From: an uncultured archaeon
Lineage (GTDB): Archaea; Halobacteriota; Archaeoglobi; Archaeoglobales; Archaeoglobaceae
Length of the DNA stretch: 64,000 bases
Assembly: GCA_964471215.1 (NCBI GenBank)
Contig: CAYYFC010000001.1
Coordinates: 1,615 to 65,614, forward strand
Direction: 5' to 3'
Shown here: piece after piece, positions 1-64,000 of the stretch
Position numbering within the stretch: the stretch's first letter is position 1
Layout: each line of letters begins with the position of its first letter
Position numbers and translations under genes: made by a program
The notes under the pieces: generated by a model
Databases searched by the model: none
What the model was told of the DNA's origin: nothing
The model's input: the letters and a program-made list of their open reading frames with translations, nothing else

Positions 1-729
1 TATATCGAGATAGGACGTTATCTCATCCAAGAAGTAAAAGTCTGCATCTTTCATGAGACATCCGGCAATGGCCATTCTCTGAAGCTCTCCACCGCTTAAA
101 TCCCTAACATCTCTGTCCAAGCAATTCTTTAAATTTAGCCTTTCTACCATTTCATCCATTATTCCCAATTCATCCACCTTTTTAAGTAAATCCCTAACAG
201 TCTCCTTGTACACCCTCGGTATGGCCTCGATGTACTGTGGTTTAAGACTGACCCTAATTCTTCCATCTGCCAGATCCTTCATATAATTCAGTAGCTCAGT
301 TCCCGCAAATCTTTCGAATACCTCCTCCCAACTGGGTTCAACATCTCTGCCAAGATTTGGCCTTAGCTGACCTGTAAGAATCCTCACAGCAGTCGTCTTT
401 CCAGTACCATTCGGACCCAGAAGACCCACGACGTAGCCCTTTCTCGGAATCGGAAGGTTATATAAAATAAATCCGTTTTTTCCATACCTATGCACTTCTC
501 TACCTTTAAGTTCTACAGGCAGTCCGACAATTGATATCGCCTTAAACGGGCATTTTTTAACGCATATTCCACAGCCTACACAGAGTTCCTCTGAAATAAC
601 AGCTTTTTCGTTGATGACTATGGCTTCTGAACCAGTTCTTATCAACGGACAGTATTTCACACATTCATGTGAACACTTTTTCGGCTGACACCTTTCTCTA
701 TCGACCACAGCTATTCTCAACTTGGACAT
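1..729 (-). CDS. abce1: ABCE1 / RNase L inhibitor-type ABC ATPase (ribosome recycling factor), N-terminal part; the gene runs off the window start
   Basis: My own minus-strand translation from the ATG at 729-727 reads MSKLRIAVVDRERCQPKKCSHEC..., the N-terminal FeS Cys motifs. It continues with Walker A GLLGPNGTGKTT and the ABC signature LSGGELQR. The ORF is absent from the supplied track because it is truncated by the window edge. Confidence 0.85.
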   Translation of the reverse strand, partial: MSKLRIAVVDRERCQPKKCSHECVKYCPLIRTGSEAIVINEKAVISEELCVGCGICVKKCPFKAISIVGLPVELKGREVHRYGKNGFILYNLPIPRKGYVVGLLGPNGTGKTTAVRILTGQLRPNLGRDVEPSWEEVFERFAGTELLNYMKDLADGRIRVSLKPQYIEAIPRVYKETVRDLLKKVDELGIMDEMVERLNLKNCLDRDVRDLSGGELQRMAIAGCLMKDADFYFLDEITSYLDI

Positions 730-874
730 CCATGTCAACCCTTCATTCTTTTTTCCCACTTACCTAAACTGTTAATAATCTTTATTTTGAAGAATCAAAT
801 CGATAGCACGGTAATAAACTCGTTATAACGATTTATACCATCGATAACTCTCATAGTTTAAAAAAGTTTACGCG

Positions 875-1141
875 TCAGTAATTCAGGAGGATTGTCCAGG
901 TTATGTACCAAGATGAAAAAGTCATGAAACCTATGAGCGCCCAGTCCTTCGATTCCAAGCTAACCTTAAGCCTTGGCAGTATGAACTTGTTTAGGTATAT
1001 GAGGAAGACCAGTATTATTATACCCAGAGGATCTCTCTTCCTAATCTCTCCGCTGATAACAAACGACAGAATTCCAGCTATGCATCCCAGTAAAAGAGGT
1101 ATAAACGTCTTTAACAGTCCCTCCCTATACTCTTTCATCAT
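875..1141 (-). CDS. Small hydrophobic membrane protein of unknown function (about 88 aa counted from the internal Met)
   Basis: ORF 875..1216. The Met at 1141 lies directly after the thrS stop codon, and the protein from MMKEYREGLL contains 2-3 hydrophobic helices (IPLLLGCIAGILSFVI, IIILVFLIYL, IGFMTFSSWYITWTILL). The upstream 25 codons overlap thrS and are probably not translated. Confidence 0.45.
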   Translation of the reverse strand: MMKEYREGLLKTFIPLLLGCIAGILSFVISGEIRKRDPLGIIILVFLIYLNKFILPRLKVSLESKDWALIGFMTFSSWYITWTILLNY

Positions 1142-1142
1142 A

Positions 1143-3002
1143 TCACCCGAACACGGGTCTTTGCGATAGCAACATCGGTAAAGGTAGCTGCTTAAACGGT
1201 TTTCCCTCACACTCACTCCTAATCATGTTGACTAGTTCATCTACGCTCATTTTAACCCTTTTTGACTCCTTTATAGTCGATTCACGTCTAATCGTCACGG
1301 TTAAAAATCCACCTTTAATCTCCTCCTCCCCTATTACGGCTATGTACGGTATCCATTCGGTTGAAGCATCTCTTACCTTTTTAGCAAGTGTTTCATCCCT
1401 GTCGTCGACATCCACCCTTATGTTTCTCCTCCTTAAATCCTCGGCGATTTTAATCGCGTGATCGAGATATCTATCTGATACGGGTATTATCCTGACCTGG
1501 GTTGGTGATAGCCACGTGGGCAGCATAGGTAATAGACCTCTCTCCTTCTGCATGTATGCCTTTTCGAGTAAAGCGTACATGCATCTCTCTATCGCTCCGC
1601 TTATAGAACAATGCAGTATCAGAGGCCTTTTCTTCTCCCCCTTCTCATCTATATAGCTTATATCGTATCTCTCGGCATTTTCCACATCTATTTGAACTGT
1701 GGAAAGTGCTGAAGCCTTGTCGAGAGAATCTATAAAATTCGATTCAAACTTTACTATGAAGTAGAAGAATCTCTCATTCCACATCTCAACCAGTATCGGT
1801 TTCTTTAACACGTCAACTATGGAATACAGGAATTCCTTATTTTTTTCAAAGAAGTCTCTAGTAACCCTTACGGCAATTTCGTAATCTTCCGGTTCAAGTC
1901 CTATTTCTCTCAAAACCTCAATTGAAAGTTTGTACTGTTTCAGGAATTCTTCCTTTGCCTGCTCGAGATCTCTGACGATGGTGTGCATATCGGGCATCGT
2001 AAACGCTCTAAGCCTCCTCAGTCCCACTAGTTCACCTCTCTGCTCTTTTCTAAAAGAATACCTCGTCAGTTCGTAAAGTTTTAGAGGTAAGTTCCTGTAG
2101 GTTATTACGGCATCATGGGTAATCAGGAACTGCCCGAAGCAGGCTGCAAATCGCAAAAAGAATTCTCTCTTATCTCCGCTCAATAGGTACTGCCTCGCCG
2201 GAAATCTTTCAAGGTATCTCCTCAGCGACGGGTGGGATCTATCATACATTATGGGTGTCTCGAGCTCCATCGCACCGTATTCTATGCACTTCATAGTTAT
2301 GAACTCCTCGAGAAGACTTTTTATCAGCCTTCCCTTTGGATAATACCTCAAATGCCCAGAATCCGATGCCGGTTCGTAATCTGCTATCTGTAATCTCTTC
2401 ATGTATTCCACATGAGGTGGAATTCTGTCAACAAACCTTCTCTTAGAAATCTCGTAGTTGACAAATTTTTTCAGGTTTTCGTGATTTTTGAAATCGAATT
2501 TATCAACCTCTATCAGTTCTCTATCCGGTGTCAGGATGTACCAGTAACTCCTGACCTTTTGTTCAGCTCTTAAAGCTTCCGTTATCTCTCTATCTTCTTC
2601 CGCCTTAATCTCTCTAGATAACTCGCTTAACGGATGACCTTTGCACGATATCTTGAACGATTTATACCAGCCGAACGGTGCCCTATGAACTTCGAAGGAA
2701 TCCTTGAGCTTTTGTTCAAGATCTCTTAAAACGGATATTGCCGTATCGGAATCCGCTAGATTTGACGAAAGATGTGCATAGGGGTATATCACTATCCTCT
2801 CAGCCTTAACCTTTCTAGCAATATCCCTTATCTCATCAACGGCCTTATCCGTAACCTCTTCGTTATCACCCCTTTCAACTGCCGTAAAAACGACTAAAGC
2901 CTCATCAACTCTTTTACGTTTTTCCTTATATTCTTCGGCAACCTTAGTCTTCTTCTTTACCTCATATTCGATATAATCAGCATGAATAAATAGGAGTTTC
3001 AT
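1143..3002 (-). CDS. thrS: Threonyl-tRNA synthetase, archaeal type with an N-terminal editing domain
   Basis: The 625-aa ORF starts plausibly at [15 protein letters not shown], an archaeal ThrRS editing-domain start. It has a class II core ([24 protein letters not shown]) and a C-terminal anticodon-binding domain ([23 protein letters not shown]). Confidence 0.9.
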
Positions 3003-3073
3003 GAAAAACAAGAAATCCAATTGACTTTAAACTTTTCCATAACTATTTATTTAGTGCTGTGATTTTTCATTTT

Positions 3074-3595
3074 ATGAAAGAATGTCTGGAAACGATATTT
3101 AGTAGGGTCTCTATTAGAAAATTCAAGCCTGATCCAATTCCGGATGAAGTTATAATCGAGATACTGAAAGCAGGAAATGCGGCGCCATCTGCGGGCAATC
3201 TGCAGGCAAGGGATTTCATAGTTGTAAAGGATAAAAACACGAAGAGAAGACTTGCCAGAGCGGCGTTAAATCAGATGTTTATAGCCGAAGCACCTGTTGT
3301 AATCGTCGTATGCGCGAATTATCCGAGAAGTATGAGGGTATACGGTGAAAGGGGAAAGCTTTATGCTGAACAGGATGCCACAGCCGCTATAGAGAACATA
3401 CTTCTCGCAGTGCACATGCTAGGTCTGGGTGCGGTCTGGGTGGGAGCGTTTGATGAGGCTGAGGTCTCAGATGTACTGGGAATTCCCAGCTACGCCAGAC
3501 CTATGGCAATAGTCCCGATAGGACATCCGGCAGAAAGACCTAGGAAAAGAGAAAGGTATCCGATCGAGTACCTTACTCACTGGGAGAAGTGGTAG
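3074..3595 (+). CDS. Nitroreductase-family flavoprotein
   Basis: Translation [41 protein letters not shown] is the typical nitroreductase fold signature. The ORF opens with GTG at 3059; the first ATG is at 3074. Confidence 0.75.
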
Positions 3596-3798
3596 TTTTG
3601 AATTTAACGTAAATCGATGCAAGTTATTTGCGTAAGTATAAAACCTGCGTATTTATATTTATAATTTCTCCCATTAGCGTTCCGTCAGGCATGTTTTTGC
3701 TTTAACAGTATATCATATTGCTCATGGTATCTATTCCTTAACCGTTCACATCTGATGACGTTAGAGAACGGATCTCTGTGAAAAATAGATTTCTTAAG

Positions 3799-3882
3799 TG
3801 CGGGGGGTGGGATTTGAACCCACGAACCCCTACGGGACCGGACCCTCAATCCGGCGCCTTTTCCTGACTCGGCAACCCCCGC
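3799..3882 (-). tRNA. tRNA-Leu (anticodon GAG), long variable arm, no encoded CCA
   Basis: The reverse complement folds as a cloverleaf: acceptor GCGGGGG/CCCCCGC+A, anticodon stem CCGGA/TCCGG with loop TTGAGGG, variable arm TCCCGTAGGGGTTC, T arm GTGGG-TTCAAAT-CCCAC. The segment is GC-rich within AT-rich flanks. Confidence 0.9.
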
Positions 3883-3912
3883 TCAGATGTCTTATAGACA
3901 TTAAGATATAAG

Positions 3913-3943
3913 AGGTTTTTGTTCGAGTGTGCTAACAAAACCT
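3913..3943. promoter_or_regulatory. Imperfect inverted repeat in the thiC promoter region (possible operator)
   Basis: AGGTTTTTGTT (3913-3923) and AACAAAACCT (3934-3943) form a 10-bp stem with one bulge. The repeat lies about 60 nt upstream of the thiC ATG and just upstream of a TATA-like TATTTAATTA. Confidence 0.25.
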
Positions 3944-4003
3944 ATTTATGGACGTATTTAATTAGCAACAAATTATTTAACATGTGTGCCAATTCCTTCC
4001 TTA

Positions 4004-5281
4004 ATGGAAACGTTAATGGAGATGGCAAAAAAAGGTGAGGCCCCGGAATGGCTCAAAGAAGTTTCAAAAAATGAAAAAATAGACCTTGAGGAACTTCTAA
4101 GGTTAATAGCAAGAGGAGAGGTTGTTGTACCAAAAAACGTTAATAGAGAGATAAGAAAACCAAAGGCGATAGGTAGGTACGTGACAACAAAGATAAACGC
4201 AAATGTAGGGACATCCATAGATTACATAAACGTAGATGAAGAGGTTGAAAAGGCTTTAATAGCCCAGAAATACGGTGCGGATGCAATAATGGATCTATCG
4301 ACCGCCGGCGATCTCGATTACATAAGAAGGAGGATAATGGATGTAGTTGAAGTTCCGTTCGGAACAGTTCCTATATATCAGTCCGCGAGGATGAAGAAGA
4401 TAGTTGTGGACATGGACGAAGACGATTTTTTTAAATCGGTGGAAAAGCACGCAAAGGACGGAGTAGACTTCATGACAATCCATGCAGGAGTTAACTGGAT
4501 TACTGTTGAGAGATTGAAAAGATCCAATAGGTTGCTGGGAGTTGTTAGTAGAGGAGGGGCGATAATAGTGGGTTGGATGCTCCACAATGAGATGGAAAAC
4601 CCGTACTATAAGCACTTCGATTATCTGCTCGAAATCTTAAAGGAATATGATGTGACTGTAAGTTTGGGTGATGCATTCAGGCCGGGCTGCATTTACGATG
4701 CTGATAGGGTTAAATACGAGGAATACATAATTCTCGGTGAACTTGTTGAAAAATGTAGAGATGCAGGGGTTCAATGCATAGTTGAAGGGCCCGGTCACAT
4801 GCCTATCGACGAAATAGAGAGTTCTGTGAAGACTATGAAGATCGTTACAAAAAACGCACCTCTCTACCTTCTGGGACCTCTCGTCACGGATATAGCATTG
4901 GGATACGATCACGTCGCCTCAGCGATAGGTGCCGCCGTAGCTGGAATGGCAGGTGCAGATTTCATATGCTATGTAACACCCGCGGAGCATCTGGCATTAC
5001 CGAGCGTTGAAGATGTCAAGGAAGGAGTTATAGTGACAAAGATTGCGGCGCACGTAATAGATCTCGTTAAGGAGGGTGTTAGGGAGAGGGCTAGAAAAGT
5101 AGATTACGAAATGTCTCTGGCAAGAAAGAATTTTAACTGGAAAAAACAGTTCGAGATTGCGATAAATTCTGAAAAGGCAAGAGAAATTTGGAAAAAGAGG
5201 AGGTCTAGATTTGCCTGCTCGATGTGCGGAGATCTGTGTGCAATAAAGTTGATTGAAAGGGCTCTAAAGGAGAAAAATTAG
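4004..5281 (+). CDS. thiC: Phosphomethylpyrimidine synthase ThiC (radical SAM)
   Basis: Strong ThiC-like translation (TKINANVGTS, DAIMDLSTAGD, VEGPGHMPIDEI, C-terminal Cys cluster CSMCGDLC). The ORF opens at GTG 3986; the ATG at 4004 (METLMEMAKKG) is the likelier start. Confidence 0.9.
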   Translation: METLMEMAKKGEAPEWLKEVSKNEKIDLEELLRLIARGEVVVPKNVNREIRKPKAIGRYVTTKINANVGTSIDYINVDEEVEKALIAQKYGADAIMDLSTAGDLDYIRRRIMDVVEVPFGTVPIYQSARMKKIVVDMDEDDFFKSVEKHAKDGVDFMTIHAGVNWITVERLKRSNRLLGVVSRGGAIIVGWMLHNEMENPYYKHFDYLLEILKEYDVTVSLGDAFRPGCIYDADRVKYEEYIILGELVEKCRDAGVQCIVEGPGHMPIDEIESSVKTMKIVTKNAPLYLLGPLVTDIALGYDHVASAIGAAVAGMAGADFICYVTPAEHLALPSVEDVKEGVIVTKIAAHVIDLVKEGVRERARKVDYEMSLARKNFNWKKQFEIAINSEKAREIWKKRRSRFACSMCGDLCAIKLIERALKEKN

Positions 5282-7254
5282 ATATTGATTATTTCTCCCG
5301 TTCTTTCAGTTATCTTAATACCGGGCAACCTTCTTTCAACTTCTCTCCTGAAATCATCCGATTTTAGAACTTCCAAAAATAACTTAACAGATTCCTTCTC
5401 GAGTCTATCCCTTCTGATCACAAAATCGTATTCTTCAGATCTTATAGGAATGAAATCCAATCCGTATCTATCGGCAACCGTTTTTATGCCAACGCCAACA
5501 TCAGCTTTTCCCATAAGAACTGCAACTGCCACCGCTGTATGCGTTTTTGCTTCAACGTCATATCCCCTTATCCTTCTCTTTAAAACGTCGAAATCAACTC
5601 CTTTTTCTTCCGCTATCTTTTTTAAATTCATGTCTATCAGAACCCTTGTTCCTGAGCCCTTGTTTCTGTTTATGAAAGTTATGTCATCCCTTAACAGATC
5701 CTCAAACCCCTCTACATTCTTGGGATTGTTCTTTCTAACTATAAACCCCTGTTCTCTCTCGTAACCCTTTACTATTACAGCCTGACCTCTCAAACCATAC
5801 TTCACTACAAATGGTACGTTGTATTCGTTTGTTTCTTCATCTAACAAATGTGTACCAGCTATGTCAGCCTCTCCTCTTTTTATGGCAGAAATACCATTCG
5901 TGGATCCAACATTTATCGTTTTTACACTTAAAGGCTTTCTTTTACATAGGATCTCAAGCAGTAAATCAATTCCGACACAATGACTTCCTATTATAACGAG
6001 ATCAGCCAATTTTAGATCTCCGAAGAGATGAACGAGGACTTCTTCTCCCTCCTCAATGAACATCCTTTCCTCCGGAATTTCTATAAATCCATCAGCCTTG
6101 ATCAATGCCGATACCGATCCAGAATAATCCGTGAACGGATACGCCATTAGTTCCTTTCCTTTAACAAGGCTGACGGGCATGAGTTCCCTCCTTCCCACCT
6201 CTGAAAAAATCCTTATCGGAGCTTTTGCCTTAACCTTTCTTAATTCCCTTTTATCTACACCGGCCAATCTCCTTATTAGAGGTGCGACGAACAGCTCGAA
6301 TATCATCATAGCGGACACGGGATATCCAGGCAGCCCGAATATGATCTTATTCTTTTCATCCCAGAAAGATAAGGCGATAACAGTCGGTTTTCCAGGTTTT
6401 ACTGCTATCCCGTGAATTAATATCCTACCGAACTCCTCCAGAATTCTGTATATCATATCACCGACTCCTGCCGATGTTCCGCCCGATACGACAACTATAT
6501 CTGCAATTTTTAATCCTTCAACTATCTTTTTTCTAATCTCTTCCTCGTTATCTCTCGCTATTCCAAGAAGTACGGGTATTCCACCGTTTTCTATTACGCC
6601 TGAGTATATTACGTAACTGTTTACATCGTATATCTTCCCTATCTCAAGTTTTTCCCCCGGATCTTTTAATTCGTTTCCAGTTGAAATAATCGCAACAACG
6701 GGCTTCTTAAATACCCTCACCCTATTTATCCCCACAGATGCCAGAATTCCTATCTCTTTTGACGTTAAAATCGTACCCTTTCTTAGCAGGAGCTCTCCCG
6801 CCATTATATCAGATCCGGCAGAGGATATATTTGTCATTGGTGGAACCGATTTGTATACGAAAACGTTTCCTTTTTCGTCCATACTCGTGTACTCGACCAT
6901 TACCACGGCGTTTGCACCTTTTGGAATTAACGCTCCCGTTGAGATTTCTGCAGCTTCACCACTTCTTACTTCAATATCGGGTATTTGTCCAGCCTCAACT
7001 CTTCCGATAACCTTCAAGACTACGGGATTGTCCTCCTTTGCATCGAATGTGTCCTCCGCTTTAACGGCAAATCCGTCCATCATTGCCCTGTCAAAGGGTG
7101 GGAGATCTATCGATGAATATACGTCTTCGGCAAGAACCCTTCCGTAAGCCTCGGTTATGCCCACATATTCAACCTCGCATTTCAATTCAATACCGGATAG
7201 TATCCTCTCGGCTTCCTCAACAGATACAAGAGATCTGAATATCTTTCTCTTCAT
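5278..7254 (-). CDS. moeA: MoeA-type molybdopterin molybdenum/tungsten transferase fused to a C-terminal periplasmic-binding-protein-like (molybdate/tungstate-binding-like) domain
   Basis: 658 aa. The N-terminal ~400 aa are MoeA-like (PPFDRAMMDGFAV, ISTGNEL, VVVSGGTSAGVGD, GLPGYPVS). The C-terminal ~240 aa resemble a substrate-binding domain (INVGSTNGISAIKRGEADIAGTHL). Confidence 0.8.
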   Translation of the reverse strand: MKRKIFRSLVSVEEAERILSGIELKCEVEYVGITEAYGRVLAEDVYSSIDLPPFDRAMMDGFAVKAEDTFDAKEDNPVVLKVIGRVEAGQIPDIEVRSGEAAEISTGALIPKGANAVVMVEYTSMDEKGNVFVYKSVPPMTNISSAGSDIMAGELLLRKGTILTSKEIGILASVGINRVRVFKKPVVAIISTGNELKDPGEKLEIGKIYDVNSYVIYSGVIENGGIPVLLGIARDNEEEIRKKIVEGLKIADIVVVSGGTSAGVGDMIYRILEEFGRILIHGIAVKPGKPTVIALSFWDEKNKIIFGLPGYPVSAMMIFELFVAPLIRRLAGVDKRELRKVKAKAPIRIFSEVGRRELMPVSLVKGKELMAYPFTDYSGSVSALIKADGFIEIPEERMFIEEGEEVLVHLFGDLKLADLVIIGSHCVGIDLLLEILCKRKPLSVKTINVGSTNGISAIKRGEADIAGTHLLDEETNEYNVPFVVKYGLRGQAVIVKGYEREQGFIVRKNNPKNVEGFEDLLRDDITFINRNKGSGTRVLIDMNLKKIAEEKGVDFDVLKRRIRGYDVEAKTHTAVAVAVLMGKADVGVGIKTVADRYGLDFIPIRSEEYDFVIRRDRLEKESVKLFLEVLKSDDFRREVERRLPGIKITERTGEIINI

Positions 7255-7324
7255 GTTATCAGATCCCCGCTAGATGTTATGACATTGATCAAATAAACTT
7301 TTATACAGCGTATAGAGTTTAGAT

Positions 7325-8497
7325 GTGGATCAATCTTTAGCACTGCTGATATCCATAGCGTTAATTCTGATACTGCTGAAATTCAGAATAGACATAGGAA
7401 TTTCGATATTTATAGGATCTATGACTCTGGGATTTTTAACGATAGGATCTGATACATTTAGCAGATTCGTAGGCGTCATAATCTCGATTGATACGATAAA
7501 ACTCATGGCTATTTTTCTGCTTGCCTTTACGCTTGCATACTCCATGCAGGAGTTAAGCTTGCTCGACGAATTCAGCAACTCGGTATTGTCCATATTCGGA
7601 AGGTCCAGCACATTTATAATTCCCGCTCTGGTAGGTCTTCTGCCCATGCCAGGTGGGGCAATAGTTTCGGCCGTTATGTTAAGGAACATAGTTAGTACGT
7701 TTAAAATCAGAGCGGAAGATGTAACGTATCTAAATTACTGGTTCAGACATGTATGGGCTACGATAGATCCGATATATCCCAGCGTGATAATAGCACTGGC
7801 AGTTTTGGAGATAAGCTATCTGGATCTACTGAAATCGACTTATCTGATAACTATTGCCATGATCGTATCCGGATCAATGTTTATCAGAAGGTTTTTGGGA
7901 AAACATAGGGGCGACAGGAGACTGTTCGGTCTGATATATCTATATCCGATTTTATCAGTTATATTACTAACTGTTTCGGGAATATACATACTCTACTCCC
8001 TTCTCATTTCAATAGCAATCCTATACATTCACAGGAGACCCGGATTTGACAGGTTAAAGGTTATAGCGGGGAAGGTCTTCAACGTAAAGATGATGATACT
8101 TGTGCTTGGTCTTCTTTTCTATAAAGATCTCATAAACTACACGAATTCAGCCCTTAGACTTCTTTTAAATTTAAGCATGCTTAACATACCTCTTTCTCTG
8201 ATAGCTTTTATCATGTCCTTCCTGATAGGATTTGCAACGGGTATCGAAACGGGATATTCCGCAATAGCTCTACCCATTCTATCGCCTTTTATAGGAACGG
8301 GAGACGATATGATACCAAAAAACTTAATGCTTGTATTCGGTGCAGGATTGCTGGGAGTTATGATGTCCCCTCTGCATCTGTGCCTAATATTAACAACAGA
8401 ATACTATTCTGCCGATTTGGGCAAGGTTTACAGGCGTCTAATACCATCAGGTGTCGTGCTTATGCTTATTATCTGCATTTTATACGTCATTGCATAG
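7325..8497 (+). CDS. Polytopic membrane protein, DUF401-like putative transporter
   Basis: 390 aa, with about 10 or more hydrophobic segments throughout and a GTG start. The family assignment is from memory of DUF401-type proteins and is not verified. Confidence 0.5.
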   Translation: MDQSLALLISIALILILLKFRIDIGISIFIGSMTLGFLTIGSDTFSRFVGVIISIDTIKLMAIFLLAFTLAYSMQELSLLDEFSNSVLSIFGRSSTFIIPALVGLLPMPGGAIVSAVMLRNIVSTFKIRAEDVTYLNYWFRHVWATIDPIYPSVIIALAVLEISYLDLLKSTYLITIAMIVSGSMFIRRFLGKHRGDRRLFGLIYLYPILSVILLTVSGIYILYSLLISIAILYIHRRPGFDRLKVIAGKVFNVKMMILVLGLLFYKDLINYTNSALRLLLNLSMLNIPLSLIAFIMSFLIGFATGIETGYSAIALPILSPFIGTGDDMIPKNLMLVFGAGLLGVMMSPLHLCLILTTEYYSADLGKVYRRLIPSGVVLMLIICILYVIA

Positions 8498-8548
8498 ATC
8501 TTGTTAACCGATTGCAACCTTTATATATCTTTTGATAAAATCGTTTCA

Positions 8549-9718
8549 ATGCTTATTGAATTGCCGAAACATACAGAGATATTCGGATGTATTAAGATTC
8601 ACGAGGTTCAAAAAGTTTTAAAGCTAGAGTCAAAGAGGTTTGAAACCCCATTATTGAGGGGTATTTCGAAAGACGAAATCGACGACATGCTTTACCGTTT
8701 AACCGTTATAATTCCCGTAAAGGATGAGAAAATGCATCTGTTAGATGGTGTTCTGAAATCGATACCGCAGGGTTGCAACATAGTCATAGTTTCGAACAGT
8801 CAAAGGGAGGAAAAGGATATATTCAGGATGGAGTGCGACCTTATAACGAACTTCTACAAGGTTACAAGACATCCAACCATTTTAATTCATCAGAAGGATC
8901 CCGGGGTTGCTCTGGCATTTAAGGAAGTTGGATACGAAAAGATACTGGATAAGGATGGACTCGTTAGGGATGGTAAGGGAGAGGGTATGATAATTGGTAT
9001 GCTTCTTGCGAAAATACTTGGAAGCGAATACGTAGGATTTACAGATGCCGATAACTACATTCCATGTTCTGTAAACGAGTATATAAGGATTTACGCAAGC
9101 GGATTTTGCATTTCAAATTCCCCTTATACGATGATAAGACTTCACTGGAGATACAAGCCGAAGGTAATGGGTGAAAGGCTTTACTTCAAGAAGTGGGGTA
9201 GGGTTTCCGAAATAACAAACAAGTATCTGAATATGCTCCTGTCATTCCAGACGGGATTTGAAACTCATATAATAAAAACGGGGAATGCTGGAGAGCATGC
9301 AATGTCGATAAAGCTCGCAGATGTCATGGCTTACTCAACTGGATACTCTATAGAGCCCTATCACTTCATATACCTATTTGAGGAATTCTGGAAAGGTGAA
9401 ACAAAGTACAGAGAGGCTGTAAGTTCTGGAATAGAGATATATCAGGTTGAAACGTTAAATCCACACGTTCATGAGGAGAGGGGGGAGGAACACATAAAGG
9501 AGATGCTTTTGGAATCTCTATCAACTATATACCACAGCAGACTATCGAACGAGGATATAAGGTTAAAGATAATTGAGGAATTAAAGAGCAACGACGTTAT
9601 AAGGAGGAGAAACGAGGTTAAGAAGAACATAATCATGCCTCCTCTGGAATGTATAGACATGAACAAGTTCATAAGAGTTCTCGAGGATTATTCAGAAACG
9701 CTTATAAGGTTTGATTAA
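8549..9718 (+). CDS. mpgS: Mannosyl-3-phosphoglycerate synthase (GT55)
   Basis: From Met17 the protein reads MLIELPKHTEIFGCIKIHEVQKV..., closely resembling the Pyrococcus MPGS N-terminus as I remember it. Its length (about 390 aa) and its position next to a HAD phosphatase fit the two-step mannosylglycerate pathway. Confidence 0.8.
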   Translation: MLIELPKHTEIFGCIKIHEVQKVLKLESKRFETPLLRGISKDEIDDMLYRLTVIIPVKDEKMHLLDGVLKSIPQGCNIVIVSNSQREEKDIFRMECDLITNFYKVTRHPTILIHQKDPGVALAFKEVGYEKILDKDGLVRDGKGEGMIIGMLLAKILGSEYVGFTDADNYIPCSVNEYIRIYASGFCISNSPYTMIRLHWRYKPKVMGERLYFKKWGRVSEITNKYLNMLLSFQTGFETHIIKTGNAGEHAMSIKLADVMAYSTGYSIEPYHFIYLFEEFWKGETKYREAVSSGIEIYQVETLNPHVHEERGEEHIKEMLLESLSTIYHSRLSNEDIRLKIIEELKSNDVIRRRNEVKKNIIMPPLECIDMNKFIRVLEDYSETLIRFD

Positions 9719-9729
9719 ATCCGGTATAT

Positions 9730-10512
9730 ATGTACGTAATATTCACAGATCTTGACGGAACTCTACTGGATGAGAACTATTCTTATAAAGGAGCGGAATC
9801 TGTATTGAAAAAATTAAAAGATTTGAAAATACCTGTTATATTTTGCTCTGCAAAAACAAGGGCAGAACAGGAAGTTATAAGGAGAGATATGGGGATAAAC
9901 GATCCGTTTATAGTTGAGGATGGATCCGCAATTTATATACCAAAGGGTTATTTCGGAAAGAGAAAGGGTGAGGTCGTGGACGATTACGAAGTTTTGATAC
10001 TGGGTGTAAGGTATGAGGTGATAGTTGAAAAGATAAAGGAGCTTCGTAAGAGATATGATATAAAGAGCTATTACTTCATGAGCGATGAAGAAGTTGCGGA
10101 GGTAACGGGGCTTGACTTAAATTCTGCAAGACTTGCGAAAGCCAGAGAATTTAGTGAAACCGTTGTTAAAGCTGATAAGGAGGCGATAGAGGAATTAAAA
10201 AAGCATTTCAACGTTCTGATAGGTGGCAGGTTCATACACGTGTACGGGAAGGAAGCCGATAAGGGTAAAGCTGTGAGAATTCTGACTGAAATGTACAGGG
10301 AGATATACGGCGATGTCATAACGGTAGGAATCGGTAATTCTTATACAGATGAACCCCTTCTCAAATCCGTTGACATACCTGCTCTTGTTAAGAATCCCGA
10401 TGGTAAATGGGTTGATCTTGATCTGAAAAACGTATATAAGGCCGATGGTATAGCAACGGATGGATGGTCTGAGGTCATAGAGAAATTCGTACTGAGCAGC
10501 AGTCACACCTGA
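9730..10512 (+). CDS. mpgP: Mannosyl-3-phosphoglycerate phosphatase (HAD superfamily, Cof-type)
   Basis: It has the HAD motif I FTDLDGTLLD at the N-terminus and GDSxxD-like GNSYTDEPLL near the C-terminus, and lies immediately downstream of mpgS. Confidence 0.8.
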   Translation: MYVIFTDLDGTLLDENYSYKGAESVLKKLKDLKIPVIFCSAKTRAEQEVIRRDMGINDPFIVEDGSAIYIPKGYFGKRKGEVVDDYEVLILGVRYEVIVEKIKELRKRYDIKSYYFMSDEEVAEVTGLDLNSARLAKAREFSETVVKADKEAIEELKKHFNVLIGGRFIHVYGKEADKGKAVRILTEMYREIYGDVITVGIGNSYTDEPLLKSVDIPALVKNPDGKWVDLDLKNVYKADGIATDGWSEVIEKFVLSSSHT

Positions 10513-10616
10513 TCAAATCGCGAAAAGATTATTCAAAAGTATTTCTATAATTTCAACAAAAGATTTAAAAATTATCATGCCAAAAGTTTTTCAGCCCTGC
10601 GCTTTGAGGTGATTGT

Positions 10617-13172
10617 ATGGATGAGGAGAGTATGAACATCATATACCTCGTCCCGCATACACATTATGATGCGATCTGGATATTTACAAAAGAAGACTAT
10701 TTTTACATAAATATAGATTTGATTTTGAAAAAGGTTGTAGATATGCTTGAAAAGACGGATGATTACAAATTCCTTCTGGAACAGGTTTACTTGCTTGAGG
10801 AGGTTGAGAGGAGATATCCCGAGCTATTTAAAAAGATAGTTGAGTTTGTGAAAAAGGGTAGGATAGAGATAGCCGATGGAGAATATCTAATGGCAGATAC
10901 TATGCTCCCGCAAGAAGAGACGCTCATCAGAGAGATACTCGTCGGAAAGAGATGGATTAAGGAGAAATTCGGGGTAAACGTGGAGGTTATGTGGCAGGCT
11001 GATAGCTTCGGACTCAACGCACAGCTTCCGCAGATATACAGGAAATGCGGGTATAAATACGTTGCATTCAGAAGGGGATGCCCAGAGAACAAACCATCCG
11101 AGTTCATATGGGAAGGACTTGACGGAACGAAGATAATCGCGCACTTCATGCCACTCGGTTACAGGGCGGGATTGAATCTAAACAAACTTGAAGAGAGCTA
11201 TGTTAAGTTGAAGAGACTCGCCGCTTCAAATCATATATTAATGCCCTCAGGTAGCGGTGTAACGATGCCGCAGGAAGAGACTTCAGAAGTGGTTAAAAAC
11301 TGGAACACAACGCATGACTCGATAATGAAAATAGCGACACCATCAGAATTCTTTAAGGAAATAGAAAAGATAGCCGATAGATTACCTGTAAGAAAGGGAG
11401 AGATGTACTGCGGAAAGTATTCGGAGATATTCCCGGATACGGCATCGAGCAGAATATGGATTAAGAAGAATCTCAGGAAGTTTGAAAACTGGCTTATAAG
11501 CTTTGAGAGATTCGCGACTATAAACGGAATACTTGGAGGTGAAGATCACAGCGAGGAAATAAAGGATTGCTGGAAGAAGGTTCTTTTTTTGGCATTTCAC
11601 GACGTAGTTCCCGGAACTGGTATGGACGCTGGATACGAGGAAGCAAAGCACTTTATAGGATTTTTAAACACAAAACTCTCATACCTGACCCCCAGAGTTT
11701 TAAAATCGATCATAGAACTAGATTCGGATGGAGAGGATTACGGCGATATAGTCGTCTTCAATCCTTTATCTTGGGATGTATCAAACTGGGTTGAAGTTGA
11801 CTTGAACTTCGATGAGGGTCAGGTATACAAAATTGAGGGGCTGAAGAGCGGTGAGGAAGAGATTGATGTTGAAGTTATAAGGTTTAGAAGGTATGAGGAT
11901 GAATCTCTGAGCTACGCGAGAATAGGATTTGTTGCAAACGTCCCTGCACTTGGGTACAAGGTTTACAAGATTATAGAGAGAAAGCCGAAAAAGAAGACTA
12001 AGAACTTTATAAGAATTATCGGAAACACGATAGAAAACAGGTTCTTTAACGTCAGCTTCTCGCCCGAAAGCGGATTGATCGAAGTCGTTAAGAACGGTAA
12101 GAAGATATTCAGAGGGAACGAGATAGTTATAGAGAGTGAGATAGGTGACCTGTACTACCACAAAGAGGAGTTAAAGACACCAATTAAGACCGAGAATGGA
12201 GAAGGAATAAGGTACGGATCCTTCAGGGTTAAAAGCTTCTGGATAGAAAAATCGCCTTTAAGAAGAGTCATAAACATAGAAACGGATTACTATTCGCTGA
12301 GATGGCCTTACAGGCTTATAGATAAATTAAGACCTATGATCTGGAGGCATAGATACGTAAGCTTTAGAAAGAAGATAGTAGTTTACAGGGATTTACCGAG
12401 AATAGATTTCATAACGGTGGTTGATAATAGGCATCCGAGGATAAGGTTGAGGGTGAGGTTCAGAACCGATATAAGAGTACCGGAATACGTCTGTGAAACT
12501 CAGTTCGGTGCAATTACGAGAAAGACCAATCAGTATTACTTTAAACCAAAGGATTGGGTTGAAAAACCTTCTGGAGTTTTTCCCAGCCTTAGATGGATAG
12601 ATTACAGCGATGGAGAAAAGGGATTAACTGTTATAAATAGAGGAAACCCCGAAAACGAGGTGAGAAATGGGGATATATACATAACGCTTCTTAGATCCGT
12701 CGACATGCTATCAGATGGAAGTGCAGGCCCGGCTATTCCTGTTCCGGATGCAAGAGAGCTTAAGAAATATGTCTTTAGCTATGCCGTACATCCGCATGAA
12801 GGTGATTGGAGATCTGCAAAGTCTTATAAGCACGGTTATGAGTTCAACTATGATTTAATAGCCCTTCAGCTGCCAAGGGCAAGAAAATATAGGATGAGCA
12901 GATCGTTTTTGAGTATAGAACCCGATAACGTAATATTGACAGCTCTAAAGAGATCGGAAGACAACGATGGAATAATAATAAGATTTTATGAAGCGGAAGG
13001 AAAGGAAACAAATGCAACCATAACGTTCTTCAAGGAGATAAAGCATGCCGAAGTCGTGAATATGATCGAAGAAAAAGACAATGAGTTCGATAAGGATATA
13101 AAAGTGGATGGTAACAAGATATACGTTAGGATGAATCCGTTCGAGGTCGTAACACTAAAGATCAGAGTTTAA
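10617..13172 (+). CDS. Glycoside hydrolase family 38 alpha-mannosidase-like protein
   Basis: 851 aa. The N-terminal GH38 catalytic signature is VPHTHYDAIW ... WQADSFG, and the length and C-terminal beta-rich domains are typical of GH38. Confidence 0.8.
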   Translation: MDEESMNIIYLVPHTHYDAIWIFTKEDYFYINIDLILKKVVDMLEKTDDYKFLLEQVYLLEEVERRYPELFKKIVEFVKKGRIEIADGEYLMADTMLPQEETLIREILVGKRWIKEKFGVNVEVMWQADSFGLNAQLPQIYRKCGYKYVAFRRGCPENKPSEFIWEGLDGTKIIAHFMPLGYRAGLNLNKLEESYVKLKRLAASNHILMPSGSGVTMPQEETSEVVKNWNTTHDSIMKIATPSEFFKEIEKIADRLPVRKGEMYCGKYSEIFPDTASSRIWIKKNLRKFENWLISFERFATINGILGGEDHSEEIKDCWKKVLFLAFHDVVPGTGMDAGYEEAKHFIGFLNTKLSYLTPRVLKSIIELDSDGEDYGDIVVFNPLSWDVSNWVEVDLNFDEGQVYKIEGLKSGEEEIDVEVIRFRRYEDESLSYARIGFVANVPALGYKVYKIIERKPKKKTKNFIRIIGNTIENRFFNVSFSPESGLIEVVKNGKKIFRGNEIVIESEIGDLYYHKEELKTPIKTENGEGIRYGSFRVKSFWIEKSPLRRVINIETDYYSLRWPYRLIDKLRPMIWRHRYVSFRKKIVVYRDLPRIDFITVVDNRHPRIRLRVRFRTDIRVPEYVCETQFGAITRKTNQYYFKPKDWVEKPSGVFPSLRWIDYSDGEKGLTVINRGNPENEVRNGDIYITLLRSVDMLSDGSAGPAIPVPDARELKKYVFSYAVHPHEGDWRSAKSYKHGYEFNYDLIALQLPRARKYRMSRSFLSIEPDNVILTALKRSEDNDGIIIRFYEAEGKETNATITFFKEIKHAEVVNMIEEKDNEFDKDIKVDGNKIYVRMNPFEVVTLKIRV

Positions 13173-13497
13173 CTCAACGCCGCTTTTGCATAAAAAAGCT
13201 TAAGTCGCATACGACTTCTAAGAGCATTTTTAGATATTTCTTCATACCATGAAACGAGCAGAAAGTATTCCACCGGTTAAAAGACTATTGTGAGATTTGA
13301 AAATTTCTGCTCTCCTTAATGCGATAAATAACATTATTACTTCTTCCTTCCTTATCTTTCGGGGAAGAAGAAGGGTAACTAGATGTTTAAACATCCTCTG
13401 TTTCCCTTGGGTTTTTCCTAATTTAAAAAATCGAAAAAACATCCCATCGTGATTAATCGATGATAAAACTTAATTTACAATTTGAAGAACATAAAGC

Positions 13498-14760
13498 ATG
13501 GAATTTAGTATGTCAAAAAATCTTTACGAACAGGCTGTTAAACTTATGCCGGGAGGCGTGAGTAGTCCGGTGAGGGCTGTGAAACCATTTCCATTCTACA
13601 CATCATATGCAAGAGGCTCGAAGATATACGATGTCGACGGAAATGAATACATAGATTACTGCCTAGCATATGGTCCTCTCATACTAGGTCATTCGAATCC
13701 AGTTATAAAGAGATCATTGGAAGAACAGATTGAAAAAGGATGGTTATACGGTACGCCAACAGAGATAGAAATAGAATACGCAAAATTAATAATAAAACTA
13801 TATAAAAGTATAGAAATGGTTAGATTTGTGAACACAGGATGTGAGGCAACGATGTCGGCAATAAGACTTGCAAGAGGTTTCACAAATAAGGATAAGATAC
13901 TGAAAATTGAGGGAAGTTATCACGGTGCTCATGACTGTGTTCTCATAAAGGCCGGTAGCGGTGCAACAACTCATGGTATCCCGAACTCTTTGGGAGTACC
14001 TGCGGATTTTGTAAAAAATACTCTGCAGGTTCCATTTAACGATATCGAGATGTTTAACGAAATTGTTGAAAAGAACAGGGATGACCTTGCATGCGTTATC
14101 ATGGAGCCTGTTATGGGTAACGCAGGATTAATACTTCCGGAAAACGGTTATTTAAAGGAGGTTAGAAAGATTACCGAGGAAAACGATGTTCTATTGATAT
14201 TCGATGAAGTCATAACAGGATTTAGACTTGCATTGGGAGGAGCTCAGGAATACTATGGAGTTGAGGCGGATATAACGACTCTGGGGAAGATAGCGGGAGG
14301 AGGACTACCGATTGGTGTTGTTGGAGGTAAAAGGGAAATAATGGAAGAGTTTTCACCATCGGGTAGGGTTTACCAGGCCGGAACATTTAGCGGGAATCCA
14401 TTGAGTCTCATAGCCGGGTACAATACGATTAGATTCATAATCGATAATGACGTGCTTAAGTATGTAAACAAGAGAACTGAGGAACTTGTAAGAGGCATAG
14501 AGGAACAGATGCCGAGAGATGTATCAATAGGTAGTATCGCTTCGATGTTCTGTATATATTTCGGTGAGAGACCTAAGAATTATTCTGATGTTCTAAAGCT
14601 TGACAGGGAAAGATATCTAAAGTTTTACTGGAGTTTACTAAAAAACGGCATATTCTTCCCTCCATCTCAATTTGAAACCTGCTTTGTTAGTTATGCGCAT
14701 ACGAGAGATGATATCGAGAAAACGATAGAGGTCGTTATAAGATGTCTGAAAGAATCGTAG
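13498..14760 (+). CDS. hemL: Glutamate-1-semialdehyde 2,1-aminomutase
   Basis: Translation [12 protein letters not shown] ... [13 protein letters not shown] ... FDEVITGFR ... [10 protein letters not shown] is the classic HemL signature. Confidence 0.92.
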
Positions 14761-15626
14761 TTGGGACTAGGGGTAGCAAGCTCGCACTGGCCCAGACGAA
14801 GAAAGTCGTCGATATTCTGAAGAGTGAGGGGTTTGAAGTAGAGGTAAAGATAATAAAAAGCACAGGAGACATAATGAAGGATAAACCGCTTTATGAATTT
14901 AAGAAAAGCGGTGTATTTGTCAGAACACTTGAAAATGCACTAGTAAAAGGAGAAATAGACGTAGCCGTGCACAGTTATAAGGACATACCAAGCTCTATGC
15001 TTGAAGGTGTTGTAGTGGCAGCCGTTTTGGAAAGGGACACACCCAACGATGCATTCATTTCGAGAGATGGCACGGATATTAACAGAATTAAGAGAAATGC
15101 AGTGATAGGCACATCAAGCCTCAGAAGAAGGTCTCAACTGAGTATATACCGTCCCGATCTCGTATTTAGAAATATAAGGGGTAACGTTGATACGAGGATA
15201 AGGAAGTTGATGAACGGCCTGTACGATGCAATAGTTCTGGCTGAAGCTGGAATTGTCAGGCTGGGATTGAATTTAAGATACCAGAGACTTCCTATTGAAA
15301 AATTCGTACCTTCGGCAAATCAGGGGATTATAGCTGTTCAGACAAGAAGCGAGGATAAGGATCTCGTAGAATTTATGAATGATAAAAGGACGTGGATGGA
15401 GGCAAGCATTGAGAGGGCTGTTATGAGAGTTCTCGGTTTTGGATGTGCTATACCTGCCGGGATTTATGCCGAACACGTGGGGAAAAGGATCAGATTGCTC
15501 TGCCAGATAATAAGGGATGGAAAAGAATACAGAGTCGACGAGTTTTTAAATCCAAGAACAGCGATTGAAGAAGCTGTGGAAATTGCTAGAGACTTGAAAG
15601 AAGAAGTTCAAAAACATTCCCGATAA
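14742..15626 (+). CDS. hemC: Hydroxymethylbilane synthase (porphobilinogen deaminase)
   Basis: Translation [13 protein letters not shown] ... AVHSYKDIP ... [12 protein letters not shown] ... [11 protein letters not shown]. It overlaps the hemL end by 19 nt. Confidence 0.92.
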
Positions 15627-15772
15627 AGTCAATTGTGATAATTTCCTAGATGCAGACTCTACAGCCAGTCGACATGTAAAACGAATGTTGTTAATTAAGG
15701 CTGAGAGAACGGTTAGTCTTTCTCAAAATTTTGCAAAGATGTTAAATATTAACGATACGAATCTTAAGATAA

Positions 15773-16516
15773 ATGACGGGAAAGGTTTACATAGTCGGAG
15801 CAGGGCCTGGTAGTCTTGATCTCCTAACACTTAAAGCTATCAAGGTTTTAAAGGAGGCCGATGTAATATTATATGACGAATTGATAGGTGATGAGATAAA
15901 GGATTTCCTGAAGACGCTGAATGCAGATTTAATCGATGTCGGAAAAAGATCAGGAAGACATAAGAGGAGACAGGACGAGATAAACAGATTGCTTGTGGAG
16001 CTTGCTAGAAATGGTAAAAAGGTTGTTAGATTAAAAGGTGGAGATCCATTTGTATTTGGTAGAGGAGGAGAAGAGATAGAATTTCTAGCGGAAAACAGAA
16101 TTCCATTTGAAGTCGTCCCCGGAATTACGTCGGCAATAGCTGTTCCCGCATATGCCGGTATTCCTATTACCCATAGGGATTTCGATCCTGCTGTCGTTTT
16201 TATAACCGGAAGAGAGGCAAAAGAAAGGCTTAAATGGTCAGCCCTTGCAGATCTGAATGCGACCATAGTTATTCTGATGGGCTTATCTAACCTTGAGAGA
16301 AATGTAAAAAATCTCATAGAGCACGGTAAGGATCCGAGGACACCTGTTGCAATAATTGAGAGGGGTTGCACAAAGGAGCAGAGGGTTATAGTTTCGGATT
16401 TGGAAAATGTTGTCAGGGTTGCTAAGGATTCGAACGTTAAGCCCCCGGCTGTAATAGTCATAGGAGATGTCGTTAAGGTGAGGGATAAGGTTAAAGACTT
16501 CTTAATATTTGATTGA
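15773..16516 (+). CDS. cobA: Uroporphyrinogen-III C-methyltransferase (SUMT; precorrin-2/siroheme branch)
   Basis: Translation VYIVGAGPGSLDLLTLKA ... VVRLKGGDPFVFGRGGEE ... VPGITSAIAVPAYAGIPITHR. Confidence 0.9.
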   Translation: MTGKVYIVGAGPGSLDLLTLKAIKVLKEADVILYDELIGDEIKDFLKTLNADLIDVGKRSGRHKRRQDEINRLLVELARNGKKVVRLKGGDPFVFGRGGEEIEFLAENRIPFEVVPGITSAIAVPAYAGIPITHRDFDPAVVFITGREAKERLKWSALADLNATIVILMGLSNLERNVKNLIEHGKDPRTPVAIIERGCTKEQRVIVSDLENVVRVAKDSNVKPPAVIVIGDVVKVRDKVKDFLIFD

Positions 16517-16519
16517 TGT

Positions 16520-17065
16520 ATGCTTGATGTAATAAATGATATGATTAAAGTGGGGAAAAAACTGGCAGTATACAGGCTTATAGATGGAGCTAGTGGGAAC
16601 ATGAGCTACAGGATTAAAGATCTAATAGTGATTACGAAAACAGGTGCCATACTGGATGAGCTTACGCCGAAGGATTTCGTTGTGCTTAGGATCAACGAGA
16701 ATTCTGAAAGGGCTTCCAGCGATCTAAATGTCCATAAGGCCGTATATATGAATACTGACTACAGGGCAATTCTTCACTGTCACGGAATCTACAACGTTAT
16801 ACTATCATTCATAAACGATGAGATAAAGCCGATAGATCTTGAGGGTAGGATATTCTTAAAAAAAGTTGAAGTTGTCGAGGGAGAATTTGGAAGCGATGAA
16901 TTGGCGGAAAAGATAGCTGATAGAATTAAAAGGTACGGGATCGTAGTCGTCAGGGGACATGGAATATACTCAGCAGGAAAAAGCATACATGAGGCCTTTA
17001 ACAAGGCGTGCTATCTCGAGCACTCCTGCGAAATCTTATATAAATACAGCATTCTGGAAAGATGA
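16520..17065 (+). CDS. Class II aldolase/adducin-domain protein (FucA/MtnB-like)
   Basis: 181 aa with GNMSYR, SSDLNVHKAVY, ILHCHG and RGHGIYSAG, the typical class II aldolase/epimerase His-containing motifs. It starts 4 nt after the cobA stop. Confidence 0.7.
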   Translation: MLDVINDMIKVGKKLAVYRLIDGASGNMSYRIKDLIVITKTGAILDELTPKDFVVLRINENSERASSDLNVHKAVYMNTDYRAILHCHGIYNVILSFINDEIKPIDLEGRIFLKKVEVVEGEFGSDELAEKIADRIKRYGIVVVRGHGIYSAGKSIHEAFNKACYLEHSCEILYKYSILER

Positions 17066-18258
17066 TAGTAGCTGTTGCCAGAGCAAGAAAGGATGCCAAG
17101 GCATTAAGACATGCGCTGGATTGCGAGATTATGAGCCTAGGAGGTATAAGGAGCTTTAAGGATTTTGATCTATCTCAGCTTAAAGATAAGATACCGATAT
17201 TTTTCTTTGGAAGGGATGAAATTGAATTGGCAGATGAAATAGAAGAGGAGATTTCCAAGATGACACCGATATACCAGATTGTCATTTTGAGTAAGAAGGC
17301 GGTTAGAAACACGAGAATTGAGGAGATAAGATCTATGTTCGAGCTTGCAAAGGCTAGGATAAGACTTGGATTTAAATTCGACGATGTCTTCATTTTTAGC
17401 AACAGGGATCATATAGGAATCGACGTTGATCCTGATTACGATGCCTATTTCATAATAGGAAGGAATTTCGTTGAAAATACAAGAAGGATTTTCGGGATAG
17501 ATGTCGAAGAAGGAAACCTTGTTATAAGGAAGATGTACAACGAAGAATGGATATACTGCCCTGAGCTAAAGGCGATTATAAGTAAGAAAATAGGAGAAGA
17601 ACCTTCTGTAAAGTTTCATAAGAGCTTTAAACCTAAAAGGATCGATATAGATGAAATGATCGCCAGAAATAGGAAATGGTTGAAGAAACTAGAAGAGATA
17701 TCCATCAGCTTTATCAGAGAGAATGCTAAAGGTTCTGCTGGCGTACCTTTTAGCGGTGGAAAAGACAGTACTGCTGCTCTAATAATTGCAAAAAAAGCAC
17801 TGGGAAATGTGAAGGCTCTGTACGTAAGGGTTAAGGATTACGAAATGCCCCATACAGAGGATTACGTTGAATACGTCTGCGATAAACTAAACGTTGAACT
17901 CATTAAGGAAACAGTCGAATTTGACGTTAGGAAATACGGATTTCCCACACACGATAACAGATGGTGTACAAGGATAAAAATGGAGGGTTTGAAGAAAATT
18001 GCGACTGACACACTAATAGTTGGTGATAGAGAAGCTGAGAGCAGAATTAGAAGATATAGACCTGAGATACTGAGGAGGATAAGAACAGAGCTTTTCCCGA
18101 TAAAGTACTGGAGTGCCGGTATGGTTCAGCTTTACGTACTGATGAACGGATTAAAGCTTCATCCCCTTTACTATAAGGGATTCTACAGACTTGGCTGCAC
18201 GATCTGTCCGTCTCTGAGCGGATGGGAGATTTCACTGCTAAAATTCCTGAACGCATGA
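17062..18258 (+). CDS. Fusion protein: an unknown ~215-aa N-terminal domain plus a PAPS reductase / PP-loop ATP pyrophosphatase-family domain
   Basis: It has the PP-loop motif VPFSGGKDSTAAL, a PAPS-reductase-like core (HDNRWCTRIKMEGL, VGDREAESRIRR) and a C-terminal Cys pair (RLGCTICP). Its ATGA start overlaps the upstream gene. Confidence 0.65.
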   Translation: MIVAVARARKDAKALRHALDCEIMSLGGIRSFKDFDLSQLKDKIPIFFFGRDEIELADEIEEEISKMTPIYQIVILSKKAVRNTRIEEIRSMFELAKARIRLGFKFDDVFIFSNRDHIGIDVDPDYDAYFIIGRNFVENTRRIFGIDVEEGNLVIRKMYNEEWIYCPELKAIISKKIGEEPSVKFHKSFKPKRIDIDEMIARNRKWLKKLEEISISFIRENAKGSAGVPFSGGKDSTAALIIAKKALGNVKALYVRVKDYEMPHTEDYVEYVCDKLNVELIKETVEFDVRKYGFPTHDNRWCTRIKMEGLKKIATDTLIVGDREAESRIRRYRPEILRRIRTELFPIKYWSAGMVQLYVLMNGLKLHPLYYKGFYRLGCTICPSLSGWEISLLKFLNA

Positions 18259-18263
18259 TGATA

Positions 18264-19934
18264 TCAGGGATGTGTGTAGACTGCTATGAGTTCATCGTTT
18301 TTGAATGACTCGAGCCTGCAAAAAGCAAATCTTTCAAACTGAACGACATTGCCTATATCGTTTAATGCATTTCTTTCCGCCAACCCCTCGTAATCCCTTT
18401 CAATTCCGTAAATATAACATTTGACAGAATCTTCATCCGATAACCAGTGAATTATATTCCTACCTTTTTTTGCATCTTTAAGTTCAAATCCTTCAAATTC
18501 AAAGATTTTTCTGTCCTTATCCTTAAGCCTTATATTGCAGAAGTCCTTAAGTCTTATTACATCACCTTCTCTTAACCTTTCGAAGTCATCTCTTGATATA
18601 TAAACAGTATCGGCACCGTTTAGAACTCTGTAATCATCTTTTCTCGGGTTTAATGGTATTTTAACAGAAATTCTTTTGCAAATTCCATCTATTTTTATTT
18701 TAACTGGATCACATACAAAGAAATACCTATTTGCCATCTGATCAACTATTTTTCTGTTTTCGGCATACAGATTTTTTATACTTATAGATAAATCATTTTC
18801 TCCGATACCTAAAGATATAAAGAACCTTCTTATAGCCTCTGGTCTGAAACCTCTTCTTCTTAAAGCTCTTAATGTCGGAAGTCTATGATCATTCCAGTCC
18901 TTATACTTTCCAAGTTTTATCTCCTCCTTTAACTCACTGGTTGAAAGCTTTCCAAATTCATATATGCTTATCCTCCCCCAATGCTTTGTTATGGGGTATT
19001 CCCATCCGAAATACCGATAGATGTACCTCTGTCTGAGCTCTGAATCCCTAAGATCCTTTCCCCTTATTATATGTGTTATTCCAAGTAAATGATCCTCTAT
19101 TGCCGATTCGAAGTCCAATGTTGGCCATACATGGAATTTATCGCCGACCAAGGGATGCTCTTCATATATAATTCTAAAAGCAACCCAATCCCTTATTGCA
19201 GGATCCTTATGCTTCATATCGGTTTTTATCCTTATTACAACCTGCCCCTCCTCATACTCGCCTTCCAGCATTCTCTCCCAGACTTCAAGAGCTTGTTCTA
19301 TTGAAGTATTACGATGAGGACAGTTTACACCATTTTCTCTGTACTTTTTAAATTCGTCCTTTGAACAAAAGCAAGGATAGGCCTTTCCCGTCTCAAGTAA
19401 TTCTTCACAGTATTTGTAATACGTTGGAATCCTCTTTGAAGCGTATATTACCTCATCCGGCTTGGCATCGAGCCATTCGCAATCCTCAATGTACCATTCG
19501 TAAGCCTCGATCATAGGCCTTTTAGTTCTCGGATCAGTGTCATCAAATCTAAGTATGAATTTACCATCGTAGATCTTGCAGTATTCACTGTTTATCACGA
19601 TACCTCTGGCCGAACCCAGTGTTGCAGGCCCGTTCGGATTTGGCGCAAACCTCATGACAACTTTACCCTTCTCAGCACCCTCTAAGGGCGGTAGTTTTAT
19701 TTCTCTCTCCTTCTTTTCAGGTTTTACATAGTAAATCTCAATAAGTCTCTTTCTTTCCTCGTTACTCAGAGATTCGAATTCCCTTATGCAATCCCTTACA
19801 GTTTGAATTACATCTTTTATCTTACTCTTCAGCTCTGGGTTCTCTGCTATAACCTTTCCTATTACGGCCTTTTCACTGGGTTTTCCGTATTTTACGGCAT
19901 TTTGCACTATGTACTTCATTATTATTTCCTTCAC
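18264..19934 (-). CDS. gltX: Glutamyl-tRNA synthetase (archaeal/eukaryal type)
   Basis: 556 aa. The class I HIGH-like motif is RFAPNPNGPATLGSARG, followed by RFDDTDP and a KMSKS-like LSTSELK. Confidence 0.9.
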   Translation of the reverse strand: MKEIIMKYIVQNAVKYGKPSEKAVIGKVIAENPELKSKIKDVIQTVRDCIREFESLSNEERKRLIEIYYVKPEKKEREIKLPPLEGAEKGKVVMRFAPNPNGPATLGSARGIVINSEYCKIYDGKFILRFDDTDPRTKRPMIEAYEWYIEDCEWLDAKPDEVIYASKRIPTYYKYCEELLETGKAYPCFCSKDEFKKYRENGVNCPHRNTSIEQALEVWERMLEGEYEEGQVVIRIKTDMKHKDPAIRDWVAFRIIYEEHPLVGDKFHVWPTLDFESAIEDHLLGITHIIRGKDLRDSELRQRYIYRYFGWEYPITKHWGRISIYEFGKLSTSELKEEIKLGKYKDWNDHRLPTLRALRRRGFRPEAIRRFFISLGIGENDLSISIKNLYAENRKIVDQMANRYFFVCDPVKIKIDGICKRISVKIPLNPRKDDYRVLNGADTVYISRDDFERLREGDVIRLKDFCNIRLKDKDRKIFEFEGFELKDAKKGRNIIHWLSDEDSVKCYIYGIERDYEGLAERNALNDIGNVVQFERFAFCRLESFKNDELIAVYTHP

Positions 19935-19969
19935 AGAAAAAATTTTAATGAACTGTATATATCTGTTTC

Positions 19970-20425
19970 CTAAGATATCTTAAGAGCTTCCTCCAATCTT
20001 TTTATTCTTCTCTCCAAATCTCCGATATCGATGAACATTCTTTCAACCCTTCCGGCCAGAACACTTTTTAATGCCATCAGGAGCTCCCTTCCAAATCCCC
20101 TTTCTATACAGATCTCATCCACTTTCTCGTGATCGTATATACCTCTCTCCCTTGCGATAAGCTCGGCGAATTCGTGCGCGATTATGCCCTTTGTAACTTC
20201 ATCGTCAACGGTATACACAACCGATATACCGTATACGTTTTCATCACTTTTATACAAAAATTCGGGATCAAATCCAAGTACTTCTCTGAATTCCTCAATC
20301 TTCATGGCAATTCCGGGAGAAAAAATATGTAATTGTGGATATGTTTTAATCAGGGACACCTTATCCTTTATCTCATCAAATTTTTCTCTGACCTCCAAAA
20401 AGATCTTCAGTACTTTATCCTCCAT
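19970..20425 (-). CDS. Hypothetical protein (151 aa)
   Basis: A clean ORF with a coiled-coil-like C-terminus. It contains HEFAE, which is not a canonical HExxH motif. I recognise no family. Confidence 0.5.
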   Translation of the reverse strand: MEDKVLKIFLEVREKFDEIKDKVSLIKTYPQLHIFSPGIAMKIEEFREVLGFDPEFLYKSDENVYGISVVYTVDDEVTKGIIAHEFAELIARERGIYDHEKVDEICIERGFGRELLMALKSVLAGRVERMFIDIGDLERRIKRLEEALKIS

Positions 20426-20431
20426 GAACGT

Positions 20432-21547
20432 TTAAACCTCTTCAAACCTATCCTTGAGCTTCTCAAGAACCTTTGGCAGCGTCGTATACTCCATCTCCTC
20501 TCTCGGTAATCTGTGGGGTTCGAAGGGTCCATGTCTTCTTATATAATCACATATCTCCATTGCCCTCATTCTCGTGTATTCAAATGCAGGATCGTCGAAG
20601 ACATCAACAGGACCTATTAACATTCCATTGTTAAGCTGAAAACCAGCACCTATGCATCTCGGTGGACCGTCAAATCTCGTACACTTACTGTATCTGAACG
20701 GAACAGGGAGTATCGGACCGTTGTGACTTCCCCTCATCCATCCGCTTACCAGATGCGGAAATGCGAATGCCTCAAGTATTTCTCCGACAGCAGGTAATCC
20801 CGACTGCGCTCTTACAATCGCAACAGGATCGTCCTTTCCAACATACTCCCCTGCTATTTGATAAAGCTTCTCGGTACTTATCACGGCCACTGGCTCTTCT
20901 GGAGGTAACTTACCGCCTTCCTTCGGATATACCCTTTTTATGACATACCTGCTCTTAGCACCTATTAGTGCCAGTAGATCGTACATCTCTTCTGGAGTAG
21001 ACATTATAACCCTTTTATGCTCCATTATATCCCAAACCTCAAATCTGAATCCCATATGCATCGAAGGATCGATGACAAGTCCAGCAGTGTTAAACGGATC
21101 CGCAAATATTTTGAATATGGGAAGGTTAAATGCACCCGGTTCTGTTTTATCCATCATGAAGACTATTATCGGTTCCGCCGGCCTTTCCGTAAATTCCATT
21201 TCGGCAACTCCTGGACCTAGTCCTCTTATATTACCAGAAAATGCATCGGCAAGCAGATCCTGTCCGGCACCATATAGCTTTAATTCCTTGGCTTTTTTTG
21301 CACACTTTTCAAAAGTATCCCAAGCCAGACCGTGTATTTCTTCACTGTCAACACCTTTTCTATGAGTCATTATAAGCTCTAGATCGTCTCCTGCATTCAT
21401 TATTCTGAAATCGATTATAAGCCCTTCATCCCTTGCACTCTTAAGATTCCTTTCTGCAACTACTTTTATCTCCTCTGGAACCACACTATGCCCAGCAACG
21501 CTTCCAACATCTGCTTTAATAACGCTAACGGTTATTTTCTCCACCAT
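20432..21547 (-). CDS. fbp: Fructose-1,6-bisphosphate aldolase/phosphatase (class V FBPase)
   Basis: 371 aa. The N-terminus ITVSVIKADVGSVAGH and the motifs DDLELIMTH and GPGVAEMEF are characteristic of the archaeal bifunctional FBP aldolase/phosphatase. Confidence 0.92.
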   Translation of the reverse strand: MVEKITVSVIKADVGSVAGHSVVPEEIKVVAERNLKSARDEGLIIDFRIMNAGDDLELIMTHRKGVDSEEIHGLAWDTFEKCAKKAKELKLYGAGQDLLADAFSGNIRGLGPGVAEMEFTERPAEPIIVFMMDKTEPGAFNLPIFKIFADPFNTAGLVIDPSMHMGFRFEVWDIMEHKRVIMSTPEEMYDLLALIGAKSRYVIKRVYPKEGGKLPPEEPVAVISTEKLYQIAGEYVGKDDPVAIVRAQSGLPAVGEILEAFAFPHLVSGWMRGSHNGPILPVPFRYSKCTRFDGPPRCIGAGFQLNNGMLIGPVDVFDDPAFEYTRMRAMEICDYIRRHGPFEPHRLPREEMEYTTLPKVLEKLKDRFEEV

Positions 21548-21756
21548 AACCCTACATAATTTCCAGACAATTTAAAGTTTAGGGTTTTTAAAATATGAGA
21601 AATATATATTTTTATTTTTTTATTAATGTGCTACAGGATTAGTCGATCTCAAATGGTATCGTAGTTTTTTATCTTAAACATGTATATGAGAAATTTTAGA
21701 TAATTTTTTGGACTATTCACAGATTAGAATTAGAGATATTTAAGGAGCTATGCAAA

Positions 21757-21765
21757 TTTTTAAAT
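21757..21765 (+). promoter_or_regulatory. TATA-like box (TTTTAAATA) about 25 nt upstream of structured-RNA candidate copy A
   Basis: This AT-rich octamer matches the archaeal TATA consensus. Its spacing to the first conserved block (GCCATCAG at 21785) is about 24-27 nt. An equivalent box occurs at the same spacing in copy B. Confidence 0.45.
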
Positions 21766-21781
21766 ACCTTTTCAATTTAGA

Positions 21782-21938
21782 GGGGCCATCAGCTCATAAG
21801 ACGGCGTTACATTTAAGGCTGGTTACGTGGTGCCAGCCAACTTAGCTCTATGTGAAGTGCTGATTCATGAAGCACTAAGGGAGAAGCCCGTGCAAGCTTC
21901 TAAAATATCTATAGTTGATAATGCACGGACAACCACGT
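21782..21938 (+). ncRNA. Candidate structured small RNA, copy A (class unknown)
   Basis: The segment is locally GC-rich in a 0.7-kb AT-rich spacer. It forms stems GCCATC/GACGGC, GGCTGG/CCAGCC (21817-21838), AGTGCT/AGCACT (21856-21876) and CCGTGCA/TGCACGG (21888-21928). The 3' ACCACGT (21932-21938) is complementary to loop ACGTGGT (21826-21832). A paralog at 52316-52478 shows compensatory stem changes. Confidence 0.55.
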
Positions 21939-22264
21939 GTACTCTCTGGCATATAAACAATCCTCCATCAATGTATACTCCATCTCATGCATATTTGAAG
22001 ACATGTGTAAATAATTTTATAGAATTTATTTGTATATATTATAATCTAATATATTTTTAAGTCCTCTGATGTATGAAAAATTCGAGAATGTATTGATAAG
22101 ATAGCATGAATTGTGCGAATAATGATGCTTAGAGTTTTTAAACCAATATATTATCGAAGGAGTTTTTTACTCATAAAAATGTTTCTGTAAAAATAGAAGG
22201 ATCCCATTATGAGATGAGAATCCCTTGATCGAATGATTTATTAATTCTAAGGACTATTATCACT

Positions 22265-23011
22265 ATGATGAAACTAGAGAGATGTCAAACAGGGATCCCG
22301 GGATTTGACGAGCTGTGCGAAGGAGGATTGATAAGGGATAGGAGTTATCTCCTGTCCGGTGTATCTGGAAGTGGAAAGACCATATTCGCCTTACAGTTCT
22401 TAGTTGAAGGAGCATTAAAGTTTAAGGAACCGGGAATATTCATAGCAACAGAAGAAAGACCTCAGCACATAAGAGAGCACGCATGGTCTTTTGGATGGGA
22501 ACTCGAAAGACTTGAGGATGAAAACATGCTTGCAATAGTCGATGCCACTTCGACAAAAATAGGTTTGCCCAGTGATGAGAAGTACGTGGACATAAGACCA
22601 TTCGACACTCGCTCATTACTCGATCAGATAATAAATATACAGGATGAAATCGGTGCCAGAAGAGCTGTTCTGGACTCAACGACATCTATTGGATTTGCAA
22701 TCAACGATATCTCGAAGTTCAGAGTTGAGCTATTAAAAATATCAACAACTATGGAAGTACTCGGACTAACATCGATTTTAACATGCGAAATAGTTGAGGG
22801 AGAGCATGCATATTCGAGGTTTGGCGTCGAAAACTTCGTCACGGAGGGTACGATAGTTCTATATTACACAAGGGCAGAGAATGTCAGAGTTAGGAGCTTA
22901 GAAATTATAAAGATGAGGGGAACAAATCACAGTAAGAAGATACATCCATTCGAGATAACAAGCAACGGAATAATTGTTCACGCAAAGGAGGAGATATATC
23001 CAGGTTTTTGA
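22265..23011 (+). CDS. Single-domain KaiC/RadA-like RecA-superfamily ATPase
   Basis: 248 aa. It has TGIPGFDELCEGGL, Walker A SGVSGSGKTIFALQF, Walker B-like AVLDS and a C-terminal LEIIKMRGTNHS motif typical of KaiC-like proteins. A TATA-like TTTATTAATT lies about 25 nt upstream of the ATG, so the transcript may be leaderless. Confidence 0.8.
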   Translation: MMKLERCQTGIPGFDELCEGGLIRDRSYLLSGVSGSGKTIFALQFLVEGALKFKEPGIFIATEERPQHIREHAWSFGWELERLEDENMLAIVDATSTKIGLPSDEKYVDIRPFDTRSLLDQIINIQDEIGARRAVLDSTTSIGFAINDISKFRVELLKISTTMEVLGLTSILTCEIVEGEHAYSRFGVENFVTEGTIVLYYTRAENVRVRSLEIIKMRGTNHSKKIHPFEITSNGIIVHAKEEIYPGF

Positions 23012-23148
23012 GATCTGATCAATTAATTTGATTAGTTGAACAATTCTATTTTAAATCTATTGGATAGTATAAGTACTCTTCAATCAAGCTGGAGAATTGC
23101 CAATCGAATTTTAAAATTTTATTAAATAAAATAAAAAATAGGTTATTC

Positions 23149-24345
23149 TTATAGTCTCTCCCAGAATCCCCATGGAACCTCCTTGGGCATTCTTCCAATC
23201 GCTCTAGCATACGTCATTGCAACAGTTCTGTAGAGAAGATGTGCGAATTTTGAGTACGGCGCGTAGACTAGTAGCATGAACACGAAGTACAGATGCACTA
23301 TATATGCGTAGTATGCCGATATACTTCCATACAGTCTTAAAGTTGTTGCTATGAACCCTGTTACGCCAACTAGAAGCAGTACTACCAAGAAGAACCAGTC
23401 ATGATAGCTTCCCGTACTCCTCGCAGTCCTGTTAAATATCCTGTTCAATATGGCAATTACCGTTCCTGCAACAAGTGCGATTCCGCTCAGAATACCTAGC
23501 GCCTTAGCCAGTCCGAACATACCCATTATTCCGCCCTGAGCTTCCCATGGCCATGGTAGGTGCTCTAATCCGAATACGTATATACCCACGACATCTATTC
23601 CCGCCACAAGTCCGAGTCCAAGGAATCCATAGAATATCAGGAAGTGAGCTGGGAATCTTGGCAGATTAGCCTCACATATCTTGAACCAGTTATGGAACAG
23701 TATATCTCTCAGTGCATAGAAGAACGAGTCCCAGAACGATATACCTCCTTTGACTTCAAATTCAGCCCCTTCTTTGGGAATTATAACTATCTGTTTTCCT
23801 CCTCCGTAAGTTAAAGCATTCCAGTACCTCCACATTCCTATTAAACCAATGAACAGGGCCCAGCCGCCCAGTATGAATGCCGGAATCTCAACGTATTCAA
23901 TCGGTATGAACTTTGAATATACTATCTCTCCACTCGCTGGAATCGTCAATTTTAATCCGTATATCAGTGCACCTATAATTATCGCGGGAATCACGAGGAA
24001 TATCGGTAAGGACCAGAGTCTATTCAGTATTCTGCCTATGAACTTCGGCCATGCAAATTCAGCGATTACTCTAGCTCTTATCGCATTTAAGACCTCACCC
24101 GGTCTAGCATCCCTCGGACAGTATTTCGAACAATCTGCACAGTTGTAACATAGGAATATATCTGGATCTCTTATAAGCCTCTCCTTAAGACCCCACTGCG
24201 CCCATATCATCTCCTTTCTCGGAAACGGGTTCTCATCGGGACTTAGCGGGCATACAACACTGCAGTTCGCACATTGCATGCACAGTCTAAGCGTCTTTCC
24301 ACCCAATTTTATTATATCTCTTGCGAACTTAACATCTACTTCCAC
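23149..24345 (-). CDS. qmoC: Quinone-interacting membrane-bound oxidoreductase subunit QmoC (HdrC-like FeS domain fused to an HdrE/NarI-like heme-b membrane domain)
   Basis: The N-terminal motifs CMQCANCSVVCP and CYNCADCSKYCP are followed by about 6 hydrophobic helices. The gene lies directly downstream of the two HdrA-like genes. Confidence 0.85.
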   Translation of the reverse strand: MEVDVKFARDIIKLGGKTLRLCMQCANCSVVCPLSPDENPFPRKEMIWAQWGLKERLIRDPDIFLCYNCADCSKYCPRDARPGEVLNAIRARVIAEFAWPKFIGRILNRLWSLPIFLVIPAIIIGALIYGLKLTIPASGEIVYSKFIPIEYVEIPAFILGGWALFIGLIGMWRYWNALTYGGGKQIVIIPKEGAEFEVKGGISFWDSFFYALRDILFHNWFKICEANLPRFPAHFLIFYGFLGLGLVAGIDVVGIYVFGLEHLPWPWEAQGGIMGMFGLAKALGILSGIALVAGTVIAILNRIFNRTARSTGSYHDWFFLVVLLLVGVTGFIATTLRLYGSISAYYAYIVHLYFVFMLLVYAPYSKFAHLLYRTVAMTYARAIGRMPKEVPWGFWERL

Positions 24346-24373
24346 AGCATCACCTCCTAAAATAAAAAAGGAT

Positions 24374-26605
24374 TTAGAATCCCTTATACGGATTGGGTCC
24401 GATCTTCTTGATCTCCTCTACGAACTGATCAAGTATCTCGGGTATCTTTGGCCAGTCCGAGATCTCCACCTGAACGAGTTTAACTCTTTCTGGTTCTAGG
24501 AATAATCTCTGCAAGGTTTCTCTTACGTTTTCCATTCTCCTGTCAGCTAATTCGCTTCCTCTTATGTAATGGCACTGGTAGTCCTCACCGAATTTGCATC
24601 CGAGCATGAGTATTCCGTCGATTCCTCTGGAAAGAGCATCAGCTACAAATACGACGTTGACGGAACCCAGACATCTGACTGGAATTATCCTTACAAACGG
24701 ATTGAACTTAAGTCCATTTCTTGCTGCCATGTCTATTGCCGGATAGGCATCGTTCTCACATGCAAACACAACAATTCTGGGCTTATCTCCTCCCTCTGGG
24801 ACGGATATTGCCTTAAGCATAGATGACACCATGTCTATTGAATACTGCTTAAACGATATTATCTTTTCAGGACATGCACCGAAGCATATTCCGCATCTTC
24901 TGCATCTGAGCGGATTTGGCTGTGGTGTTCCCTTTTCATCCTCATCCAGAGCACCAAACGGACATTCCTCGGTACACCTCTTACACTGTGTACACCTCTG
25001 CAGGAAGAACTGAGGATAGTCGATATCTCCAGTCCTCGGAAATATGCTCTTTCCCTCTGCTACAAGCTCTACCGTCTGTATTGCCTTTAACGCTGCTCCT
25101 CTTGCATCTATCTCACAGTCCCTTATCGTCATCGGTGCCCTTATGCATCCAGCCGGGTAGATTCCAGTTCTCCTACTCTCATACGGGAAGCAGATGTAGT
25201 GTGAATCTGGCATACCGTACATAAGGGTTGGGAGTTCTGGACCCTGTCTGTACTGCAGGTTCAATATCTGTTCCTTTCCCTTTATTTGCTCGAGGACATC
25301 CTTTGGAACTGGGACAGGTCTTATGTGCTTATATATAACCTCTTCCTCTTCAGGATACTCCTCCTTAACTGTATACAATCCGTAGAGAGATGAAAGCATA
25401 CCTATCGCCAGTACAACCATGTCTACATTTACTGTTATGTCTTCTCCCAATAGAGTATTCGTAACCTCAACCCTTAGAGTTCCGTCCGGGTTCTGGCTTA
25501 CGCTCTTTACCTCAGCCTTCGTCAGGAATATCCCCTCATCCTGCTGTGCCTGTTTGTAGAAGTCTTCGTATATTCCGATAGCTCTTATATCCTTGTAGAA
25601 TATGAAGGCATTAGAATCCCTGTTTATTTCCCTAAGATACAACGCCTGCTTTAACGATGTCAGACAGCAGATAAACGAACAATACGGAATGTGCTCAGGC
25701 GTTCTCTGACCCGCACAGAGTATAAATGCAACATTTTTCACAGGCCTTCCGTTTACCTCCAGTTTTCCTCCTTTTATCATTTCTTCGAATTCTATGTTTG
25801 TTACTACACCGGGGAGACCGTATCCAAGATCACTAAGCTTACTTGCATCATATGGCTTCCAGCCCGTTGCAAGGACTATTGCTCCAACCTTGAACTGTTC
25901 TTCTTTTCCATTTCTTTCAACTAGGACATTGAAAAGTCCTGGCTGACCCGATATGGATTTAACCTTCGTTGAAGTGTATATCTTTATCCTTTCGTTCTCT
26001 TCAACCTCCTTTATCTTCTGCTGTAGGTACTCAGATGCATCAACAAGCTCTCTATACGGATACTTCCCAGGCAAAATCTTATAGAACTTTCTGACCCATC
26101 CTCCAAGCTCAGGTTCTTTTTCAACAAGGTAAACGTTGTATCCAGCCTTTGCTATTTCACTAGCGGCTGTTAATCCCGTAATACCTCCACCTACAACGAG
26201 TACGTCCTTACTTGTCTTTTCAATGTACGGTTCGGGAATTTCCGTTTTCTGAGCCTTCACGACTCCCATTTTTACATAGTCTTCTGCCATCATTTGTGCA
26301 TCCTCATCTACGTCGTGTGACCAGACGACACCTTCCCTCAGATTTACCCTTTCAACAATTACATTCTCTCCAAAATCGAATACATCCTCCTTAACTCTTG
26401 GAGAACATGCACATATTACAACAGTATTGATTCCGTTGCTTTCTATATCCTTTTTAATTATTTCAACACCCTCTTTACTACACAGGGCATCGTGAATTTT
26501 TACTGGAACCTTAAACTCGCTTTCAACACCACTCTTTATCTTTTCGATGTCAAGTTTACCAATATCACAACCCTTACAGATATAAACTCCTATCTTCTTT
26601 TCCAA
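24374..26605 (-). CDS. qmoB: QmoB (HdrA-like flavoprotein with ferredoxin motifs and a C-terminal MvhD-like domain)
   Basis: 743 aa. It has the FAD motif VVGGGITGLTAA, CTQCKRCTEECP and CRRCGICFGACP, and a C-terminal FACENDAYPA...CLG segment resembling MvhD. Confidence 0.85.
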   Translation of the reverse strand: MEKKIGVYICKGCDIGKLDIEKIKSGVESEFKVPVKIHDALCSKEGVEIIKKDIESNGINTVVICACSPRVKEDVFDFGENVIVERVNLREGVVWSHDVDEDAQMMAEDYVKMGVVKAQKTEIPEPYIEKTSKDVLVVGGGITGLTAASEIAKAGYNVYLVEKEPELGGWVRKFYKILPGKYPYRELVDASEYLQQKIKEVEENERIKIYTSTKVKSISGQPGLFNVLVERNGKEEQFKVGAIVLATGWKPYDASKLSDLGYGLPGVVTNIEFEEMIKGGKLEVNGRPVKNVAFILCAGQRTPEHIPYCSFICCLTSLKQALYLREINRDSNAFIFYKDIRAIGIYEDFYKQAQQDEGIFLTKAEVKSVSQNPDGTLRVEVTNTLLGEDITVNVDMVVLAIGMLSSLYGLYTVKEEYPEEEEVIYKHIRPVPVPKDVLEQIKGKEQILNLQYRQGPELPTLMYGMPDSHYICFPYESRRTGIYPAGCIRAPMTIRDCEIDARGAALKAIQTVELVAEGKSIFPRTGDIDYPQFFLQRCTQCKRCTEECPFGALDEDEKGTPQPNPLRCRRCGICFGACPEKIISFKQYSIDMVSSMLKAISVPEGGDKPRIVVFACENDAYPAIDMAARNGLKFNPFVRIIPVRCLGSVNVVFVADALSRGIDGILMLGCKFGEDYQCHYIRGSELADRRMENVRETLQRLFLEPERVKLVQVEISDWPKIPEILDQFVEEIKKIGPNPYKGF

Positions 26606-26611
26606 TCCAGA

Positions 26612-27832
26612 TCACCCCCTAACAACCTGTATTGCCTTTAAAACAGCACCAGTAGCATCTCTATTACTCGATGCAACATCTGCCGGCATTCTTGCCACAC
26701 CACACGGTATTATCCCCTCCTTTTCAATTACAAATCCGTAATCGTCGTATTCAAGTCCTTCTATTTTATTCACGGCAGTTGAAGGCTGCATACCTACCGC
26801 AAGTACTACCATGTCAACCTCCTGGCTAACCCTCCTACCGCTTTCAACATCCTCAGCCATAACAACCAGTTTACCGTTTCTAGATTCAACCTTTGCAACC
26901 TTACCCTTTATAAACGCTATATTCTCATCCTTCTGAACCCTCTGGAAGAAGTCCTCGTATCTTCCATACGCTCTGATATCTATGTAGAATATGTAAACCT
27001 TTGAATCCGGAATCTGCTCCCTTACAAGTAAGGCATGTTTCATTGATGCCAAGCAACATATCATGGAGCAGTAAGGTAGGTGATTTTCATCCCTCGATCC
27101 CGCACATTGAACAAAAGCAATTGTTTTCGGTTCTGTTCCATCAGATTTAACTATTTTACCCTTTGTCGGCCCATTCGGTGATGCAAGCCTCTCGAACATC
27201 ATGTTCGTCAGGATATCAGGATGCTTTCCAAATCCGAGCATGTCAAGTTTTCTAGCATCGTACGGATTGAATCCGGTAGCAACAATTATTGCCTTAGCAT
27301 TTATCGTAATCTCCTGTTTTTGTTCATCAAGATTTATGGCATTGTACTTACAGGCCTTGACGCATTCTCCGCACTTGTTGCAAACGCCGTCATCGATTAC
27401 GTAATAGGGCGGATAGGCCATATCGTGCGGTAGGTATATTGCCTTTGTCTTGTCCATTCCGAAGTTGAAATCGTTAGGTCTTTCAATTGGGCAAACTTTT
27501 TCACATTCACCACAGGCCGTACAGTTTTCATTTACATATCTCGGTTTTATCTCTACCGTAACCTTGAAATCTCCAGGAACTCCCTCGATCTTCTTTGCTT
27601 CAGCCATCGTCATCACTTTAAGATTTTTGCAGTTCTTTAGTCTTTTGAGAAATATCTCAAGCCCGCAGTACGGGGGACACATCTTTGGGAAATACTTCGT
27701 AAGCTGAACGACCCTACCACCTATATAAGGGTTTTTTTCGATAATTAGAACGTTGTATCCTGTTTCCGCTGCTTCGACTGCAGCAGTTATACCAGAAATT
27801 CCACCACCTATGACCAAGATGTCCACTTCCAT
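26612..27832 (-). CDS. qmoA: QmoA (HdrA-like flavoprotein)
   Basis: 406 aa. It has the FAD motif ILVIGGGISGITAA and ferredoxin-type CTACGECEKVCP and CNKCGECVKACK. It is the first gene of the qmoABC order. Confidence 0.85.
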   Translation of the reverse strand: MEVDILVIGGGISGITAAVEAAETGYNVLIIEKNPYIGGRVVQLTKYFPKMCPPYCGLEIFLKRLKNCKNLKVMTMAEAKKIEGVPGDFKVTVEIKPRYVNENCTACGECEKVCPIERPNDFNFGMDKTKAIYLPHDMAYPPYYVIDDGVCNKCGECVKACKYNAINLDEQKQEITINAKAIIVATGFNPYDARKLDMLGFGKHPDILTNMMFERLASPNGPTKGKIVKSDGTEPKTIAFVQCAGSRDENHLPYCSMICCLASMKHALLVREQIPDSKVYIFYIDIRAYGRYEDFFQRVQKDENIAFIKGKVAKVESRNGKLVVMAEDVESGRRVSQEVDMVVLAVGMQPSTAVNKIEGLEYDDYGFVIEKEGIIPCGVARMPADVASSNRDATGAVLKAIQVVRG

Positions 27833-28194
27833 ATCTACCCCTCTCTTAATTCATAAGTATTGGGGACTCTTATATAAAGTTTAAAAGGATTTCTATTTAT
27901 TTGTTTCTTTTCGCCATGATCAAAAAAAAGTATCGAGGAGAATCGGCAAAAGGAAACATAAAGAAAAAGTTACAATATTAATTTAATAACATATACATGT
28001 GAAATCCTTTGAATCAAATATTCATGGTTTTATATTCCTTTCTGAACTCAAAGATCCTTCAGTCTGTAGATTCCATGGTTATATCTCCAGAGATAACGCG
28101 TATTAGCCCGTCCGATTTCTTTTCCACATACGATATGCATGCACATGATGCTATTGGACATTATTTATCTATTAACAATCCGGTTATGTGCTGA

Positions 28195-28416
28195 TCAGTC
28201 TATATCTCCTTCATACGGAAATTCATAGTTTTCCATGCCCAAATCGTCGACCTTTTTATAGAGTCCAACCGTATTGCAGTCGAGACATCTGACAATCATA
28301 ATCGTCACATTGAATTCGGATCTCCCTCTAACAAATTTTCCTTTCCTAACTTTCAAAACCTCCGCATCGTGCTTCTTTCCGTCGGCACATACAGGACAGT
28401 CGATTTTTATTTTCAT
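28195..28416 (-). CDS. Small zinc-ribbon protein (73 aa), unknown function
   Basis: It has two CxxC pairs (CPVCADG ... CLDCNT) and plausible coding character, but I recognise no family. Confidence 0.45.
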   Translation of the reverse strand: MKIKIDCPVCADGKKHDAEVLKVRKGKFVRGRSEFNVTIMIVRCLDCNTVGLYKKVDDLGMENYEFPYEGDID

Positions 28417-28996
28417 AGCATTAGTCTGTTTTCTAGGTTTTTTAAATGTTTTGTCAGATTATTCGGCAGATCCTTCCTAAACTCTATTGCAACTGAAAAC
28501 ACGAGTTGTCAAAATGGATCTCTTTAAATCACTATAATCGATCTCATATTCGAAAAAATTCATCGCATTGAATTTTAAATTGAAATGCACTTTTATACAG
28601 ACTCTTTTTCTCAAGATAAAAAACGACGATTGATATTCTAATGTCAAACACTTCTGACCTTGCAACAGGAAATCCAAATCTTATAGATCTCTGGAAGTAT
28701 GCTTCATTATATACACATGTGACCATTCGCCATGTACATCACATAATTATTATAATTCATAAAGTATACATAAAGAATAATTTTAGGCATACCTAAATTA
28801 TTTCAATTTTCATCTTTTAAAACACTTGCAAAAAGCTAGAGTTTTTTTTTGCATTATTTTATAAGATGAATAATTCGTATTCTGCTGAATATGATATAAT
28901 TTGAGAAAGCTCCATCTAGGATAATATTCATGCCAAACAGACAGATAAGTTTCTTCTTATCGAAAGCTTTAAGTAATCAGTTTAGAAACGCTTTTT

Positions 28997-29932
28997 ATGA
29001 AACTAATTGAAGAAGTTGGAAAGCTTATAAAGGATAATAAACCTCTGGAAGCTCTGGAGCTAATAAAGAAAAATGCGCCAGAAAATGTGAAGAAAGTAAT
29101 AGATAATATATTTAAAAATCCCCAAGAGATAAAGGAGCTTGATGGTATTTGGAGAGCGATAGTAACACTTTCATATCTTTCATATAATTCGATGTACTTA
29201 TCTAAAGAAACCGATAGAGAATCAGTTGTTTCATGTTTAGTTTCATCGGTAAATGTAGTAAAATTGAGTAAAGAACTGGGACTGTACTATTTAATTCCGA
29301 AGTTTTTGAGAATCGGGGCAAGATCACTTATAATCATGAATATGAGAGATAGAGCCGAAATGTTTTACCTTGAAGCCGAAAAAATCGCAGAGAAAATAGC
29401 TGATTTGGAGGAACTAGCCGAAGTTGAAAATGATTTAGCTTTACTTTACTACAGCGAAAAGAGACATAAAGAAGCCTTATTTATAATTCAAAAGGCCATT
29501 GAGATCAGAGAAAGGCTTGGAGATGAAGAAAAACTGGCTGAATGCTTAATAAATGCCGGAGAGATATACAGAAAGGTCGGAGAATACGAGCTGGCTGAAG
29601 ACTGCTTCAAAAGGGCTGAAAGTATATATAGGAAGCTTATAAGCGAAAAAGAACATCTAAAATTCGGTCTAGCAATTACATTAAGCAACCTCGGAATGCT
29701 CTACAAGGCTAGGAGGAGGTACGGTGAAGCTGAAAAACTGTTAAGAGAAACGCTTGAGATATTTAAAGAACTTGAAAGTAAGGATAAGAATTTTGCACAA
29801 TTCGTCGCGACTTCCTTGAAACATTTCGGTGACTTAAAGAAGGAAATGGGGAATTATAGGGAAGCTGAAAAGTACTACAGAATGTCAGCAGAGAAATTCA
29901 GAGAAACTATGTACGGGAAATTGGCATTCTAG
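28997..29932 (+). CDS. Tetratricopeptide-repeat (TPR) protein
   Basis: 311 aa. It contains repeated ~34-aa units of the form A..L..LG.LY...G.Y.EAE..Y..AL.I (for example LGMLYKARRRYGEAEKLLRETLEIF). Confidence 0.7.
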   Translation: MKLIEEVGKLIKDNKPLEALELIKKNAPENVKKVIDNIFKNPQEIKELDGIWRAIVTLSYLSYNSMYLSKETDRESVVSCLVSSVNVVKLSKELGLYYLIPKFLRIGARSLIIMNMRDRAEMFYLEAEKIAEKIADLEELAEVENDLALLYYSEKRHKEALFIIQKAIEIRERLGDEEKLAECLINAGEIYRKVGEYELAEDCFKRAESIYRKLISEKEHLKFGLAITLSNLGMLYKARRRYGEAEKLLRETLEIFKELESKDKNFAQFVATSLKHFGDLKKEMGNYREAEKYYRMSAEKFRETMYGKLAF

Positions 29933-29977
29933 ATTCTTATTTAATGGACAGATAGAATAAAAATAATAAATAAAGAT

Positions 29978-31927
29978 TTATAGTGTGTATTCTACAATGT
30001 GAAGTACTGGTACCTTCTCAAAGGTCCACTCGTTCTTCTCTGGATCATATCTTCCAAGTGTGAAGACATGCCAGTTCTCATCGTCGAGCTCTGGGTAGTC
30101 CGTTCTGTAGTAGTAACCTGGGAATCTTGTTTCCTCTCTGAACAGCATGAATCTTACATGTGCTTCTGCTGTCCATATTCTGTGCCAGAGCTCCCAAGCT
30201 CTCATTAGCTCGTGTAGGTCTCTTGCAGCGATGTAGTTCTCCCAGTCCTCCTTGAGGAACTGCAGCAACTCGAGTGCCCTTTCAAGCATGACCTTGTTTG
30301 TCTTATAGAATGTCGACGTACCTGCTGCATATTCGTCCATTATCTTCTGGAGCCTTACAAGTCCCTGCCATGGGAAGAAGAAGTGCGGGTTGACGTTCTC
30401 ATCTGTAGTCTTGTCCTTGTACTGCATGTATCTTTCCATCGGTGCAAAGCACTTCTTCTTGAGTTCCTCAACCTTTGCCTCATCAATTTCTGGATCAGGC
30501 TTCTGCTCTACGATGTACCTTATTGCAGCCTTAGCGGCAATTCTACCTTCTGTGAACGATCCGCTCGAGAACTTGTGCGGATTTGCTCCAGCGCAATCTC
30601 CTACTGCAAACAGTCCCTTTACTGTCGTCATTCTGTTATAGTGAAGCGGGAAGTACTTCTTGTATTCCTCTGGCATTAGATCGCTTGGTCCACATACCCA
30701 GAATCCTGCTTCACCACTGTGTGATCCCATTATGTAAGGCTCTGCCAAGTTTGCCTCTGATGGCTTCTCCTGCGGATCGATGTTCTGGCTAGCCCACAGC
30801 AGTGCCTGTGAAACCGTCATGTCAAGGAAATCCTCAAATGCCTCCTCATATATCTTCTTAGCCTTTGCAGGATCCCCTGCCGCCAGCTCAGCCATAGCTT
30901 CGTTTGTCATCATGTATATCGGTCCTCTTCCCTCCACCATCTCCATCAGTGCCTGATGATTCCTGAGCGGTGTTGGAACGGGTGCTGCGGTTCCATATGG
31001 CTTGTACTTCTCAAGCTCACTCGCTCTTGTTACTATGTACTCCTCACCAAATGCGTTCTTAGCCTTACACTTAAAGAACAGGAACCATGCTCCAACTGGT
31101 CCATATCCATCCTTGAATCTGAACGGTATGAATCTGTGCTCGAACTGTGTCAGCATTGCACCGGCTTTCATACCCATGTAATAACCGCTTCCGGTATCGA
31201 ATATTGCATACCATGTTCTTCCAGCGGCCTCACCAACGCTCCTCGGTCTGAACAGCAGTGTAGCTCCACCTGTAGCAAGTATTACTGCCTTCGCCTTGAA
31301 CACATAGAACTTCGGCTCTCTTACACTGAATCCTACAGCTCCAGCCACTCTGTTTGGATCTTTCTTGTCCATTAGCAGTTCAATCATCATAACTCTTTCG
31401 AACACGTTCTCTTCACCAACAGCCATCTTTGCAGCCTCAGCTATTATCGGCTTGTAAGATTCTCCATGTATCATCAACTGCCACTGTCCTTCTCTTACCC
31501 ACTTTCCTTCCGGTGTTGTCCACATCGGAAGTCCCCATTTGTTATACAGGTGCACCGTACCATCTACGTGTCTTGCATAATCTGCAACCAAGTCCTCTCT
31601 GGCGATACCCATCATGTCAAGTACAACATACCTTACATAATCCTCAACCGTGTTCTGTATCTCGGACCTTGCAGGTCTTCCAGCATACTTGTTGTCGATG
31701 TACGTGTTTATAGCTGACAGACCCTGAGCAACTGCACCACTTCTCTCAACTGCAGCTTTCTCAACCAATATGACCTTGAGCCCTGCTACCTTTGCCCAAT
31801 AGGCAGCCTCATATGCTGCACCGCAACCCGAGAAACCTCCTCCTATTATCAGCAGGTCAGTTTCGACGGTCTCTGTTGGCACTTCATCTGCCTTATAAAC
31901 CTCTACCTTTTTTGGTACATAAACCAT
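29978..31927 (-). CDS. aprA: Adenylylsulfate (APS) reductase alpha subunit
   Basis: 649 aa. The N-terminus MVYVPKKVEVYKADEVPTETVETDLLIIGGGFSGCGAAYEAAYWAK is nearly identical to the Archaeoglobus fulgidus AprA start as I remember it. Confidence 0.95.
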   Translation of the reverse strand: MVYVPKKVEVYKADEVPTETVETDLLIIGGGFSGCGAAYEAAYWAKVAGLKVILVEKAAVERSGAVAQGLSAINTYIDNKYAGRPARSEIQNTVEDYVRYVVLDMMGIAREDLVADYARHVDGTVHLYNKWGLPMWTTPEGKWVREGQWQLMIHGESYKPIIAEAAKMAVGEENVFERVMMIELLMDKKDPNRVAGAVGFSVREPKFYVFKAKAVILATGGATLLFRPRSVGEAAGRTWYAIFDTGSGYYMGMKAGAMLTQFEHRFIPFRFKDGYGPVGAWFLFFKCKAKNAFGEEYIVTRASELEKYKPYGTAAPVPTPLRNHQALMEMVEGRGPIYMMTNEAMAELAAGDPAKAKKIYEEAFEDFLDMTVSQALLWASQNIDPQEKPSEANLAEPYIMGSHSGEAGFWVCGPSDLMPEEYKKYFPLHYNRMTTVKGLFAVGDCAGANPHKFSSGSFTEGRIAAKAAIRYIVEQKPDPEIDEAKVEELKKKCFAPMERYMQYKDKTTDENVNPHFFFPWQGLVRLQKIMDEYAAGTSTFYKTNKVMLERALELLQFLKEDWENYIAARDLHELMRAWELWHRIWTAEAHVRFMLFREETRFPGYYYRTDYPELDDENWHVFTLGRYDPEKNEWTFEKVPVLHIVEYTL

Positions 31928-31944
31928 TTAAAATCACCCCCAAT

Positions 31945-32418
31945 TTAACCCAACTTCGTCAAGGGCTTCTCCCTTAACTTAATCTTCGGGAATTCCTTCA
32001 AGTCAAGAATCTCTGGTTCTCCTGCAAGGAGCTCTGTCTTTAACATGTCCTCGGTCGGTTCTGGGAATCCTTCAAATGGTACAATTGATCCCCAAGGCGT
32101 TGTTCTTATTGGGAACTTGAATCTTAGGATCTTTCCGCTCCTGTACTTTATCGTCCACATTATTGCATCCGTACCCCTCATGGGTACACACTCAGCACCC
32201 ATTGGGGAATAGTCTATGTAGCTCCTGACAGAAATTGCACCTTGTGGGCACATTTTGACACAAGAATAGCACTCCCAGCACATGTCTGGTTCTCTGTTAT
32301 ATGCCTTCATTTTCTCTTTGTCAAGTGTCATTAGGTCGTTTGGACAAATGTACTCGCAAGCCGTTCTCTCTAGGGCCTTACAGCCGTCACACTTCTCAGG
32401 GTCTACATAGCTTGGCAT
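31945..32418 (-). CDS. aprB: Adenylylsulfate (APS) reductase beta subunit (2x[4Fe-4S])
   Basis: 157 aa. MPSYVDPEKCDGCKALERTACEYICPNDLM and CWECYSCVKMCP are typical AprB cluster motifs. The gene lies directly upstream of aprA. Confidence 0.93.
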   Translation of the reverse strand: MPSYVDPEKCDGCKALERTACEYICPNDLMTLDKEKMKAYNREPDMCWECYSCVKMCPQGAISVRSYIDYSPMGAECVPMRGTDAIMWTIKYRSGKILRFKFPIRTTPWGSIVPFEGFPEPTEDMLKTELLAGEPEILDLKEFPKIKLREKPLTKLG

Positions 32419-32485
32419 TCACTTCACCTCCGAACGAACACATCTAAACTATATACTATCTAAAAAAATTAAAAAGTTTACGATT

Positions 32486-32833
32486 TTATTCAATCTCGGG
32501 CGGAGGTATATATTCAGATTCTTTTGCAGCAGCCTCTTTTATTTCGGGTAGTCTTTCTAAAACTTTATCAATTACGTCTAATGACTTGGATTTTGCAATT
32601 TCTTCAAATACTGCTCTCTTAAATGCTACTGGAACCTCCTCAATAAAACCTCTTGCATCTATTCTCGCTTTATCAAATGCCTCCAATATCTTTTTTGCCT
32701 TATCTTCCGGTACCTCTATTATTAACGCCTTTAAAGCACCTCCATACATATCTGTTATTTTTTCTTCAACAGGTGTTCCCTTTATCGCTTCAAGTCTTTT
32801 CTCATCCAAAATAATAGCTAAGGAATAGGCCAT
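32486..32833 (-). CDS. Conserved-looking hypothetical protein (115 aa) embedded in the sat-aprBA operon
   Basis: A clean acidic alpha-helical ORF lying 11 nt downstream of sat and 67 nt upstream of aprB on the same strand. I recall an equivalent unnamed ORF between sat and aprB in A. fulgidus, but this is from memory and unverified. Confidence 0.6.
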   Translation of the reverse strand: MAYSLAIILDEKRLEAIKGTPVEEKITDMYGGALKALIIEVPEDKAKKILEAFDKARIDARGFIEEVPVAFKRAVFEEIAKSKSLDVIDKVLERLPEIKEAAAKESEYIPPPEIE

Positions 32834-32844
32834 ACCAAATCACC

Positions 32845-34209
32845 TCATGCCTTCGGAATTTCCATTGGAGGAACGTCAACCTCCAGCGTCTTGTTCTTCT
32901 CTTCAAGATACTTCTTGTTGACAAATGGATAACCGTACACCTTCCACCACTTGACTATTACTTTGTAGACCTCCGGTCTCATTATGACTCCCGGTGGAAA
33001 TATACCTTCTGCAACTAGACTTCTGATGAAGCTTCCGCTAAATCTCTGCCTCTCCTTTTCATGGTTGCAACTCTGACTGTATGCAATTTCTCCGCACTTC
33101 GGACAGTACCAGAACTCTCCCATGTTCTGCGGGAGTATTCTCAACCCGTAATCCACTTCATTCGGTGGAGCGTCAAATCCAAAGCTTGGTATTCCCTTGC
33201 TCCACAGTATCTGTGTTGCATATGCATCGTAGTAATCTCCTACTGCTGCATGGTCTCTTCCAAACATGTGATGCGTACATCCCATGTTCTGTCTGATTAT
33301 TCCATGCAGAAGTGATTCCAGTGGATTTCCATACCTCATGTCCCATAGGGTCATCGTAACCAGATGCCTCTCAGGCTTTATGTATCCTGCCAGATGAACC
33401 ATTTCGTGTGCCTCTAGTATCGCCTCGTCTGGATAATCTCCAATTCTCTTTGCTCCGATTATAGCATTTACAAGTATTCCATGGCAGGGTTCTATGTCTC
33501 CCGTATATGCAGCACACTTCATCAGCATCTCATGCCCCACATGCGGAACGTTTCTTGTCTGGTGAGCTATTACAGTTCTCCAACCTCTCTTCTTGATCTC
33601 CTCTCTGCACTTCACCGGAGGATACCAGAACCTGTTGTAAGGTTCCCTCATCACAGGTTCGTTTATAATCGTGTAAGGTCCCGCAAGTATTACGGGATTC
33701 ATGCACCTGTATATCATGTATCCCGGATGCTTTTCGTCAAAAGCCTTTTTGACAACTTCAGGATTCTTCTCCGGTGTTCCAAATGTTCTTTCCGCAATGT
33801 CCTTCGGATCGATTCTGTATATCTCCTCGATATCCAACACTGCAAACGGCTGACCCTTCAACTTCAGTAGAAGTCTGTCGCCCTCTTTAATACCTAGATT
33901 CTTGTAATCTTCTTCGCTGATATCGAACATCAGTGGATATGGAAATATCCATTCATTTAGTAGCCTTCTCTCCTTTAATACCCTCTCAACCTCTTCTTGA
34001 ACCATTGAACCCTCAACCGGGCTGAAGAATCCGTAACAAATCGACATTATCTCTCTATACACGTTTCTTATGGGTACACCATCTCTAAGTGTCGGTTTGA
34101 TTTCATATTCAATACAGCCCGCAGCCATTTTTATTGCTTTTTCTTTCTTCCTTACAACTCTATCGACAAGTCTTCCCCCATGCGGAGGAGGCATTTTTAA
34201 TATAGCCAT
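32845..34209 (-). CDS. sat: Sulfate adenylyltransferase (dissimilatory ATP sulfurylase)
   Basis: It has PPPHGGRLV near the N-terminus, QTRNVPHVGHEMLMK (HxxH active-site motif) and GRDHAAVG. The start is set at Met17 (MAILKMPPPHGG) by analogy to known Sat N-termini; the ORF extends to 34257. Confidence 0.93.
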   Translation of the reverse strand: MAILKMPPPHGGRLVDRVVRKKEKAIKMAAGCIEYEIKPTLRDGVPIRNVYREIMSICYGFFSPVEGSMVQEEVERVLKERRLLNEWIFPYPLMFDISEEDYKNLGIKEGDRLLLKLKGQPFAVLDIEEIYRIDPKDIAERTFGTPEKNPEVVKKAFDEKHPGYMIYRCMNPVILAGPYTIINEPVMREPYNRFWYPPVKCREEIKKRGWRTVIAHQTRNVPHVGHEMLMKCAAYTGDIEPCHGILVNAIIGAKRIGDYPDEAILEAHEMVHLAGYIKPERHLVTMTLWDMRYGNPLESLLHGIIRQNMGCTHHMFGRDHAAVGDYYDAYATQILWSKGIPSFGFDAPPNEVDYGLRILPQNMGEFWYCPKCGEIAYSQSCNHEKERQRFSGSFIRSLVAEGIFPPGVIMRPEVYKVIVKWWKVYGYPFVNKKYLEEKNKTLEVDVPPMEIPKA

Positions 34210-34733
34210 ACAAATCACCTCTATTAACTCCGTATCTGATGCCGTTTTTAACGGCATCGTATATAAATCTTTCTATTTTTATACTGTGGGTTGTTAGCAA
34301 AAATAACATTGATCTCATATAAATGTTTCGAAATTGATGGTCTGACTGCGCGTGAGCAATTTTAAAAACTTTAATAGTTATGGTGTCATCTAATCCATAT
34401 AAGTTGAATCAACTTATTGCTCGTGGAGGTACACCGGTACTTCTAGCTCTGCTAGAAATCTATCTTTAAGGTTCTACCTAATAAAAAAAGACTAGTTTGA
34501 TTTCCTTGAGTAAAATCAGTATCATATACACTCGATGATAAAATAAATCGCTATGGATAATTTTAAAGTTCTAAGTGAAAGTCTTTAGGCTTAAGCTCAT
34601 CACATCAATGGTATAGAAACATTAGCTCTGAATTGAACGGTGTTTTTGCCTAGCAGATCTATAAGAACTGCTAGCTAACATATCTATATTCTTAACTATG
34701 AATTAATTAGATTTGTAAAAATAAATATAATAT

Positions 34734-35159
34734 TTATTCATTATGAGAATAATCTATGAGTTTTAACTGCTTTAGGCCAATTAAACCTTTAAAATCAAAT
34801 CCCGAGTAAAAATTGGATTCATCTACCTTAAAACCCCCTCTGGTTTCTTTCAGCTGGTCTACTTTAAAGAACCTCCATCCCATTTTTTTAATTTTAATTG
34901 CTACATAGGGTTCCGCTCCAAATCTTTCTGAAAATCTTATCAGGTTATCTATGTCTTGTTTTGGTATATAAACCGGGAGATTTGATCTCATCTTAACTTC
35001 TATTGCCAGATACCTCTTACCGTTACCTGCTATTATGTCAGGTGATGGGTAACTCATAGAACCGCTGGCCGGTATTCTTGTTGCGGCAAATCCCTCATCC
35101 CAGAACATGTTAACCAGTTCTCTCTCAAATCTTTCCCCTTTAACTTTCACATCTATCAC
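34734..35159 (-). CDS. hjc: Holliday junction resolvase Hjc
   Basis: 141 aa. KGERFERELVNMFWDEGFAATRIPASG ... DIIAGNGKRYLAIEVK matches the archaeal Hjc nuclease motifs (E...D...EVK). Confidence 0.85.
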   Translation of the reverse strand: MIDVKVKGERFERELVNMFWDEGFAATRIPASGSMSYPSPDIIAGNGKRYLAIEVKMRSNLPVYIPKQDIDNLIRFSERFGAEPYVAIKIKKMGWRFFKVDQLKETRGGFKVDESNFYSGFDFKGLIGLKQLKLIDYSHNE

Positions 35160-35161
35160 CC

Positions 35162-36034
35162 CTATCTTTCCACCATCGTACCTATCCCCTCTTTTGTAAA
35201 CAATTCGAGGAGTATTGCATGCTCCCTTGACCCATCTATTATATGAGCCTTCTCAACACCACCCTTTAATGCCCTGATAACCGCTTCTATCTTTGGAAGC
35301 ATCCCTCCTCTGAAAACTCCCTTTTCAACCATCTTTTCGAGTTCCTCCAATCTTATCCTTGATATCAGAGAATTCCTGTCATCTGGATTTAGAAGTATAC
35401 CTGGCACATCCGTTAGTATTATGAGCTTTTTTGCCTTTATAGCAGATGCTATATGTCCGGCGACTATGTCAGCATTTATGTTATATGTATTTCCCTCCAA
35501 ATCCGAAGCGATCGGTGATACAACAGGAATATAACCCCTATCTATTAAAATCTTTAGTATATCCGGATTTATATGCTCCGTTTCACCGACAAATCCTAGA
35601 TCTATGATTTCCTCCATTCCACCCCTTTTTCTCTTTATAAGCTTCTTCTTTGCAACTATTAACAGTCCGTCTTTTCCGCTTATACCTACGGCCTTACCTC
35701 CGTTTTTTATGAACAACGATACTATTCTTGAGTTTATTTTCCCATCGAGAACCATTTCAACTATTTCCATTGTTTTCTCATCGGTCACCCTTAAACCATC
35801 TATAAACCTTGGCTTTATACCAAATTTCTCCATTTTCTCAGAAATCTCAGGACCTCCCCCGTGGACTACTATAGGTTTAATCCCGATGAAGTATAGAAGG
35901 AGTATGTCTCTTATCGTGTTCTCAAGTATCCTCTCATCTATCATAACATGTCCACCTATTTTTATAACCATGCACGAACCGTAAAACTCCCTTATATATG
36001 GTAAAGCCTCTATCAGCACATCCACATCTTTCAT
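35162..36034 (-). CDS. argB: Acetylglutamate kinase
   Basis: 290 aa with VIKIGGHVM, VVHGGGPEIS and YNINADIVAGHIA, the classic amino-acid kinase / ArgB motifs. Confidence 0.9.
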   Translation of the reverse strand: MKDVDVLIEALPYIREFYGSCMVIKIGGHVMIDERILENTIRDILLLYFIGIKPIVVHGGGPEISEKMEKFGIKPRFIDGLRVTDEKTMEIVEMVLDGKINSRIVSLFIKNGGKAVGISGKDGLLIVAKKKLIKRKRGGMEEIIDLGFVGETEHINPDILKILIDRGYIPVVSPIASDLEGNTYNINADIVAGHIASAIKAKKLIILTDVPGILLNPDDRNSLISRIRLEELEKMVEKGVFRGGMLPKIEAVIRALKGGVEKAHIIDGSREHAILLELFTKEGIGTMVER

Positions 36035-36084
36035 AGAGTTTCTTTAATCAATTTGTTTAAAAAGCTTGAGAGATATGATCTGAT

Positions 36085-36636
36085 ATGAAGGCTGAACTGA
36101 AGAGGAAGTTCATACACTTCTTAAGTCTATTATATATTCCTACTTACAATTTATTTAACAGAGATCTCATGATTTTACTCGTACTCTCCCTAACATCTAT
36201 CGCAGTCCTAGTCGAATTTATAAGATTGAAGAGGTTGAAAAGTGAGGAGATTCTCAATGAAATAATGAGGGAGTATGAGAAGAGGGATGTAGGCGCTCAC
36301 ATTTACTTCGGTATAGCAGTCTCGATAATAACGATAATACTGTCCAAGCATTCATGTTTTGCAGGAGTAATAGTCGGAGGGCTTGGGGATGGAATTGCAG
36401 GGATACTCAAACGTAGTATTCTGTCAAATATGACATACATTCTTATGTTCTTATCATCTCTCTTATTTATGTTATTGATAGGATTAAACCCAATTTGCTC
36501 AATTTTTTCAGCCCTTGTGGGTACATTTGTAGAAAGGATCAGTTACAAGATCAGGTTAAACGATAATTTTACAGTACCCGTGACATCCGCATTTGCGTAT
36601 GAATTTGCAAAAATGATTTTAAATTTTGCACATTAG
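36085..36636 (+). CDS. Small polytopic membrane protein, polyprenol (dolichol) kinase / CTP-transferase-like
   Basis: 183 aa with about 5 TM helices. RKFIHFLSLL and GLGDGIAGILKR resemble the DolK/CdsA-superfamily motifs. The assignment is tentative. Confidence 0.4.
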   Translation: MKAELKRKFIHFLSLLYIPTYNLFNRDLMILLVLSLTSIAVLVEFIRLKRLKSEEILNEIMREYEKRDVGAHIYFGIAVSIITIILSKHSCFAGVIVGGLGDGIAGILKRSILSNMTYILMFLSSLLFMLLIGLNPICSIFSALVGTFVERISYKIRLNDNFTVPVTSAFAYEFAKMILNFAH

Positions 36637-37192
36637 CAGTCTTATGGACAAAAACAGGGCATTGGAGCTTTTGAAAAAATATATAAAAAATGAGAAATTA
36701 ATAAAGCACTGCATAGCGACCGGTGCGATAATGAAAAAGATTGCAAAAGAACTGGGAGAAGATGAGAAGAGATGGGAATTAATAGGTATTCTGCATGATA
36801 TAGATTACGAACTTGTCGAAGGTGATATGGAAAAACACGGAATAGTCGGAGCCGAAATACTGAAGAAGGAGGGGTTTGACGATGATTTCTGTGAAACTAT
36901 AAAAAGACATAATTATCATCTCTTTAAGGCTGAACGACCGGTTGAAATAGCCTTACAATCAGCAGATAACATATCTGGATTGATTATAGCATGCGCATTG
37001 GTTAAAAAGGGAAGGATATCCGATGTAACTAAAAAAACTGTAAGGGATAAATTCAAGGAAAAGAGTTTTGCAAGAGGATGTAACAGGGAGATTATAAAGC
37101 AGATAGAGAGGATAGGGATCGATCTTGACAGGTTTTACGAGATATCGATAAAGGCTTTAAGAGATGTTAAAGATGAGCTCGGCCTCAGCTGA
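36626..37192 (+). CDS. HD-domain (HDIG-type) metal-dependent phosphohydrolase
   Basis: 188 aa with LIKHCIATGAIM ... GILHDIDYE ... KHGIVGAEIL. The H...HD...D pattern is present. Confidence 0.7.
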   Translation: MHISSLMDKNRALELLKKYIKNEKLIKHCIATGAIMKKIAKELGEDEKRWELIGILHDIDYELVEGDMEKHGIVGAEILKKEGFDDDFCETIKRHNYHLFKAERPVEIALQSADNISGLIIACALVKKGRISDVTKKTVRDKFKEKSFARGCNREIIKQIERIGIDLDRFYEISIKALRDVKDELGLS

Positions 37193-38681
37193 AATCTTAA
37201 TAGGTATGGCTTTGTTTATGACATACTGGTTTCTTGTATTGATATTTAAGGATAGGTTAAAGAAGAGGAATATAACAAGCCTAACACCGGAATATCTACC
37301 ACCTATACTTATGATCAGAACAAAGAGAGGTCTCAAGTTTTTAGACAGGATTTCGAGGTATAGGAGGTTCTGGGAGCTTATTTCAAATATAGGAATTCCC
37401 GCGGTATTCTTCGGTATGGCGTACATGTTCTTCTTAATTATACTGATGGATTACATATTATTCACGACACCTTTGAAACCATCTCTTATAACAAGTCCCA
37501 GAAGCGCGTTTCTGATTCCTGGATTAAACCCTTACATACCCCTCATATGGGGCCTGATAGGCCTCATAGTAACACTGATAGTTCACGAATTCAGCCATGC
37601 GATCCTGTGTAGGGCAGAGGGTGCCAGAGTTAAATCCCTGGGAATTCTGTTCGCACTTGTACCGATAGGAGGATTTGCCGAGCTCGATGAAAAGGATCTG
37701 ATGAGCGAGAAGATTAAGAGGATTCAAAGGATAAGAATTTTCTCTGCAGGCGTGATATCGAACTTCATGGTCGCATTCATATCCTTCTTGATATTCTTTA
37801 ACTTACTGAACTGCCTCACACCTCATATCGTCATCCTGAACTCCGATGTCGTCGAGAAGGGTAGTGTTTTGTTAAAGATAAACGATATCGATGTTTTTAA
37901 CCAGAAGGATGTGGAAAATATCGTGAAGTCTAGCAAAAATCTTGTTTTGGAGATAAGAGATAAAAACGGAAACATTAAAAGAATTAGTGTTAATAAGATA
38001 ACAGGTGTATACGTATCAGACGTTCTGAGGGACTATCCTGCAGCTAAGGCTGGGATTAAAGGAAAAACGGTGATAGTTGAAGTAAACGGATCTGAAGTTT
38101 TAAACATTAAGAGGTTTATAGAGATAATGAAAAAGACTAGGCCAGGCGATATTATAAGTGTTAAAACTTATGACGGAAAAAGCTTTAAGAGTTTCAGTGT
38201 AAAGCTCGTAAAGTCTCCGAACGGAGATTACGGGTTTATGGGGGTTATAATAGGTGGTGATTACCTTTCGGGGATGATACTGGGCTACTCAGATCAGATA
38301 CTATGGACGATTAAACAGATACCAAGAGATCCGAAGGGTTTGCTTTATCTGACAGCCATGCCATTTTACTTCAGCGGTTTTAGCGATGAGATGTTTAACT
38401 ACTTCAGCCCCAGCGGATTCTGGAAGAATACCGGATACACGATTTACTACCTGCTAAACCTGTTTTACTGGATAGGCTGGATTAATTTCTATGTGGGTCT
38501 GTTCAACTGCCTTCCAGCGATCCCCTTGGACGGTGGAAGGGTTCTTAACGAGACTCTCTTGACGTTCTTAAGGAGTAAAAGAGGTGAAAAGATCTCATTC
38601 TTTATAGTGAGATCTCTGGCACTCTTCATATTCCTTTCTATAATCCTGTCTCTTATAATACCAAATTTATTAATTAAATAA
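37164..38681 (+). CDS. Site-2 protease family (M50) membrane metalloprotease with an inserted PDZ domain
   Basis: 505 aa. It has HEFSHAILC (HExxH) in a TM helix, a downstream NCLPAIPLDGGRV motif, multiple TM segments and a central soluble PDZ-like segment. Confidence 0.85.
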   Translation: MLKMSSASAEILIGMALFMTYWFLVLIFKDRLKKRNITSLTPEYLPPILMIRTKRGLKFLDRISRYRRFWELISNIGIPAVFFGMAYMFFLIILMDYILFTTPLKPSLITSPRSAFLIPGLNPYIPLIWGLIGLIVTLIVHEFSHAILCRAEGARVKSLGILFALVPIGGFAELDEKDLMSEKIKRIQRIRIFSAGVISNFMVAFISFLIFFNLLNCLTPHIVILNSDVVEKGSVLLKINDIDVFNQKDVENIVKSSKNLVLEIRDKNGNIKRISVNKITGVYVSDVLRDYPAAKAGIKGKTVIVEVNGSEVLNIKRFIEIMKKTRPGDIISVKTYDGKSFKSFSVKLVKSPNGDYGFMGVIIGGDYLSGMILGYSDQILWTIKQIPRDPKGLLYLTAMPFYFSGFSDEMFNYFSPSGFWKNTGYTIYYLLNLFYWIGWINFYVGLFNCLPAIPLDGGRVLNETLLTFLRSKRGEKISFFIVRSLALFIFLSIILSLIIPNLLIK

Positions 38682-38749
38682 ATTAAAAATTAATAATGTA
38701 ATCCATTAATTATTCGTAAGATATATATGGATGTGCGGATAAGTCTTTC

Positions 38750-38974
38750 GTGTCAGATCTGACACTTGTCATAGACTTAAGAAAGGAAATCGATGTCGAT
38801 AGGTTAAAAGATGTCATAAGAGGTAAGAAGTCAGTGGATATATACGTTATAGGCAACAGAAGCTTTGGTGAAGTAGTTAGGGTTCTGAGGGATTTCATTC
38901 TCAGCAATATAACTGTTACCATAAGGATTTGGATGTCCGACAACGTTCCAAAGGATGCAATATTCTTTAATTAG
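38750..38974 (+). CDS. Hypothetical small protein (74 aa, GTG start)
   Basis: It is more protein-like than the overlapping minus-strand ORF 38710..38943, with alternating charged and hydrophobic residues. I recognise no family. Confidence 0.35.
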   Translation: MSDLTLVIDLRKEIDVDRLKDVIRGKKSVDIYVIGNRSFGEVVRVLRDFILSNITVTIRIWMSDNVPKDAIFFN

Positions 38975-39090
38975 AATCGTTTAAAGGTTGCGTTATATCG
39001 AGGAATTACAGTTTAAAGATTGCTCCACTGCTTACACCTTTATGATATCTTTAAAAAAACATCATTATTACTAAATGTTTGGAGGTGAAG

Positions 39091-40575
39091 ATGTTGTTCG
39101 ACTTCATAATCACAGTTGATAGATCGATGATGACAAATCATCACGGTAAAGAATTCGTAGGTTTTCTTACAACTGCCCCTCCTGTAGTATTACCTGAAAG
39201 GATTTGGAACTGGATATGCATGCCCAAGATTAAGGTTGATGATCTGGGAAGACCTGCTCAGGCACCTTACGGGCTAAGAAAGATTGAGGCATCGTTAATC
39301 GAAGCGGGATTTAAAGCAGCTGTAATAGATCCCGATCACCTGTACAGATATGCAAAATCTGCCAAGGCTATAATGATAGGTCATCACGACTACTTCGCGC
39401 TGTGCCCACCCAGCAGCGGCTGGTGGGTCATAACGCAGAAGGAACCTGTAAATGCAAGAAGCTTTAGGAGGTTTATGGAGAGCAAAGCCATGAGAGTTGC
39501 GAGAGAGAGGGGTGTAAGGATAATAGTTGGAGGGCCGTCTGCATGGCAATGGCTATGGAAACCGGATTTACTGGATAAATGGAATATAACCACGGTGGTG
39601 GATGGAGAAGCCGACAAAGTAATTGTGGATATTGCTCAGAGGATAATGAATAACGAGGATTTGCCCAGGTACATATACATAGGTCCCAACGACTCGCCAG
39701 AGCTCGAGGAAATACCGATAATAAAGTATCCGTCGGTTAATGGGCTTGTAGAGATAATGAGAGGTTGTCCCAGAAGATGCAAGTTTTGCAGCGTTACGTT
39801 AAGAAAGATAAGGTATTATACGTTTGATATGATCGAAAAGGAAATAAAGGTTAACGTAAAAAACGGCGTAAAAGATGGAATAATCCATTCTGAGGATGTA
39901 CTGTTATACGGCGCCGACGGTGTTAAGCCGAGACCGGAGCCAATCATAAAACTTCATAAAATTGTCAAGAGCTATTACGATACAATTGCCTGGAGCCATG
40001 CAAGTTTATCGGCTATTAAATATGCCGAGGAGAAATACGGATTGATAAGGAAGGTAATGGAAATAGTAAATCAGGATTACATGGGTGTCGAGGTGGGAAT
40101 TGAGACAGGTAGTCCCAGACTTGCAAAGAAGATAATGCCGGCAAAATCAGCACCCTATAAGGCTGAGGATTGGCCCAGCATAGTCGAGGACTCCTTTGCG
40201 ATAATGCATGAAAATAATATAATCCCGGCAGCGACGCTAATAGTTGGATTGCCAGACGAGACAGAGGATGATATAATAAAGACTACGGAATTGATAGAGA
40301 GACTGAAGGATTATAGAAGCCTAATAATCCCGATGTACTTTGTTCCAATGGGTATTTTTAAAAATAGAGACTGGTATAAGGAGGCTGAGGTTAAAGGTGC
40401 TTATGCAGAGCTTGCAAGAGTATGTCTTAGACACAGCCTGTACTGGGCTGAAAAGTTATTAAAGGAATACATGAAAGGTAGCATTAAATATTTTCTACCA
40501 AAGGTTTTGATTAAGGCTGTTATAAAGGGTATAGAGTTGAAGACAAAGGATTTTTTGAGGGAAATAAGTTTATGA
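39091..40575 (+). CDS. Large radical SAM protein with a B12-binding-like N-terminal domain; possibly the tetraether-lipid synthase (Tes/GDGT-MAS) family
   Basis: It has the radical SAM motif CPRRCKFCSV and a strong SD GGAGGTGA 3 nt before the ATG at 39091. The N-terminus (TVDRSMMTNHHGKEFVGFLTTAPP...APYGLRKIEA) resembles what I remember of MJ0619-type GDGT synthases. The specific family call is unverified. Confidence 0.6.
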   Translation: MLFDFIITVDRSMMTNHHGKEFVGFLTTAPPVVLPERIWNWICMPKIKVDDLGRPAQAPYGLRKIEASLIEAGFKAAVIDPDHLYRYAKSAKAIMIGHHDYFALCPPSSGWWVITQKEPVNARSFRRFMESKAMRVARERGVRIIVGGPSAWQWLWKPDLLDKWNITTVVDGEADKVIVDIAQRIMNNEDLPRYIYIGPNDSPELEEIPIIKYPSVNGLVEIMRGCPRRCKFCSVTLRKIRYYTFDMIEKEIKVNVKNGVKDGIIHSEDVLLYGADGVKPRPEPIIKLHKIVKSYYDTIAWSHASLSAIKYAEEKYGLIRKVMEIVNQDYMGVEVGIETGSPRLAKKIMPAKSAPYKAEDWPSIVEDSFAIMHENNIIPAATLIVGLPDETEDDIIKTTELIERLKDYRSLIIPMYFVPMGIFKNRDWYKEAEVKGAYAELARVCLRHSLYWAEKLLKEYMKGSIKYFLPKVLIKAVIKGIELKTKDFLREISL

Positions 40576-40691
40576 AATGTTTCTAATTTTCAAGGAGTTA
40601 AATCTTCTTTTGATTCCTATAAAATCCAAATATCAATAGCTCAATAATATTCAGTTCCTACTTAATGGATTGTTAAGTGATTAGAAGACTC

Positions 40692-42083
40692 TTAGACTTT
40701 TTTTGCTATATTAGCCTTAATCCTTTTATATGCGATAACACATCCGGGATCCGCTTTCATGTAATCTCCATAATATGCATATGCCCTAGCTCTGCATCCC
40801 CCGCATACATATCTATACCTGCATTCACCGCATATCTCAATAGCATCTTTATTTCTCAGATCCTTTAAGATTTCATTGTTCTTCCAGAAATCCAAGAAGT
40901 CGTCTGCACTTTCAAAATCCTTTATATTTGCCAGCTTTAACTGGAAAAAGACGCATGGTTCTATATCGCCATTTGCCCTCATGGCAATATAGAATCTACC
41001 GCATCCGCAACCTCCTATAAACTCCGATAATGTTTTAAGCTTTCCTTCGAGATGAGGATTGTAGAAATGAGTTGGTATGATATTGCTTTCCTCCTGTAAA
41101 GCAATCCTGGCGTAGTAGGGTGCTGTTGACATGAAGTTTATACCGGTTCTCTTTAACCTATTCCAGAGCTCCCTTAGCAGCTCCTCTCTCTCCTCGGGGT
41201 CAAGATCTATTTCGAAACTGCCCCTTCCAACTGGTATAAAGTTATAGAGCATAAACCACTGCACTCCAAGCTCCTCGGCGAGATCCATGACCTTTAAAAC
41301 ATCATGATAGTTTATCTTTGTTGCAGTTGTCGATATGCAAGTAACTAGCCCCTCCTTAATGCAGTTCTTAATTCCTTCGATTACCTTTTCATAAATTCCC
41401 GGTATACCTCTGAATTCCTCATGAGTCTTTTTGGTACCATCCAGGCTTATTTGGACATAACCAATTCCCAGTTCCTTGAGCTTTCTAACGTTTTCAACTG
41501 TTAAAAGAGTTCCGTTTGTTGCAAGGGAGACATACATACCGTAATCACTTGCTGTTTTTGCCAAATCAAAGAAATCTCTTCTTAAAAGAGGTTCACCACC
41601 GCTGAAAGCTATTGACGTTACGCCAGCATCAGCTAGAATCTTCAGTGCCTTCATAGCTTCCTTTTCATTTAGTTCATCTTTCCATGGCTTTCCAGCAGTC
41701 GAATAGCAGTGCTTGCATCTCAAATTACATTTATAAGTGACATCCCATACGACAAGAAATGGTGCTCCTGGCACAAATGGTTTTTTTACACCAAATTCTG
41801 CCAGACCTCTTAAGACTGAAATAAAACCTCTTCTCCAATAACCGTCTTTTAACCTCTCCTTTAAATCCTTTTCATTACCGCCAAATGCCTTTAATCCCGC
41901 ATCTATCAGCTTTTTTATGGTTTTGAACTCCAAACTTTTCAATTCCTTATTGTTCGCATAAGCTATTAAGTACTTATCCAGTTTGACAACACCATCTTTA
42001 TCCCTTTTCAGGGCACGCCTAATCGCCCTTTTTGTTATCGGGTTATTTACAACAATGCTGAAGAATTCAATCATTCTATCCAT
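40692..42083 (-). CDS. Radical SAM / SPASM-domain protein (NirJ/AhbD/Cmo-like maturase)
   Basis: It has CNLRCKHCY (CxxxCxxC) and a C-terminal SPASM-type Cys cluster CGCGRF...CGECRYRYVCGGCRARAY. The ORF opens with GTG at 42107; the first ATG is at 42083. Confidence 0.75.
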   Translation of the reverse strand: MDRMIEFFSIVVNNPITKRAIRRALKRDKDGVVKLDKYLIAYANNKELKSLEFKTIKKLIDAGLKAFGGNEKDLKERLKDGYWRRGFISVLRGLAEFGVKKPFVPGAPFLVVWDVTYKCNLRCKHCYSTAGKPWKDELNEKEAMKALKILADAGVTSIAFSGGEPLLRRDFFDLAKTASDYGMYVSLATNGTLLTVENVRKLKELGIGYVQISLDGTKKTHEEFRGIPGIYEKVIEGIKNCIKEGLVTCISTTATKINYHDVLKVMDLAEELGVQWFMLYNFIPVGRGSFEIDLDPEEREELLRELWNRLKRTGINFMSTAPYYARIALQEESNIIPTHFYNPHLEGKLKTLSEFIGGCGCGRFYIAMRANGDIEPCVFFQLKLANIKDFESADDFLDFWKNNEILKDLRNKDAIEICGECRYRYVCGGCRARAYAYYGDYMKADPGCVIAYKRIKANIAKKV

Positions 42084-42555
42084 ATCATCACCAGCAGAAC
42101 GCTTCACACTTAAAATATTTTAAACTATCGGTTTTTATAGATTTAAAAATCAAACATCGATTTTGTCCATCTGAATTTTAAAGTCTCTATAAATTTCAGT
42201 CTCATTTGATTTCATCGTTATAACCTCAAACTTCAAAAGAAAACGAAAACTTTACAATATTTAAAAATGCATAACCACTCGCAGTTAAACTTTAACAACA
42301 ATTCATACCCTTTCGATTTTTTGAAATTTGTCGACATAATGTTACTGCAATCGATTTTGGAGCTGTAGTGAAATTACACGGTTGTATACGTGAGATCGAA
42401 CTGTTTATGAAAAACTTTACATGCACATGAGTAAAAACCGATAATACGAGTTTAATAGCTTTAAATATACATCATGAGCGATGAATGAAGATCTAATCTT
42501 AATATAACAAGGATACTTTTAAATTCAATCCAAAATAAAGGATTTATTCAAACTC

Positions 42556-43695
42556 TCAAGACCTTATGACCCTTCTCAATATCTCGATTGCGTAATCGAT
42601 TTCATCCTTACCTATTACGAGTGGCGGTACAAATCTCAGGTTATCGTTAGACGTTGCGTTCAGCACCAGACCCTTTTTCAATGCCTCAGAAACTATATTA
42701 AATGCATTCTCGAACCTCGCACCGATCATCAGACCCAAACCCCGTACATCATCACTTAATTCCCTTAATCTCTTTCTGAAGTATTCTCCCATTTTTTTCG
42801 AATTTTCAACCAATTTCTCCCTTTCGATTATTTCTATCGTGGCAAGCGATGCCGTACAGGCTAGCGGATTCCCACCGAAAGTCGAGGCATGCTCCGTTTT
42901 TGATAGCTTTTCGGACACCTCATCAGTTACACCTACACATCCGATCGGTATTCCCGATCCCATAGCCTTCGCCATTGTGATTATATCCGGTTTAAATCCG
43001 TAATGATCCTTTGCGAACCATTCCCCAGTTCTCCCAAATCCTGTCTGTATCTCGTCAAATATAACTAAAAATCCGTGTTCGCTTCTTTCATCAAATATTG
43101 CCTTCACAAATTCTTTTTCAGCTAGATAAACACCTGCTTCACCCTGGATGAGCTCTAATATTATGCATGCCGTTTCATCGTCAACCTTTTTTTCCAGATC
43201 TTCTATATTATTCAGTTCTACAAACTCGACAGGCTTTATAAGAGGCTCAAAAGGAGTTCTGAATTCTTTTTTCCACGTTACGGATAAAGAACCCATTGTT
43301 CTTCCATGAAATCCATTTTTTAGTGCAACAAATTTTTTCCTTCCCGTAAACTTCCTCGATATTTTCAAAGCGCACTCAACTGCTTCAGTTCCGCTGTTAC
43401 AGAAGAAGAACTTATCCAATCCCGTTATCTCGCTCAGCTTCTCCGCCAGTTTTATCTGTGGTATTGTGTAAAATAGATTTGAGACGTGAACGAGTTTCTG
43501 AAGCTGTTCACAAACCCTTTTTATAAAATAGGGGTGTGAGTGGCCTATTGAAACTGTCGCTATCCCGGCAATCATGTCCAAATACTTCTTTCCATTTTCA
43601 TCGTAAAGCCAGCAACCTTCTCCTCTCACGAACAGGACTTCCTGTCTCCTATAAAACTGTATTATATATTTTTTTTCGAGTTCAAACCACTTCAT
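42556..43695 (-). CDS. argD: Acetylornithine/LysW-type class III aminotransferase
   Basis: It has GIATVSIGHSHP, NSGTEAVE, DEIQTGFGRTG and TFGGNPLA. The start is set at the internal Met (MKWFELEKKY); the ORF extends to 43755. Confidence 0.88.
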   Translation of the reverse strand: MKWFELEKKYIIQFYRRQEVLFVRGEGCWLYDENGKKYLDMIAGIATVSIGHSHPYFIKRVCEQLQKLVHVSNLFYTIPQIKLAEKLSEITGLDKFFFCNSGTEAVECALKISRKFTGRKKFVALKNGFHGRTMGSLSVTWKKEFRTPFEPLIKPVEFVELNNIEDLEKKVDDETACIILELIQGEAGVYLAEKEFVKAIFDERSEHGFLVIFDEIQTGFGRTGEWFAKDHYGFKPDIITMAKAMGSGIPIGCVGVTDEVSEKLSKTEHASTFGGNPLACTASLATIEIIEREKLVENSKKMGEYFRKRLRELSDDVRGLGLMIGARFENAFNIVSEALKKGLVLNATSNDNLRFVPPLVIGKDEIDYAIEILRRVIRS

Positions 43696-43785
43696 AAGTC
43701 GAGTTAAATTGTATACTTTAAAAAATCTATTATAACACGGGCTAAAAAACTCCATTACACGATCTGTTTCTCTGAGCGGAAAAAG

Positions 43786-44493
43786 TCATTCGAACAGATT
43801 CATTCGAATCTCCTTAAACTCTCTATAGAACTTTACTATATCCTTCCCCTCCACAAACGGTATATCCTTTTCCTCAGCATACTTCATGGCATTTGACTTC
43901 GACAGAGCTCTTCCAGTTTTATCATCGAGCATTTCGCATATGGCAACTGCTGGTGCAATTCCTGCCATTTCTGCCAGTGCAACACTCAGTTCGGTCTGAC
44001 CAACCCTTTCGTATATGAGATTGTCCGACGCCCTAAGTATAGCCACATGTCCAGGGCTTCTAAATTCCTTTCCAAGATCAAACTCCACATTTCTTGTCAT
44101 AACGTAGTCGACAATTTCTCCCAATCTCCTTATCGTTAAAGCCCTGTCGTTATCAGTTATACCCGTAAACGTATCCCTATGATTGACCCATATCGAAAAA
44201 GAGCTCCTTAAGTCATACTTTATATCGAAATCAGATATACTCTTTAATTCAGGCAATTTTTCGCTCGCAATTCTCAGTATATCGTGCATGAATGGAAGTT
44301 TCAGCCTTCTCGCAGCGGTTGGATGAATCGAGACGCATATCAATCCTCCGCCATCGATTCTCATCATAGCTATATCCTTAGGTTTAATTGTTATGGCAGG
44401 AATTGCTATATCGGTCTCACCTTCTCTATCATCAAAGTCGTATATCAGTACGGGTTTTCCCTTTCTGAATCTCTTCAAAGCCTCTTCGATCAC
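43786..44493 (-). CDS. ribB: 3,4-dihydroxy-2-butanone 4-phosphate synthase
   Basis: 235 aa with DREGETDIAIPA, GGLICV and RSPGHVAILRA, all RibB motifs. Confidence 0.88.
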   Translation of the reverse strand: MIEEALKRFRKGKPVLIYDFDDREGETDIAIPAITIKPKDIAMMRIDGGGLICVSIHPTAARRLKLPFMHDILRIASEKLPELKSISDFDIKYDLRSSFSIWVNHRDTFTGITDNDRALTIRRLGEIVDYVMTRNVEFDLGKEFRSPGHVAILRASDNLIYERVGQTELSVALAEMAGIAPAVAICEMLDDKTGRALSKSNAMKYAEEKDIPFVEGKDIVKFYREFKEIRMNLFE

Positions 44494-45146
44494 AGTATCA
44501 CCTCCACCTCGACATAGTCACCATCCTTTAACCCCAAGGCATCTCTGAGCTTTACAGGTGCTATGACCTCCAAAACATCTTTAGGATAGTGTGTTCTCTT
44601 TGGTAAAACAACAGCACCTTTTATTCCATGAATTCTACATTTAAATGCCTTTACATCTCCAAATGTTCTGTGAGGTGTCTTAAATCCGTTTATCATTATA
44701 CCCTCCTCCTCATCAAGTCTCCTCCTAAAAAACATCTGCTCTCTAGGTATTTTTAGATTGAGAGTCCCAGGATATGGTTCGAACCCGAGTTTTTCGATGA
44801 ACTGTTTTTTATACCCGTTAAGGGACACGTAATACCTTCCCTCCCCAATCCCGCTAAAGACCCTCCCTCTTATAATTATCGACTCCTCTCCCTCGAATAT
44901 CTTCCTGTAATCGAGGTACTCCCTGTACAGTATCTCCTTACCCCTTTCGGTTATAACTATGAACTGTCCATCCTTTGTAAGTGTCCTTTCAATTAATCCC
45001 CTTTCCTCAAGTTCCTTAAGCTTTCTAGCTGCAGTCTGAACGCTCTGATTTATTTTATCCGCAAGCTCTCTTGAACTTATCTTTAAAACCTTTTTTGTTG
45101 CATTCATCAAAGCTAAAACTTTCAGGACCTCTAGCATCTCAATCAT
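44490..45146 (-). CDS. ribK: Winged-HTH regulator fused to a CTP-dependent riboflavin kinase (RbkR-type)
   Basis: 218 aa. The N-terminal wHTH (ELADKINQSVQTAARKLKELEERGLIER) is joined to a C-terminal archaeal riboflavin kinase domain (GRVFSGIGEGRYYV, YPGTLN, HYP). It overlaps ribB by 4 nt. Confidence 0.8.
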   Translation of the reverse strand: MIEMLEVLKVLALMNATKKVLKISSRELADKINQSVQTAARKLKELEERGLIERTLTKDGQFIVITERGKEILYREYLDYRKIFEGEESIIIRGRVFSGIGEGRYYVSLNGYKKQFIEKLGFEPYPGTLNLKIPREQMFFRRRLDEEEGIMINGFKTPHRTFGDVKAFKCRIHGIKGAVVLPKRTHYPKDVLEVIAPVKLRDALGLKDGDYVEVEVIL

Positions 45147-45241
45147 GAGATGTTTCTCATAAATGGTATAAATTGTTTTCCATTACACATCGGAGGAATC
45201 TGACAAAAGTGTGTTATACTGAGGTTACCCTCTTTAGGTTG

Positions 45242-46108
45242 ATGAAGATAAAACCTATCGCATTTGATTCGTTCGGCGCTAGAAGCATGTGCACGTCGAT
45301 TGAAACCAGGGAATTGAAGATAATCATAGATCCAAGTGTGGCCCTAGGACCTAAGAGATACGGATTACCGCCTCATGAAATTGAAATAAGAAGGAAAGAA
45401 GAGCTATGGTTGGATATTAAGAAAGAGGTGCTTGATTCCGATGTAGTAATCATAACGCACTACCACTACGATCACCACAATCCCAGAGAACCGGAAATAC
45501 TTCAGAAAAAGGTTTTACTATTAAAACATCCGGAAAATGCTATAAATAAAAGTCAGATGACGAGATCGAAGTTCTTTTTGGGTTTATTAAATCAGTTGAA
45601 GTATAAACCGAAAATAGATTTTGCAGATTCGAAGGAATTCGAATTTGGAAATTTAAGGATATCATTTTCGGAACCGGTACCTCATGGATGCGATACAAGA
45701 CTTGGATACGTCTTAGAAGTCCTAATAGAAGAAAAGGATAGATTTCTGTTTACATCTGATGTAGAGGGTATTACGGATGATAGTCAGCTTCAATTCGTAT
45801 TGAAATCAGATCCAGATGTGATATTCATGGACGGTCCCATGACGTACATGCCGCATATATTCAATAAAAAGCTTTTAAATAAATCCATTGAAAATATACT
45901 GAAAGTATTTGAAAAAACAGGTGTTAAAACTATAGTTCTTGACCATCATCTGACAAGAGACCTAAAATGGAGGGATAAAATTCGTAAACTCTTTGATAAA
46001 GCAGAAGAGTTTAATATTGAACTTAAATCTGCATCAGAGTTCTTTGGAATTAAAGAACAGCTTCTTGAAGCTAGAAGGAAGGAGCTTTATTCTAAATCAA
46101 AGCTATGA
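45242..46108 (+). CDS. Metallo-beta-lactamase-fold hydrolase (UPF0282-like)
   Basis: It has ITHYHYDHH (HxHxDH) and downstream His/Asp motifs. The start is set at the internal Met (MKIKPIAFDS). Confidence 0.7.
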   Translation: MKIKPIAFDSFGARSMCTSIETRELKIIIDPSVALGPKRYGLPPHEIEIRRKEELWLDIKKEVLDSDVVIITHYHYDHHNPREPEILQKKVLLLKHPENAINKSQMTRSKFFLGLLNQLKYKPKIDFADSKEFEFGNLRISFSEPVPHGCDTRLGYVLEVLIEEKDRFLFTSDVEGITDDSQLQFVLKSDPDVIFMDGPMTYMPHIFNKKLLNKSIENILKVFEKTGVKTIVLDHHLTRDLKWRDKIRKLFDKAEEFNIELKSASEFFGIKEQLLEARRKELYSKSKL

Positions 46109-46706
46109 GCTCTTTTAATATATTTTTATCAAATCTTATGAAATTTTTCAGAATCTTTGCTATACCTCTGTAAAATTTTGCTTCCGGATGCTTCTCGATT
46201 TTTTCGCAGAACTTGAATACCCAGCCTTCTATTTCATTAAGCATCTCGTTCTGCTTTATCAGTTCATCCTTGTTACCGTTCAAAAACTCTCTGCAGCTCT
46301 CAGCCATAAATGCTAGCTCAACACCTATATGATCGGCAGGTTCGTTGTAATCATATTTATATCCAAATTTCTTATATTTTTCTTTTATTCTAAGGGTGAC
46401 GGGTCCATACGGGTTCTCCCCCTCATAAGTAGATTGATAGGGTGATACGTAATCGGAAAAAGGTCCTATGAATACAGCCGTGTATTCCTGCCTTATGGCT
46501 CTTTCGATTTCTTCGACATCGGAGAAATTAGCTGCAAATTCTCTTATGATTTCCACACCCTCCTTTATCTCCCCAATCTCTGGAAACCCAACCTTACCCT
46601 TCATCAAGTCCTCAAGGAAATCCCTTGACGGTATATTTAGGAGAACCGATGAAAGAAAGCAGTACATACCCATTCTACCCTTCACTATCTCCTCCAGCAT
46701 GCTCAA
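46092..46706 (-). CDS. TorD/DmsD-family redox-enzyme maturation chaperone
   Basis: 204 aa with YTAVFIGP, PYQSTY and ADHIGVELAFMA, the typical TorD-family motifs. Confidence 0.75.
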   Translation of the reverse strand: MSMLEEIVKGRMGMYCFLSSVLLNIPSRDFLEDLMKGKVGFPEIGEIKEGVEIIREFAANFSDVEEIERAIRQEYTAVFIGPFSDYVSPYQSTYEGENPYGPVTLRIKEKYKKFGYKYDYNEPADHIGVELAFMAESCREFLNGNKDELIKQNEMLNEIEGWVFKFCEKIEKHPEAKFYRGIAKILKNFIRFDKNILKELIALI

Positions 46707-48396
46707 TCCTCCTCTTTTTAATTTCCTCTAACTCCTTTACTATCTCTTCGTACAGACCCTCCAACAAAACTACAGGTCTACATTCCGTACAGAACAAAAG
46801 TGCTTTTTCCATACCAGTTATCTTCTTCAACTTTTCATACGCCTTTCTCGATATGTGTTCCTTACCGCATCTGGGACATCTTACCATTTCATCCTGAAAA
46901 ACGACAGTTTCTTTAAGGCCGTTGAAATCGAGCATCTTCTTCAGTTCTATCGCCTTTTCCGGACAGACTTGGACGCAGAGCTCACATGCTATGCACAGGG
47001 CATGCGTGAAGACAAGTCTGTTTTTTTCAACTGTTATCGCATTTGACGGGCAAAAGTTTCTGCATGTGTTGCAAAGCGTACAGTTCTGATTTATACTTAT
47101 TTTTCCAAAGTATTTCGTCTCAAATACGGGATTCTTAACGGGATAATTCATGAGGATTTCAACGATTTCAAGCCACTGTAATCTCTTATTTTCTCCGCTT
47201 ATCCTTCCTATTTTTACATCTGGTAACTTTTCTTTCCTCAACTTTTTCACAGTTTCCTTAAGATTTGTCCAGTCGGACATCTCCAGTCCGCCAAACCCAA
47301 AGGCTTTTAATGTCATTTTTGCAATCTCAAAACAATCCGTTCTCAACTTTTCACAGTCACATGGTATTACTACTACTCTGAATCCCTTTAGAATAGCATA
47401 TAAATAATGAACTTCCGATATAGAATTTATACAAGGAACTATTATCGGTGCAACTGTCGGCAAGTCTTTTAAATCATTTAATCTGCCGAGAGCACTTTTA
47501 CATACAAACGCTAAAGCATCATATTCTTCTGATAGGCTGGCAATGGAGTCTATCTTTTTCATTAATTTATCGTAAGGAATTAACTTATTTTTAATAGCTG
47601 AGATTGGACAAATTGCAGAGCAGAATCCGCATCCCTCACAGCTTTCCAAACTAATTTCTATCTTTTCTAATTCTTTATTTATCGATATTGAATCTGTTGG
47701 ACAGTTAAGACAGTGATTGCATCCCAGAAATCCACTTTTCATTACACCGCATATATCTGGATCTACTTCAACCGTTTTCAACTTTAGATAACTTTTAAGA
47801 TTTGCGAGAACCTTGAATGCCCCTCTGTATTCATCCTTGTAAATTCCCTCGCATTCTCCATCCCAGTTTGGGTGTATTATCTGACCTGCCTCCAAAAAGT
47901 CAACTCTTTTTCCTGTTACTAGATCCTTTCCATCGATAAAGACCTTGAAGTTCCCTATTTTACCCTTAATATCCTTAACACGACCTTTTACAACTCTAAT
48001 CTCATAAGGATAAAGCTTCTCCAAGGTCTCCCTTTTTTGCGTTACAACTGTCAGATCGCAGTTTATCGACAGGTCGTAAATTATCTCGAGGTTGTCCCCG
48101 ACATAAACAACACTTTCCCCCGTTCTTATAACCTCTATTTCCCTATTGGATCTTATCCTCTCAGAGGCTATTATTGCCCTTGCAACCTTCTCCGGTTTTT
48201 TAAATGCCTTCAAAACCCTCAGGTCCAGTACTTCGCAGTTTTCATATCTCGTACTGTGATATATCGCAGGACACGTAAACACGACGAATTCATCTTTTAA
48301 ATCAATTTTCTCCTCACAATCTTCTATCAACACGACATCTTGTTCTCTGGCAAGATCTTCTACCTTAAATCCGATTTTCTTGCAAAGAACTATCAT
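46675..48396 (-). CDS. Multi-cluster iron-sulfur protein (several 4Fe-4S ferredoxin motifs plus an MvhD/FlpD-like Cys-rich segment)
   Basis: 573 aa. It has CEGCGFCSAICP, CTLCNTCRNFCP, CIACELCVQVCP, and a C-terminal zinc-ribbon-like CPRCG...CTEC. No flavin or molybdopterin-binding motif is visible. Confidence 0.7.
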   Translation of the reverse strand: MIVLCKKIGFKVEDLAREQDVVLIEDCEEKIDLKDEFVVFTCPAIYHSTRYENCEVLDLRVLKAFKKPEKVARAIIASERIRSNREIEVIRTGESVVYVGDNLEIIYDLSINCDLTVVTQKRETLEKLYPYEIRVVKGRVKDIKGKIGNFKVFIDGKDLVTGKRVDFLEAGQIIHPNWDGECEGIYKDEYRGAFKVLANLKSYLKLKTVEVDPDICGVMKSGFLGCNHCLNCPTDSISINKELEKIEISLESCEGCGFCSAICPISAIKNKLIPYDKLMKKIDSIASLSEEYDALAFVCKSALGRLNDLKDLPTVAPIIVPCINSISEVHYLYAILKGFRVVVIPCDCEKLRTDCFEIAKMTLKAFGFGGLEMSDWTNLKETVKKLRKEKLPDVKIGRISGENKRLQWLEIVEILMNYPVKNPVFETKYFGKISINQNCTLCNTCRNFCPSNAITVEKNRLVFTHALCIACELCVQVCPEKAIELKKMLDFNGLKETVVFQDEMVRCPRCGKEHISRKAYEKLKKITGMEKALLFCTECRPVVLLEGLYEEIVKELEEIKKRRIEHAGGDSEG

Positions 48397-48430
48397 AACA
48401 AACCGACAGTACTCAGTTAAATATTACTTT

Positions 48431-49309
48431 CTATTTTACGTACGGTTCCCTTAGCTCAACTGCCTTTTTTATGGCACTTATCAACTCATCACCATCCAGA
48501 CCCCTCACATCAACTAAGTTATCGTTTCTAAGCAAGCATGGCTTTATTTTTCCATCAGACGTTACCCTTATTCTAGTACAATGCATACAGAACTCCTTAT
48601 GGAATGGTCGTACAAACTCGACGGCTTTGTCTTTAAATATGTACTGTTTTCTGGCATGCAGACCCCTTATTATAATCCTTTCAGCTATGTTTCTGTATTT
48701 CTGCTCGATATTTGAAAGGCTGTAGTAGTATTCGGGCATGTTTAAAACTTCTATTAGCTGTAAGATCACGTCTATCCCTTTCTTATTGAATTTGGATGTA
48801 AATTCAAGGAGGTCGTCAATTTCATCATCGTTTATACCTCTCAAAATTACCATGTTTACCTTTATAGGTGTCAATCCTGCATCGAATGCAGAATGTATTC
48901 CGTCTATTACCCTATCTATCAAATTCCTTCCGGTTATCGACTTGTATCTATCTGATCTCAATGTATCCAGACTAACGTTTATCCTATGCAGTCCGGCCTC
49001 CTTTAAATCGTATGCCTTCTTAGATAAGAGAGTTCCATTTGTTACAAGAGATATGTCGTTAAAAGGAGGCATAACTGATATTATATCGGCTATATCCCTT
49101 CTTATAAGCGGTTCCCCTCCGGTTATCTTTACCTTTTTTACACCAAGCTGATAAAAAGCGTAACAGATCCTTTCTATCTCTTCAACACTCATGTCATCGG
49201 ATATACCAGTTTCACCCTCTCTGTGGCAGTAAATACATTTTAAATTGCATTTACTTGTTACAGATATCCTCAGATGTTTTATAACCCTTCCATATCTATC
49301 GATAAGCAT
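48431..49309 (-). CDS. moaA: GTP 3',8-cyclase MoaA (radical SAM)
   Basis: 292 aa with LRISVTSKCNLKCIYCH, KITGGEPL and a C-terminal Cys motif CMHCTRIRVTSDGK. Confidence 0.9.
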   Translation of the reverse strand: MLIDRYGRVIKHLRISVTSKCNLKCIYCHREGETGISDDMSVEEIERICYAFYQLGVKKVKITGGEPLIRRDIADIISVMPPFNDISLVTNGTLLSKKAYDLKEAGLHRINVSLDTLRSDRYKSITGRNLIDRVIDGIHSAFDAGLTPIKVNMVILRGINDDEIDDLLEFTSKFNKKGIDVILQLIEVLNMPEYYYSLSNIEQKYRNIAERIIIRGLHARKQYIFKDKAVEFVRPFHKEFCMHCTRIRVTSDGKIKPCLLRNDNLVDVRGLDGDELISAIKKAVELREPYVK

Positions 49310-49884
49310 TTTACCATCTCCAAATCATTTTTTGTATTTATATTTATAAAAGAAACTAGATTCTTATCAAATACCCTGAGCCTTTCAATCGGATAAAAAA
49401 GAGTGTTTAAATTTTCAAACGGTTTCACAACTCTTCTATTCCCATTTCTTATGCTTCTTTCTATTTCCTTAACAGAACTAGACGAGTAACAGGCGAGTAA
49501 GGGTTCCTTTTTTCCGTCACTCCAGACCGGTATTATCGCGTCCAAATTATTATCTACTGCAGTTTTGAATAGGAATTCTGCCAGAGCTCTTTTAATAAAA
49601 GGCATATCGACTGCTATTATTAGTGTATAATCCTTGAAATAATTAAGAGCAGAATATATACCAGCAAGAGGTCCGAAGTCTTTTATTTCATCCTCTATAG
49701 TCCTTCCAAACCTCCTGTATATCTTCATCTGCTCCTTATCTCTGCAAACTATAACCAAATTACAATCTCTAAATCTATTCGTCAGTATCTCGATAAAAGT
49801 CCTTTCACCAATTCTTATCAATCCCTTCTCATGCCCTATTCTTGTCCCCTTACCACCGACCAGTATCGCCACATTCAACGGCAT
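49279..49884 (-). CDS. mobA: Molybdenum cofactor guanylyltransferase MobA
   Basis: It has AILVGGKGTRIG and VDMPF motifs. The ATG at 49884 follows a TTG-opened ORF. It overlaps moaA by 31 nt. Confidence 0.8.
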   Translation of the reverse strand: MPLNVAILVGGKGTRIGHEKGLIRIGERTFIEILTNRFRDCNLVIVCRDKEQMKIYRRFGRTIEDEIKDFGPLAGIYSALNYFKDYTLIIAVDMPFIKRALAEFLFKTAVDNNLDAIIPVWSDGKKEPLLACYSSSSVKEIERSIRNGNRRVVKPFENLNTLFYPIERLRVFDKNLVSFININTKNDLEMVKCLSIDMEGL

Positions 49885-50419
49885 CCCCCTCAACTACTTC
49901 ACTTCCAAACGAAACAACCGAAAGGCCTACATCCCTGCAAAACTCAAGTGCCAAATCAGTTATAGTCTTTTTTGTTACTATTAATGGTATTCCAGCCTTT
50001 GCACATTTTAAGGCTATCTCATGTGTTATTCTCGATGATATAAGTAGATAAGTTCGGTCGAACTCAGCACGCTTCTTTAAACCCATTCCTATCACCTTTA
50101 GCACAGCCGCATGTCTGCTTATATCTATTGCCCTTGCAATAACTCCATTTTTACCAATTAAGACTGCTATGTGATGAGCCTTAGTGGGATCGTTTATATC
50201 TATATATCCTAAGCTATCTCTGATCATATCCATACTCCATATCTCTTTAGATTTTATTTTAAATCCGTGTTTTACCTTTACTTCCTCCATTTCAAATTCC
50301 TTAAGGCCCTCGACGTATACCAGACCGATCTTTAGCTCCTCTAAATTTTTAGGAGAACAGTTTATTATAAATTCTCTGCCATCAGCCCTAATTCTAAATA
50401 TCCTTTCATTTGCTAGCAT
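49850..50419 (-). CDS. fdhD: FdhD-like sulfurtransferase (short form)
   Basis: It has an FdhD-like core (HHIAVLIGKNG..., ISRHAAVLKVIG, LISSRITHEIALKCAKAGIPLI). At about 190 aa it is shorter than typical FdhD, and it overlaps the mobA start. Confidence 0.65.
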   Translation of the reverse strand: MLANERIFRIRADGREFIINCSPKNLEELKIGLVYVEGLKEFEMEEVKVKHGFKIKSKEIWSMDMIRDSLGYIDINDPTKAHHIAVLIGKNGVIARAIDISRHAAVLKVIGMGLKKRAEFDRTYLLISSRITHEIALKCAKAGIPLIVTKKTITDLALEFCRDVGLSVVSFGSEVVEGDAVECGDTGRW

Positions 50420-50476
50420 ATTACTGCCTAGATGCAATTACACTAAAGTTTTATTGTTTGACGTATATGTGATCCT

Positions 50477-51295
50477 ATGAAAATAGGGACTGCAGGTGTT
50501 CCGAACTGTTCAAAGGACAGATCGACCATAGGCGGTATAAAAACGATTAGAGATATAGGATTGGATGCCATGGAAGTTCAGTTTGTAAGAGGTGTAAGGA
50601 TGAACAGAGAAAAGGCTAAGGAGGTCAAGAAGGTTTCTGAAGATCTGAACGTTAAGCTCTCTGTTCATGCACCGTACTTCATAAATTTAAACGCCGAGAG
50701 AAAGGATAAGATTGAGGCTAGCTTAAAGAGGTTGAGAGATACGATTCTCATAGGGGGAATATTTGCCAAAAACATAGTCTTCCATCCAGGATATTACTTA
50801 AAATCTTCAAAGGAGAAGGCGTATGAAAGGATCAGATGCAATCTAAAACTTATAGTGGAATTCATAGAGGATAAAGGCATCGATGTCATTCTGAGACCAG
50901 AGACGACTGGAAAGCCTACACAATTCGGTGAACTCGATGAGATATTAAAACTGTGCGAAGATCTCAACATTTTACCCTGCATAGATTTCAGTCACATACA
51001 CGCCAGAACTATGGCCATGAACAGTTATGATGAATTCTGCTCGATACTCGAAAGGATTGAGGAGAAGATTGGAAAGGAAGCTCTGAGGAATATGCACATG
51101 CATGTTAGCGGGATAGAGTACGGATTAAAGGGAGAGAAAAGACATCTAAATCTTAAGCAATCAGACTTTAAGTACGAAGATTTGCTTAGAGCTCTAAGGG
51201 ATTTTAAAGTGGAAGGAACACTGATAGTTGAAAGTCCTAATCTGGAAGAAGATGCGCTTATGCTAAAGGATCTGTGGAACAAGCTAATTTCCTGA
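50477..51295 (+). CDS. nfo: Endonuclease IV (Nfo)-like TIM-barrel protein (AP endonuclease family 2)
   Basis: 272 aa with SVHAPYFINL, VFHPG, RPETTG, DFSHIHA, HMHVSG and IVESP, which together form the Nfo-like metal-ligand pattern. Confidence 0.65.
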   Translation: MKIGTAGVPNCSKDRSTIGGIKTIRDIGLDAMEVQFVRGVRMNREKAKEVKKVSEDLNVKLSVHAPYFINLNAERKDKIEASLKRLRDTILIGGIFAKNIVFHPGYYLKSSKEKAYERIRCNLKLIVEFIEDKGIDVILRPETTGKPTQFGELDEILKLCEDLNILPCIDFSHIHARTMAMNSYDEFCSILERIEEKIGKEALRNMHMHVSGIEYGLKGEKRHLNLKQSDFKYEDLLRALRDFKVEGTLIVESPNLEEDALMLKDLWNKLIS

Positions 51296-51336
51296 TTCAT
51301 CAAGCAAAATTCTCCTATATAGATTCACCGATCACG

Positions 51337-51813
51337 CTAAGATGATTTGAATATATCAAACAGCACTATCCTCTCCCTAATTAAAAGTGGCAGTTTTCCT
51401 ATACCGACTATCCTCAACTCCTCATCGCTTATATCAAAGAACTCCTTTATTCTTTCAATTTTCTTATCGTCAATTTTCAAAACCTTTTTTTCTTTAAACC
51501 CCAACTCCTTTAAACTTTCAAGACACTCGTCGTCGAGCAAAACAGCTACTATTTCATTCCTCCCACTCTTAGGTCCTATCTTTATGGCCTCATTTATCTG
51601 TCTTCTTGCCGCAACGTATAGTAAGATCTCCATTACCAATGTTCTCGCCACTCTTCTGTTCTCATTCCAAGCTTTTATAGCTTTCTTAACAGCAAATTCA
51701 ACATGATCTATATCCACAACGTAATTTGCATCTATTAAAACGACGTTACAGTTTAACCTCTTAAGAAAATCGCTTACAGATTTTATCTCAATCTCTCCCT
51801 CAACTATTCTCAT
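51337..51813 (-). CDS. cgi121: KEOPS complex subunit Cgi121
   Basis: 158 aa. VVLIDANYVVDIDHVEFAVKKAIKAW..RVARTLVMEILLYVAARRQI is typical of archaeal Cgi121. Confidence 0.7.
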   Translation of the reverse strand: MRIVEGEIEIKSVSDFLKRLNCNVVLIDANYVVDIDHVEFAVKKAIKAWNENRRVARTLVMEILLYVAARRQINEAIKIGPKSGRNEIVAVLLDDECLESLKELGFKEKKVLKIDDKKIERIKEFFDISDEELRIVGIGKLPLLIRERIVLFDIFKSS

Positions 51814-52287
51814 ATGACCCTCATAAGTGCCTCCATCTTTATACTTCTATCGGTTAAATCGTATCTGAGCATTGCTTTTGGGACTAGTCCTCTTTTCAGC
51901 TTTACGACTTTTAATCTCCTCTGGATTTCATTTTCAGTTTCATGTATGTCCAGTTCTATTACACAGTCGGCTATTGCCTTTATTATATTTTTTAATTAGT
52001 TATCCTTTTGACATCATGGTTAGAACTACGGAATCCGTTCTCTTCACATTCATGGATATGTCCCTGAGAACATCGATTATTTCCATATAATCATAGTCGA
52101 ATACAAGGGTGTTCAAGCTGTTTATTATAGCCCTATCGAAGTCATCATCCATGATCCTTAACCTTATAAACCTTAAAGGGTCGTGCTTTGTCTTTCTCAA
52201 AACCGATCTTATGTCTCCTTTACCATTTTTGGACTATTCACTTGTTTGAGTATTTGAGTGATTTTGGAAACTATGGGAACTTAAAAC

Positions 52288-52296
52288 TAATATAAA
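52288..52296 (+). promoter_or_regulatory. TATA-like box (TAATATAAA) about 25 nt upstream of structured-RNA candidate copy B
   Basis: It has the same spacing to the conserved GCCATCAG block (52320) as in copy A. Confidence 0.45.
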
Positions 52297-52315
52297 CTAC
52301 TCACATACTTACTTT

Positions 52316-52478
52316 GGATGCCATCAGGCTTTGCCGATGACGGTGTAATCCCGTAACCCGTACCCTGTGGTGTGCGGGGATGTAGCTCCCAATGAACCAC
52401 CGATGGAGATGAGGTGGCTGAGGGAAAAGCCCGTGCAAGTTCCTATAACTTAAATACCAGATAATGCACGGGCGACCA
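52316..52478 (+). ncRNA. Candidate structured small RNA, copy B (class unknown), located inside and antisense to the KaiC-like pseudogene
   Basis: It has the conserved blocks GCCATCAG, GACGGTGTAA, CTGAGGGAAAAGCCCGTGCAAG and GATAATGCACGGGCGACCAC. Its stems are CCCGTA/TGCGGG (52357-52378), CCACC/GGTGG (52397-52417) and GCCCGTGCA/TGCACGGGC. The stems covary with copy A. Confidence 0.55.
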
Positions 52479-52745
52479 CTCATGAGATCTATTATATCTA
52501 TCTTGTTGAATTCTTCCTTCAATTCAAAATAAACCTTTATGTTCTGAATTAAATGCTCCTTTGTATCGTCATACTTCCAGTGCGAAATGGAAAGGAAAAA
52601 ACGTCTGCTCTAGCTCCTGGTCCCTCAAGTAGGAGAACAAGGCTACCAGCTGGAAAACTCCATCCAACTGGGAATCAAGGGCAGTAATCCCGGTTTTAAA
52701 TTTTTTCATTAAAAGTTATTAAAACGTTTCTCTCAAATAAATGAT

Positions 52746-53066
52746 ATGTTGAAGTTTGATGAAGAAGGACTTATTCCGGTAATAGTTCAGGATATAAAAA
52801 CGAAGGAAGTGCTTATGCTTGCCTATGCAAACAGAGAAGCCTTAAAAAAGACATTTGAAACTGGATATGCGCATTACTGGAGCAGAAGTAGAAAGAAGAT
52901 ATGGATGAAGGGCGAAACATCCGGGAATGTTCAAAGAGTTATCGATATAAGAGTTGACTGCGATAACGATGCGATTTTGTATTTAGTTGAACAGAAAGGC
53001 GTAGCATGTCATACCGGGAATTACAGCTGTTTTTACAGAAAATTGGATAAGAATATGCTGGAATGA
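52746..53066 (+). CDS. hisI: Phosphoribosyl-AMP cyclohydrolase
   Basis: 106 aa with [35 protein letters not shown] and CDNDAILY, the classic HisI motifs. Confidence 0.92.
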
Positions 53067-53068
53067 TA

Positions 53069-54745
53069 TTAAGCCTTCTTCTTAAACTGAGATTCATACA
53101 GACTTCTGACCCTTTCGATCGTGTCAGCATCCTCCACACCCTTGTCATCTCTGAGTCTTATAAATCTCGGAAATCTCAACGCAAAACCACTTTCGTACTT
53201 GGGACTTTTTTGAATTTCCTGATAAGCCACTTCAAACACTATCTTTGGTTGAAAGCTTATCCTCTTACCCTCCTCATACTTTATAAGAGGTTTAAATAAT
53301 TCCGTAAGATCTTCAAGATCTTCATCCGTAAAGCCCGTTGCAACCTTTCCGACTCTCAGAAGCTTACCTGTATCCGTATCTAAGCATGCCAGCTCAAAAG
53401 AACTTATAAGATGACTCCTCTTTCCTTCTCCCCATTCACCACCTATCACGACCAAATCTAGCGTCTCCATAACCTCCTTTAGCTTTAACCAGTGCTTACC
53501 CCTCTTACCAGGTATATAAGGTGATTTTGGATTTTTCAGCATTGCACCCTCATGACCAGCGTTCAGAGCCTCGCTGTATACTCTCTCAACCTCATCCTTA
53601 TCGGACGTTACAACCTGCTTTGCAATCTTAATTATATCAGATTCCTTTACGACCGATTCAAGTATCTTCCTTCTCTCCTCAAGGGGTAGATCTATTATCT
53701 CCCCATCCTTGTAAAGTATGTCGAAGAAGTAGACTATAAGCGGTATCTTTTCTATCATCTTCGTTATCTCATGTTTTCTCCTGAATCTTCTTAAAACCTG
53801 CTGAAATGGCATGGGTTTTCCGTCTTTAACTGCTATCACTTCTCCATCCAGTATCACTCCCTCCTCAACACATTTTTTAATTTCTCTTACTATTTCGGGT
53901 AAAGCTCTTGTAACGTTTTCAAGTCTTCTCGAGTATATTGTAACCTTTCCATTACCGTAATGTATCTGAACTCTACTTCCATCAAATTTCCATTCAACTG
54001 CAACTTTTTTCATCTCCCTTATGGCATCGGATATATCTTCTGCAACCTGAGCCAACATCATTTTAACGGGTATGTGAAGCTGTATTCTTAAATTCTTCAA
54101 TCCGTTTTTACCCTCGTTCTTCGCAACCACTGCTACCCTTCCCAAATCGTTTACGATCATGTAACCTCTCTCGACGAGTTCCGAGTCGAGTCCCCAAGCT
54201 CTAGCAATTGCATCCCTTATTATCCCCTCACCGACACCAAGTCTCATTTCTCCCAGTATCAGCCTTGTTAAGTATCTTGCCTCTATTGGGCTTGCAGAAC
54301 CGTAAAGACCGGTAAGAAGCAGTACCTTTCTCTTCTGGCTTCCCTCTCCCTCAAGCGATGCTATTTCGTCAAAGGTTTTTCTGATACTGTCAATTGTCAG
54401 CTCTTCTGAAAATAGCGTCATCATACCCTTTCCTTTAATAATTCTCTCAGCAACTAATCCTAAATCGCCGTAATCCTTAACAAGTCTTTCTATTTTATTC
54501 TTACTAACCCCGCTAACGTTTTCTAATGCTTTATAAATTAAACCAACACCGATTCCCAATTCCCTCTCATCCCATGGTGGGAATATCCTACCCATAAGGA
54601 AATGAACCACGTTATAAAGATCCTCATCGCTATCAACCCTTTTGATGAAGGTTGCAATTCTAGCCGTTAATTCCAGTGTTGATGATATCCTCTCTATTAC
54701 CGAACAAAATTCCGCAAATTCGCGAAACGCTAAAGGCATATCCAT
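53069..54745 (-). CDS. lig: ATP-dependent DNA ligase
   Basis: 558 aa with the adenylation motif I EWKFDGSRVQ, plus LDGEVIA, FFDILY and EGAMLK. Confidence 0.92.
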   Translation of the reverse strand: MDMPLAFREFAEFCSVIERISSTLELTARIATFIKRVDSDEDLYNVVHFLMGRIFPPWDERELGIGVGLIYKALENVSGVSKNKIERLVKDYGDLGLVAERIIKGKGMMTLFSEELTIDSIRKTFDEIASLEGEGSQKRKVLLLTGLYGSASPIEARYLTRLILGEMRLGVGEGIIRDAIARAWGLDSELVERGYMIVNDLGRVAVVAKNEGKNGLKNLRIQLHIPVKMMLAQVAEDISDAIREMKKVAVEWKFDGSRVQIHYGNGKVTIYSRRLENVTRALPEIVREIKKCVEEGVILDGEVIAVKDGKPMPFQQVLRRFRRKHEITKMIEKIPLIVYFFDILYKDGEIIDLPLEERRKILESVVKESDIIKIAKQVVTSDKDEVERVYSEALNAGHEGAMLKNPKSPYIPGKRGKHWLKLKEVMETLDLVVIGGEWGEGKRSHLISSFELACLDTDTGKLLRVGKVATGFTDEDLEDLTELFKPLIKYEEGKRISFQPKIVFEVAYQEIQKSPKYESGFALRFPRFIRLRDDKGVEDADTIERVRSLYESQFKKKA

Positions 54746-54774
54746 ATATCCACCGCTGGATTTAAGAACCTTTG

Positions 54775-55959
54775 CTATATCATTTCATCCAATCTCTTTT
54801 GAAGTGTTTTTTCTATTTTAAAGTAATCTATGCTTGCCTTCCTAACTTCTTCGACAAATTCTTTTTTCGTATAAACACCAACCCTCCATATATCCCTTTC
54901 GGCGCTCTTTAGAGCTTTAACGATCGACGACACCTCATCGAGTCTCCTTATTTCGCCGTTCATCCTAACGAGCGCTTTAAACTCTTTTGGCTCCTCCATC
55001 CTTGGTATATCAACTGCTATCCATTTTGGATCCACTCCAGCTGCTTCCGCTATTTCTATTTCGGCTATTTTTGGATTTATCCTCTGTATTTCCAGACCGA
55101 TCTTATCCAAACCCACATATACAGCCCTTTTAAATAGCTTTCTACTATCTATCATTCTCATAATTTCCGAAGGATATCCCTCCTGTTTTCTTAAAAAGCA
55201 AGTTATTTCGTAATCATCCATTCTCAAGAATTCCACTGCATCTAAAAAGCCTTCTTCTATGCAGAACTCCACCGCCTTCTCGAACATCTTCCTAGCTATT
55301 CTACATACATGATGGAAGTACACGGTGGGATACATAAGAAATCTTGAGATTAGGAGAGATTCTGCTGCTCTTAATCCCTTTGACTCTATTATCATTTTTT
55401 TCCCATCAAAGGTAATCTTGTTTATCAGTCTTGACAAATCGAAAACACCATATGCGACTCCTGTGTAATATGAATCTCTAACTAGGTAATCCATCCTATC
55501 GGCATCTATGTCTCCGCTTATTATGTCGCAATCAGTTTTTCCTTTAATATGTTTTATTATCTTATTCACATCCAGACCAATCTCAGTTATCGCATCGTAT
55601 ATCTCGCCATTTTTTAAAATCCATTCGACATCCTCATGCTTTATCCTTATATACTTCCTGATTATTCCTTCACTACAATGAGAAAATGGTGCGTGACCTA
55701 TATCGTGAAGCAATGCCGAAGCAATTATCTCTCTTTTCTCGTCATCACTTATATCCATTTTTTCTGTAAGCTGTTTTGCTATGTGCATGACTCCCAATGA
55801 ATGTTCAAATCTCGTATGATTCGCTCCCGGATATACAAGATTTGCAAATCCTATCTGGCTTATTCTTCTAAGCCTTTGGAATTCAGGTGTATCTATCAGC
55901 TTAATTATCCAGTCTTCTATCCTTAAAAGACCATGTATAGGATCCTGTATCAGCTTCAT
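54775..55959 (-). CDS. HD-domain phosphohydrolase (COG1078 / SAMHD1-like dNTPase family)
   Basis: 394 aa with RFEHSLGVMHIA, LLHDIGHAPFSH and DADRMDYLVRDSYYTGV. Confidence 0.8.
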   Translation of the reverse strand: MKLIQDPIHGLLRIEDWIIKLIDTPEFQRLRRISQIGFANLVYPGANHTRFEHSLGVMHIAKQLTEKMDISDDEKREIIASALLHDIGHAPFSHCSEGIIRKYIRIKHEDVEWILKNGEIYDAITEIGLDVNKIIKHIKGKTDCDIISGDIDADRMDYLVRDSYYTGVAYGVFDLSRLINKITFDGKKMIIESKGLRAAESLLISRFLMYPTVYFHHVCRIARKMFEKAVEFCIEEGFLDAVEFLRMDDYEITCFLRKQEGYPSEIMRMIDSRKLFKRAVYVGLDKIGLEIQRINPKIAEIEIAEAAGVDPKWIAVDIPRMEEPKEFKALVRMNGEIRRLDEVSSIVKALKSAERDIWRVGVYTKKEFVEEVRKASIDYFKIEKTLQKRLDEMI

Positions 55960-56055
55960 ATCAAATGCTTTCTATGTATCAAAGTATATATTATTTTGGT
56001 TTTTATTAAAATATCGTGCGATAGATTTTTTAAACAAATTTTTTAAGTAGTTCTA

Positions 56056-56129
56056 GGGGCCGTAGGGTAGCCTGGTTATCCTCCCGGCTTTGGGAGCCGG
56101 TGACCCGAGTTCAAATCTCGGCGGCCCCA
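56056..56129 (+). tRNA. tRNA-Pro (anticodon UGG)
   Basis: The cloverleaf has acceptor GGGGCCG/CGGCCCC+A, anticodon stem CCGGC/GCCGG with loop TTTGGGA, and T arm CCGAG-TTCAAAT-CTCGG. A T-run (56134-56140) follows. Confidence 0.9.
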
Positions 56130-56194
56130 TCGGATTTTTTGTTTATTCTTGTATCCACAAATCAATACATCCTTTTAATTAAAACCCTACTATT

Positions 56195-56899
56195 CTATAG
56201 GTCTTTCCTCCATTCATCCATAAGAAATACGAGATTCCCCCTACCTTTTTTCACCTTTTCAATAAATCCTCTTCTTTCTAAATCAGCTAAAGCAAGGCTT
56301 AGTTTTGCTTCAGACCAGCCAAGTATATCTCTAAGTTCTTTTTGAGTGATTCTGCCGTTACTTCTTTTTAAAATGTCCAGTATCGCTTTTAGATCATCTG
56401 GAAGGGTATCTACAGCTGCTTTTTCAGATCTAGCCTTCCTGAACCTTATGAAGAGATAAACCGATATAAGAGATGCCGAACATATGGCTATGACTCCAAC
56501 CACCTGATAATTCATATAGCCACCGTACTCTATATCAAATTCTATATCGCTTATCGACTCGTATTTCGTTATGTTTTCCAGTCTTGGAAAGAGAATTAAA
56601 TCCAGCTTATAAATACCATTCCCTTCAATTCTTACAGTTTCATTACAGTATAGTTCAAATTCATCGAAGTAGTACGCCCTGATTTCATACGTACCGTTAG
56701 GTACCTCAAATGAATAAGTTCCATCCTCTGATATGATCCTCTGTAAAGGAGTTGTATTTATCTCGACTATAACCTTGGATAGCGGTTCAAGTTCCCAGGA
56801 ATAGATTTTACCCTCGATTATGGCCGATTCACCGTTCGATATCAACATCATGAGTATAACAGATATAATTAGAAGTCTTAGGAGTAGCTTACCCATCAA
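56195..56899 (-). CDS. Membrane-anchored winged-HTH regulator: signal/TM, an extracytoplasmic beta-sandwich (carboxypeptidase-regulatory-like) domain, a TM helix and a cytoplasmic wHTH
   Basis: 234 aa. It has an N-terminal hydrophobic LLLRLLIISVILMMLI, a beta-rich segment (GKIYSW...GTYEIRAYY...), the TM helix VVGVIAICSASLISVYLFI, and a C-terminal wHTH (ITQKELRDILGWSEAKLSLALADLERRGFIEKVKKGRGNLV). Confidence 0.65.
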   Translation of the reverse strand: MMGKLLLRLLIISVILMMLISNGESAIIEGKIYSWELEPLSKVIVEINTTPLQRIISEDGTYSFEVPNGTYEIRAYYFDEFELYCNETVRIEGNGIYKLDLILFPRLENITKYESISDIEFDIEYGGYMNYQVVGVIAICSASLISVYLFIRFRKARSEKAAVDTLPDDLKAILDILKRSNGRITQKELRDILGWSEAKLSLALADLERRGFIEKVKKGRGNLVFLMDEWRKDL

Positions 56900-56935
56900 T
56901 AAGAATAGTGTATAAGAGTATTTAAATTGATGGAA

Positions 56936-57070
56936 TGGGGCCGGTGGGATTTGAACCCACGACCAGCGGGTCTCTTCGGTCAGAGCTCCAACGGGTCATC
57001 ACATCTCAGGAGACCCGTCTCTCATCACACCGCTGGAGCCCGCCGCGCTTCCTGGCTGCGCCACGACCCC
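56936..57070 (-). tRNA. tRNA-Trp (anticodon CCA) interrupted by a 61-nt intron at the canonical 37/38 position
   Basis: Exon 1 (57070-57033) reads GGGGTCGTGGCGCAGCCAGGAAGCGCGGCGGGCTCCAG. Exon 2 (56971-56936) reads ACCCGCTGGTCGTGGGTTCAAATCCCACCGGCCCCA. Once the intron is removed the cloverleaf is regular. Confidence 0.9.
56972..57032 (-). ncRNA. Box C/D guide RNA carried within the tRNA-Trp intron
   Basis: The intron reads CGG-TGTGATGA(C)-GAGACGGGTCTC-CTGA(D')-GA-TGTGATGA(C')-CCCGTTGGAGCT-CTGA(D)-CCGAAGAG. Both spacers are 12 nt. They are complementary to the tRNA's own anticodon-arm sequences (GAGACCCG, and GCTCCAGCGG with one G-U pair). Confidence 0.85.
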
Positions 57071-57151
57071 GTCTATTTAGAGGTTAACCCGATGAAAATA
57101 TAACACTTACGATTATTTCCTAATTTTTGATTTATAAAATTTTATTAAAAA

Positions 57152-57625
57152 TCAATCTTCCTCAGGTATTTCAATCTTACCCTCATTTATCTCCCTTATA
57201 ACCTCCTTGGGATGCTTACCATCAACGGTTATACCCATTGAGACACATGTCCCCAGAACCTCTTTTACAGCAGACTTCATCGAATAGCTAAGCATCTGTT
57301 TTTTCTTTACCCTCGCTATCTTTATTATTTGATCTAATGTTAGATTTCCGACGACTTCATACTTCGTCTTGCTCGCACCCTTTTCGATACCCAATTCCTT
57401 TTTTACCAAGGCAGAGACAGGTGGAACACCAACCTCTATTTCGAAACTCCTGTCTTCCTTTACTATTATCTTCACGGGAACAGGAAGCCCGTCGAAATCC
57501 TTTGTGGCTTTATTTATTTCATCTACAACCTGCTTGACGTTTAATCCGAGAGGTCCAATCGCAGGACCGAGCGGAGGTCCTGGAGTTGCCCTTCCACCAG
57601 TAACAAGCACCTTTACCACCTGCAT
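57152..57625 (-). CDS. rpl11: 50S ribosomal protein L11 (uL11)
   Basis: From the internal Met the protein reads [33 protein letters not shown], the classic L11 N-terminus. The ORF extends to 57691 but would then overlap spt5. Confidence 0.92.
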
Positions 57626-57626
57626 A

Positions 57627-58076
57627 CTATTCACCTCCCTTGTCAACGACCCTAACGTGATCAGCCTTGACAGTAATGGGTATAGGTACAACTGCCTCTA
57701 ATAATTCAACTGTAATTTCGTTCTTTGCCTCATCAACCCTCTTAACTATCGCAAGCTCACCCTTAAAAGGTCCTGATATTATTTCAACCTTATATCCCTC
57801 TTTAATCTGTTCCACAGCTTTTCTTGGAACTAGGAAATGTTCAACCTCGCTAAACCCTATTTCCCCTCTGATGACACCTCTTACATGTGGTACACCTCTT
57901 ACAGCCTTTAACAGGCTTTGAATATCCTTTGCCTCAACTATGACATAGCCTTTTAATTCTTTTGGAGCTAGGATTGAATAAACATCCAAATTGTATTTTC
58001 TCACTGCTAACTCCATGAGATTTGCTACTATCCTCTCTTGGTTTGCTGTTGTTTTTATTGCAAAGAATTTATTCAT
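57627..58076 (-). CDS. spt5: Transcription elongation factor Spt5 (NusG homolog)
   Basis: 149 aa. It has an NGN domain ([17 protein letters not shown]) plus a KOW motif ([14 protein letters not shown]), and sits between secE and rpl11 as in the conserved archaeal cluster. Confidence 0.9.
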
Positions 58077-58261
58077 TTAAACACCCCCGGTAAAACTGTC
58101 ATTAAGAGGTAGATTACGAAGCCTATAAACCCGACTATGAACATGACTATGATCGATATCTTGGTGGTAGTCGTGAACTCATCCCTATCCGGCTTTCTTG
58201 CCATTTTCAAAACATTTACGTATTCTCTAATTTTCGATTGAATATCCATAAATGAGGGCAT
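58073..58261 (-). CDS. secE: Protein translocase subunit SecE (Sec61 gamma)
   Basis: 62 aa with a single C-terminal TM helix, KPDRDEFTTTTK preceding the TM helix, and the conserved position upstream of spt5. Confidence 0.8.
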   Translation of the reverse strand: MPSFMDIQSKIREYVNVLKMARKPDRDEFTTTTKISIIVMFIVGFIGFVIYLLMTVLPGVFK

Positions 58262-58282
58262 AATATTTGAGTATATAAGCTT

Positions 58283-59356
58283 TCAGTATTCCCTTAGCAT
58301 ATCGATGTATATGTCGAAGAAGAAGTAGGTATCATGAGGACCCGGAGATGCTTCGGGATGGTACTGAACAGTTATCAGCGGGAAATCTAGATGCTTTAAG
58401 CCTTCAACGGTATAATCATTTAGATTTATCTGAGTGACAACAAGACCCCTTGGTAAGGTTTTTTCATCCACCGCAAATCCGTGATTCTGGCTTGATATGA
58501 ATACCCTACCGGTTTCAAAATCTTTTACTGGCTGGTTCGCTCCTCTGTGTCCGAACTTAAGCTTGAACGTTTTTGCACCCAGCGCCAGTGCTGTAAGCTG
58601 ATGACCGAGGCATATTCCTGCCATTGGAACTTTTCCCACAAGTTCTCTTATGGTTTCAATCGTCGGTTTAACTCTAGCTGGATCTCCCGGACCATTTGAT
58701 ATAAAAACACCGTCGGGATCCATATCCAATATCTCTTTAGCCGAATAGTTAAATGGAACGAGAGTTACGTTAACACCCCTTTTTAGCAACTGTCTAACTA
58801 TACTCATCTTTACACCGCAGTCTATCAGCACAACCTCAAATCTCCCCTTAACATCAAATCTTTTAGGCTTTTTAACGCAGACCTTATCGACCAAATCCTT
58901 TTCGGTGATTGGTGTTATCCTTTTTGCTCTGTTAACTATCTCCTGTTCATCAAAATCTCCAACTGCCAGTATCGCGTTCATAGTACCGTAAATTCTTATC
59001 TTTTTTGTAAGCATCCTCGTATCAACACCCTCTATTCCGGGAACGTCGTATTCCTTTAACAGCTCATCAACCGTTAATTCACTCCTCCAGTTACTGGGCT
59101 CTCTACACAGTTCCCTCACAACGAAACCTTCGACCTTGACACCATCGCTCTCAAAATCTTCTCTGCAGACACCGTAATTTCCGATGAGGGGATATGTCAT
59201 CATCAAGATCTGGCCTGCATAGCTGGGATCAGTTAAGGCCTCGACATATCCAGTCATCGACGTATTGAAGACAAGTTCACCTTCCACTATCTTTTCAGAA
59301 CCAAATCCGATGCCTCTAACAATCGTTCCATCTTCTAGCACTAAGATCGCTTTCAT
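58283..59356 (-). CDS. carA: Carbamoyl-phosphate synthase small (glutaminase) subunit
   Basis: 357 aa with LVLEDGT, NTSMTGYVEALTDPSY, the GATase triad context GICLGHQL, and QYHPEASPGP. Confidence 0.92.
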   Translation of the reverse strand: MKAILVLEDGTIVRGIGFGSEKIVEGELVFNTSMTGYVEALTDPSYAGQILMMTYPLIGNYGVCREDFESDGVKVEGFVVRELCREPSNWRSELTVDELLKEYDVPGIEGVDTRMLTKKIRIYGTMNAILAVGDFDEQEIVNRAKRITPITEKDLVDKVCVKKPKRFDVKGRFEVVLIDCGVKMSIVRQLLKRGVNVTLVPFNYSAKEILDMDPDGVFISNGPGDPARVKPTIETIRELVGKVPMAGICLGHQLTALALGAKTFKLKFGHRGANQPVKDFETGRVFISSQNHGFAVDEKTLPRGLVVTQINLNDYTVEGLKHLDFPLITVQYHPEASPGPHDTYFFFDIYIDMLREY

Positions 59357-59510
59357 TCAACCACACTTTACATCTAGCTTTTTATCCTTTTTTATACTTT
59401 TCAGTGCATAGGTTAAAAATTGTTCAATCGATAGTCAATTAAATAAATAAGTGAATGCAAAAAAATATATATAGTTGTTAGTATAGTATATTATTATTGG
59501 AGGTGGTACT

Positions 59511-59879
59511 ATGGTAGAAGAACTGACAGAAAAAGATGAAAAAATAATAAATCTCCTGACTGAAGCTGGATTAAATAAAAATATAGCCAGAGTCATTGTA
59601 TATTTATCAAAAACTGAAGAGGCTATTTCAAGAGATATAGAAAGGTCTGCAAATTTAAGACAGCCTGAGGTCAGTCTTGCAATGAAAGAGTTAAAGGAAT
59701 TAGGATGGGTTAAGGAAAGAGAGCTGAAGAAAAAAGGAAAAGGCAGACCACTTAAAAGTTACAAGCTTACAATAGATTTAAAAGATATAGCAAAGCAATT
59801 AATTGAAAAGAAGAGAGAAGAAATAAGCAAAATTGAAAAAGACTTAGAAGAGTTGGAAAAACTTGTAGGATTAAAATAA
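59511..59879 (+). CDS. ArsR/TrmB-like winged-HTH transcriptional regulator with a coiled-coil tail
   Basis: 122 aa with ISRDIERSANLRQPEVSLAMKELKELGWV. An SD GGAGGTGG precedes the ATG. Confidence 0.65.
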   Translation: MVEELTEKDEKIINLLTEAGLNKNIARVIVYLSKTEEAISRDIERSANLRQPEVSLAMKELKELGWVKERELKKKGKGRPLKSYKLTIDLKDIAKQLIEKKREEISKIEKDLEELEKLVGLK

Positions 59880-59897
59880 TTAAATAAATTAATTTTT

Positions 59898-60713
59898 ATG
59901 AAATATTTTGGTATTATAGGATATCCCATCTCTCATTCCGCATCGCCAGTAATGCACAATTCCGCCTTCAAATACTTAAATATAGATGCAATATATCTAT
60001 CATTTGAAGTGAAACCAGAAGAATTAAGAAATGCAATTTTTGGATCGAAAGCTCTTGGATTTAAAGGTTTAAACGTGACAATACCATACAAAGAAAAAGT
60101 GGTCGAATATATAAAACCCGTTGGAATTGCGAAAAAGATCCGTGCTGTAAACACAATAGATCTCCAAGAATTTAAGGGATATAATACCGATGCCCATGGA
60201 GCTCTCAAGGCACTCGAGGAGGCTAAGGTCGACATTGAAGATAAAAACGTTCTTATAGTAGGTGCAGGTGGTTCGGCGAGAGCTATAGCATTTGCCTTGG
60301 CTGAAAGAGGTGCAACAATTGTTATTACGAACAGGACTGAATCAAGAGGTTTAAAATTGGCTGAGGATGTTAGATCTGTCGGAGATTGCATATTTTATCC
60401 TTATGATAGAATTACAGATTTAAAAGGGAAGATTGATATGGTCATAAACTGCACTCCACTCGGAATGAAAGGTTTTGAGCAAAAACTCCCAGTTCCCGAA
60501 TCATTAATTGAAAATATAATAGTATTTGATATAGTTTATAATCCAATCGAGACTCAACTAATAAAACTCGCGAAGAGGAGAGGTTGTAAGGTTGTTTACG
60601 GATTAGACATGCTCGTATACCAGGGTGCCGAAGCATTTAAGATATGGACAGGATTGGATCCCCCTGTAGATATCATGAGAAAAGCCGTTATCGATTTTCT
60701 GTCCCGTTATTAG
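59898..60713 (+). CDS. aroE: Shikimate 5-dehydrogenase
   Basis: 271 aa with GIIGYPISHSASPVMHN, GLNVTIPYK, NTD and VGAGGSARA. Confidence 0.9.
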   Translation: MKYFGIIGYPISHSASPVMHNSAFKYLNIDAIYLSFEVKPEELRNAIFGSKALGFKGLNVTIPYKEKVVEYIKPVGIAKKIRAVNTIDLQEFKGYNTDAHGALKALEEAKVDIEDKNVLIVGAGGSARAIAFALAERGATIVITNRTESRGLKLAEDVRSVGDCIFYPYDRITDLKGKIDMVINCTPLGMKGFEQKLPVPESLIENIIVFDIVYNPIETQLIKLAKRRGCKVVYGLDMLVYQGAEAFKIWTGLDPPVDIMRKAVIDFLSRY

Positions 60714-60762
60714 ATACAGATTTAACGATAGTGTTATAAGCAAATGTCTTTAGTATTTAAGC

Positions 60763-61170
60763 ATGGTCGAGTTCAAGGTTGTCATATCCGATCCAAAAAG
60801 CGGTAAGGCTTATCAAAAGACTATAAGCGGTGCTAATGCAAACAAGCTAATAGGAAAGCAGATAGGAGATGTCATAAATGGTACAATAGTTGACCTGCCA
60901 CCCGATTATGAATTGCAGATAACGGGTGGAAGCGACAAGGATGGATTTCCGATGAGACCTGATCTACCAGGAGCTGGAAGAAAGAGGTTGCTGCTATCCG
61001 GAGGTGTTGGATATAATCCAAAGGAAAAGGGTGTCAGAAGAAGAAAGACTGTGAGAGGAAGGGTTATTTCAAAGGACATAGTTCAGATAAACATGAAGGT
61101 CGTAAAACATGGCAGAATTCCTCTTGAGGAGTTCTTTAAGAAAAAAGAAGAATCGGAATCTAAGGAGTAA
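60763..61170 (+). CDS. rps6e: 30S ribosomal protein S6e (eS6)
   Basis: 135 aa with [14 protein letters not shown] and [15 protein letters not shown], typical of S6e. Confidence 0.9.
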
Positions 61171-61171
61171 T

Positions 61172-61792
61172 ATGGCGATACTGGATGATAAGAAAAGGGC
61201 AAAGAAGTTTTATAAATATTTTTCAAAGGTATATGACTATATAAATCCAATATTTTATTCCAACGAAATGCGTAAGACTGTTGTTGACATGGCCAAGATA
61301 AAGCAAGGAGATATAGTTCTCGAGGTTGGATGCGGAACAGGTTATACAACATACGAAATTGTAAAGAGAACAGATGAAGATAACGTGATTGCAATCGACA
61401 TCACGTATGAACAGATGAAAAAGGCTATCGAGAGATTTCCATCGGTGAAATTCATCATGGCCGATGCTGAAAACCTGCCGTTCAAAGATAATGTTTTTGA
61501 TGCATCGATATCGGCAGGGTGTATAGAGTACTGGCCAAACCCTGTATTGGGGATTAAGGAAATGGCTAGGGTTACAAAGCCAGGTGGAAGGGTTGTCGTA
61601 CTTGCACCCAGAAAGCCAAATAATCCAATCGTTAGAAAATTTGCCGAGTCGATAATGCTCTTTCCGTCGACTCAGCAATGCGTTGCATGGTTCTTAAAAG
61701 CGGGGCTGGACGATATAAGATATGTCGAAACTGGGCCATATAGATTCTGGAGCAAGCTCGTTGTAATAATATCGGGAAAGGTTCCAGATTAG
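61172..61792 (+). CDS. Class I SAM-dependent methyltransferase (UbiE/MenG-like)
   Basis: It has SAM motif I VLEVGCGTGY and a post-I acidic residue, plus FDASISAGCIEYWPNP. The start is set at the ATG 1 nt after the rps6e stop. A menaquinone methyltransferase role is plausible but unproven. Confidence 0.7.
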   Translation: MAILDDKKRAKKFYKYFSKVYDYINPIFYSNEMRKTVVDMAKIKQGDIVLEVGCGTGYTTYEIVKRTDEDNVIAIDITYEQMKKAIERFPSVKFIMADAENLPFKDNVFDASISAGCIEYWPNPVLGIKEMARVTKPGGRVVVLAPRKPNNPIVRKFAESIMLFPSTQQCVAWFLKAGLDDIRYVETGPYRFWSKLVVIISGKVPD

Positions 61793-61804
61793 ATTTTTTA
61801 AAAT

Positions 61805-63067
61805 TTAAACCTTTCTTGGATCTGTAATTTCACCGTATATCGCCGATGCTGCTGCAGTAGCAGGTGAACACAGGTATATCTGACCTTCTGGACTGCCTTG
61901 TCTTCCTATAAAGTTCCTGTTTGAGGTCGATAGACTTACCTCTCCACTCGCTATTAGACCCATACAGCTACCCATGCAGGGTCCACAGCAAGGGAATTCT
62001 ACAATAGCTCCAGCCTCAACTAGTTTTTCGATTACACCTTGTCTCAAAGCCTTTATGTATTCCCTTCTAGATGCAGGTATTACTATCAACCTCACATTTC
62101 TAGCAATTCTTTCACCGTCCAGTATCTCTGCGCATATCTTCAAATCTTCAAACCTCCCATTTGTGCACGATCCAATGAAAATCTGGTCAACCCTTATACC
62201 CTCAACTTCCTCCACATCAACAACGTTATCAACCCTGTGCGGCTTTGCAACCTGAGGAGACATTCCGGTAACGTTCAGTTCAATTACCCTTTCGAATTGA
62301 GCGTTTTCGTCACTTTTCAAATCCTCTACATCATCTTTATCGATTTCCATGCCTATCTCTTTTAAATATCTTATAGTGACTGCATCTGGCTCAATTATCC
62401 CCGTTTTTGCTCCCATCTCAACGGCCATGTTACATATCGTTAACCTCTGATCAATACCGAGATTTTTTATGACCTCTCCACAGAATTCACATGTCTTGTA
62501 ATTCGCCCCATGCGCAGAAACGATACCTATAAGTTTTAAAATTATATCCTTGCCGTAAACCATCTTTCCCAGCTTACCATCGATTACAAACTTTATCGTG
62601 TCTGGAACTCTAAACCACAACTTTCCTAGGGCAAATACGCATCCTATATCCGTTGAACCCACACCAGTTGCAAACGCACCCAATGCACCATAGGTACACG
62701 TATGACTGTCTGCACCCACGACGAGCATTCCGGGTTTTATGTACCTTTCCACCATGATTTGATGTGCTATCCCCTCTCCAACATCATAAAATATAATGCC
62801 TTGTTCTCTTGCAAATTCTCTAAGCATCTTATGATTTTCGGCCGCTTTCACACTGTCCGCTGGTGACTGATGGTCTAGAACGATTACGATCTTGCCGGGA
62901 TCCCATACACTCCCATCACCCACTATTTCCCTAAACGTTTTTACAGCAAGGGGTGCGGTTATATCGTTTGCCATTGCAAGGTCTACGGGTGCAAGAACAA
63001 ACTCTCCTGCTCTGACATCTCTCCTACATGCCCTTGAAAATATCTTTTCTGTTATCGTTTTTTCCAT
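61805..63067 (-). CDS. leuC: Aconitase-family dehydratase large subunit (3-isopropylmalate / homoaconitate dehydratase)
   Basis: 420 aa with [29 protein letters not shown] and IGSCTNGR, the aconitase-family cluster ligand motifs. Confidence 0.88.
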
Positions 63068-63369
63068 GCAAGAAGTTTGATATCATTTATTTAAACTTTA
63101 ATCGATGAATGGACACCGCAGGACATCATAGTACTTTAACCGTATTAGAAGTCGTAATGCCAAGACTTAACATTACGACTATCGGGATTGGAGCTGTTAC
63201 AAGTGTTTTCGCGGATCAAAAAGTGAGTTCCGCATTTTGAGACACTTCACGTTAACATTTCCGGCTGTTTAAAAGTCGGTAGGGGCATAAACATTATACT
63301 GTAGCTTTCTGCATCTTTTTATACCATTCTGCTCTGGGCGTTATGTTTATAGTAGGTTAATTGATATGA

Positions 63370-63710
63370 TGTATGCGGGTGATAAGAGCAATGTTTCAAG
63401 CCCGCTAGGCATACTCTAGATCTGACCTCCCCCTGCCTTAAGGGGCGGAGGTTCCCCATAGGGGAACATGCTCGCATCTGCCTCACGGCAGGTCATTGCC
63501 TTCGGTTTGTGTCATCAGGTTATGTCAAAGCAAACCTCTACAACATTTTCAATATAATTATGACACGAACATATCTCCTATCCCCCTAATTCATCTCCGC
63601 CCCAAAGCTTCCTTAGCGACGGTTGTGAGCCTTGTGCCGCTGGGTTCGAACGCCACCCATGACCCTATGGGATGAGCCGTAAGGCAACTCTCTAGGCGAG
63701 GTGATCCTAT
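63370..63710. other. Locally GC-rich, hairpin-dense non-coding island (candidate structured RNA or RNAs, or a decayed element); strand and class undetermined
   Basis: No ORF of 60 aa or more occurs between 63081 and 64000. Several stems stand out against AT-rich flanks. These include GCGGG/CCCGC (63375-63405), ACCTCC/GGAGGT (63425-63452) and TTCCCC-ATA-GGGGAA (63452-63466). Also present are CTGCC-TCAC-GGCAG (63478-63491), GCC-GTAA-GGC (63676-63685), and the 9-nt long-range complement GGGGCGGAG (63442-63450) / CTCCGCCCC (63595-63603). Confidence 0.3.
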
Positions 63711-64000
63711 GAACAGTATCATGTAATATAGAGTGATACTGTTTGAGGAAATGAAGCATGGGAATTAGCGTCTATAAAGCTTATAAATCATTTGGTTGAG
63801 AAAATCATAACTCGAAGCTGATGAAGAGGGAGGCTGATGAGTTAAAAGCTGAAGTTACCGAACAGGGTGCCGAGCAACGTACTGAAATAGAAGAGAAGTG
63901 AAAAGTGATCTCGCTAGGTGCTTTCAGCTTTACCATGGGAGATGAATGTTTAGATTAGATTGGTATGAATTTCCTCCTAAACTAGATCCCATCATAAACT

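Follow-up and report, generated by a model that had tools for sequence, protein, structure and literature searches.

The two copies, A and B, of an ORF-less repeat in this stretch of archaeal DNA (64 kb, hereafter the window) are most probably non-autonomous miniature derivatives (a MITE or "mini-IS") of archaeal insertion sequences of the IS607 family, and carry the scaffold of a TnpB omega RNA. We put the probability of this reading at about 0.8. Both ends of the copies are homologous to those of full-length elements that encode TnpA and TnpB. Copy A had been put forward in a preliminary description as a novel stable RNA gene of the cell. That proposal is contradicted, since the RNA is homologous to the RNA at the 3′ end of tnpB and the part upstream of it corresponds to a transposon left end with the tnpA promoter.

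Copy A lies in the 717-bp spacer (21548-22264) between fbp and a gene for a KaiC-like ATPase. The coordinates of the locus, of the two copies and of the left end are as follows.

20432-21547, minus strand: class V FBPase gene (Pfam PF01950, E 9e-184)
21711-21936, plus strand: copy A, 226 bp, probably a complete ORF-less IS607-derived miniature element (similarity to more than 20 family members, HMM, covariance model)
21711-21784, plus strand: left end (LE), comprising the terminal GACTATTCAC, the subterminal repeats and what was once the tnpA promoter (alignment and HMM)
21728-21749, plus strand: LE subterminal arm, inverted-repeat partner of 21895-21916 (22 nt, 82% complementary; repeat search)
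21759-21766, plus strand: TATA box TTTAAATA, the tnpA promoter in full-length relatives
21937-21956, plus strand: predicted guide, the flanking DNA GTGTACTCTCTGGCATATAA (by analogy with characterised omega RNAs)
22265-23011, plus strand: gene for a KaiC-like ATPase (PF06745)
52232-52479, plus strand: copy B, 248 bp, better preserved, between a small minus-strand ORF / CGI-121 gene and hisI

The GC-enriched stretch that first drew attention to the AT-rich spacer is real: GC content is 0.40-0.48 at 21760-21960 and 0.18-0.31 across most of the remainder. In three relatives from the genus Archaeoglobus the same two genes flank a spacer of just 60, 75 or 77 bp, and the element is missing. A precise empty site could not be aligned at the base level, because the spacer in the window and those of A. 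profundus, L064 and L065 are too diverged. The element leaves about 490 bp of the expanded spacer unexplained. When the flanks of the fetched loci were compared by BLAST we found no empty sites, only duplicates of the same insertion. A KaiC-like gene also follows the element at the metagenome locus L001, but this apparent synteny is a coincidence: the two KaiC-like proteins share only 32% identity, in an alignment of 63 aa.

That the element is ORF-less and repeated, as previously claimed, holds well beyond a single neighbor. Besides copy B there are more than 20 family members. The family consists of ORF-less elements of about 255 bp, present in hydrothermal metagenomes at 20 or more loci that are unrelated to one another. 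Of the 57 metagenome loci and 2 MAG loci recovered by a pattern scan, about 22 are ORF-less copies with unrelated flanks. These copies measure 239-266 bp, mostly 251-266 bp. About 20 distinct flanks occur among the metagenome loci, and the boundaries of the element are sharp and common to the copies. The family has inserted independently at many sites. One Logan contig (L004) ends within the element, as contigs do at repeats in assemblies. The RNA pattern found no match in the viral contigs scanned. Copies A and B lack protein-coding capacity: the only ORFs that overlap them are mechanical, and the indels between the two copies are not multiples of three.

The limits of copy A follow from this comparison. 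Similarity to the other members starts at GACTATTC and stops at ACCAC, which places the element at 21711-21936 and not, as first described, at 21705-21940. Every left junction falls between R and GAC, and every right junction falls directly after CCAC. Beyond ACCAC, the common end of all copies, the 3′ flanks diverge at once and share nothing. There are no direct repeats flanking the copies. The dinucleotide AC could be the core dinucleotide of the family, judging from these junctions.

A covariance model recovers copy A at 21777-21936 with 110.7 bits (E 4.5e-24) and copy B with 173 bits, and there are no further matches to it in the 64-kb window. A GC-richer patch at 52596-52706 was also folded on both strands, without a significant result. 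Copy B is close to the family consensus, whereas copy A is the most divergent member, with 111 bits compared to 150-200 bits for the others; it lacks the inner helix of P1, its P4 contains a mismatch, and its left end is weak. The helices of copy B differ from those of copy A in sequence, but complementarity is kept.

The link to IS607 elements comes from both ends. The left end of copy A aligns with the left ends of 20 ORF-less copies and with those of five IS607-type elements, where it lies upstream of the tnpA ATG. The order GACTATTCGCTTATTTGAGTA, TTTTGGAAAC, TATA is common to ORF-less and full-length elements in this alignment. A left-end HMM matches copy A at 21711-21772 (nhmmer E = 4e-5) and copy B with E = 1e-14. 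IS607-family ends carry subterminal repeats (PMC6188088), and the subterminal arm in the left end of copy A would be such a repeat, presumably bound by the TnpA serine recombinase. The TATA-like TTTAAATA is indeed present directly upstream of the structured RNA, as had been noted. The same sequence is found 30-36 nt upstream of the tnpA ATG in L007, L011, L023, L044 and L057, and ORF-less copies keep it as TTTAAAT or TTTATAT. In copy A it may still act as a promoter.

At the other end, the right 160-170 nt of the ORF-less copies match an RNA encoded across the tnpB 3′ end of the full-length relatives. These relatives are IS607-family elements of about 2.0 kb encoding a serine-recombinase TnpA and a TnpB. 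At six loci (L007, L011, L023, L044, L052 and L057) the gene for a TnpB of about 440 aa (NCBIfam guided_TnpB, 100.5 bits with a cutoff of 100; Pfam PF07282) overlaps at its 3′ end with this same RNA. A 206-aa IS607-family transposase (NF033518, 201 bits with a cutoff of 110) precedes the linked TnpB. The covariance model built from the ORF-less copies scores 138-156 bits at these six loci. At five more distant TnpB loci (L067-L071, 56-61% protein identity) its matches, of 74-113 bits, coincide exactly with the tnpB 3′ end. A second TnpB clade, represented by L001 and without tnpA, has the same 3′ module of the RNA and a related left end. The structured part of copies A and B is, by homology, an omega RNA, that is, a guide-RNA scaffold of TnpB, because its homologue in IS607-family and in tnpB-only elements overlaps the 3′ end of tnpB.

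The fold of copy A can be described by five helices and a pseudoknot, all on the plus strand.

21785-21805, plus strand: P1, hairpin GCCATC (21785-21790) / GACGGC (21800-21805), with one A.C mismatch; copy A lacks the inner GGC/GCC helix that characterises the family
21817-21838, plus strand: P2, the "nexus" hairpin GGCTGG(T) (21817-21823) / (G)CCAGCC (21832-21838), loop TACGTGGT
21846-21883, plus strand: P5, long-range helix CTCT (21846-21849) / GGAG (21880-21883) enclosing P3 (RNAalifold consensus)
21856-21861 and 21871-21876, plus strand, within P5: P3, hairpin AGTGCT / AGCACT
21886-21930, plus strand: P4, long hairpin GCCCGTGCA / TGCACGGAC with one C.A mismatch, containing CCGTGCA (21888-21894) / TGCACGG (21922-21928)
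21827-21831, plus strand: putative pseudoknot 5′ strand GTGGT, complementary to ACCAC at 21932-21936
21932-21936, plus strand: putative pseudoknot 3′ strand ACCAC, the last nucleotides of both the omega RNA scaffold and the element (its right end)

Four of these helices had been proposed from copy A alone and all are present with the sequences then given, although the A.C mismatch in the first had gone unmentioned; P5 is additional. Across 23 ORF-less copies, 92.1% of cells are paired, compared to 31-51% in slid controls. Double changes occur in 12 pairs and 62 cells, and none of 500 shuffles reached the observed score. The second-clade (L001-type) RNAs were left out of the pair counts because the 5′ half of their covariance-model alignment is inconsistent. 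Folded as single sequences, the copies give no significant result (z = −1.06 for copy A and −2.16 for copy B), and these folds were not used as evidence. It is the comparison, by the second copy and the covariance-model matches, that lifts the feature well above chance.

Compensatory changes affect 6 of the 7 pairs of P2 among the 23 copies, with the loop sequence GTGGT conserved. Two pairs covary in P5 and three in P3. The mismatched position of P1 is a G-C pair in 2 of the 23 copies, and in TnpB-linked copies the two strands of P1 appear in swapped order. P4 is invariant in the set selected by pattern, but in independently fetched TnpB loci it shows compensatory changes (GCCCGCGUC/GACGCGGGC and GCCUGUGCA/UGCACAGGC). 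The right-end subterminal repeat forms the AT-rich loop of this hairpin (21895-21916). The ORF-less and tnpB-linked sets together comprise about 45 non-redundant aligned sequences.

A pseudoknot of 7 bp, between a loop sequence ACGTGGT and ACCACGT at 21932-21938, had also been suggested. The complementarity exists, but only five of the seven pairs (GTGGT/ACCAC) lie within the element, and the other two use flanking bases. GUGGU and ACCAC are complementary in 97% of cells and invariant, without covariation, the 3′ strand being fixed by the search pattern. ACCAC persists in L067-L071, which were fetched through their proteins, and both strands are invariant there too. Because the pairs never covary, the pseudoknot rests on conservation and on analogy: in the published plan of omega RNAs from IS605 and IS607 elements the nexus loop pairs with the 3′ end of the scaffold, and further stem-loops are present (10.1101/2023.11.20.567912). 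By this analogy, GUGGU/ACCAC is the canonical pairing of nexus loop and 3′ end.

Characterised omega RNAs take their guide from the sequence that lies 3′ of the right end (PMC10691335; 10.1101/2023.11.20.567912). By the same analogy, the RNA would not end at about 21938, as first proposed, but would extend through about 16-20 nt of flank acting as guide. In the window the predicted guide of copy A matches only the flank itself, with no second target. The guide of copy B has only matches with 2-3 mismatches in the window, and the two that we examined have no RGAC-like motif upstream. The TAM is predicted to resemble RGAC and to lie 5′ of the guide match.

Several related systems have been described, and the kind of element is already known: both stand-alone omega RNAs and omega-RNA-bearing PATEs have been published. 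The stand-alone omega RNAs of OMEGA systems (Altae-Tran et al. 2021, as presented in PMC10691335) are, like our family, mobilised scaffolds without an effector or transposase gene that occur beside effector-containing loci, and in that account they work in trans. Our family differs from them in being archaeal (Archaeoglobaceae and Thermoproteota-type contigs), in deriving from serine-recombinase IS607-type elements and in having the former tnpA TATA promoter right before the scaffold. PATE-like minimal IS200/IS605 elements often encode an omega RNA that needs the TnpB of another element (Meers et al., PMC10055086; 10.1101/2023.11.20.567912). As in PATEs, our copies are ORF-less and retain the left and right ends. 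However, PATEs use the hairpin ends of a Y1 TnpA (tyrosine, single-stranded DNA), whereas here the ends carry short subterminal repeats. We rejected an identity with PATEs of this IS200/IS605 type, since the TnpA of the autonomous relatives is a serine recombinase (Resolvase PF00239 plus HTH; IS607 equivalog) and not a Y1 enzyme.

The closest parallels are found among IS607 systems. The omega RNAs of CboIStron and the Xylella IS607 (10.1101/2023.11.20.567912) share with ours the pairing of nexus and 3′ end, the added stem-loops, a scaffold that ends at the element boundary and a flank that serves, or here would serve, as guide. A mini-IS with nothing but short ends can be mobilised by a TnpA serine recombinase in such systems (10.1101/2023.11.20.567912), and copies A and B may be mobile in the same way. 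Unlike those RNAs, ours have no similarity detectable by Rfam models, a putative AC instead of a GG core, and no intron, and they sit in ORF-less elements. RAGATH-18-derived RNAs of IS607 TnpBs have also been described (PMC11061315). A search of the whole window against Rfam 15 gave no relevant match at the gathering score, and nothing relevant appeared at E values up to 10 in 21550-22270. The earlier statement that the region fits neither tRNA, SRP RNA, RNase P RNA nor C/D or H/ACA architecture is thus borne out, and the curated models of transposon-associated RNA motifs do not match either.

ISC1733 is an element consisting of orfA (resolvase) and orfB. It mobilises SMN1, a 320-bp non-autonomous element of Sulfolobus islandicus, as summarised in PMC3718332 (citing Berkner and Lipps 2007). 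By this summary description, SMN1 resembles our copies in coming from an archaeal hyperthermophile, being ORF-less and about 0.3 kb long, and depending on the transposase of a larger IS. To our knowledge, no omega RNA has been described for SMN1.

How such an element could arise and persist can be outlined from these comparisons. An internal deletion would have removed tnpA and nearly all of tnpB. The deletion would have spared the left end, including the GACTATTC motif at the terminus, the subterminal repeats and the TATA box from which full-length elements transcribe tnpA. It would also have spared the right 160-170 nt, with P1, the nexus P2, P5 around P3, P4 with the right-end repeats, and the pseudoknot between ACCAC and the P2 loop. 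The retained promoter may then initiate transcription a few nucleotides before P1 or within it, and the transcript would read past the scaffold into the flank, yielding a guide of about 16-20 nt. A TnpB encoded elsewhere would bind this RNA in trans, and a TnpA serine recombinase from elsewhere would move the element through the shared ends. Upon excision, the TnpB-RNA complex may recognise the empty site formed by rejoining and cut it, after which the element would be restored by recombination with a sister copy. Cutting followed by restoration corresponds to the published homing or retention model.

One could also argue that both copies are dead relics, that is, decaying remnants that yield no useful transcript, have no TnpB or TnpA partner in the genome and serve no function. 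We consider this unlikely, though it is the alternative to take most seriously. The 64-kb window contains neither tnpB nor tnpA, a tblastn search with TnpB finding nothing there, and no Archaeoglobaceae are named among the 120 best TnpB homologs. Copy A scores far below the rest of the family, with the lost helix in P1 and the mismatch in P4 described above, and some copies at other loci are degenerate or truncated (L011 14600-14774 and L054 8743-8888). However, P2 and P3 of copy A are unlike those of every other copy and nevertheless pair perfectly; its P3 is wholly different from the family consensus CCACC/GGTGG. The subterminal arms of its left and right ends match each other and differ from the family consensus. 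Helices that are private but paired, together with matching arms, point to evolution under constraint and not to random decay. Decay also fits poorly with copy B, which is near the consensus and has a nearly identical subfamily member, its nearest relative (L031), at a different locus on another Archaeoglobaceae-like contig.

Far less probable is a regulatory role, in which an outward promoter or a bound TnpB-RNA complex alters the expression of the downstream gene (the KaiC-like gene for copy A, hisI for copy B). Both copies face the 5′ end of the next gene, at distances of 328 and 266 nt, and, like nuclease-dead RNA-guided regulators (PMC10691335), the related TnpB clade does not have the canonical RuvC-III Asp. 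But the ORF-less copies have no orientation bias towards the downstream gene (8 co-directional and 9 convergent), their guides are arbitrary flanks, no TAM-adjacent second target occurs in the window, and the elements are tied to a transposase and not to a fixed host gene. An independent small-RNA gene of the cell, whose stable, structured product is made from its own promoter and serves the host in a way that has nothing to do with transposons, would account for a GC island with a TATA box some 20-25 nt upstream, for a conserved fold and for the lack of an Rfam match. We give it hardly any credence, given that the RNA is homologous to the tnpB 3′ end and right end of IS607-type elements and the promoter region to their left end, that copies occur with sharp boundaries at unrelated loci in different lineages, and that the three Archaeoglobus relatives lack the element in the orthologous spacer.

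Returning to the miniature IS607 derivative, what its effector does may depend on the TnpB clade. In the nearest clade the RuvC-III Asp is replaced by Gln or His in all 112 scorable homologs, and cleavage by this clade is therefore uncertain. It is conceivable, but in our view quite improbable, that the ORF-less elements are self-promoted, stand-alone guide RNAs for this archaeal serine-recombinase-linked clade, that the clade binds DNA without cutting it, and that this Archaeoglobus lineage acquired them across phyla. In this view, acquisition across phylum boundaries is suggested because full-length elements are seen in Thermoproteota-type contigs. For the contig of L057 the flanking epimerase was uninformative about taxonomy: its named matches, from Bathyarchaeia and Methanomethylicota, are about 55% identical. 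If this view were true, transposons would be carrying, in this family, a guide-RNA module that brings its own promoter and works with a non-canonical or nuclease-dead effector. If the clade binds without cutting, what the miniature elements spread would be sites of RNA-guided DNA binding instead of homing cuts.

Recognising copies A and B as miniature IS607 derivatives removes a false lead, since what looked like a novel structured RNA with its own promoter would be a transposon guide RNA. It also adds to the known kinds an archaeal family with a tested fold and defined ends, in which an IS607-type element probably shed both of its genes and fused the tnpA promoter to the guide scaffold of TnpB. 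A covariance model of the family would aid the annotation of hyperthermophile genomes, including MAGs of Archaeoglobaceae and of the Desulfurococcales type. The family would also yield thermostable pairs of TnpB and omega RNA for biochemistry, among them those of the clade with the unusual RuvC-III residue.

The two copies of the ORF-less element, copy A and copy B, are miniature IS607-derived elements that carry the omega RNA of TnpB, the nuclease's guide-RNA scaffold, behind the promoter of tnpA, the IS607-type serine recombinase gene. Elements of this kind are already known. The origin, fold, boundaries and multiplicity of the window copies are seen in the comparisons below. The preliminary description had read copy A as a promoter-bearing gene for a novel structured RNA of about 155 nt. 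Its observation holds as a whole, as the features are in the sequence, a second copy exists and the family is large, but its reading as a novel gene for a stable RNA gives way to the one above. The TATA-like box, all named helices and the loop complementarity can each be located in copy A, around which GC content is 0.40-0.48 (about 21760-21960) vs 0.18-0.31 across most other spacer DNA.

Features of copy A, its setting and copy B (window positions)
20432-21547, minus: class V fructose-1,6-bisphosphatase gene, fbp (Pfam FBPase_3, E 9e-184)
21548-22264: 717-bp spacer holding copy A, between fbp and the KaiC-like gene
21711-21936, plus: copy A, 226 bp
21759-21766: TATA-like TTTAAATA
21785-21790 and 21800-21805: first hairpin (P1), GCCATC/GACGGC, with an A.C mismatch
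21817-21838: second, or nexus, hairpin (P2), GGCTGG(T)/(G)CCAGCC
21856-21876: third hairpin (P3), AGTGCT/AGCACT
21888-21894 and 21922-21928: long hairpin (P4), CCGTGCA/TGCACGG
21932-21938: ACCACGT, complementary to what the preliminary description called the first hairpin loop
22265-23011, plus: KaiC-like ATPase gene, the other flank of the spacer
52232-52479, plus: copy B, 248 bp

Two details need correction. The GCCATC/GACGGC helix is present, but its mismatch had gone unmentioned; and of the proposed 7-bp pseudoknot, GTGGT/ACCAC lies inside the element, while the two further pairs use the first two flanking bases. Single-sequence thermodynamic folding is no better than for shuffles (z = -1.06 for copy A, -2.16 for copy B). 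Hence, the case rests on comparison among copies.

A repeat search and pairwise alignment within the window located copy B. Common to both copies are the 5' block TTTTTGGACTATTCAC, AT-rich DNA containing a TATA-like box, and a structured part in which two hairpins differ in sequence with complementarity kept: P2 is GGCTGGT/GCCAGCC in copy A vs CCCGTAC/GTGCGGG in copy B, and P3 is AGTGCT/AGCACT vs CCACC/GGTGG. The likeness ends directly after ..ACCAC. A covariance model matches the window exactly twice, at copy B (173 bits) and copy A (110.7 bits). Between copy B and hisI lies a GC-richer patch (52596-52706) bounded by A/T runs; on both strands it folds no better than shuffles, and it has no Rfam match.

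Relatives were sought with a pattern from the conserved P4. It occurs at 2 loci in GTDB genomes, both Desulfurococcales-type MAGs, and at 57 in JGI metagenomes, a few of which are GC-rich chance matches and the others clear relatives. By tblastn and ORF inspection, these were sorted into three classes. The first comprises about 22 ORF-less copies of 239-266 bp, mostly 251-266 (vs 226 and 248 bp in the window), whose flanks are unrelated to one another. Among the fetched loci, L035 (2663-2932) has an ORF-less copy with a 5' RNA part of the TnpB-linked type and so represents an independent deletion; in L054 (8743-8888) a copy is truncated to its left end, P1 and P2, and L011 (14600-14774) has a degenerate one.

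The second class shows what the element derives from. Six loci (L007, L011, L023, L044, L052 and L057) hold elements of about 2.04 kb, further fragments being partial, in which tnpB overlaps, at its 3' end, with this RNA sequence. A 206-aa protein comes first (NCBIfam IS607-family transposase equivalog, 201 bits, cutoff 110; Pfam Resolvase and HTH_17), followed by a TnpB of 440-450 aa (guided_TnpB model, 100.5 bits, cutoff 100, plus PF07282). The third class, about 16 loci, encodes TnpB of a second clade, which shares 26-28% identity with the first and is not accompanied by tnpA; its elements end in the same long hairpin and then ..GGCAACCAC. Second-clade elements of the L001 type have a left end related to that of the first family. 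Their TnpB (L001 740-2023, L014, L018, L021, L028, L033) lacks any zinc-ribbon cysteines, and in L001 it has Asn at the RuvC-II Glu site (VLVNLN vs VLEDLN). The 64-kb window itself contains neither tnpB nor tnpA.

In the 5' alignment, ORF-less copies and IS607-type elements both have GACTATTCGCTTATTTGAGTACTTAGGRTATTTTGGAAAC and then a TATA box (TTTAAATA or TTTATAT). Because this box stands 30-36 nt before the tnpA ATG in full-length elements, it belongs to the tnpA promoter region. A left-end HMM recovers all ORF-less copies (copy B at E 1e-14, copy A at E 4e-5) and also the IS607-type elements, the second-clade elements more weakly. Since left end and RNA are homologous to the ends of full-length elements, the window element is a promoter-bearing left end fused to an RNA-bearing right end, both genes having, judging from the alignments, been deleted between them. 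The P1 strands run TGACGGC..GCCATCA in TnpB-linked copies (L007, L023, L057) and GCCATCA..TGACGGC in ORF-less ones (including window 52320-52345); the helix is retained with its strands swapped across the deletion junction.

Archaeal transcription is expected to start roughly 22-25 nt downstream of the TATA box. The first helix follows the end of the box by about 26 nt in most ORF-less copies and by 18 nt in copy A; this would put transcription initiation at the beginning of the RNA or slightly within it. Copy A also has a 22-nt inverted repeat, 82% complementary, between its left end (21728-21749) and the long-hairpin loop (21895-21916), and the family consensus carries the equivalent pair GGTATTTTGGAAAC and GTTTCCAAAATACC. 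Subterminal repeats are the sites bound by IS607-family TnpA (PMC6188088); the arms in copy A fit such repeats, and by analogy are predicted binding sites.

To assess the fold, 23 distinct ORF-less copies were aligned with MAFFT. RNAalifold returns the second hairpin, a long-range helix (P5, CTCCC/GGGAG) enclosing the third, and the long hairpin. On a hand-drawn six-helix structure, pseudoknot included, 92.1% of cells form a standard pair (31-51% with the 3' partners slid by 1-3 columns). Both sides have changed in 12 pairs and 62 cells, and the covariation score is 0.189; 0 of 500 column shuffles matched any of these three values. Most of the signal comes from P2, where 6 of 7 pairs are compensatory, with 3 more in the third hairpin, 2 in the long-range helix and 1 in the first hairpin. 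The long hairpin is invariant among the 23 copies because the search pattern fixed its sequence. This bias is bypassed by four TnpB loci fetched via protein, not RNA (56-61% protein identity): in each of the four, the covariance model locates the RNA at the 3' end of tnpB (74-113 bits), and the long hairpin shows compensatory changes there (GCCCGCGUC/GACGCGGGC and GCCUGUGCA/UGCACAGGC). The pseudoknot strands GUGGU and ACCAC are invariant even in these loci, so their support is conservation and complementarity, not covariation.

In IS605 and IS607 omega RNAs, the loop of a nexus stem-loop pairs with the 3' end of the scaffold; more stem-loops come next and the guide last, and mutation and rescue showed the pseudoknot to be essential (10.1101/2023.11.20.567912). 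The window element, with its predicted pseudoknot, follows this general plan. Left junctions have R before and GACTAT.. after the breakpoint in all 25 examined, and right ends are ..AACCAC in all examined copies, with unrelated sequence thereafter. In the IS607-type CboIStron, the recombinase core dinucleotide GG stands at both junctions and recurs in the TAM (TGGG) as well as at the scaffold end (..UCGG) (10.1101/2023.11.20.567912). By analogy, the core of the window family may be AC, with a TAM close to RGAC and a scaffold end ..CCAC.

When proteins are clustered at 90% identity, the window FBPase groups with that of Archaeoglobus profundus and with several from Archaeoglobus sp., which are 85-89% identical to it; this places the window in an Archaeoglobus-like euryarchaeon. 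The linked TnpB has its named homologs outside this lineage, in Thermoprotei, Desulfurococcaceae, Ignisphaera, Acidilobaceae, Thermofilum, Fervidicoccus and Bathyarchaeia MAGs. In A. profundus and two other relatives, fbp and the KaiC-like gene are adjacent and divergent as in the window, with gaps of 60, 75 and 77 bp vs 717 bp; these spacers are too diverged for alignment of a precise empty site, and copy A accounts for only 226 of the roughly 650 extra bp. About 490 bp of very AT-rich DNA surrounds it (21548-21710, 21937-22264). Most of the extra DNA lies between the two occurrences of a 14-nt near-repeat, TTAGGGTTTTTAAA (21579) and TTAGAGTTTTTAAA (22129), and a second GGACTATT lies at 22251-22258, immediately ahead of the KaiC-like start codon. 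In a public assembly made independently (L004, Logan SRR7051321 contig), the locus breaks off 362 nt upstream of the KaiC-like gene, inside the long hairpin, as repeats are expected to make assemblies do. Copy B has its closest relative in L031, inserted at a different place, on a contig encoding a radical-SAM protein with named relatives in Ferroglobus and Archaeoglobaceae. Hence, the copy B subfamily has moved within Archaeoglobaceae.

Both copies could be relics, copy A having diverged furthest in the family. Pure decay is opposed by the perfect pairing of helix sequences peculiar to copy A and by the match between its two end repeats. A role as promoter donor or regulator is not generally supported, since copies are co-directional with the next gene in 8 cases vs convergent in 9, and the predicted guides have no plausible second target in the window.

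The miniature IS607 elements fit a published scheme. TnpA excises IS607 elements as double-stranded circles, with scarless resealing of the donor site, mini-IS with only ends of about 40 bp and 60 bp are mobilised in trans, and the resealed joint is cut by TnpB and omega RNA, so that recombination restores the element (10.1101/2023.11.20.567912). Stand-alone omega RNAs without effector or transposase act in trans, with no established biological role (PMC10691335), and PATE elements often encode omega RNAs (PMC10055086). Each window copy would accordingly be a passenger that encodes a guide RNA alone, brings its own promoter and relies on TnpA and TnpB from other loci; for this genome we infer transcription, TnpB loading, mobility and cleavage.

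In the linked TnpB clade, RuvC-I Asp, RuvC-II Glu and a CxxC..CxxC zinc ribbon are all kept, but the position of the catalytic RuvC-III Asp is Gln (106) or His (6) in 112 of 112 scorable homologs (from P0001-P0120). The motif reads FNAQYVACLNL (L057 6277-7632, minus; L007, L011, L023, L052), with a conserved (N/D)DG about 10 residues later. RuvC-III changes in archaeal branches linked to serine recombinases have already been recorded in a census, which makes the case that activity may persist where such changes are conserved (PMC10691335). Cleavage by the linked clade is thus in doubt but may still occur.

Two other RNA matches lie in the window. At 56936-57070 (minus), an Rfam 135-nt tRNA encloses a full-length C/D-box RNA sR3 match (56978-57032, minus, 59 bits), which makes this an intron-encoded C/D RNA; ARAGORN does not call this tRNA. 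At 63409-63538 (minus), an HgcC family match falls exactly at the gathering score (50 bits). No Rfam model matched the omega RNA family in the search made, and its value thus lies in annotation. The family also gives a clear-cut archaeal case of a stand-alone guide RNA, predicted to be self-promoted, that is linked to a TnpB clade with unusual features.

Follow-up and report, generated by a model that had tools for sequence, protein, structure and literature searches.

A protein-less mobile element with a structured RNA interrupts a KaiC-like gene in an Archaeoglobaceae archaeon

Introduction

PATEs (palindrome-associated transposable elements) are protein-less derivatives of IS200/IS605 elements encoding omegaRNAs that work in trans (Dyall-Smith 2011, PMC3119063; Meers et al. 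2023, PMC10055086). In the omegaRNA of ISDra2 a pseudoknot is formed between nucleotides -6 to -2, beside the guide, and nucleotides at about -103 to -105 (PMC10097598). A guide-adjacent pseudoknot is conserved in all Cas12 guide RNAs (PMC10097598). Elements of the IS607 family have unrelated termini, an imperfect inverted repeat at unequal distances from the two ends and short direct repeats (Chen et al. 2018, PMC6188088). They make no target-site duplication and commonly carry tnpB (PMC6188088). TldR proteins are domesticated TnpB-like repressors with their own guide-RNA genes (PMC10705468).

The element described here, called X, is located in a 64,000-nucleotide stretch (the window) of contig CAYYFC010000001.1 from an uncultured Archaeoglobaceae archaeon (assembly GCA_964471215.1). 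A first-pass annotation made from the letters of the window described a KaiC-like gene split by an RNA element and likened that element to non-autonomous IS200/IS605 elements with a TnpB-type scaffold. The locus was compared to its relatives and to these known systems.

Results

The two coding pieces proposed as halves of a KaiC-like gene are real. The joined conceptual protein matched the Pfam KaiC family PF06745 from end to end (residues 5-214 against model positions 2-226 of 231, E = 6e-10), with a score of 39.3 bits against a cut-off of 26.6 and the family profile matched full-length. It aligned to ten intact homologs of 230-247 aa with a coverage of 99-100% and an identity of 39-48%, and both PF06745 and PF23442 were present in all ten. 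The N-terminal and C-terminal fragments were colinear with one single ortholog, as expected of pieces of one gene. The region from 52709 to 51810 on the minus strand is the decayed ortholog of an intact KaiC-like gene of 230-235 aa. An uninterrupted gene of 230-232 aa was found between HisI and Cgi121 in five sister Archaeoglobus loci, namely L003 (GCA_054039955.1) and the Archaeoglobus profundus-like L005-L008; a search for such an intact version in relatives had been set beforehand as a check on the insertion. The stop codon of the pseudogene overlaps the start codon of Cgi121, and the orthologs share a 4-nt overlap with Cgi121. These syntenic orthologs were used for comparison in place of the supposed paralog at 22265-23011, which proved to be a distant family member without significant similarity by tblastn.

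At least four frameshifts were located in the pseudogene (near 52660, 52585, 52575 and 52003) together with an in-frame TAA near 52000, in line with the stop and the minimum of three frame changes reported in the first-pass annotation. Two small deletions were also present, one of about 10 codons after FHFALE and one of about 4 codons near 52003. The earlier statement that essentially no residues were missing therefore holds at the insertion point and fails elsewhere. An independent assembly (L001) was 99.995% identical to the window (1 mismatch in 20,477 nt), which rules out read errors of a single assembly as the source of the frameshifts. Cutting 247 bp from the junction restored the frame while cutting 248 bp did not, in a gene that has other frameshifts. 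Element X, a non-autonomous mobile element, was inserted into the KaiC-like gene upstream of Cgi121 and the decay of the gene came after.

The Walker A motif GxxxxGK[ST] was missing from the pseudogene and from all ten intact orthologs, with PGAGAE or PGTGGE in its place. Its loss is therefore ancestral to the orthogroup, and the missing P-loop lysine is not the mark of decay it had been taken for. By sequence, this KaiC-like orthogroup is a branch degenerate by ancestry and probably non-catalytic.

The coordinates of the gene, its neighbours and the element are given in Table 1.

Table 1. Features of the interrupted locus and of element X in the window
Feature	Positions	Strand	Description
Cgi121 (KEOPS subunit)	51337..51813	-	Pfam PF08617; downstream synteny anchor, also in L003, L005-L008
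KaiC-like pseudogene, C-terminal part	51810..52231	-	KNGKGDIRSV.. ..LRYDLTDRSIKMEALMRVI; frame change and TAA near 52003
KaiC-like pseudogene, N-terminal part	52480..52709	-	MKKFKTGITALDSQLDG.. ..YDDTKEHLIQNIKVYFELKEEFNKIDIIDLM; 3 frame changes and ~10-codon deletion
HisI (PRA-CH)	52746..53066	+	Upstream synteny anchor
Element X copy 1	21711..21936 (about 21705-21937)	+	226 bp; FBPase/KaiC-paralog divergent spacer
Element X copy 2	52232..52479	+	248 bp, protein-less; bounds from 10-copy family alignment
X copy 2 left end	52232..52282	+	Conserved terminus GACTATTCACTTGTTTGAGTA; repeat search, family alignment
Subterminal inverted repeat, left arms	52250-52262 and 52272-52282	+	Repeat search
Subterminal inverted repeat, right arms	52437..52457	+	In 27-nt S4 loop
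TATA-like box ATATAAA	52290..52296	+	~27 nt upstream of first structured RNA base; putative archaeal promoter
Structured RNA gene	52320..52479	+	~160 nt; covariance-model alignment
S1	52320-52326 / 52338-52344	+	X RNA helix
S2	52357-52363 / 52372-52378	+	X RNA helix; GUGGU in loop, 52367-52371
S3, K-turn-like hairpin	52397-52401 / 52413-52417	+	Within outer helix ~52386-52426
S4	52429-52437 / 52465-52473	+	X RNA helix; 27-nt loop
3' pseudoknot strand ACCAC	52475-52479	+	Partner is GUGGU loop of S2
X copy 2 right flank	52480..52499	+	TCATGAGATCTATTATATCT; antisense to KaiC-like N-terminal fragment

The insert of about 250 bp between the two pieces was confirmed as a GC-rich sequence antisense to the KaiC-like gene (copy 2 of X), and the second copy proposed within the window was likewise found (copy 1). 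The 16-mer TTTTTGGACTATTCAC occurs exactly twice in the window compared to 0.04 occurrences expected by chance. At the two ends, the outermost 16-20 nt bear no resemblance to each other, which agrees with the earlier report of no terminal inverted repeats for the outermost bases. That report does not extend further inward, since an imperfect subterminal inverted repeat of 22-33 nt has its left arms at +17 to +50 from the left terminus and its right arms in the loop of S4, the final hairpin of the RNA, at -20 to -42 from the right terminus. The same design was present in copy 1, L009, L012 and L018, with a different sequence in each. Imperfect direct repeats (TGGAAAC/TGGGAAC) were present in the left end of copy 2, and ATTAGA occurs twice in copy 1. 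No direct repeat indicating a target-site duplication flanked any X copy.

Eleven X copies were found at 10 distinct sites (the window, five metagenomes and one Thermoprotei MAG), with the same ends and unrelated flanks. Eight of the sites lie outside the window, in vent metagenomes and the Thermoprotei MAG. Every copy in the 10-copy alignment opens with GACTATTC and closes with ATGCACGGRCRAYCAC. Similarity stopped right after CAC in all copies, each with a different 3' flank, and the abrupt end after ACCAC described for the window copies was thus borne out. Copy 2 had an identity of 89% to L015, 75% to L009 from the Thermoprotei MAG and 63% to copy 1, which belongs to a different subfamily. 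Copy 1 was 96% identical to L011, yet the two occupy different sites. The spacer between the FBPase and KaiC-paralog genes that holds copy 1 is 717 bp in the window compared to 60 bp in A. profundus DSM 5631, and by this sequence comparison copy 1 too is an insertion relative to A. profundus. L014 and L017 have a common right flank and different left flanks. In L018 two X copies are arranged tail to tail.

The 5' flanks were TTTTG (twice), CCATA, TTGAA, ACAGA, TCATA, GTTAA, AAGTG, GTAAA and TTAAA. All that they have in common is a purine (R-G when the first G is assigned to the flank), and no conserved 4-5-nt TAM was seen directly 5' of the left end among the flanks of the known copies. Copies 1 and 2 share 6 nt (TTTTTG) beyond the left boundary defined by the family. 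The sequence TTTTTGG, suggested as a target from these two copies, is not family-wide, the other copies sharing at most its final R-G.

X is mobile, as copies with the same two ends occupy unrelated sites elsewhere. It has the general features of a transposable element, with multiple copies bounded by the same ends at sites that are not orthologous, and with empty sites in relatives (the uninterrupted gene between HisI and Cgi121 and the 60-bp spacer of A. profundus). The proposal of a mobile insertion is supported by the sister loci, the colinearity of the gene fragments and the additional copies. X is a dispersed family of protein-less mobile elements of 220-250 bp, and its members occur in several hyperthermophilic archaea, the Thermoprotei MAG among them.

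Each member carries an RNA-like domain of about 160 nt with covarying helices. An A/T-rich octamer occupies the same alignment columns in all X copies. Paired cells made up 89.4% of the RNA alignment A5 compared to 34-50% when the partners were slid. Double changes were observed at 10 pairs, and none of 500 shuffles reached the observed covariation score. The covariation supports S2 and S3. The putative GUGGU/ACCAC pseudoknot was paired in 98% of cells; its strands are conserved, with one-sided variation only (G-C to G.U twice, one A.C) and no compensatory change in the family alignment. The 3' strand of S4 is invariant in the family while its 5' strand drifts. The single difference between the window and L001 changes the closing pair of S1 from G.U to G-C. 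Rfam searches of the X RNA with gathering and E-value thresholds returned noise only (sR10 at 13 bits, snoR86 and MIR478).

No tnpB, serine tnpA or Y1 tnpA gene was found within the window and no iscB gene was seen, as the first-pass annotation had stated. A tblastn search with the serine TnpA of L021 gave no match in the window or the X-bearing loci. Searches for a full-length IS with X ends came back empty for 185,579 species genomes, the metagenome collection and the viral, plasmid and phage sets; they used exact patterns or BLAST, which diverged relatives could escape. Neither the viral contigs, scanned with patterns for the right and the left end, nor the plasmids and phages, searched by BLAST, gave a match. 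The 3' flanks, searched as guides against the window, gave no second target.

Homology to TnpB RNAs was also searched for. The X covariance model R1 reached at best 8.7 bits against TnpB loci with filters off, and the TnpB-RNA covariance model R2 did not match X in the window. Local alignment of X ends to those of L020, L025, L023 and L019, with shuffles, was marginal (best z = 3, for S3 against the GAUGA hairpin), and the primary sequences were not significantly alike.

L005 is the only X copy that adjoins a tnpB gene, which is a remnant. Relatives of its TnpB C-terminus numbered 86 proteins, all fragments of 48-192 aa, with no full-length partner among them. The TnpB scaffold ends in ...CAGAACGG in L019, L020, L023 and L025. 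L020, a bona fide TnpB IS from archaea, interrupts an Fe-ADH gene, the reading frame of which resumes exactly at the scaffold end. In L005 the X sequence begins exactly at the TnpB scaffold end and is without the 5' strand of S2, and the TnpB IS is placed exactly after the GACGGC of X. L005 is more likely a TnpB IS nested in an X copy, on the sequence evidence of the scaffold end at the boundary and the missing S2 strand. An initial reading of L005 as proof that the X RNA is a TnpB omegaRNA was withdrawn on the same strand loss and the boundaries in L019, L020, L023 and L025.

A bridge-RNA (IS110) reading of X was rejected. Identical X RNAs occupy different target sites, and the conserved RNA therefore cannot encode the target.

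Discussion

X is a small transposon of broadly known type. Like X, PATEs are short, protein-less and multi-copy and lack target-site duplications, and their structured RNA fills the right end and stops at the element boundary. PATEs need both a transposase and a nuclease in trans, as X presumably would. X differs from them in having inverted repeats between its two ends, no conserved left-end hairpin and no clear 4-5-nt TAM. Its RNA appears to have an archaeal promoter of its own instead of being processed from a tnpB mRNA. Full-length relatives with X ends were absent from the searched sets. As in the IS200/IS605 family, neither target-site duplications nor terminal inverted repeats are found in X, which has subterminal ones. 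Of the subterminal hairpins typical of that family, S4 ends 6 nt from the right terminus of X and no counterpart at the left end is conserved in the alignment.

The RNA of X resembles the omegaRNA/reRNA scaffolds of TnpB (ISDra2, Nakagawa et al. 2023, PMC10097598; L019, L020, L023 and L025). These scaffolds are about 100-115 nt in length, lie at the right end and have the 3' strand of a pseudoknot or long-range helix as the last 5-6 nt before the flank. They also contain an internal GA-motif hairpin and a long terminal hairpin. In X the scaffold-like RNA fills the right end as far as the boundary, beyond which the flank is variable. The strands of the proposed X pseudoknot occupy -5 to -1 and about -113 to -109, close to the arrangement in the ISDra2 omegaRNA. 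In L020 the long-range helix CCGUUC/GAACGG directly adjoins the flank, with a GAUGA-loop hairpin and a long hairpin inside it, and an inverted repeat (12 nt, 100% complementary) links the left end to the last hairpin as in X. Unlike TnpB omegaRNAs, X has an extra 5' hairpin (S1), no overlapping or adjoining tnpB ORF and no sequence, covariance-model or Rfam match to them. The suggestion of an IS200/IS605 element with a TnpB-type scaffold thus fits in architecture, while neither a partner gene nor sequence or covariance homology was found.

The ends of X share with IS607 the unrelated termini, the inverted repeat at unequal distances, the direct repeats and the lack of target-site duplication. 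They differ in the GG core dinucleotide, which in IS607 stands at both termini and at the target. In X the right end is always CAC, and of 10 left junctions only 3 have GG (those of copy 1, copy 2 and L017). No serine tnpA was found in the window or the X-bearing loci. The link between X and TnpB is one of architecture only, and the end structure appears to fit IS607 at least as well as IS605. TldR guide RNAs provide a further parallel of an omegaRNA-like gene outside any active tnpB transposon. They adjoin tldR and are not mobile, whereas X is dispersed, has transposon-like ends and adjoins no protein gene.

By analogy with these systems we lean, with modest confidence, towards X being a guide-RNA-only, PATE-like element moved and used by proteins encoded elsewhere. 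The RNA would be transcribed from the internal TATA-like box and continue past the right end. ACCAC, its last five bases, would form a pseudoknot with the GUGGU loop of S2, and the K-turn-like hairpin and the long hairpin between the two strands would give the topology of TnpB/Cas12 guide-RNA scaffolds. The bases after the pseudoknot, that is the right flank, would serve as the guide. The transposase would be encoded elsewhere, with IS607-type serine TnpA and IS605-type Y1 TnpA as candidates. A TnpB-type nuclease acting in trans with the X RNA and its flank guide would cut empty sites and so lead to retention of the element. The target expected for copy 2 under this reading would be ...TTTTTG(G) joined to TCATGAGATCTATTATAT.

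A possible though unlikely alternative is that X is a MITE-like mobile element whose RNA is not a nuclease guide and serves as an sRNA (regulatory or antisense), as a structural RNA bound by L7Ae, or as an RNA or ssDNA fold that the element needs in order to transpose. The 3' pseudoknot would then do no more than stabilise the 3' end. Both mobility and the structure of the RNA are demonstrated, yet no nuclease partner was found in the searches and the covariance models see no homology to TnpB RNAs. The K-turn-like UGA/UGA and GAUGA motifs read as generic archaeal L7Ae sites, a sequence reading accompanied by the weak sR10 match, and the contrast between the two strands of S4 suggests a DNA-level constraint from end recognition. 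However, it is hard to see why a selfish element of 250 bp would maintain four covarying helices if its RNA were of no use to it. The same RNA occurs at different sites (copy 1 and L011), so any site information must be derived from the flank, and the pseudoknot is placed with respect to the element boundary as it is in TnpB/Cas12 scaffolds.

A bolder version of the guide reading, which we regard as doubtful, is that X is a self-promoted omegaRNA-like "guide-RNA parasite" crossing archaeal phyla without a cognate nuclease gene. It would hijack the TnpBs of unrelated IS or use an unrecognised RNA-guided protein. If this were true, X, itself a TnpB target in L005, would add a second layer of parasitism or conflict among RNA-guided mobile elements in hyperthermophiles.

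It is very unlikely that the minus strand gives the functional RNA and that the variable flank is on the 5' side, the guide position in IscB/IsrB-type RNAs. In that case the end called right here would be the left one. The predicted fold of the minus strand is no worse than that of the plus strand (-59.9 kcal/mol, z = -3.5, compared to -54.2 kcal/mol, z = -2.25), the wobble counts show no strand bias (12 G.U and 13 A.C), and the helices and pseudoknot are all strand-symmetric. The TATA-like box, however, lies at a fixed upstream distance on the plus strand, and the GA-type K-turn motifs and A-rich linkers make sense on that strand alone. In the TnpB IS L020, with the same end design, the RNA runs from the left end to the right end. 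Rfam gave no HEARO/IscB-type match, and, as noted above, no iscB gene was seen.

A host sRNA gene duplicate placed in a dispensable gene by ordinary recombination, without transposition, would suit the presence of just two copies within the window and the TTTTTG outside both boundaries, which could reflect local recombination or gene conversion, but it is extremely improbable, being contradicted by the same sharp ends at the eight further unrelated sites (one in another phylum), by window copies that are each closer to a relative elsewhere than to one another and by inverted and direct repeats typical of transposon ends.

The locus represents a clean, datable gene inactivation in Archaeoglobus by a mini-transposon that is of guide-RNA type by architecture. 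The inactivated KaiC-like gene is co-operonic with the KEOPS subunit Cgi121. X is an archaeal family of RNAs and elements that had not been catalogued before; it has no match in Rfam, sharp ends, a structure supported by covariation and a spread across phyla. If the X RNA does not act as a guide scaffold, the family represents a transposon-borne structured RNA with no explanation so far. If it is a guide scaffold, the partner would be a thermostable RNA-guided nuclease using a scaffold of only about 115-160 nt, and X would show that omegaRNA genes can gain their own promoter and travel without tnpB.

Insertion of element X into a KaiC-like gene

Direct reading of the region gave a KaiC-like gene in two pieces with a GC-rich insert between them on the + strand. 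The joined pieces matched the KaiC model of Pfam (PF06745) over its whole length (residues 5-214 vs model 2-226 of 231, E=6e-10). They aligned colinearly with ten intact proteins of 230-247 aa at 39-48% identity and 99-100% coverage, bearing out the reading in the first-pass annotation of two pieces of one gene. The gene at 22265-23011, which had served there as the intact paralog, shared only the Pfam family with the pseudogene and had no BLAST-level similarity to it, and it was set aside as a comparator.

The FBPase of the window clusters with A. profundus at 90% identity, and the host is an Archaeoglobus. Sister Archaeoglobus loci were compared, namely L003 (GCA_054039955.1), L004 and the A. 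profundus-like L005-L008. An intact 230-232-aa KaiC-like gene was found in all of them between HisI (PRA-CH) and Cgi121. These uninterrupted syntenic orthologs confirmed the proposed insertion. Both the N and C fragments were colinear with them, as expected if they derive from one gene and not from two. The junction in the window reads ...IDIIDLM, then the insert, then KNGKGDIRSV... and sits where ortholog length varies. It had been stated that essentially no residues were missing. This held at the junction, where none were obviously missing, but frame-aware tblastn showed that ~10 codons after FHFALE and ~4 codons near 52003 are gone. The same method placed four frame changes (near 52660, 52585, 52575 and 52003) and an in-frame TAA near 52003, in agreement with the at least three frame changes and the internal stop near 52000 first noticed. 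L001, an independent metagenome assembly, was 99.995% identical to the window over 20.5 kb, and the defects are therefore not errors peculiar to one assembly.

A second, diverged copy of the insert was found at 21705-21937. Exactly two occurrences of the 16-mer TTTTTGGACTATTCAC were counted in the window, with 0.04 expected by chance. The divergent FBPase/KaiC-like spacer is 717 bp in the window (21548-22264) compared to 60 bp in A. profundus DSM 5631, and given this difference copy 1 is likewise an insertion. Copy 1 accounts for 226 bp of the spacer. The other ~490 bp is AT-rich and matched none of the compared sequences. That a small mobile element inserted in the KaiC-like gene, which decayed afterwards, is established with very little room for doubt.

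Features of the pseudogene, of the elements (X) and of the X RNA
Feature	Position	Strand	Description
KaiC-like pseudogene, two pieces	52709 to ~52480; ~52231 to 51810	-	direct reading of region
HisI	52746-53066	+	neighbour in window as in sister loci
Cgi121	51337-51813	-	neighbour in window as in sister loci
TATA-like box, copy 2	52290-52296	+	
TATA-like box, copy 1	21757-21766	+	
Helix S1			GCCAUCA/UGACGGY
Helix S2			GUGGU in loop
Helix S3			K-turn-like hairpin, (A/G)UGAA ... CUGA/CUAA
Helix S4			9-bp stem, 27-nt loop
Terminal ACCAC			would pair with S2 loop (putative pseudoknot)
Inverted repeat, copy 1			22 nt, 82% complementary
Inverted repeat, L009			22 nt, 86%
Inverted repeat, L012			21 nt, 76%
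Inverted repeat, L018			12 nt, 100%
Inverted repeat, copy 2			13 nt + 11 nt
Copy 2 vs L015			89% identity
Copy 2 vs L009			75% identity
Copy 1 vs L011			96% identity, different site
Copy 1 vs copy 2			63% identity

The KaiC-like orthogroup

The absence of the P-loop lysine had been attributed to decay. This was incorrect, since all ten intact orthologs read PGAGAE or PGTGGE. The Walker-A lysine is absent from the whole KaiC-like orthogroup upstream of Cgi121 (PGAGAE; window gene and P0001-P0010), and in L003 (750-1906) the stop of the KaiC-like gene overlaps the Cgi121 start by 4 nt. Together these suggest that the orthogroup is a conserved, probably non-catalytic partner of the KEOPS subunit Cgi121. 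Expression of Cgi121 in the window must now proceed with the gene upstream of it disrupted.

X as a dispersed family

A scan pattern was built from blocks conserved between the two copies (TAGCTC-N4-TGAA-N40-70-TGCACGGNCNANCAC). It matched nine loci in metagenomes and one locus among 185,579 species genomes. The latter, L009, has a host labelled Thermoprotei or Thermoproteales in two NCBI records. L010 had the same sequence as L009. L013 was rejected as a GC-rich chance match. True copies of X all start GACTATTC(R)C... and finish ...ATGCACGGRCRAYCAC. They are 220-250 bp long, none contains an ORF and the flanks differ on both sides. No target-site duplication was visible at any copy. The same ends with different flanks at further sites substantiated the suggestion that the element is or was mobile. 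From the pairwise identities, the closest relative of each window copy therefore lies elsewhere and not in its own genome.

L014 (5329-5558) and L017 (829-1063) have a common right flank, different left flanks and each a different internal deletion. In L018 (1030-1257) two copies of X lie tail to tail with 58 bp between them. In L015 (4714-4952) the S2 5' strand comes from one subfamily and the 3' strand from another, and this copy looks like a recombinant of the two with the break inside the stem. These arrangements suggest that recombination has taken place at X copies and from one copy to another.

TTTTTGG had been put forward as a target, and it did not emerge as a general motif across X copies. 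TTTTTG is common to both window copies outside the family left boundary (21705-21710 and 52226-52231), despite 63% identity overall. L011, the closest relative of copy 1, has a different left terminus (GACTACTCA). Local gene conversion may explain the sharing, as may a preference for T-rich targets.

RNA of X

A ~160-nt GC-rich domain starts ~27 nt downstream of the TATA-like box. When 11 full copies were aligned with the covariance model, 89.4% of cells were paired, compared to 34-50% with the partners slid. Both-sided changes were present at ten pairs and the observed covariation score was reached in 0 of 500 shuffles. S2 is formed by five different helices across copies, every one pairing, and S3 takes two forms (CCACC/GGUGG or GUGCU/AGCAC). 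The putative GUGGU/ACCAC pseudoknot had 98% of cells paired and is thus conserved, with variation on one side only. The sole difference between the window and L001 over 20,477 nt was T/C at 52344, which changes the S1 closing pair from G.U to G-C. An Rfam search of X matched no family. The RNA is probably encoded on the + strand, an assignment based on the promoter-like box, on how the GA motifs are oriented and on analogy with the TnpB locus L020. The strands were not discriminated by wobble count (12 G.U vs 13 A.C) or folding energies.

Two other RNAs were seen in the window. An HgcC-family RNA (Rfam RF00062) at 63409-63538 (-) scored 50.0 bits, exactly the gathering threshold. HgcC RNAs are GC-rich and non-coding and typically occur in hyperthermophiles with AT-rich genomes. 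The intron of a tRNA gene at 56936-57070 (-) contains a box C/D sRNA (Rfam sR3, 56978-57032, 59 bits), and an intron-encoded guide is a known arrangement in archaeal tRNA.

Ends of X

Terminal inverted repeats had been reported as lacking. This was true of the outermost bases, which are unrelated at the two ends, but subterminal inverted repeats are present. An imperfect repeat of 22-33 nt has one arm in the left end (~+17 to +50) and the other in the final RNA hairpin, within its large loop (~-20 to -42, counted from the right end). The repeat sequence varies between subfamilies and its mismatches in copy 1 are both transitions and transversions, which would fit a site bound by protein at the DNA level better than an RNA helix. 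Short direct repeats occur in the left ends (TGGAAAC/TGGGAAC in copy 2, ATTAGA twice in copy 1). IS607-family ends have unrelated termini, an imperfect inverted repeat at unequal distances, short direct repeats and no target duplication (PMC6188088). X is alike in all four respects but differs in the GG core, as its right end is always CAC and GG was present at 3/10 left junctions. IS605-type features were found in part, without a conserved left-end hairpin or a clear 4-5-nt TAM.

TnpB-linked loci

In L005-L008 BLAST matched two-thirds of the X RNA, its 3' part, immediately behind the C-terminal end of a remnant TnpB (...HCENCGFESDRDIVGSWNI...) whose relatives carry Pfam PF07282. Other loci with a TnpB of this family were L019, L020 (GCA_001315845.1), L021, L023 and L025. 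Their RNA is conserved only as far as ...CAGAACGG (alignment A6), and in L020 the Fe-ADH frame restarts directly past the conserved motif (..SVLKKG, IS, DVKYNVVTPPEIAPDVAILDP). The genuine TnpB scaffold is therefore ~100 nt. In it the long-range helix CCGUUC/GAACGG lies against the flank, and within this helix are a GAUGA-loop hairpin and a long hairpin. Covariation is strong evidence for the structure (93% of cells paired, 10 double-change pairs). The X sequence of L005 begins exactly at the scaffold end and its S2 5' strand is missing. An initial reading of the X RNA as the omegaRNA of the L005 TnpB was dropped as the less likely one. On the simplest reading a TnpB IS would have inserted into an X copy in L005, directly behind the GACGGC of X, which resembles the AAGGGC flanking L020 on its TAM side.

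The TnpB remnant and scaffold adjoin the X portion at L005 11939-12247 (-). All four assemblies of the locus break inside tnpB, which suggests that the IS is multi-copy in that A. profundus-like population. L020 (2291-3742, BBBB01000004.1) is a full-length TnpB-only IS in an Fe-ADH gene, with homopolymer frameshifts and a 55-aa upstream ORF. Its boundaries were placed to within 1 nt by the host reading frame. L011 (4152-5250) carries a 346-aa TnpB-like ORF, frameshifted at the C-terminus and truncated against thrC, on a 33-kb metagenome contig that also holds a copy-1-type X 3.9 kb away. All 86 relatives of the TnpB C-terminal fragment (P0012-P0098) were short (48-192 aa), and their sources were Thermococcales, Bathyarchaeia, Asgard, Korarchaeota and Thermofilum. 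Either more copies in this lineage seem to be truncated or frameshifted than intact, or gene callers split them.

Possible relationship of X to TnpB guide RNAs

Sequence similarity between the X and TnpB RNAs was marginal. The X covariance model scored at best 8.7 bits on the TnpB loci with filters off, and the TnpB-RNA model did not match X in the window. What remains of the TnpB link is a detailed topological parallel. Both RNAs have a 5' pairing strand in or beside a hairpin loop, a linker, a GA-motif hairpin and GGGAAG/GGGAAAAG, followed by a long hairpin with an A-rich loop, 1-2 nt, a 5-6-nt 3' pairing strand and the element boundary. The L020 IS has the same inverted repeat between left end and last hairpin (CGTAACTTTTGT / ACAAAAGTTACG), whose 12-nt arms are 100% complementary and lie at +22 and -15 relative to the ends. 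The geometry of the ISDra2 omegaRNA (PMC10097598) also agrees with that of X. Protein-less PATEs "often encode omegaRNAs", necessarily used in trans (PMC10055086).

As first noted, the window has no tnpA or tnpB. No tnpB, serine tnpA or Y1 tnpA was found by tblastn, for which the queries were five TnpB sequences, the serine TnpA of L021 and an IS608 TnpA, nor did Pfam detect tnpB or tnpA in ten window ORFs of 390-498 aa, a range that covers the usual TnpB size. By exact pattern or BLAST, no full-length element with X ends was found in any collection, and the X 3' flanks had no second match in the window. Judged by architecture, the mechanism with the best support is that the X RNA serves in trans as a guide scaffold of TnpB type, with about an even chance of being correct. 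X would best be filed as a new family among the protein-less, guide-RNA-bearing IS605/IS607-type derivatives, as a candidate for either IS family. The concept behind X is already known. New details are the X family, the promoter that it apparently carries, its cross-phylum distribution and a possible nesting of TnpB into X.

Follow-up and report, generated by a model that had tools for sequence, protein, structure and literature searches.

Two short elements in an archaeal contig are very probably protein-less derivatives of an IS607-family transposon carrying a TnpB omega-RNA

The window analysed here, a stretch of 64,000 nucleotides from an uncultured archaeon, contains two copies of a short element, copy A (positions 21705 to 21936, plus strand) and copy B (52226 to 52479, plus strand), which are very probably protein-less, non-autonomous (MITE-like) derivatives of an archaeal IS607-family element carrying a TnpB omega-RNA. 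The elements are short and ORF-free, keep both ends of the autonomous element, are multicopy and occur at different loci, and for copy B the empty site is seen in related genomes. Systems of this kind are known; the family, which is archaeal, and the host context are new. Whether the two window elements have a function at the present day is about an even bet.

Copy B is a complete derivative made up of the transposon left end, the putative tnpA promoter and the omega-RNA scaffold with the right end, and copy A is likewise complete and belongs to a diverged sub-lineage; no intact gene contains either copy. In the whole window the 16-mer TTTTTGGACTATTCAC has exactly two occurrences, which begin at 21705 and 52226 on the plus strand, where chance alone would give 0.04. 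When copy B is compared with seven other standalone copies, homology runs from GACTATT to ACCAC. The six bases TTTTTG that precede the left end (52226-52231 in copy B) are common to copies A and B only. A preliminary description of this DNA had reported sequence blocks shared by the two copies, separated by hairpins of unlike sequence, and both regions, when read and aligned, gave each of these as claimed: the stem of hairpin 2 pairs GGCTGG with CCAGCC in copy A and CCCGTA with TGCGGG in copy B, both stems closing a loop of 10 nt that finishes in GTGGTG; that of hairpin 3 pairs AGTGCT with AGCACT (copy A, loop GATTCATGA) or CCACC with GGTGG (copy B, loop GATGGAGATGA); and the 3' ACCAC is complementary to the GTGGT of loop 2 in both. 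The shared TATA-like box that it placed about 25 nt before the first block is not there, as the upstream sequence is unrelated flank (a decayed ATPase gene in the case of copy B). What is conserved is a TATA box inside each copy (21759-21766 in A, 52290-52296 in B), some 25 nt ahead of the GCCATCAG block. To the structure as first described can be added a helix 4 (GCCCGTGCA/TGCACGGRC), a helix CUCCC/GGGAG around hairpin 3, and an inverted repeat of 20-30 nt.

Relatives of these elements were found by scanning one genome per species with the pattern RAGGGARAAGCCCGTGCAAG, which returned 15 archaeal loci together with three chance bacterial matches. The bins that contributed archaeal loci are labelled Thermoprotei, Desulfurococcales, Staphylothermus, 'Woesearchaeota' and 'Methanobacteriota'; many of the loci sit at the ends of contigs, and one MAG supplies six of them. 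In L004, L007, L013, L017 and L021 the RNA lies over the 3' end of an ORF; at the remaining pattern loci it stands alone. Nine copies, both window copies included, have this standalone form, with GACTATTCRCTTRTTTGAGTAYTTAGG...TATTTTGGAAA and an AT-rich TATA region ahead of the RNA. In MAG CBDUMD01 at least four standalone copies occur alongside a full-length element, L013. Two contigs from other samples of the same organism as the window (L002 and L003) break inside the element; such assembly breaks, like the copies at contig ends, can be put down to the behaviour of a multicopy repeat. The conserved block had no match in viral contigs.

The ORF identifies the parent transposon. In the linked copies a long reading frame (...FKCRRCGFTFNAQYVACLNLFSRSNDGIVAIRSGR...REKPVQ) has its last part in the 5' half of the RNA. 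It encodes TnpB, matching NCBIfam NF040570 at 106 bits (cutoff 100) as well as Pfam PF07282, and the solved structures nearest to it are those of Cas12f. Upstream of tnpB is a gene for a 205-aa serine recombinase, which scores 196 bits against the IS607 family transposase model NF033518 (cutoff 110); resolvase and HTH_17 domains were matched in the TnpA of full-length relatives, and a serine-recombinase tnpA stands beside tnpB at each locus checked (L007, L013, L017, L045 and L047). The same RNA of ~160 nt is present in 18 full-length, tnpB-linked relatives from Thermoprotei-type archaeal MAGs and vent metagenomes, where it covers the last ~55 codons of tnpB and then runs ~70 nt further to ...GGCAACCAC, at which point homology between copies ends; the right flanks past ACCAC differ in all copies. 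An RNA that lies over the 3' end of tnpB and runs to the right end of the transposon has the position of a TnpB omega-RNA. Metagenomes supplied 11-13 further tnpB-linked copies, and four more came from distant TnpBs at 58-63% identity. The scan of metagenome proteins returned mostly close relatives, and the distant omega-RNAs were reached through protein homologues.

The left ends of the full-length elements account for the rest of the standalone copies. Upstream of tnpA the full-length elements read GACTATTCRCTTAYTTGAGTACTTAG...TTTTAAATA..(SD)..ATG, which is also how the standalone copies read over their first 60-90 nt; these therefore consist of the left end with the putative tnpA promoter joined to the omega-RNA and right end. 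In copy B the terminal block of the left end, GACTATTCAC, is at 52232-52241 on the plus strand (21711-21720 in copy A). In L007, L013, L017, L027 and L036, too, the left end begins with it, ahead of tnpA. The TATA box of copy B, ATATAAA at 52290-52296 (plus strand), is offset from the left end by ~50-65 nt, similar to TTTAAATA upstream of tnpA in full-length elements, and would be the former tnpA promoter; its predicted start site, at about 52320, was derived from the motif and the usual archaeal TATA-to-start spacing of ~26 nt, and promoter and start site are both predictions from motif and spacing. The standalone derivatives are 232-260 bp long, internally deleted and without protein. In the window copies only the last ~50 tnpB codons are left, with the frame broken, and in copy B tblastn recognizes the scaffold as a remnant of TnpB residues 403-448.

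An imperfect inverted repeat connects the left part of the element with the AT-rich loop of helix 4, extending over 32 nt (81%) in L012, 29 nt (83%) in L010, 21 nt (81%) in the full-length L007 and 22 nt (82%) in copy A (21728-21749 / 21895-21916). In copy B it falls into two segments, with a left arm at 52250-52282 (52250-52262 and 52272-52282) whose parts are complementary to 52445-52457 and 52437-52447, respectively, in the helix-4 loop. We read these repeats as candidate binding sites for TnpA, and their presence in the loop of helix 4 would explain why that 'loop' persists. Target-site duplications were not seen, and no TAM could be derived from 13 left flanks, which are not G-rich and have a purine at position -1 in 13/13. 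One detail complicates the derivation of the standalone form. The 5' domain of the tnpB-linked copies forms a long hairpin, CUCCCGCU-cc-GAUGACGGC-loop-GCCAUCAGG-AGCGGGAG, with compensatory changes, whereas standalone copies keep GCCAUCAGG and have GAUGACGGC downstream of it; the strand order of helix 1 (H1) is thus reversed, and a single simple deletion is insufficient as an explanation.

A covariance model built from 13 sequences and run over the whole window with filters off found only copy B (168.8 bits, match 52318-52479) and copy A (115.9 bits, match 21783-21936), the next best score being 13 bits; it also recovered all relatives elsewhere. The omega-RNA scaffold accordingly spans about 52320-52479 in copy B and 21785-21936 in copy A, both on the plus strand. 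In copy B helix 2 (H2) pairs 52357-52363 with 52372-52378 and holds the pseudoknot arm GUGGU (52367-52371) in its loop; the module around helix 3 (H3) occupies 52386-52426; helix 4 (H4), GCCCGUGCA/UGCACGGGC, occupies 52429-52473, its arms 100% complementary and its AT-rich loop containing the right arm of the inverted repeat; and the 3' pseudoknot arm ACCAC (52475-52479) forms the last bases of the element. The corresponding parts of copy A are H1 at 21785-90 / 21800-05, H2 at 21817-23 / 21832-38 with GUGGU at 21827-31, the H3 module at 21846-21883, H4 at 21886-94 / 21922-30 with one C-A mismatch, and ACCAC at 21932-36. With this mismatch and a weakened enclosing helix, copy A has the lowest score of the complete standalone copies.

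Over 28 distinct sequences, in an alignment that was fitted to the model and so favours the structure, 94.8% of cells pair (34-51% in slid controls) and 17/31 pairs have compensatory double changes, with 0/500 shuffles as high by any of five measures. The compensated pairs are 7/7 in H2, 5/5 in H3, 4/9 in H4, where the changes occur in more distant relatives, and 1/5 in the enclosing CUCCC/GGGAG helix. H3 alone is built from four unrelated stem sequences (CCACC/GGUGG, AGUGCU/AGCACU, GCGCU/GGCGC and CCUGC/GCAGG). RNAalifold, given an independent MAFFT alignment, returned H2, H4, the enclosing helix and part of H3. Coding of the same bases does not explain the pattern, as the standalone copies break the tnpB frame, share no ORF and are thereby free of coding constraint; when the eight non-coding standalone copies are taken alone, 92% of cells pair, 10 pairs have double changes, and again 0/500 shuffles are as high. 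The frequent G-U pairs place the RNA on the plus strand. The pseudoknot GUGGU/ACCAC can pair in 97.9% of cells, its arms being invariant and so without covariation. Folding each sequence by itself gave unremarkable energies (z = -1.98 and -0.34) and, for the standalone H1, competing folds; support for the structure comes from sequence comparison and not from thermodynamics. The sequence also prompted comparison with RNase P, SRP, a riboswitch and group II domain V, and these ideas were given up when the linkage to tnpB emerged.

These results divide the earlier proposal of a functional RNA family. What stands is a GC-rich structured RNA of ~160 nt that is under selection at the RNA level; what falls is its standing as a free-standing new RNA gene family, for the RNA is the right end of a tnpA-tnpB transposon. 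The preliminary description had allowed that the copies might turn out to be a fragment of a known element whose conservation is explained at the DNA level, and this is in part what was found: they derive from an IS607-family element, and the first block and the AT-rich part, being a transposon left end with transposase-site-like repeats and a putative tnpA promoter, are DNA-level features, but for the stems the explanation remains one at the RNA level.

Copy B has interrupted a gene. The HisI protein of the window is 80-84% identical to those of Archaeoglobus profundus, Ferroglobus and Geoglobus, which assigns the window to the Archaeoglobales. At six related Archaeoglobales loci the order is cgi121 (minus strand), an intact gene for a KaiC-like ATPase of 231-238 aa (minus strand) and hisI (plus strand), the last two ~50 nt apart. 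Using the intact ATPase orthologues from three such loci (L038, L041 and L043) as tblastn queries, we found the C-terminal part of the ATPase (residues ~100-238) at 51813-52221 and the N-terminal part (residues 1 to ~92, frameshifted) at 52472-52709, both on the minus strand and in different frames. Since the gene is intact in the relatives and split here, copy B is an insertion; the junction can be placed approximately, as the pseudogene is highly diverged from the empty sites. The pseudogene is frameshifted and of low identity, and copy B keeps every helix. A KaiC-like ATPase gene was destroyed, which is a cost to the host.

TnpB systems take their guide from the flank that adjoins the right end, and in the IS200/IS605 and IS607 families this flank-derived guide lets TnpB cut the donor site once it has been resealed after excision, recombination then restoring the element. 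We propose that the window copies arose and would work along the same lines. An internal deletion would have removed tnpA and ~390 tnpB codons and brought the left end with its tnpA promoter up against the terminal ~160 bp, the omega-RNA (reRNA) scaffold. The former tnpA TATA box would start transcription at about GCCAUCAG, and the RNA would fold into H1-H4 and a pseudoknot between the H2 loop GUGGU and its last five bases, ACCAC, and read on into the flanking DNA for a guide of 16-20 nt. The predicted guide of copy B is the flank TCATGAGATCTATTATATCT (52480-52499, plus strand; homology among copies stops at 52479) and that of copy A is GTGTACTCTCTGGCATATAA (21937-21956, plus strand; homology stops at 21936), which is unique in the window. 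TnpB from a full-length element would bind the RNA in trans, and TnpA, also in trans, would recognize the left end and subterminal inverted repeats and excise or move the element. TnpB with its omega-RNA could then cut the resealed empty site, and recombination with the sister copy would restore the element; copy B would in this model target TAM + TCATGAGATC... The hairpin swaps between copies A and B would reflect descent from different sub-lineages and selection for omega-RNA structure. A search of the window for second targets of the two guides found none, guide B having only AT-rich partial matches with 2-3 mismatches. By tblastn, the window contains no tnpA or tnpB other than the two remnants, and the named close TnpB homologues, taken from a search that gave at least 173 TnpB clusters, include none from Archaeoglobales, so the window copies may be orphans. 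One weak tblastn match, at 25048-24875, lies inside an HdrA-like Fe-S protein and is a chance match.

The window copies could also be inert relics, decaying IS607 remnants of no present function whose structure is inherited and not maintained, a reading that we consider possible but rather doubtful. It would suit the window's want of tnpA and tnpB, the score of copy A (115.9 bits only, with mismatches in H4 and the enclosing helix) and the presence of decayed relatives such as L021, with a frameshifted tnpB and an H4 deletion, and L047, with H2 and H4 mismatches. Nevertheless, the nine standalone copies have one architecture of left end, TATA box and scaffold, which argues that the unit itself spread; covariation of the stems is seen within the non-coding copies; and copy B retains all helices, at 168.8 bits, inside an ATPase gene that has become frameshifted and of low identity.

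The remaining alternatives concern what kind of RNA or transposon this is. That the copies belong to an independent family of host small-RNA genes, binding L7Ae in some cellular role unrelated to transposition, is very unlikely: they do have a TATA box of their own, an intergenic or pseudogene location, a K-turn/K-loop signature and no Rfam match, but the homology extends end to end with both ends of tnpA-tnpB elements, the copies are multiple and found at varied loci and contig ends in distantly related archaea, and the insertion of copy B destroyed a gene. The motifs GAUGA...CUGA and GA...GAUGA would also be found in a box C/D or H/ACA modification guide RNA. Rfam 15, searched with both copies and a full-length relative at E up to 10, gave nothing at the gathering score, and its best match was the C/D sRNA sR10 at 13.3 bits (E 0.74), far under the gathering score of 45. 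Moreover, the box spacers are 4-6 nt long and paired with each other, where a free guide of ~12 nt would be needed, and there is neither a pseudouridylation pocket nor an ACA 3' of copy B; we regard the chance of a modification guide as next to negligible. An IS200/IS605-type PATE moved by a Y1 (HUH) transposase has a described precedent in PATEs that bear omega-RNAs, but L007, L013, L017, L045 and L047 carry as their linked transposase a serine recombinase, matching the IS607 model, and the ends have a long subterminal inverted repeat and not the small end hairpins of IS200/IS605, which makes this origin extremely unlikely.

In outline the omega-RNA resembles that of ISDra2 from Deinococcus radiodurans, which also overlaps the 3' end of tnpB, ends at the right end and takes the adjacent flank as its guide (PMC10097598, PMC8612924). 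The cryo-EM structure of the ISDra2 omega-RNA has several stems and a pseudoknot whose 3' arm abuts the guide and whose 5' arm is in the loop of the first stem, and there too a hairpin lies immediately upstream of the 3' arm (PMC10097598). The predicted pairing of GUGGU with ACCAC would have this topology. The two differ in that the archaeal RNA has no sequence similarity to that of ISDra2 and no Rfam family, belongs to IS607 and not IS200/IS605 elements, is found in archaeal thermophile hosts, has an extra K-turn/K-loop-like module and, in the window, would be made from its own promoter and not cut from tnpB mRNA. The IS607 TnpB systems described before (RAGATH-18-derived reRNAs, PMC11061315; CboIStron, 10.1101/2023.11.20.567912) share the order of a serine-recombinase tnpA followed by tnpB and a right-end omega-RNA, and with them the lack of a visible target-site duplication and restorative homing as the expected role. 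Unlike these, the new family has no match in Rfam (RAGATH-18 included, if that family is in release 15), no G-rich left flanks, no visible TAM of the AGGAG/GAGGG type and no intron. Protein-less, PATE-like derivatives of IS200/IS605 elements in Geobacillus stearothermophilus encode omega-RNAs that are served in trans (PMC10055086); they too keep both ends, are ORF-free and depend on TnpB from elsewhere, and the archaeal elements differ from them in the IS607 parent, the archaeal host, the direct fusion of the putative tnpA promoter to the start of the scaffold and the subterminal inverted repeat of 20-30 bp.

The elements are thus an archaeal, IS607-derived counterpart of the omega-RNA-bearing PATEs, in which a guide RNA has lost its nuclease gene and appears to have gained a direct promoter, and they offer a natural example of the modular arrangement of guide and nuclease in trans that is thought to precede CRISPR-like systems. 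From the covariation comes a secondary-structure model of this omega-RNA family, which Rfam lacks. Two apparent novel RNA genes have become annotated mobile elements, which calls for caution where GC content is used to hunt for RNA genes in AT-rich thermophiles.

The H3 module deserves separate description. The K-loop signature that the preliminary description saw in hairpin 3 is conserved across the homologues as a sequence pattern: stem-(G/A)A-N2-5-NNU-GA-stem is present in every sequence. A K-loop is a C'/D'-type motif with a loop in place of stem I (PMC8413462), and its key positions are nearly invariant here (G1b in 25/25, A2b in 25/25, A1n in 24/24 and U at L3 in 24/25), with A replacing G at 2n in 5/24 sequences. 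Between the CUCCC/GGGAG helix and hairpin 3, the 5' strand has GAUGA and the 3' strand CU(G/A)A, which is the standard K-turn layout (PMC5061560). The K-turn positions are G1b in 21/24, A2b in 24/24, A1n in 25/25 and U at L3 in 23/24, and position 2n is split between G (14 of 25 sequences) and A (11 of 25); a K-turn with A at 2n has been solved bound by Archaeoglobus L7Ae (PMC3985660). In copy B (52386-52426, plus strand) the module, whose signature is conserved in 25 distinct sequences, comprises the enclosing helix CUCCC/GGGAA (52386-90 / 52422-26), a box C-like AAUGA (52391-95) and box D-like CUGA (52418-21), helix 3 CCACC/GGUGG (52397-401 / 52413-17) and the K-loop GA-UGGA-GAU-GA (52402-12). 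Copy A, L044 and L046 keep both K motifs around an intervening stem of wholly different sequence. In tnpB-linked copies the K-motif bases also code for D-E...M-R-W-L-R-E.

The module is like box C/D K-turns and C'/D' K-loops in its canonical stem, its 3-nt bulge ending in U and its tandem G-A/A-G pairs (GAUGA...CUGA) (PMC8413462, PMC5061560). The second motif, GA...GAUGA, is closed by a loop, so that two motifs occur in one short hairpin, as in the double K-turn module of euryarchaeal RNase P RNA, and such modules in RNase P RNA bind L7Ae (PMC5499556). It differs from those of box C/D and RNase P RNAs in lying inside a transposon guide-RNA scaffold and in having spacers too short for methylation guiding. 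Among the papers searched, none linked L7Ae or K-turns to TnpB omega-RNAs. We suggest, as a tentative idea on which we would not rely, that an omega-RNA scaffold with a box C/D-like K-turn under a K-loop (5'-CUCCC-GAU-GA-N-CCACC-GA-N2-5-GAU-GA-GGUGG-CU-GA-GGGAG-3') may recruit L7Ae, possibly two molecules of it, that L7Ae might be integral to the nuclease RNP, and that the protein-less copies could be promoter-driven, guide-only modules acting in trans. If L7Ae does bind, this would make it the first cofactor from the host to be put forward for a TnpB RNP, and it might provide a handle for engineering thermostable compact editors.

In full-length elements, where the omega-RNA overlies the 3' end of tnpB, its 5' domain is a long hairpin of the form CUCCCGCU..GAUGACGGC-loop-GCCAUCAGG..AGCGGGAG, in which compensatory changes are present. 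This hairpin was read in L004, L007, L013, L017 and L022-L032, loci from other genomes and metagenomes that hold related elements, and lies approximately 30 nt upstream of the matches to the covariance model of the scaffold (e.g. L007 4772-4830). In the standalone copies, which have neither tnpA nor tnpB, both inner strands of the hairpin are present but in reversed order, GCCAUCAGG...GAUGACGGC.

An imperfect subterminal inverted repeat of 20-32 nt links the left end of the elements to the AT-rich loop of helix 4, with arms at 21728-21749 and 21895-21916 in copy A and at 52250-52282 and 52437-52457 in copy B. The repeat was also found in L010, L012 and L007, and it shows covariation between lineages. 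The usual descriptions of IS607 elements state that terminal inverted repeats are absent.

The tnpB gene of L007 (3628-5058) has no stop codon within the element, and its ORF continues past the right end into the flank, giving 476 aa versus approximately 440 in relatives. Two further loci, L021 (6794-7733) and L047 (2222-2391), are decaying members. The L021 element, from a MAG labeled 'Methanobacteriota', has a frameshifted tnpB, has lost 20 nt from the helix-4 loop and carries ACUAC in place of the terminal ACCAC. L047 retains an intact tnpB yet has mismatches in H2 and H4 and a K-turn reading GAUGG. At L045 a different, second tnpB (1-436, minus strand; 477 aa) lies head to head beside the IS607 element, so that elements there are clustered or nested.

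Contigs from several assemblies (L002, L003, L006, L014, L015 and L019) terminate within the element or at its edge, as is typical of a multicopy repeat that breaks assembly. The presence of one common locus in L008 ('Woesearchaeota' bin) and L014 ('Thermoproteales' MAG) suggests an inconsistency of binning or labeling.

Copy B splits a frameshifted KaiC/RecA-like ATPase pseudogene on the minus strand (51813-52221 and 52472-52709); this gene, located between cgi121 and hisI, is intact in related Archaeoglobales. Downstream of copy A, at a distance of 330 nt, is a second, paralogous KaiC-like gene (22265-23011). For the predicted 16-nt guide of copy B (52480-52495), directly 3' of ACCAC, six partial matches with 2-3 mismatches occur elsewhere in the window versus 1.8 expected. 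All six are AT-rich, and the excess is probably compositional.

Other RNA genes in the window include an intron-containing tRNA (56936-57070, minus strand) that ARAGORN missed but Rfam matched. The intron of this tRNA, 65 nt long, is a box C/D sRNA (Rfam sR3, 59 bits; 56978-57032), an arrangement known for archaeal tRNA-Trp. An HgcC-family RNA match at 63409-63538 (minus strand) is a borderline call, scoring 50.0 bits, exactly the Rfam gathering score, with several non-canonical pairs.
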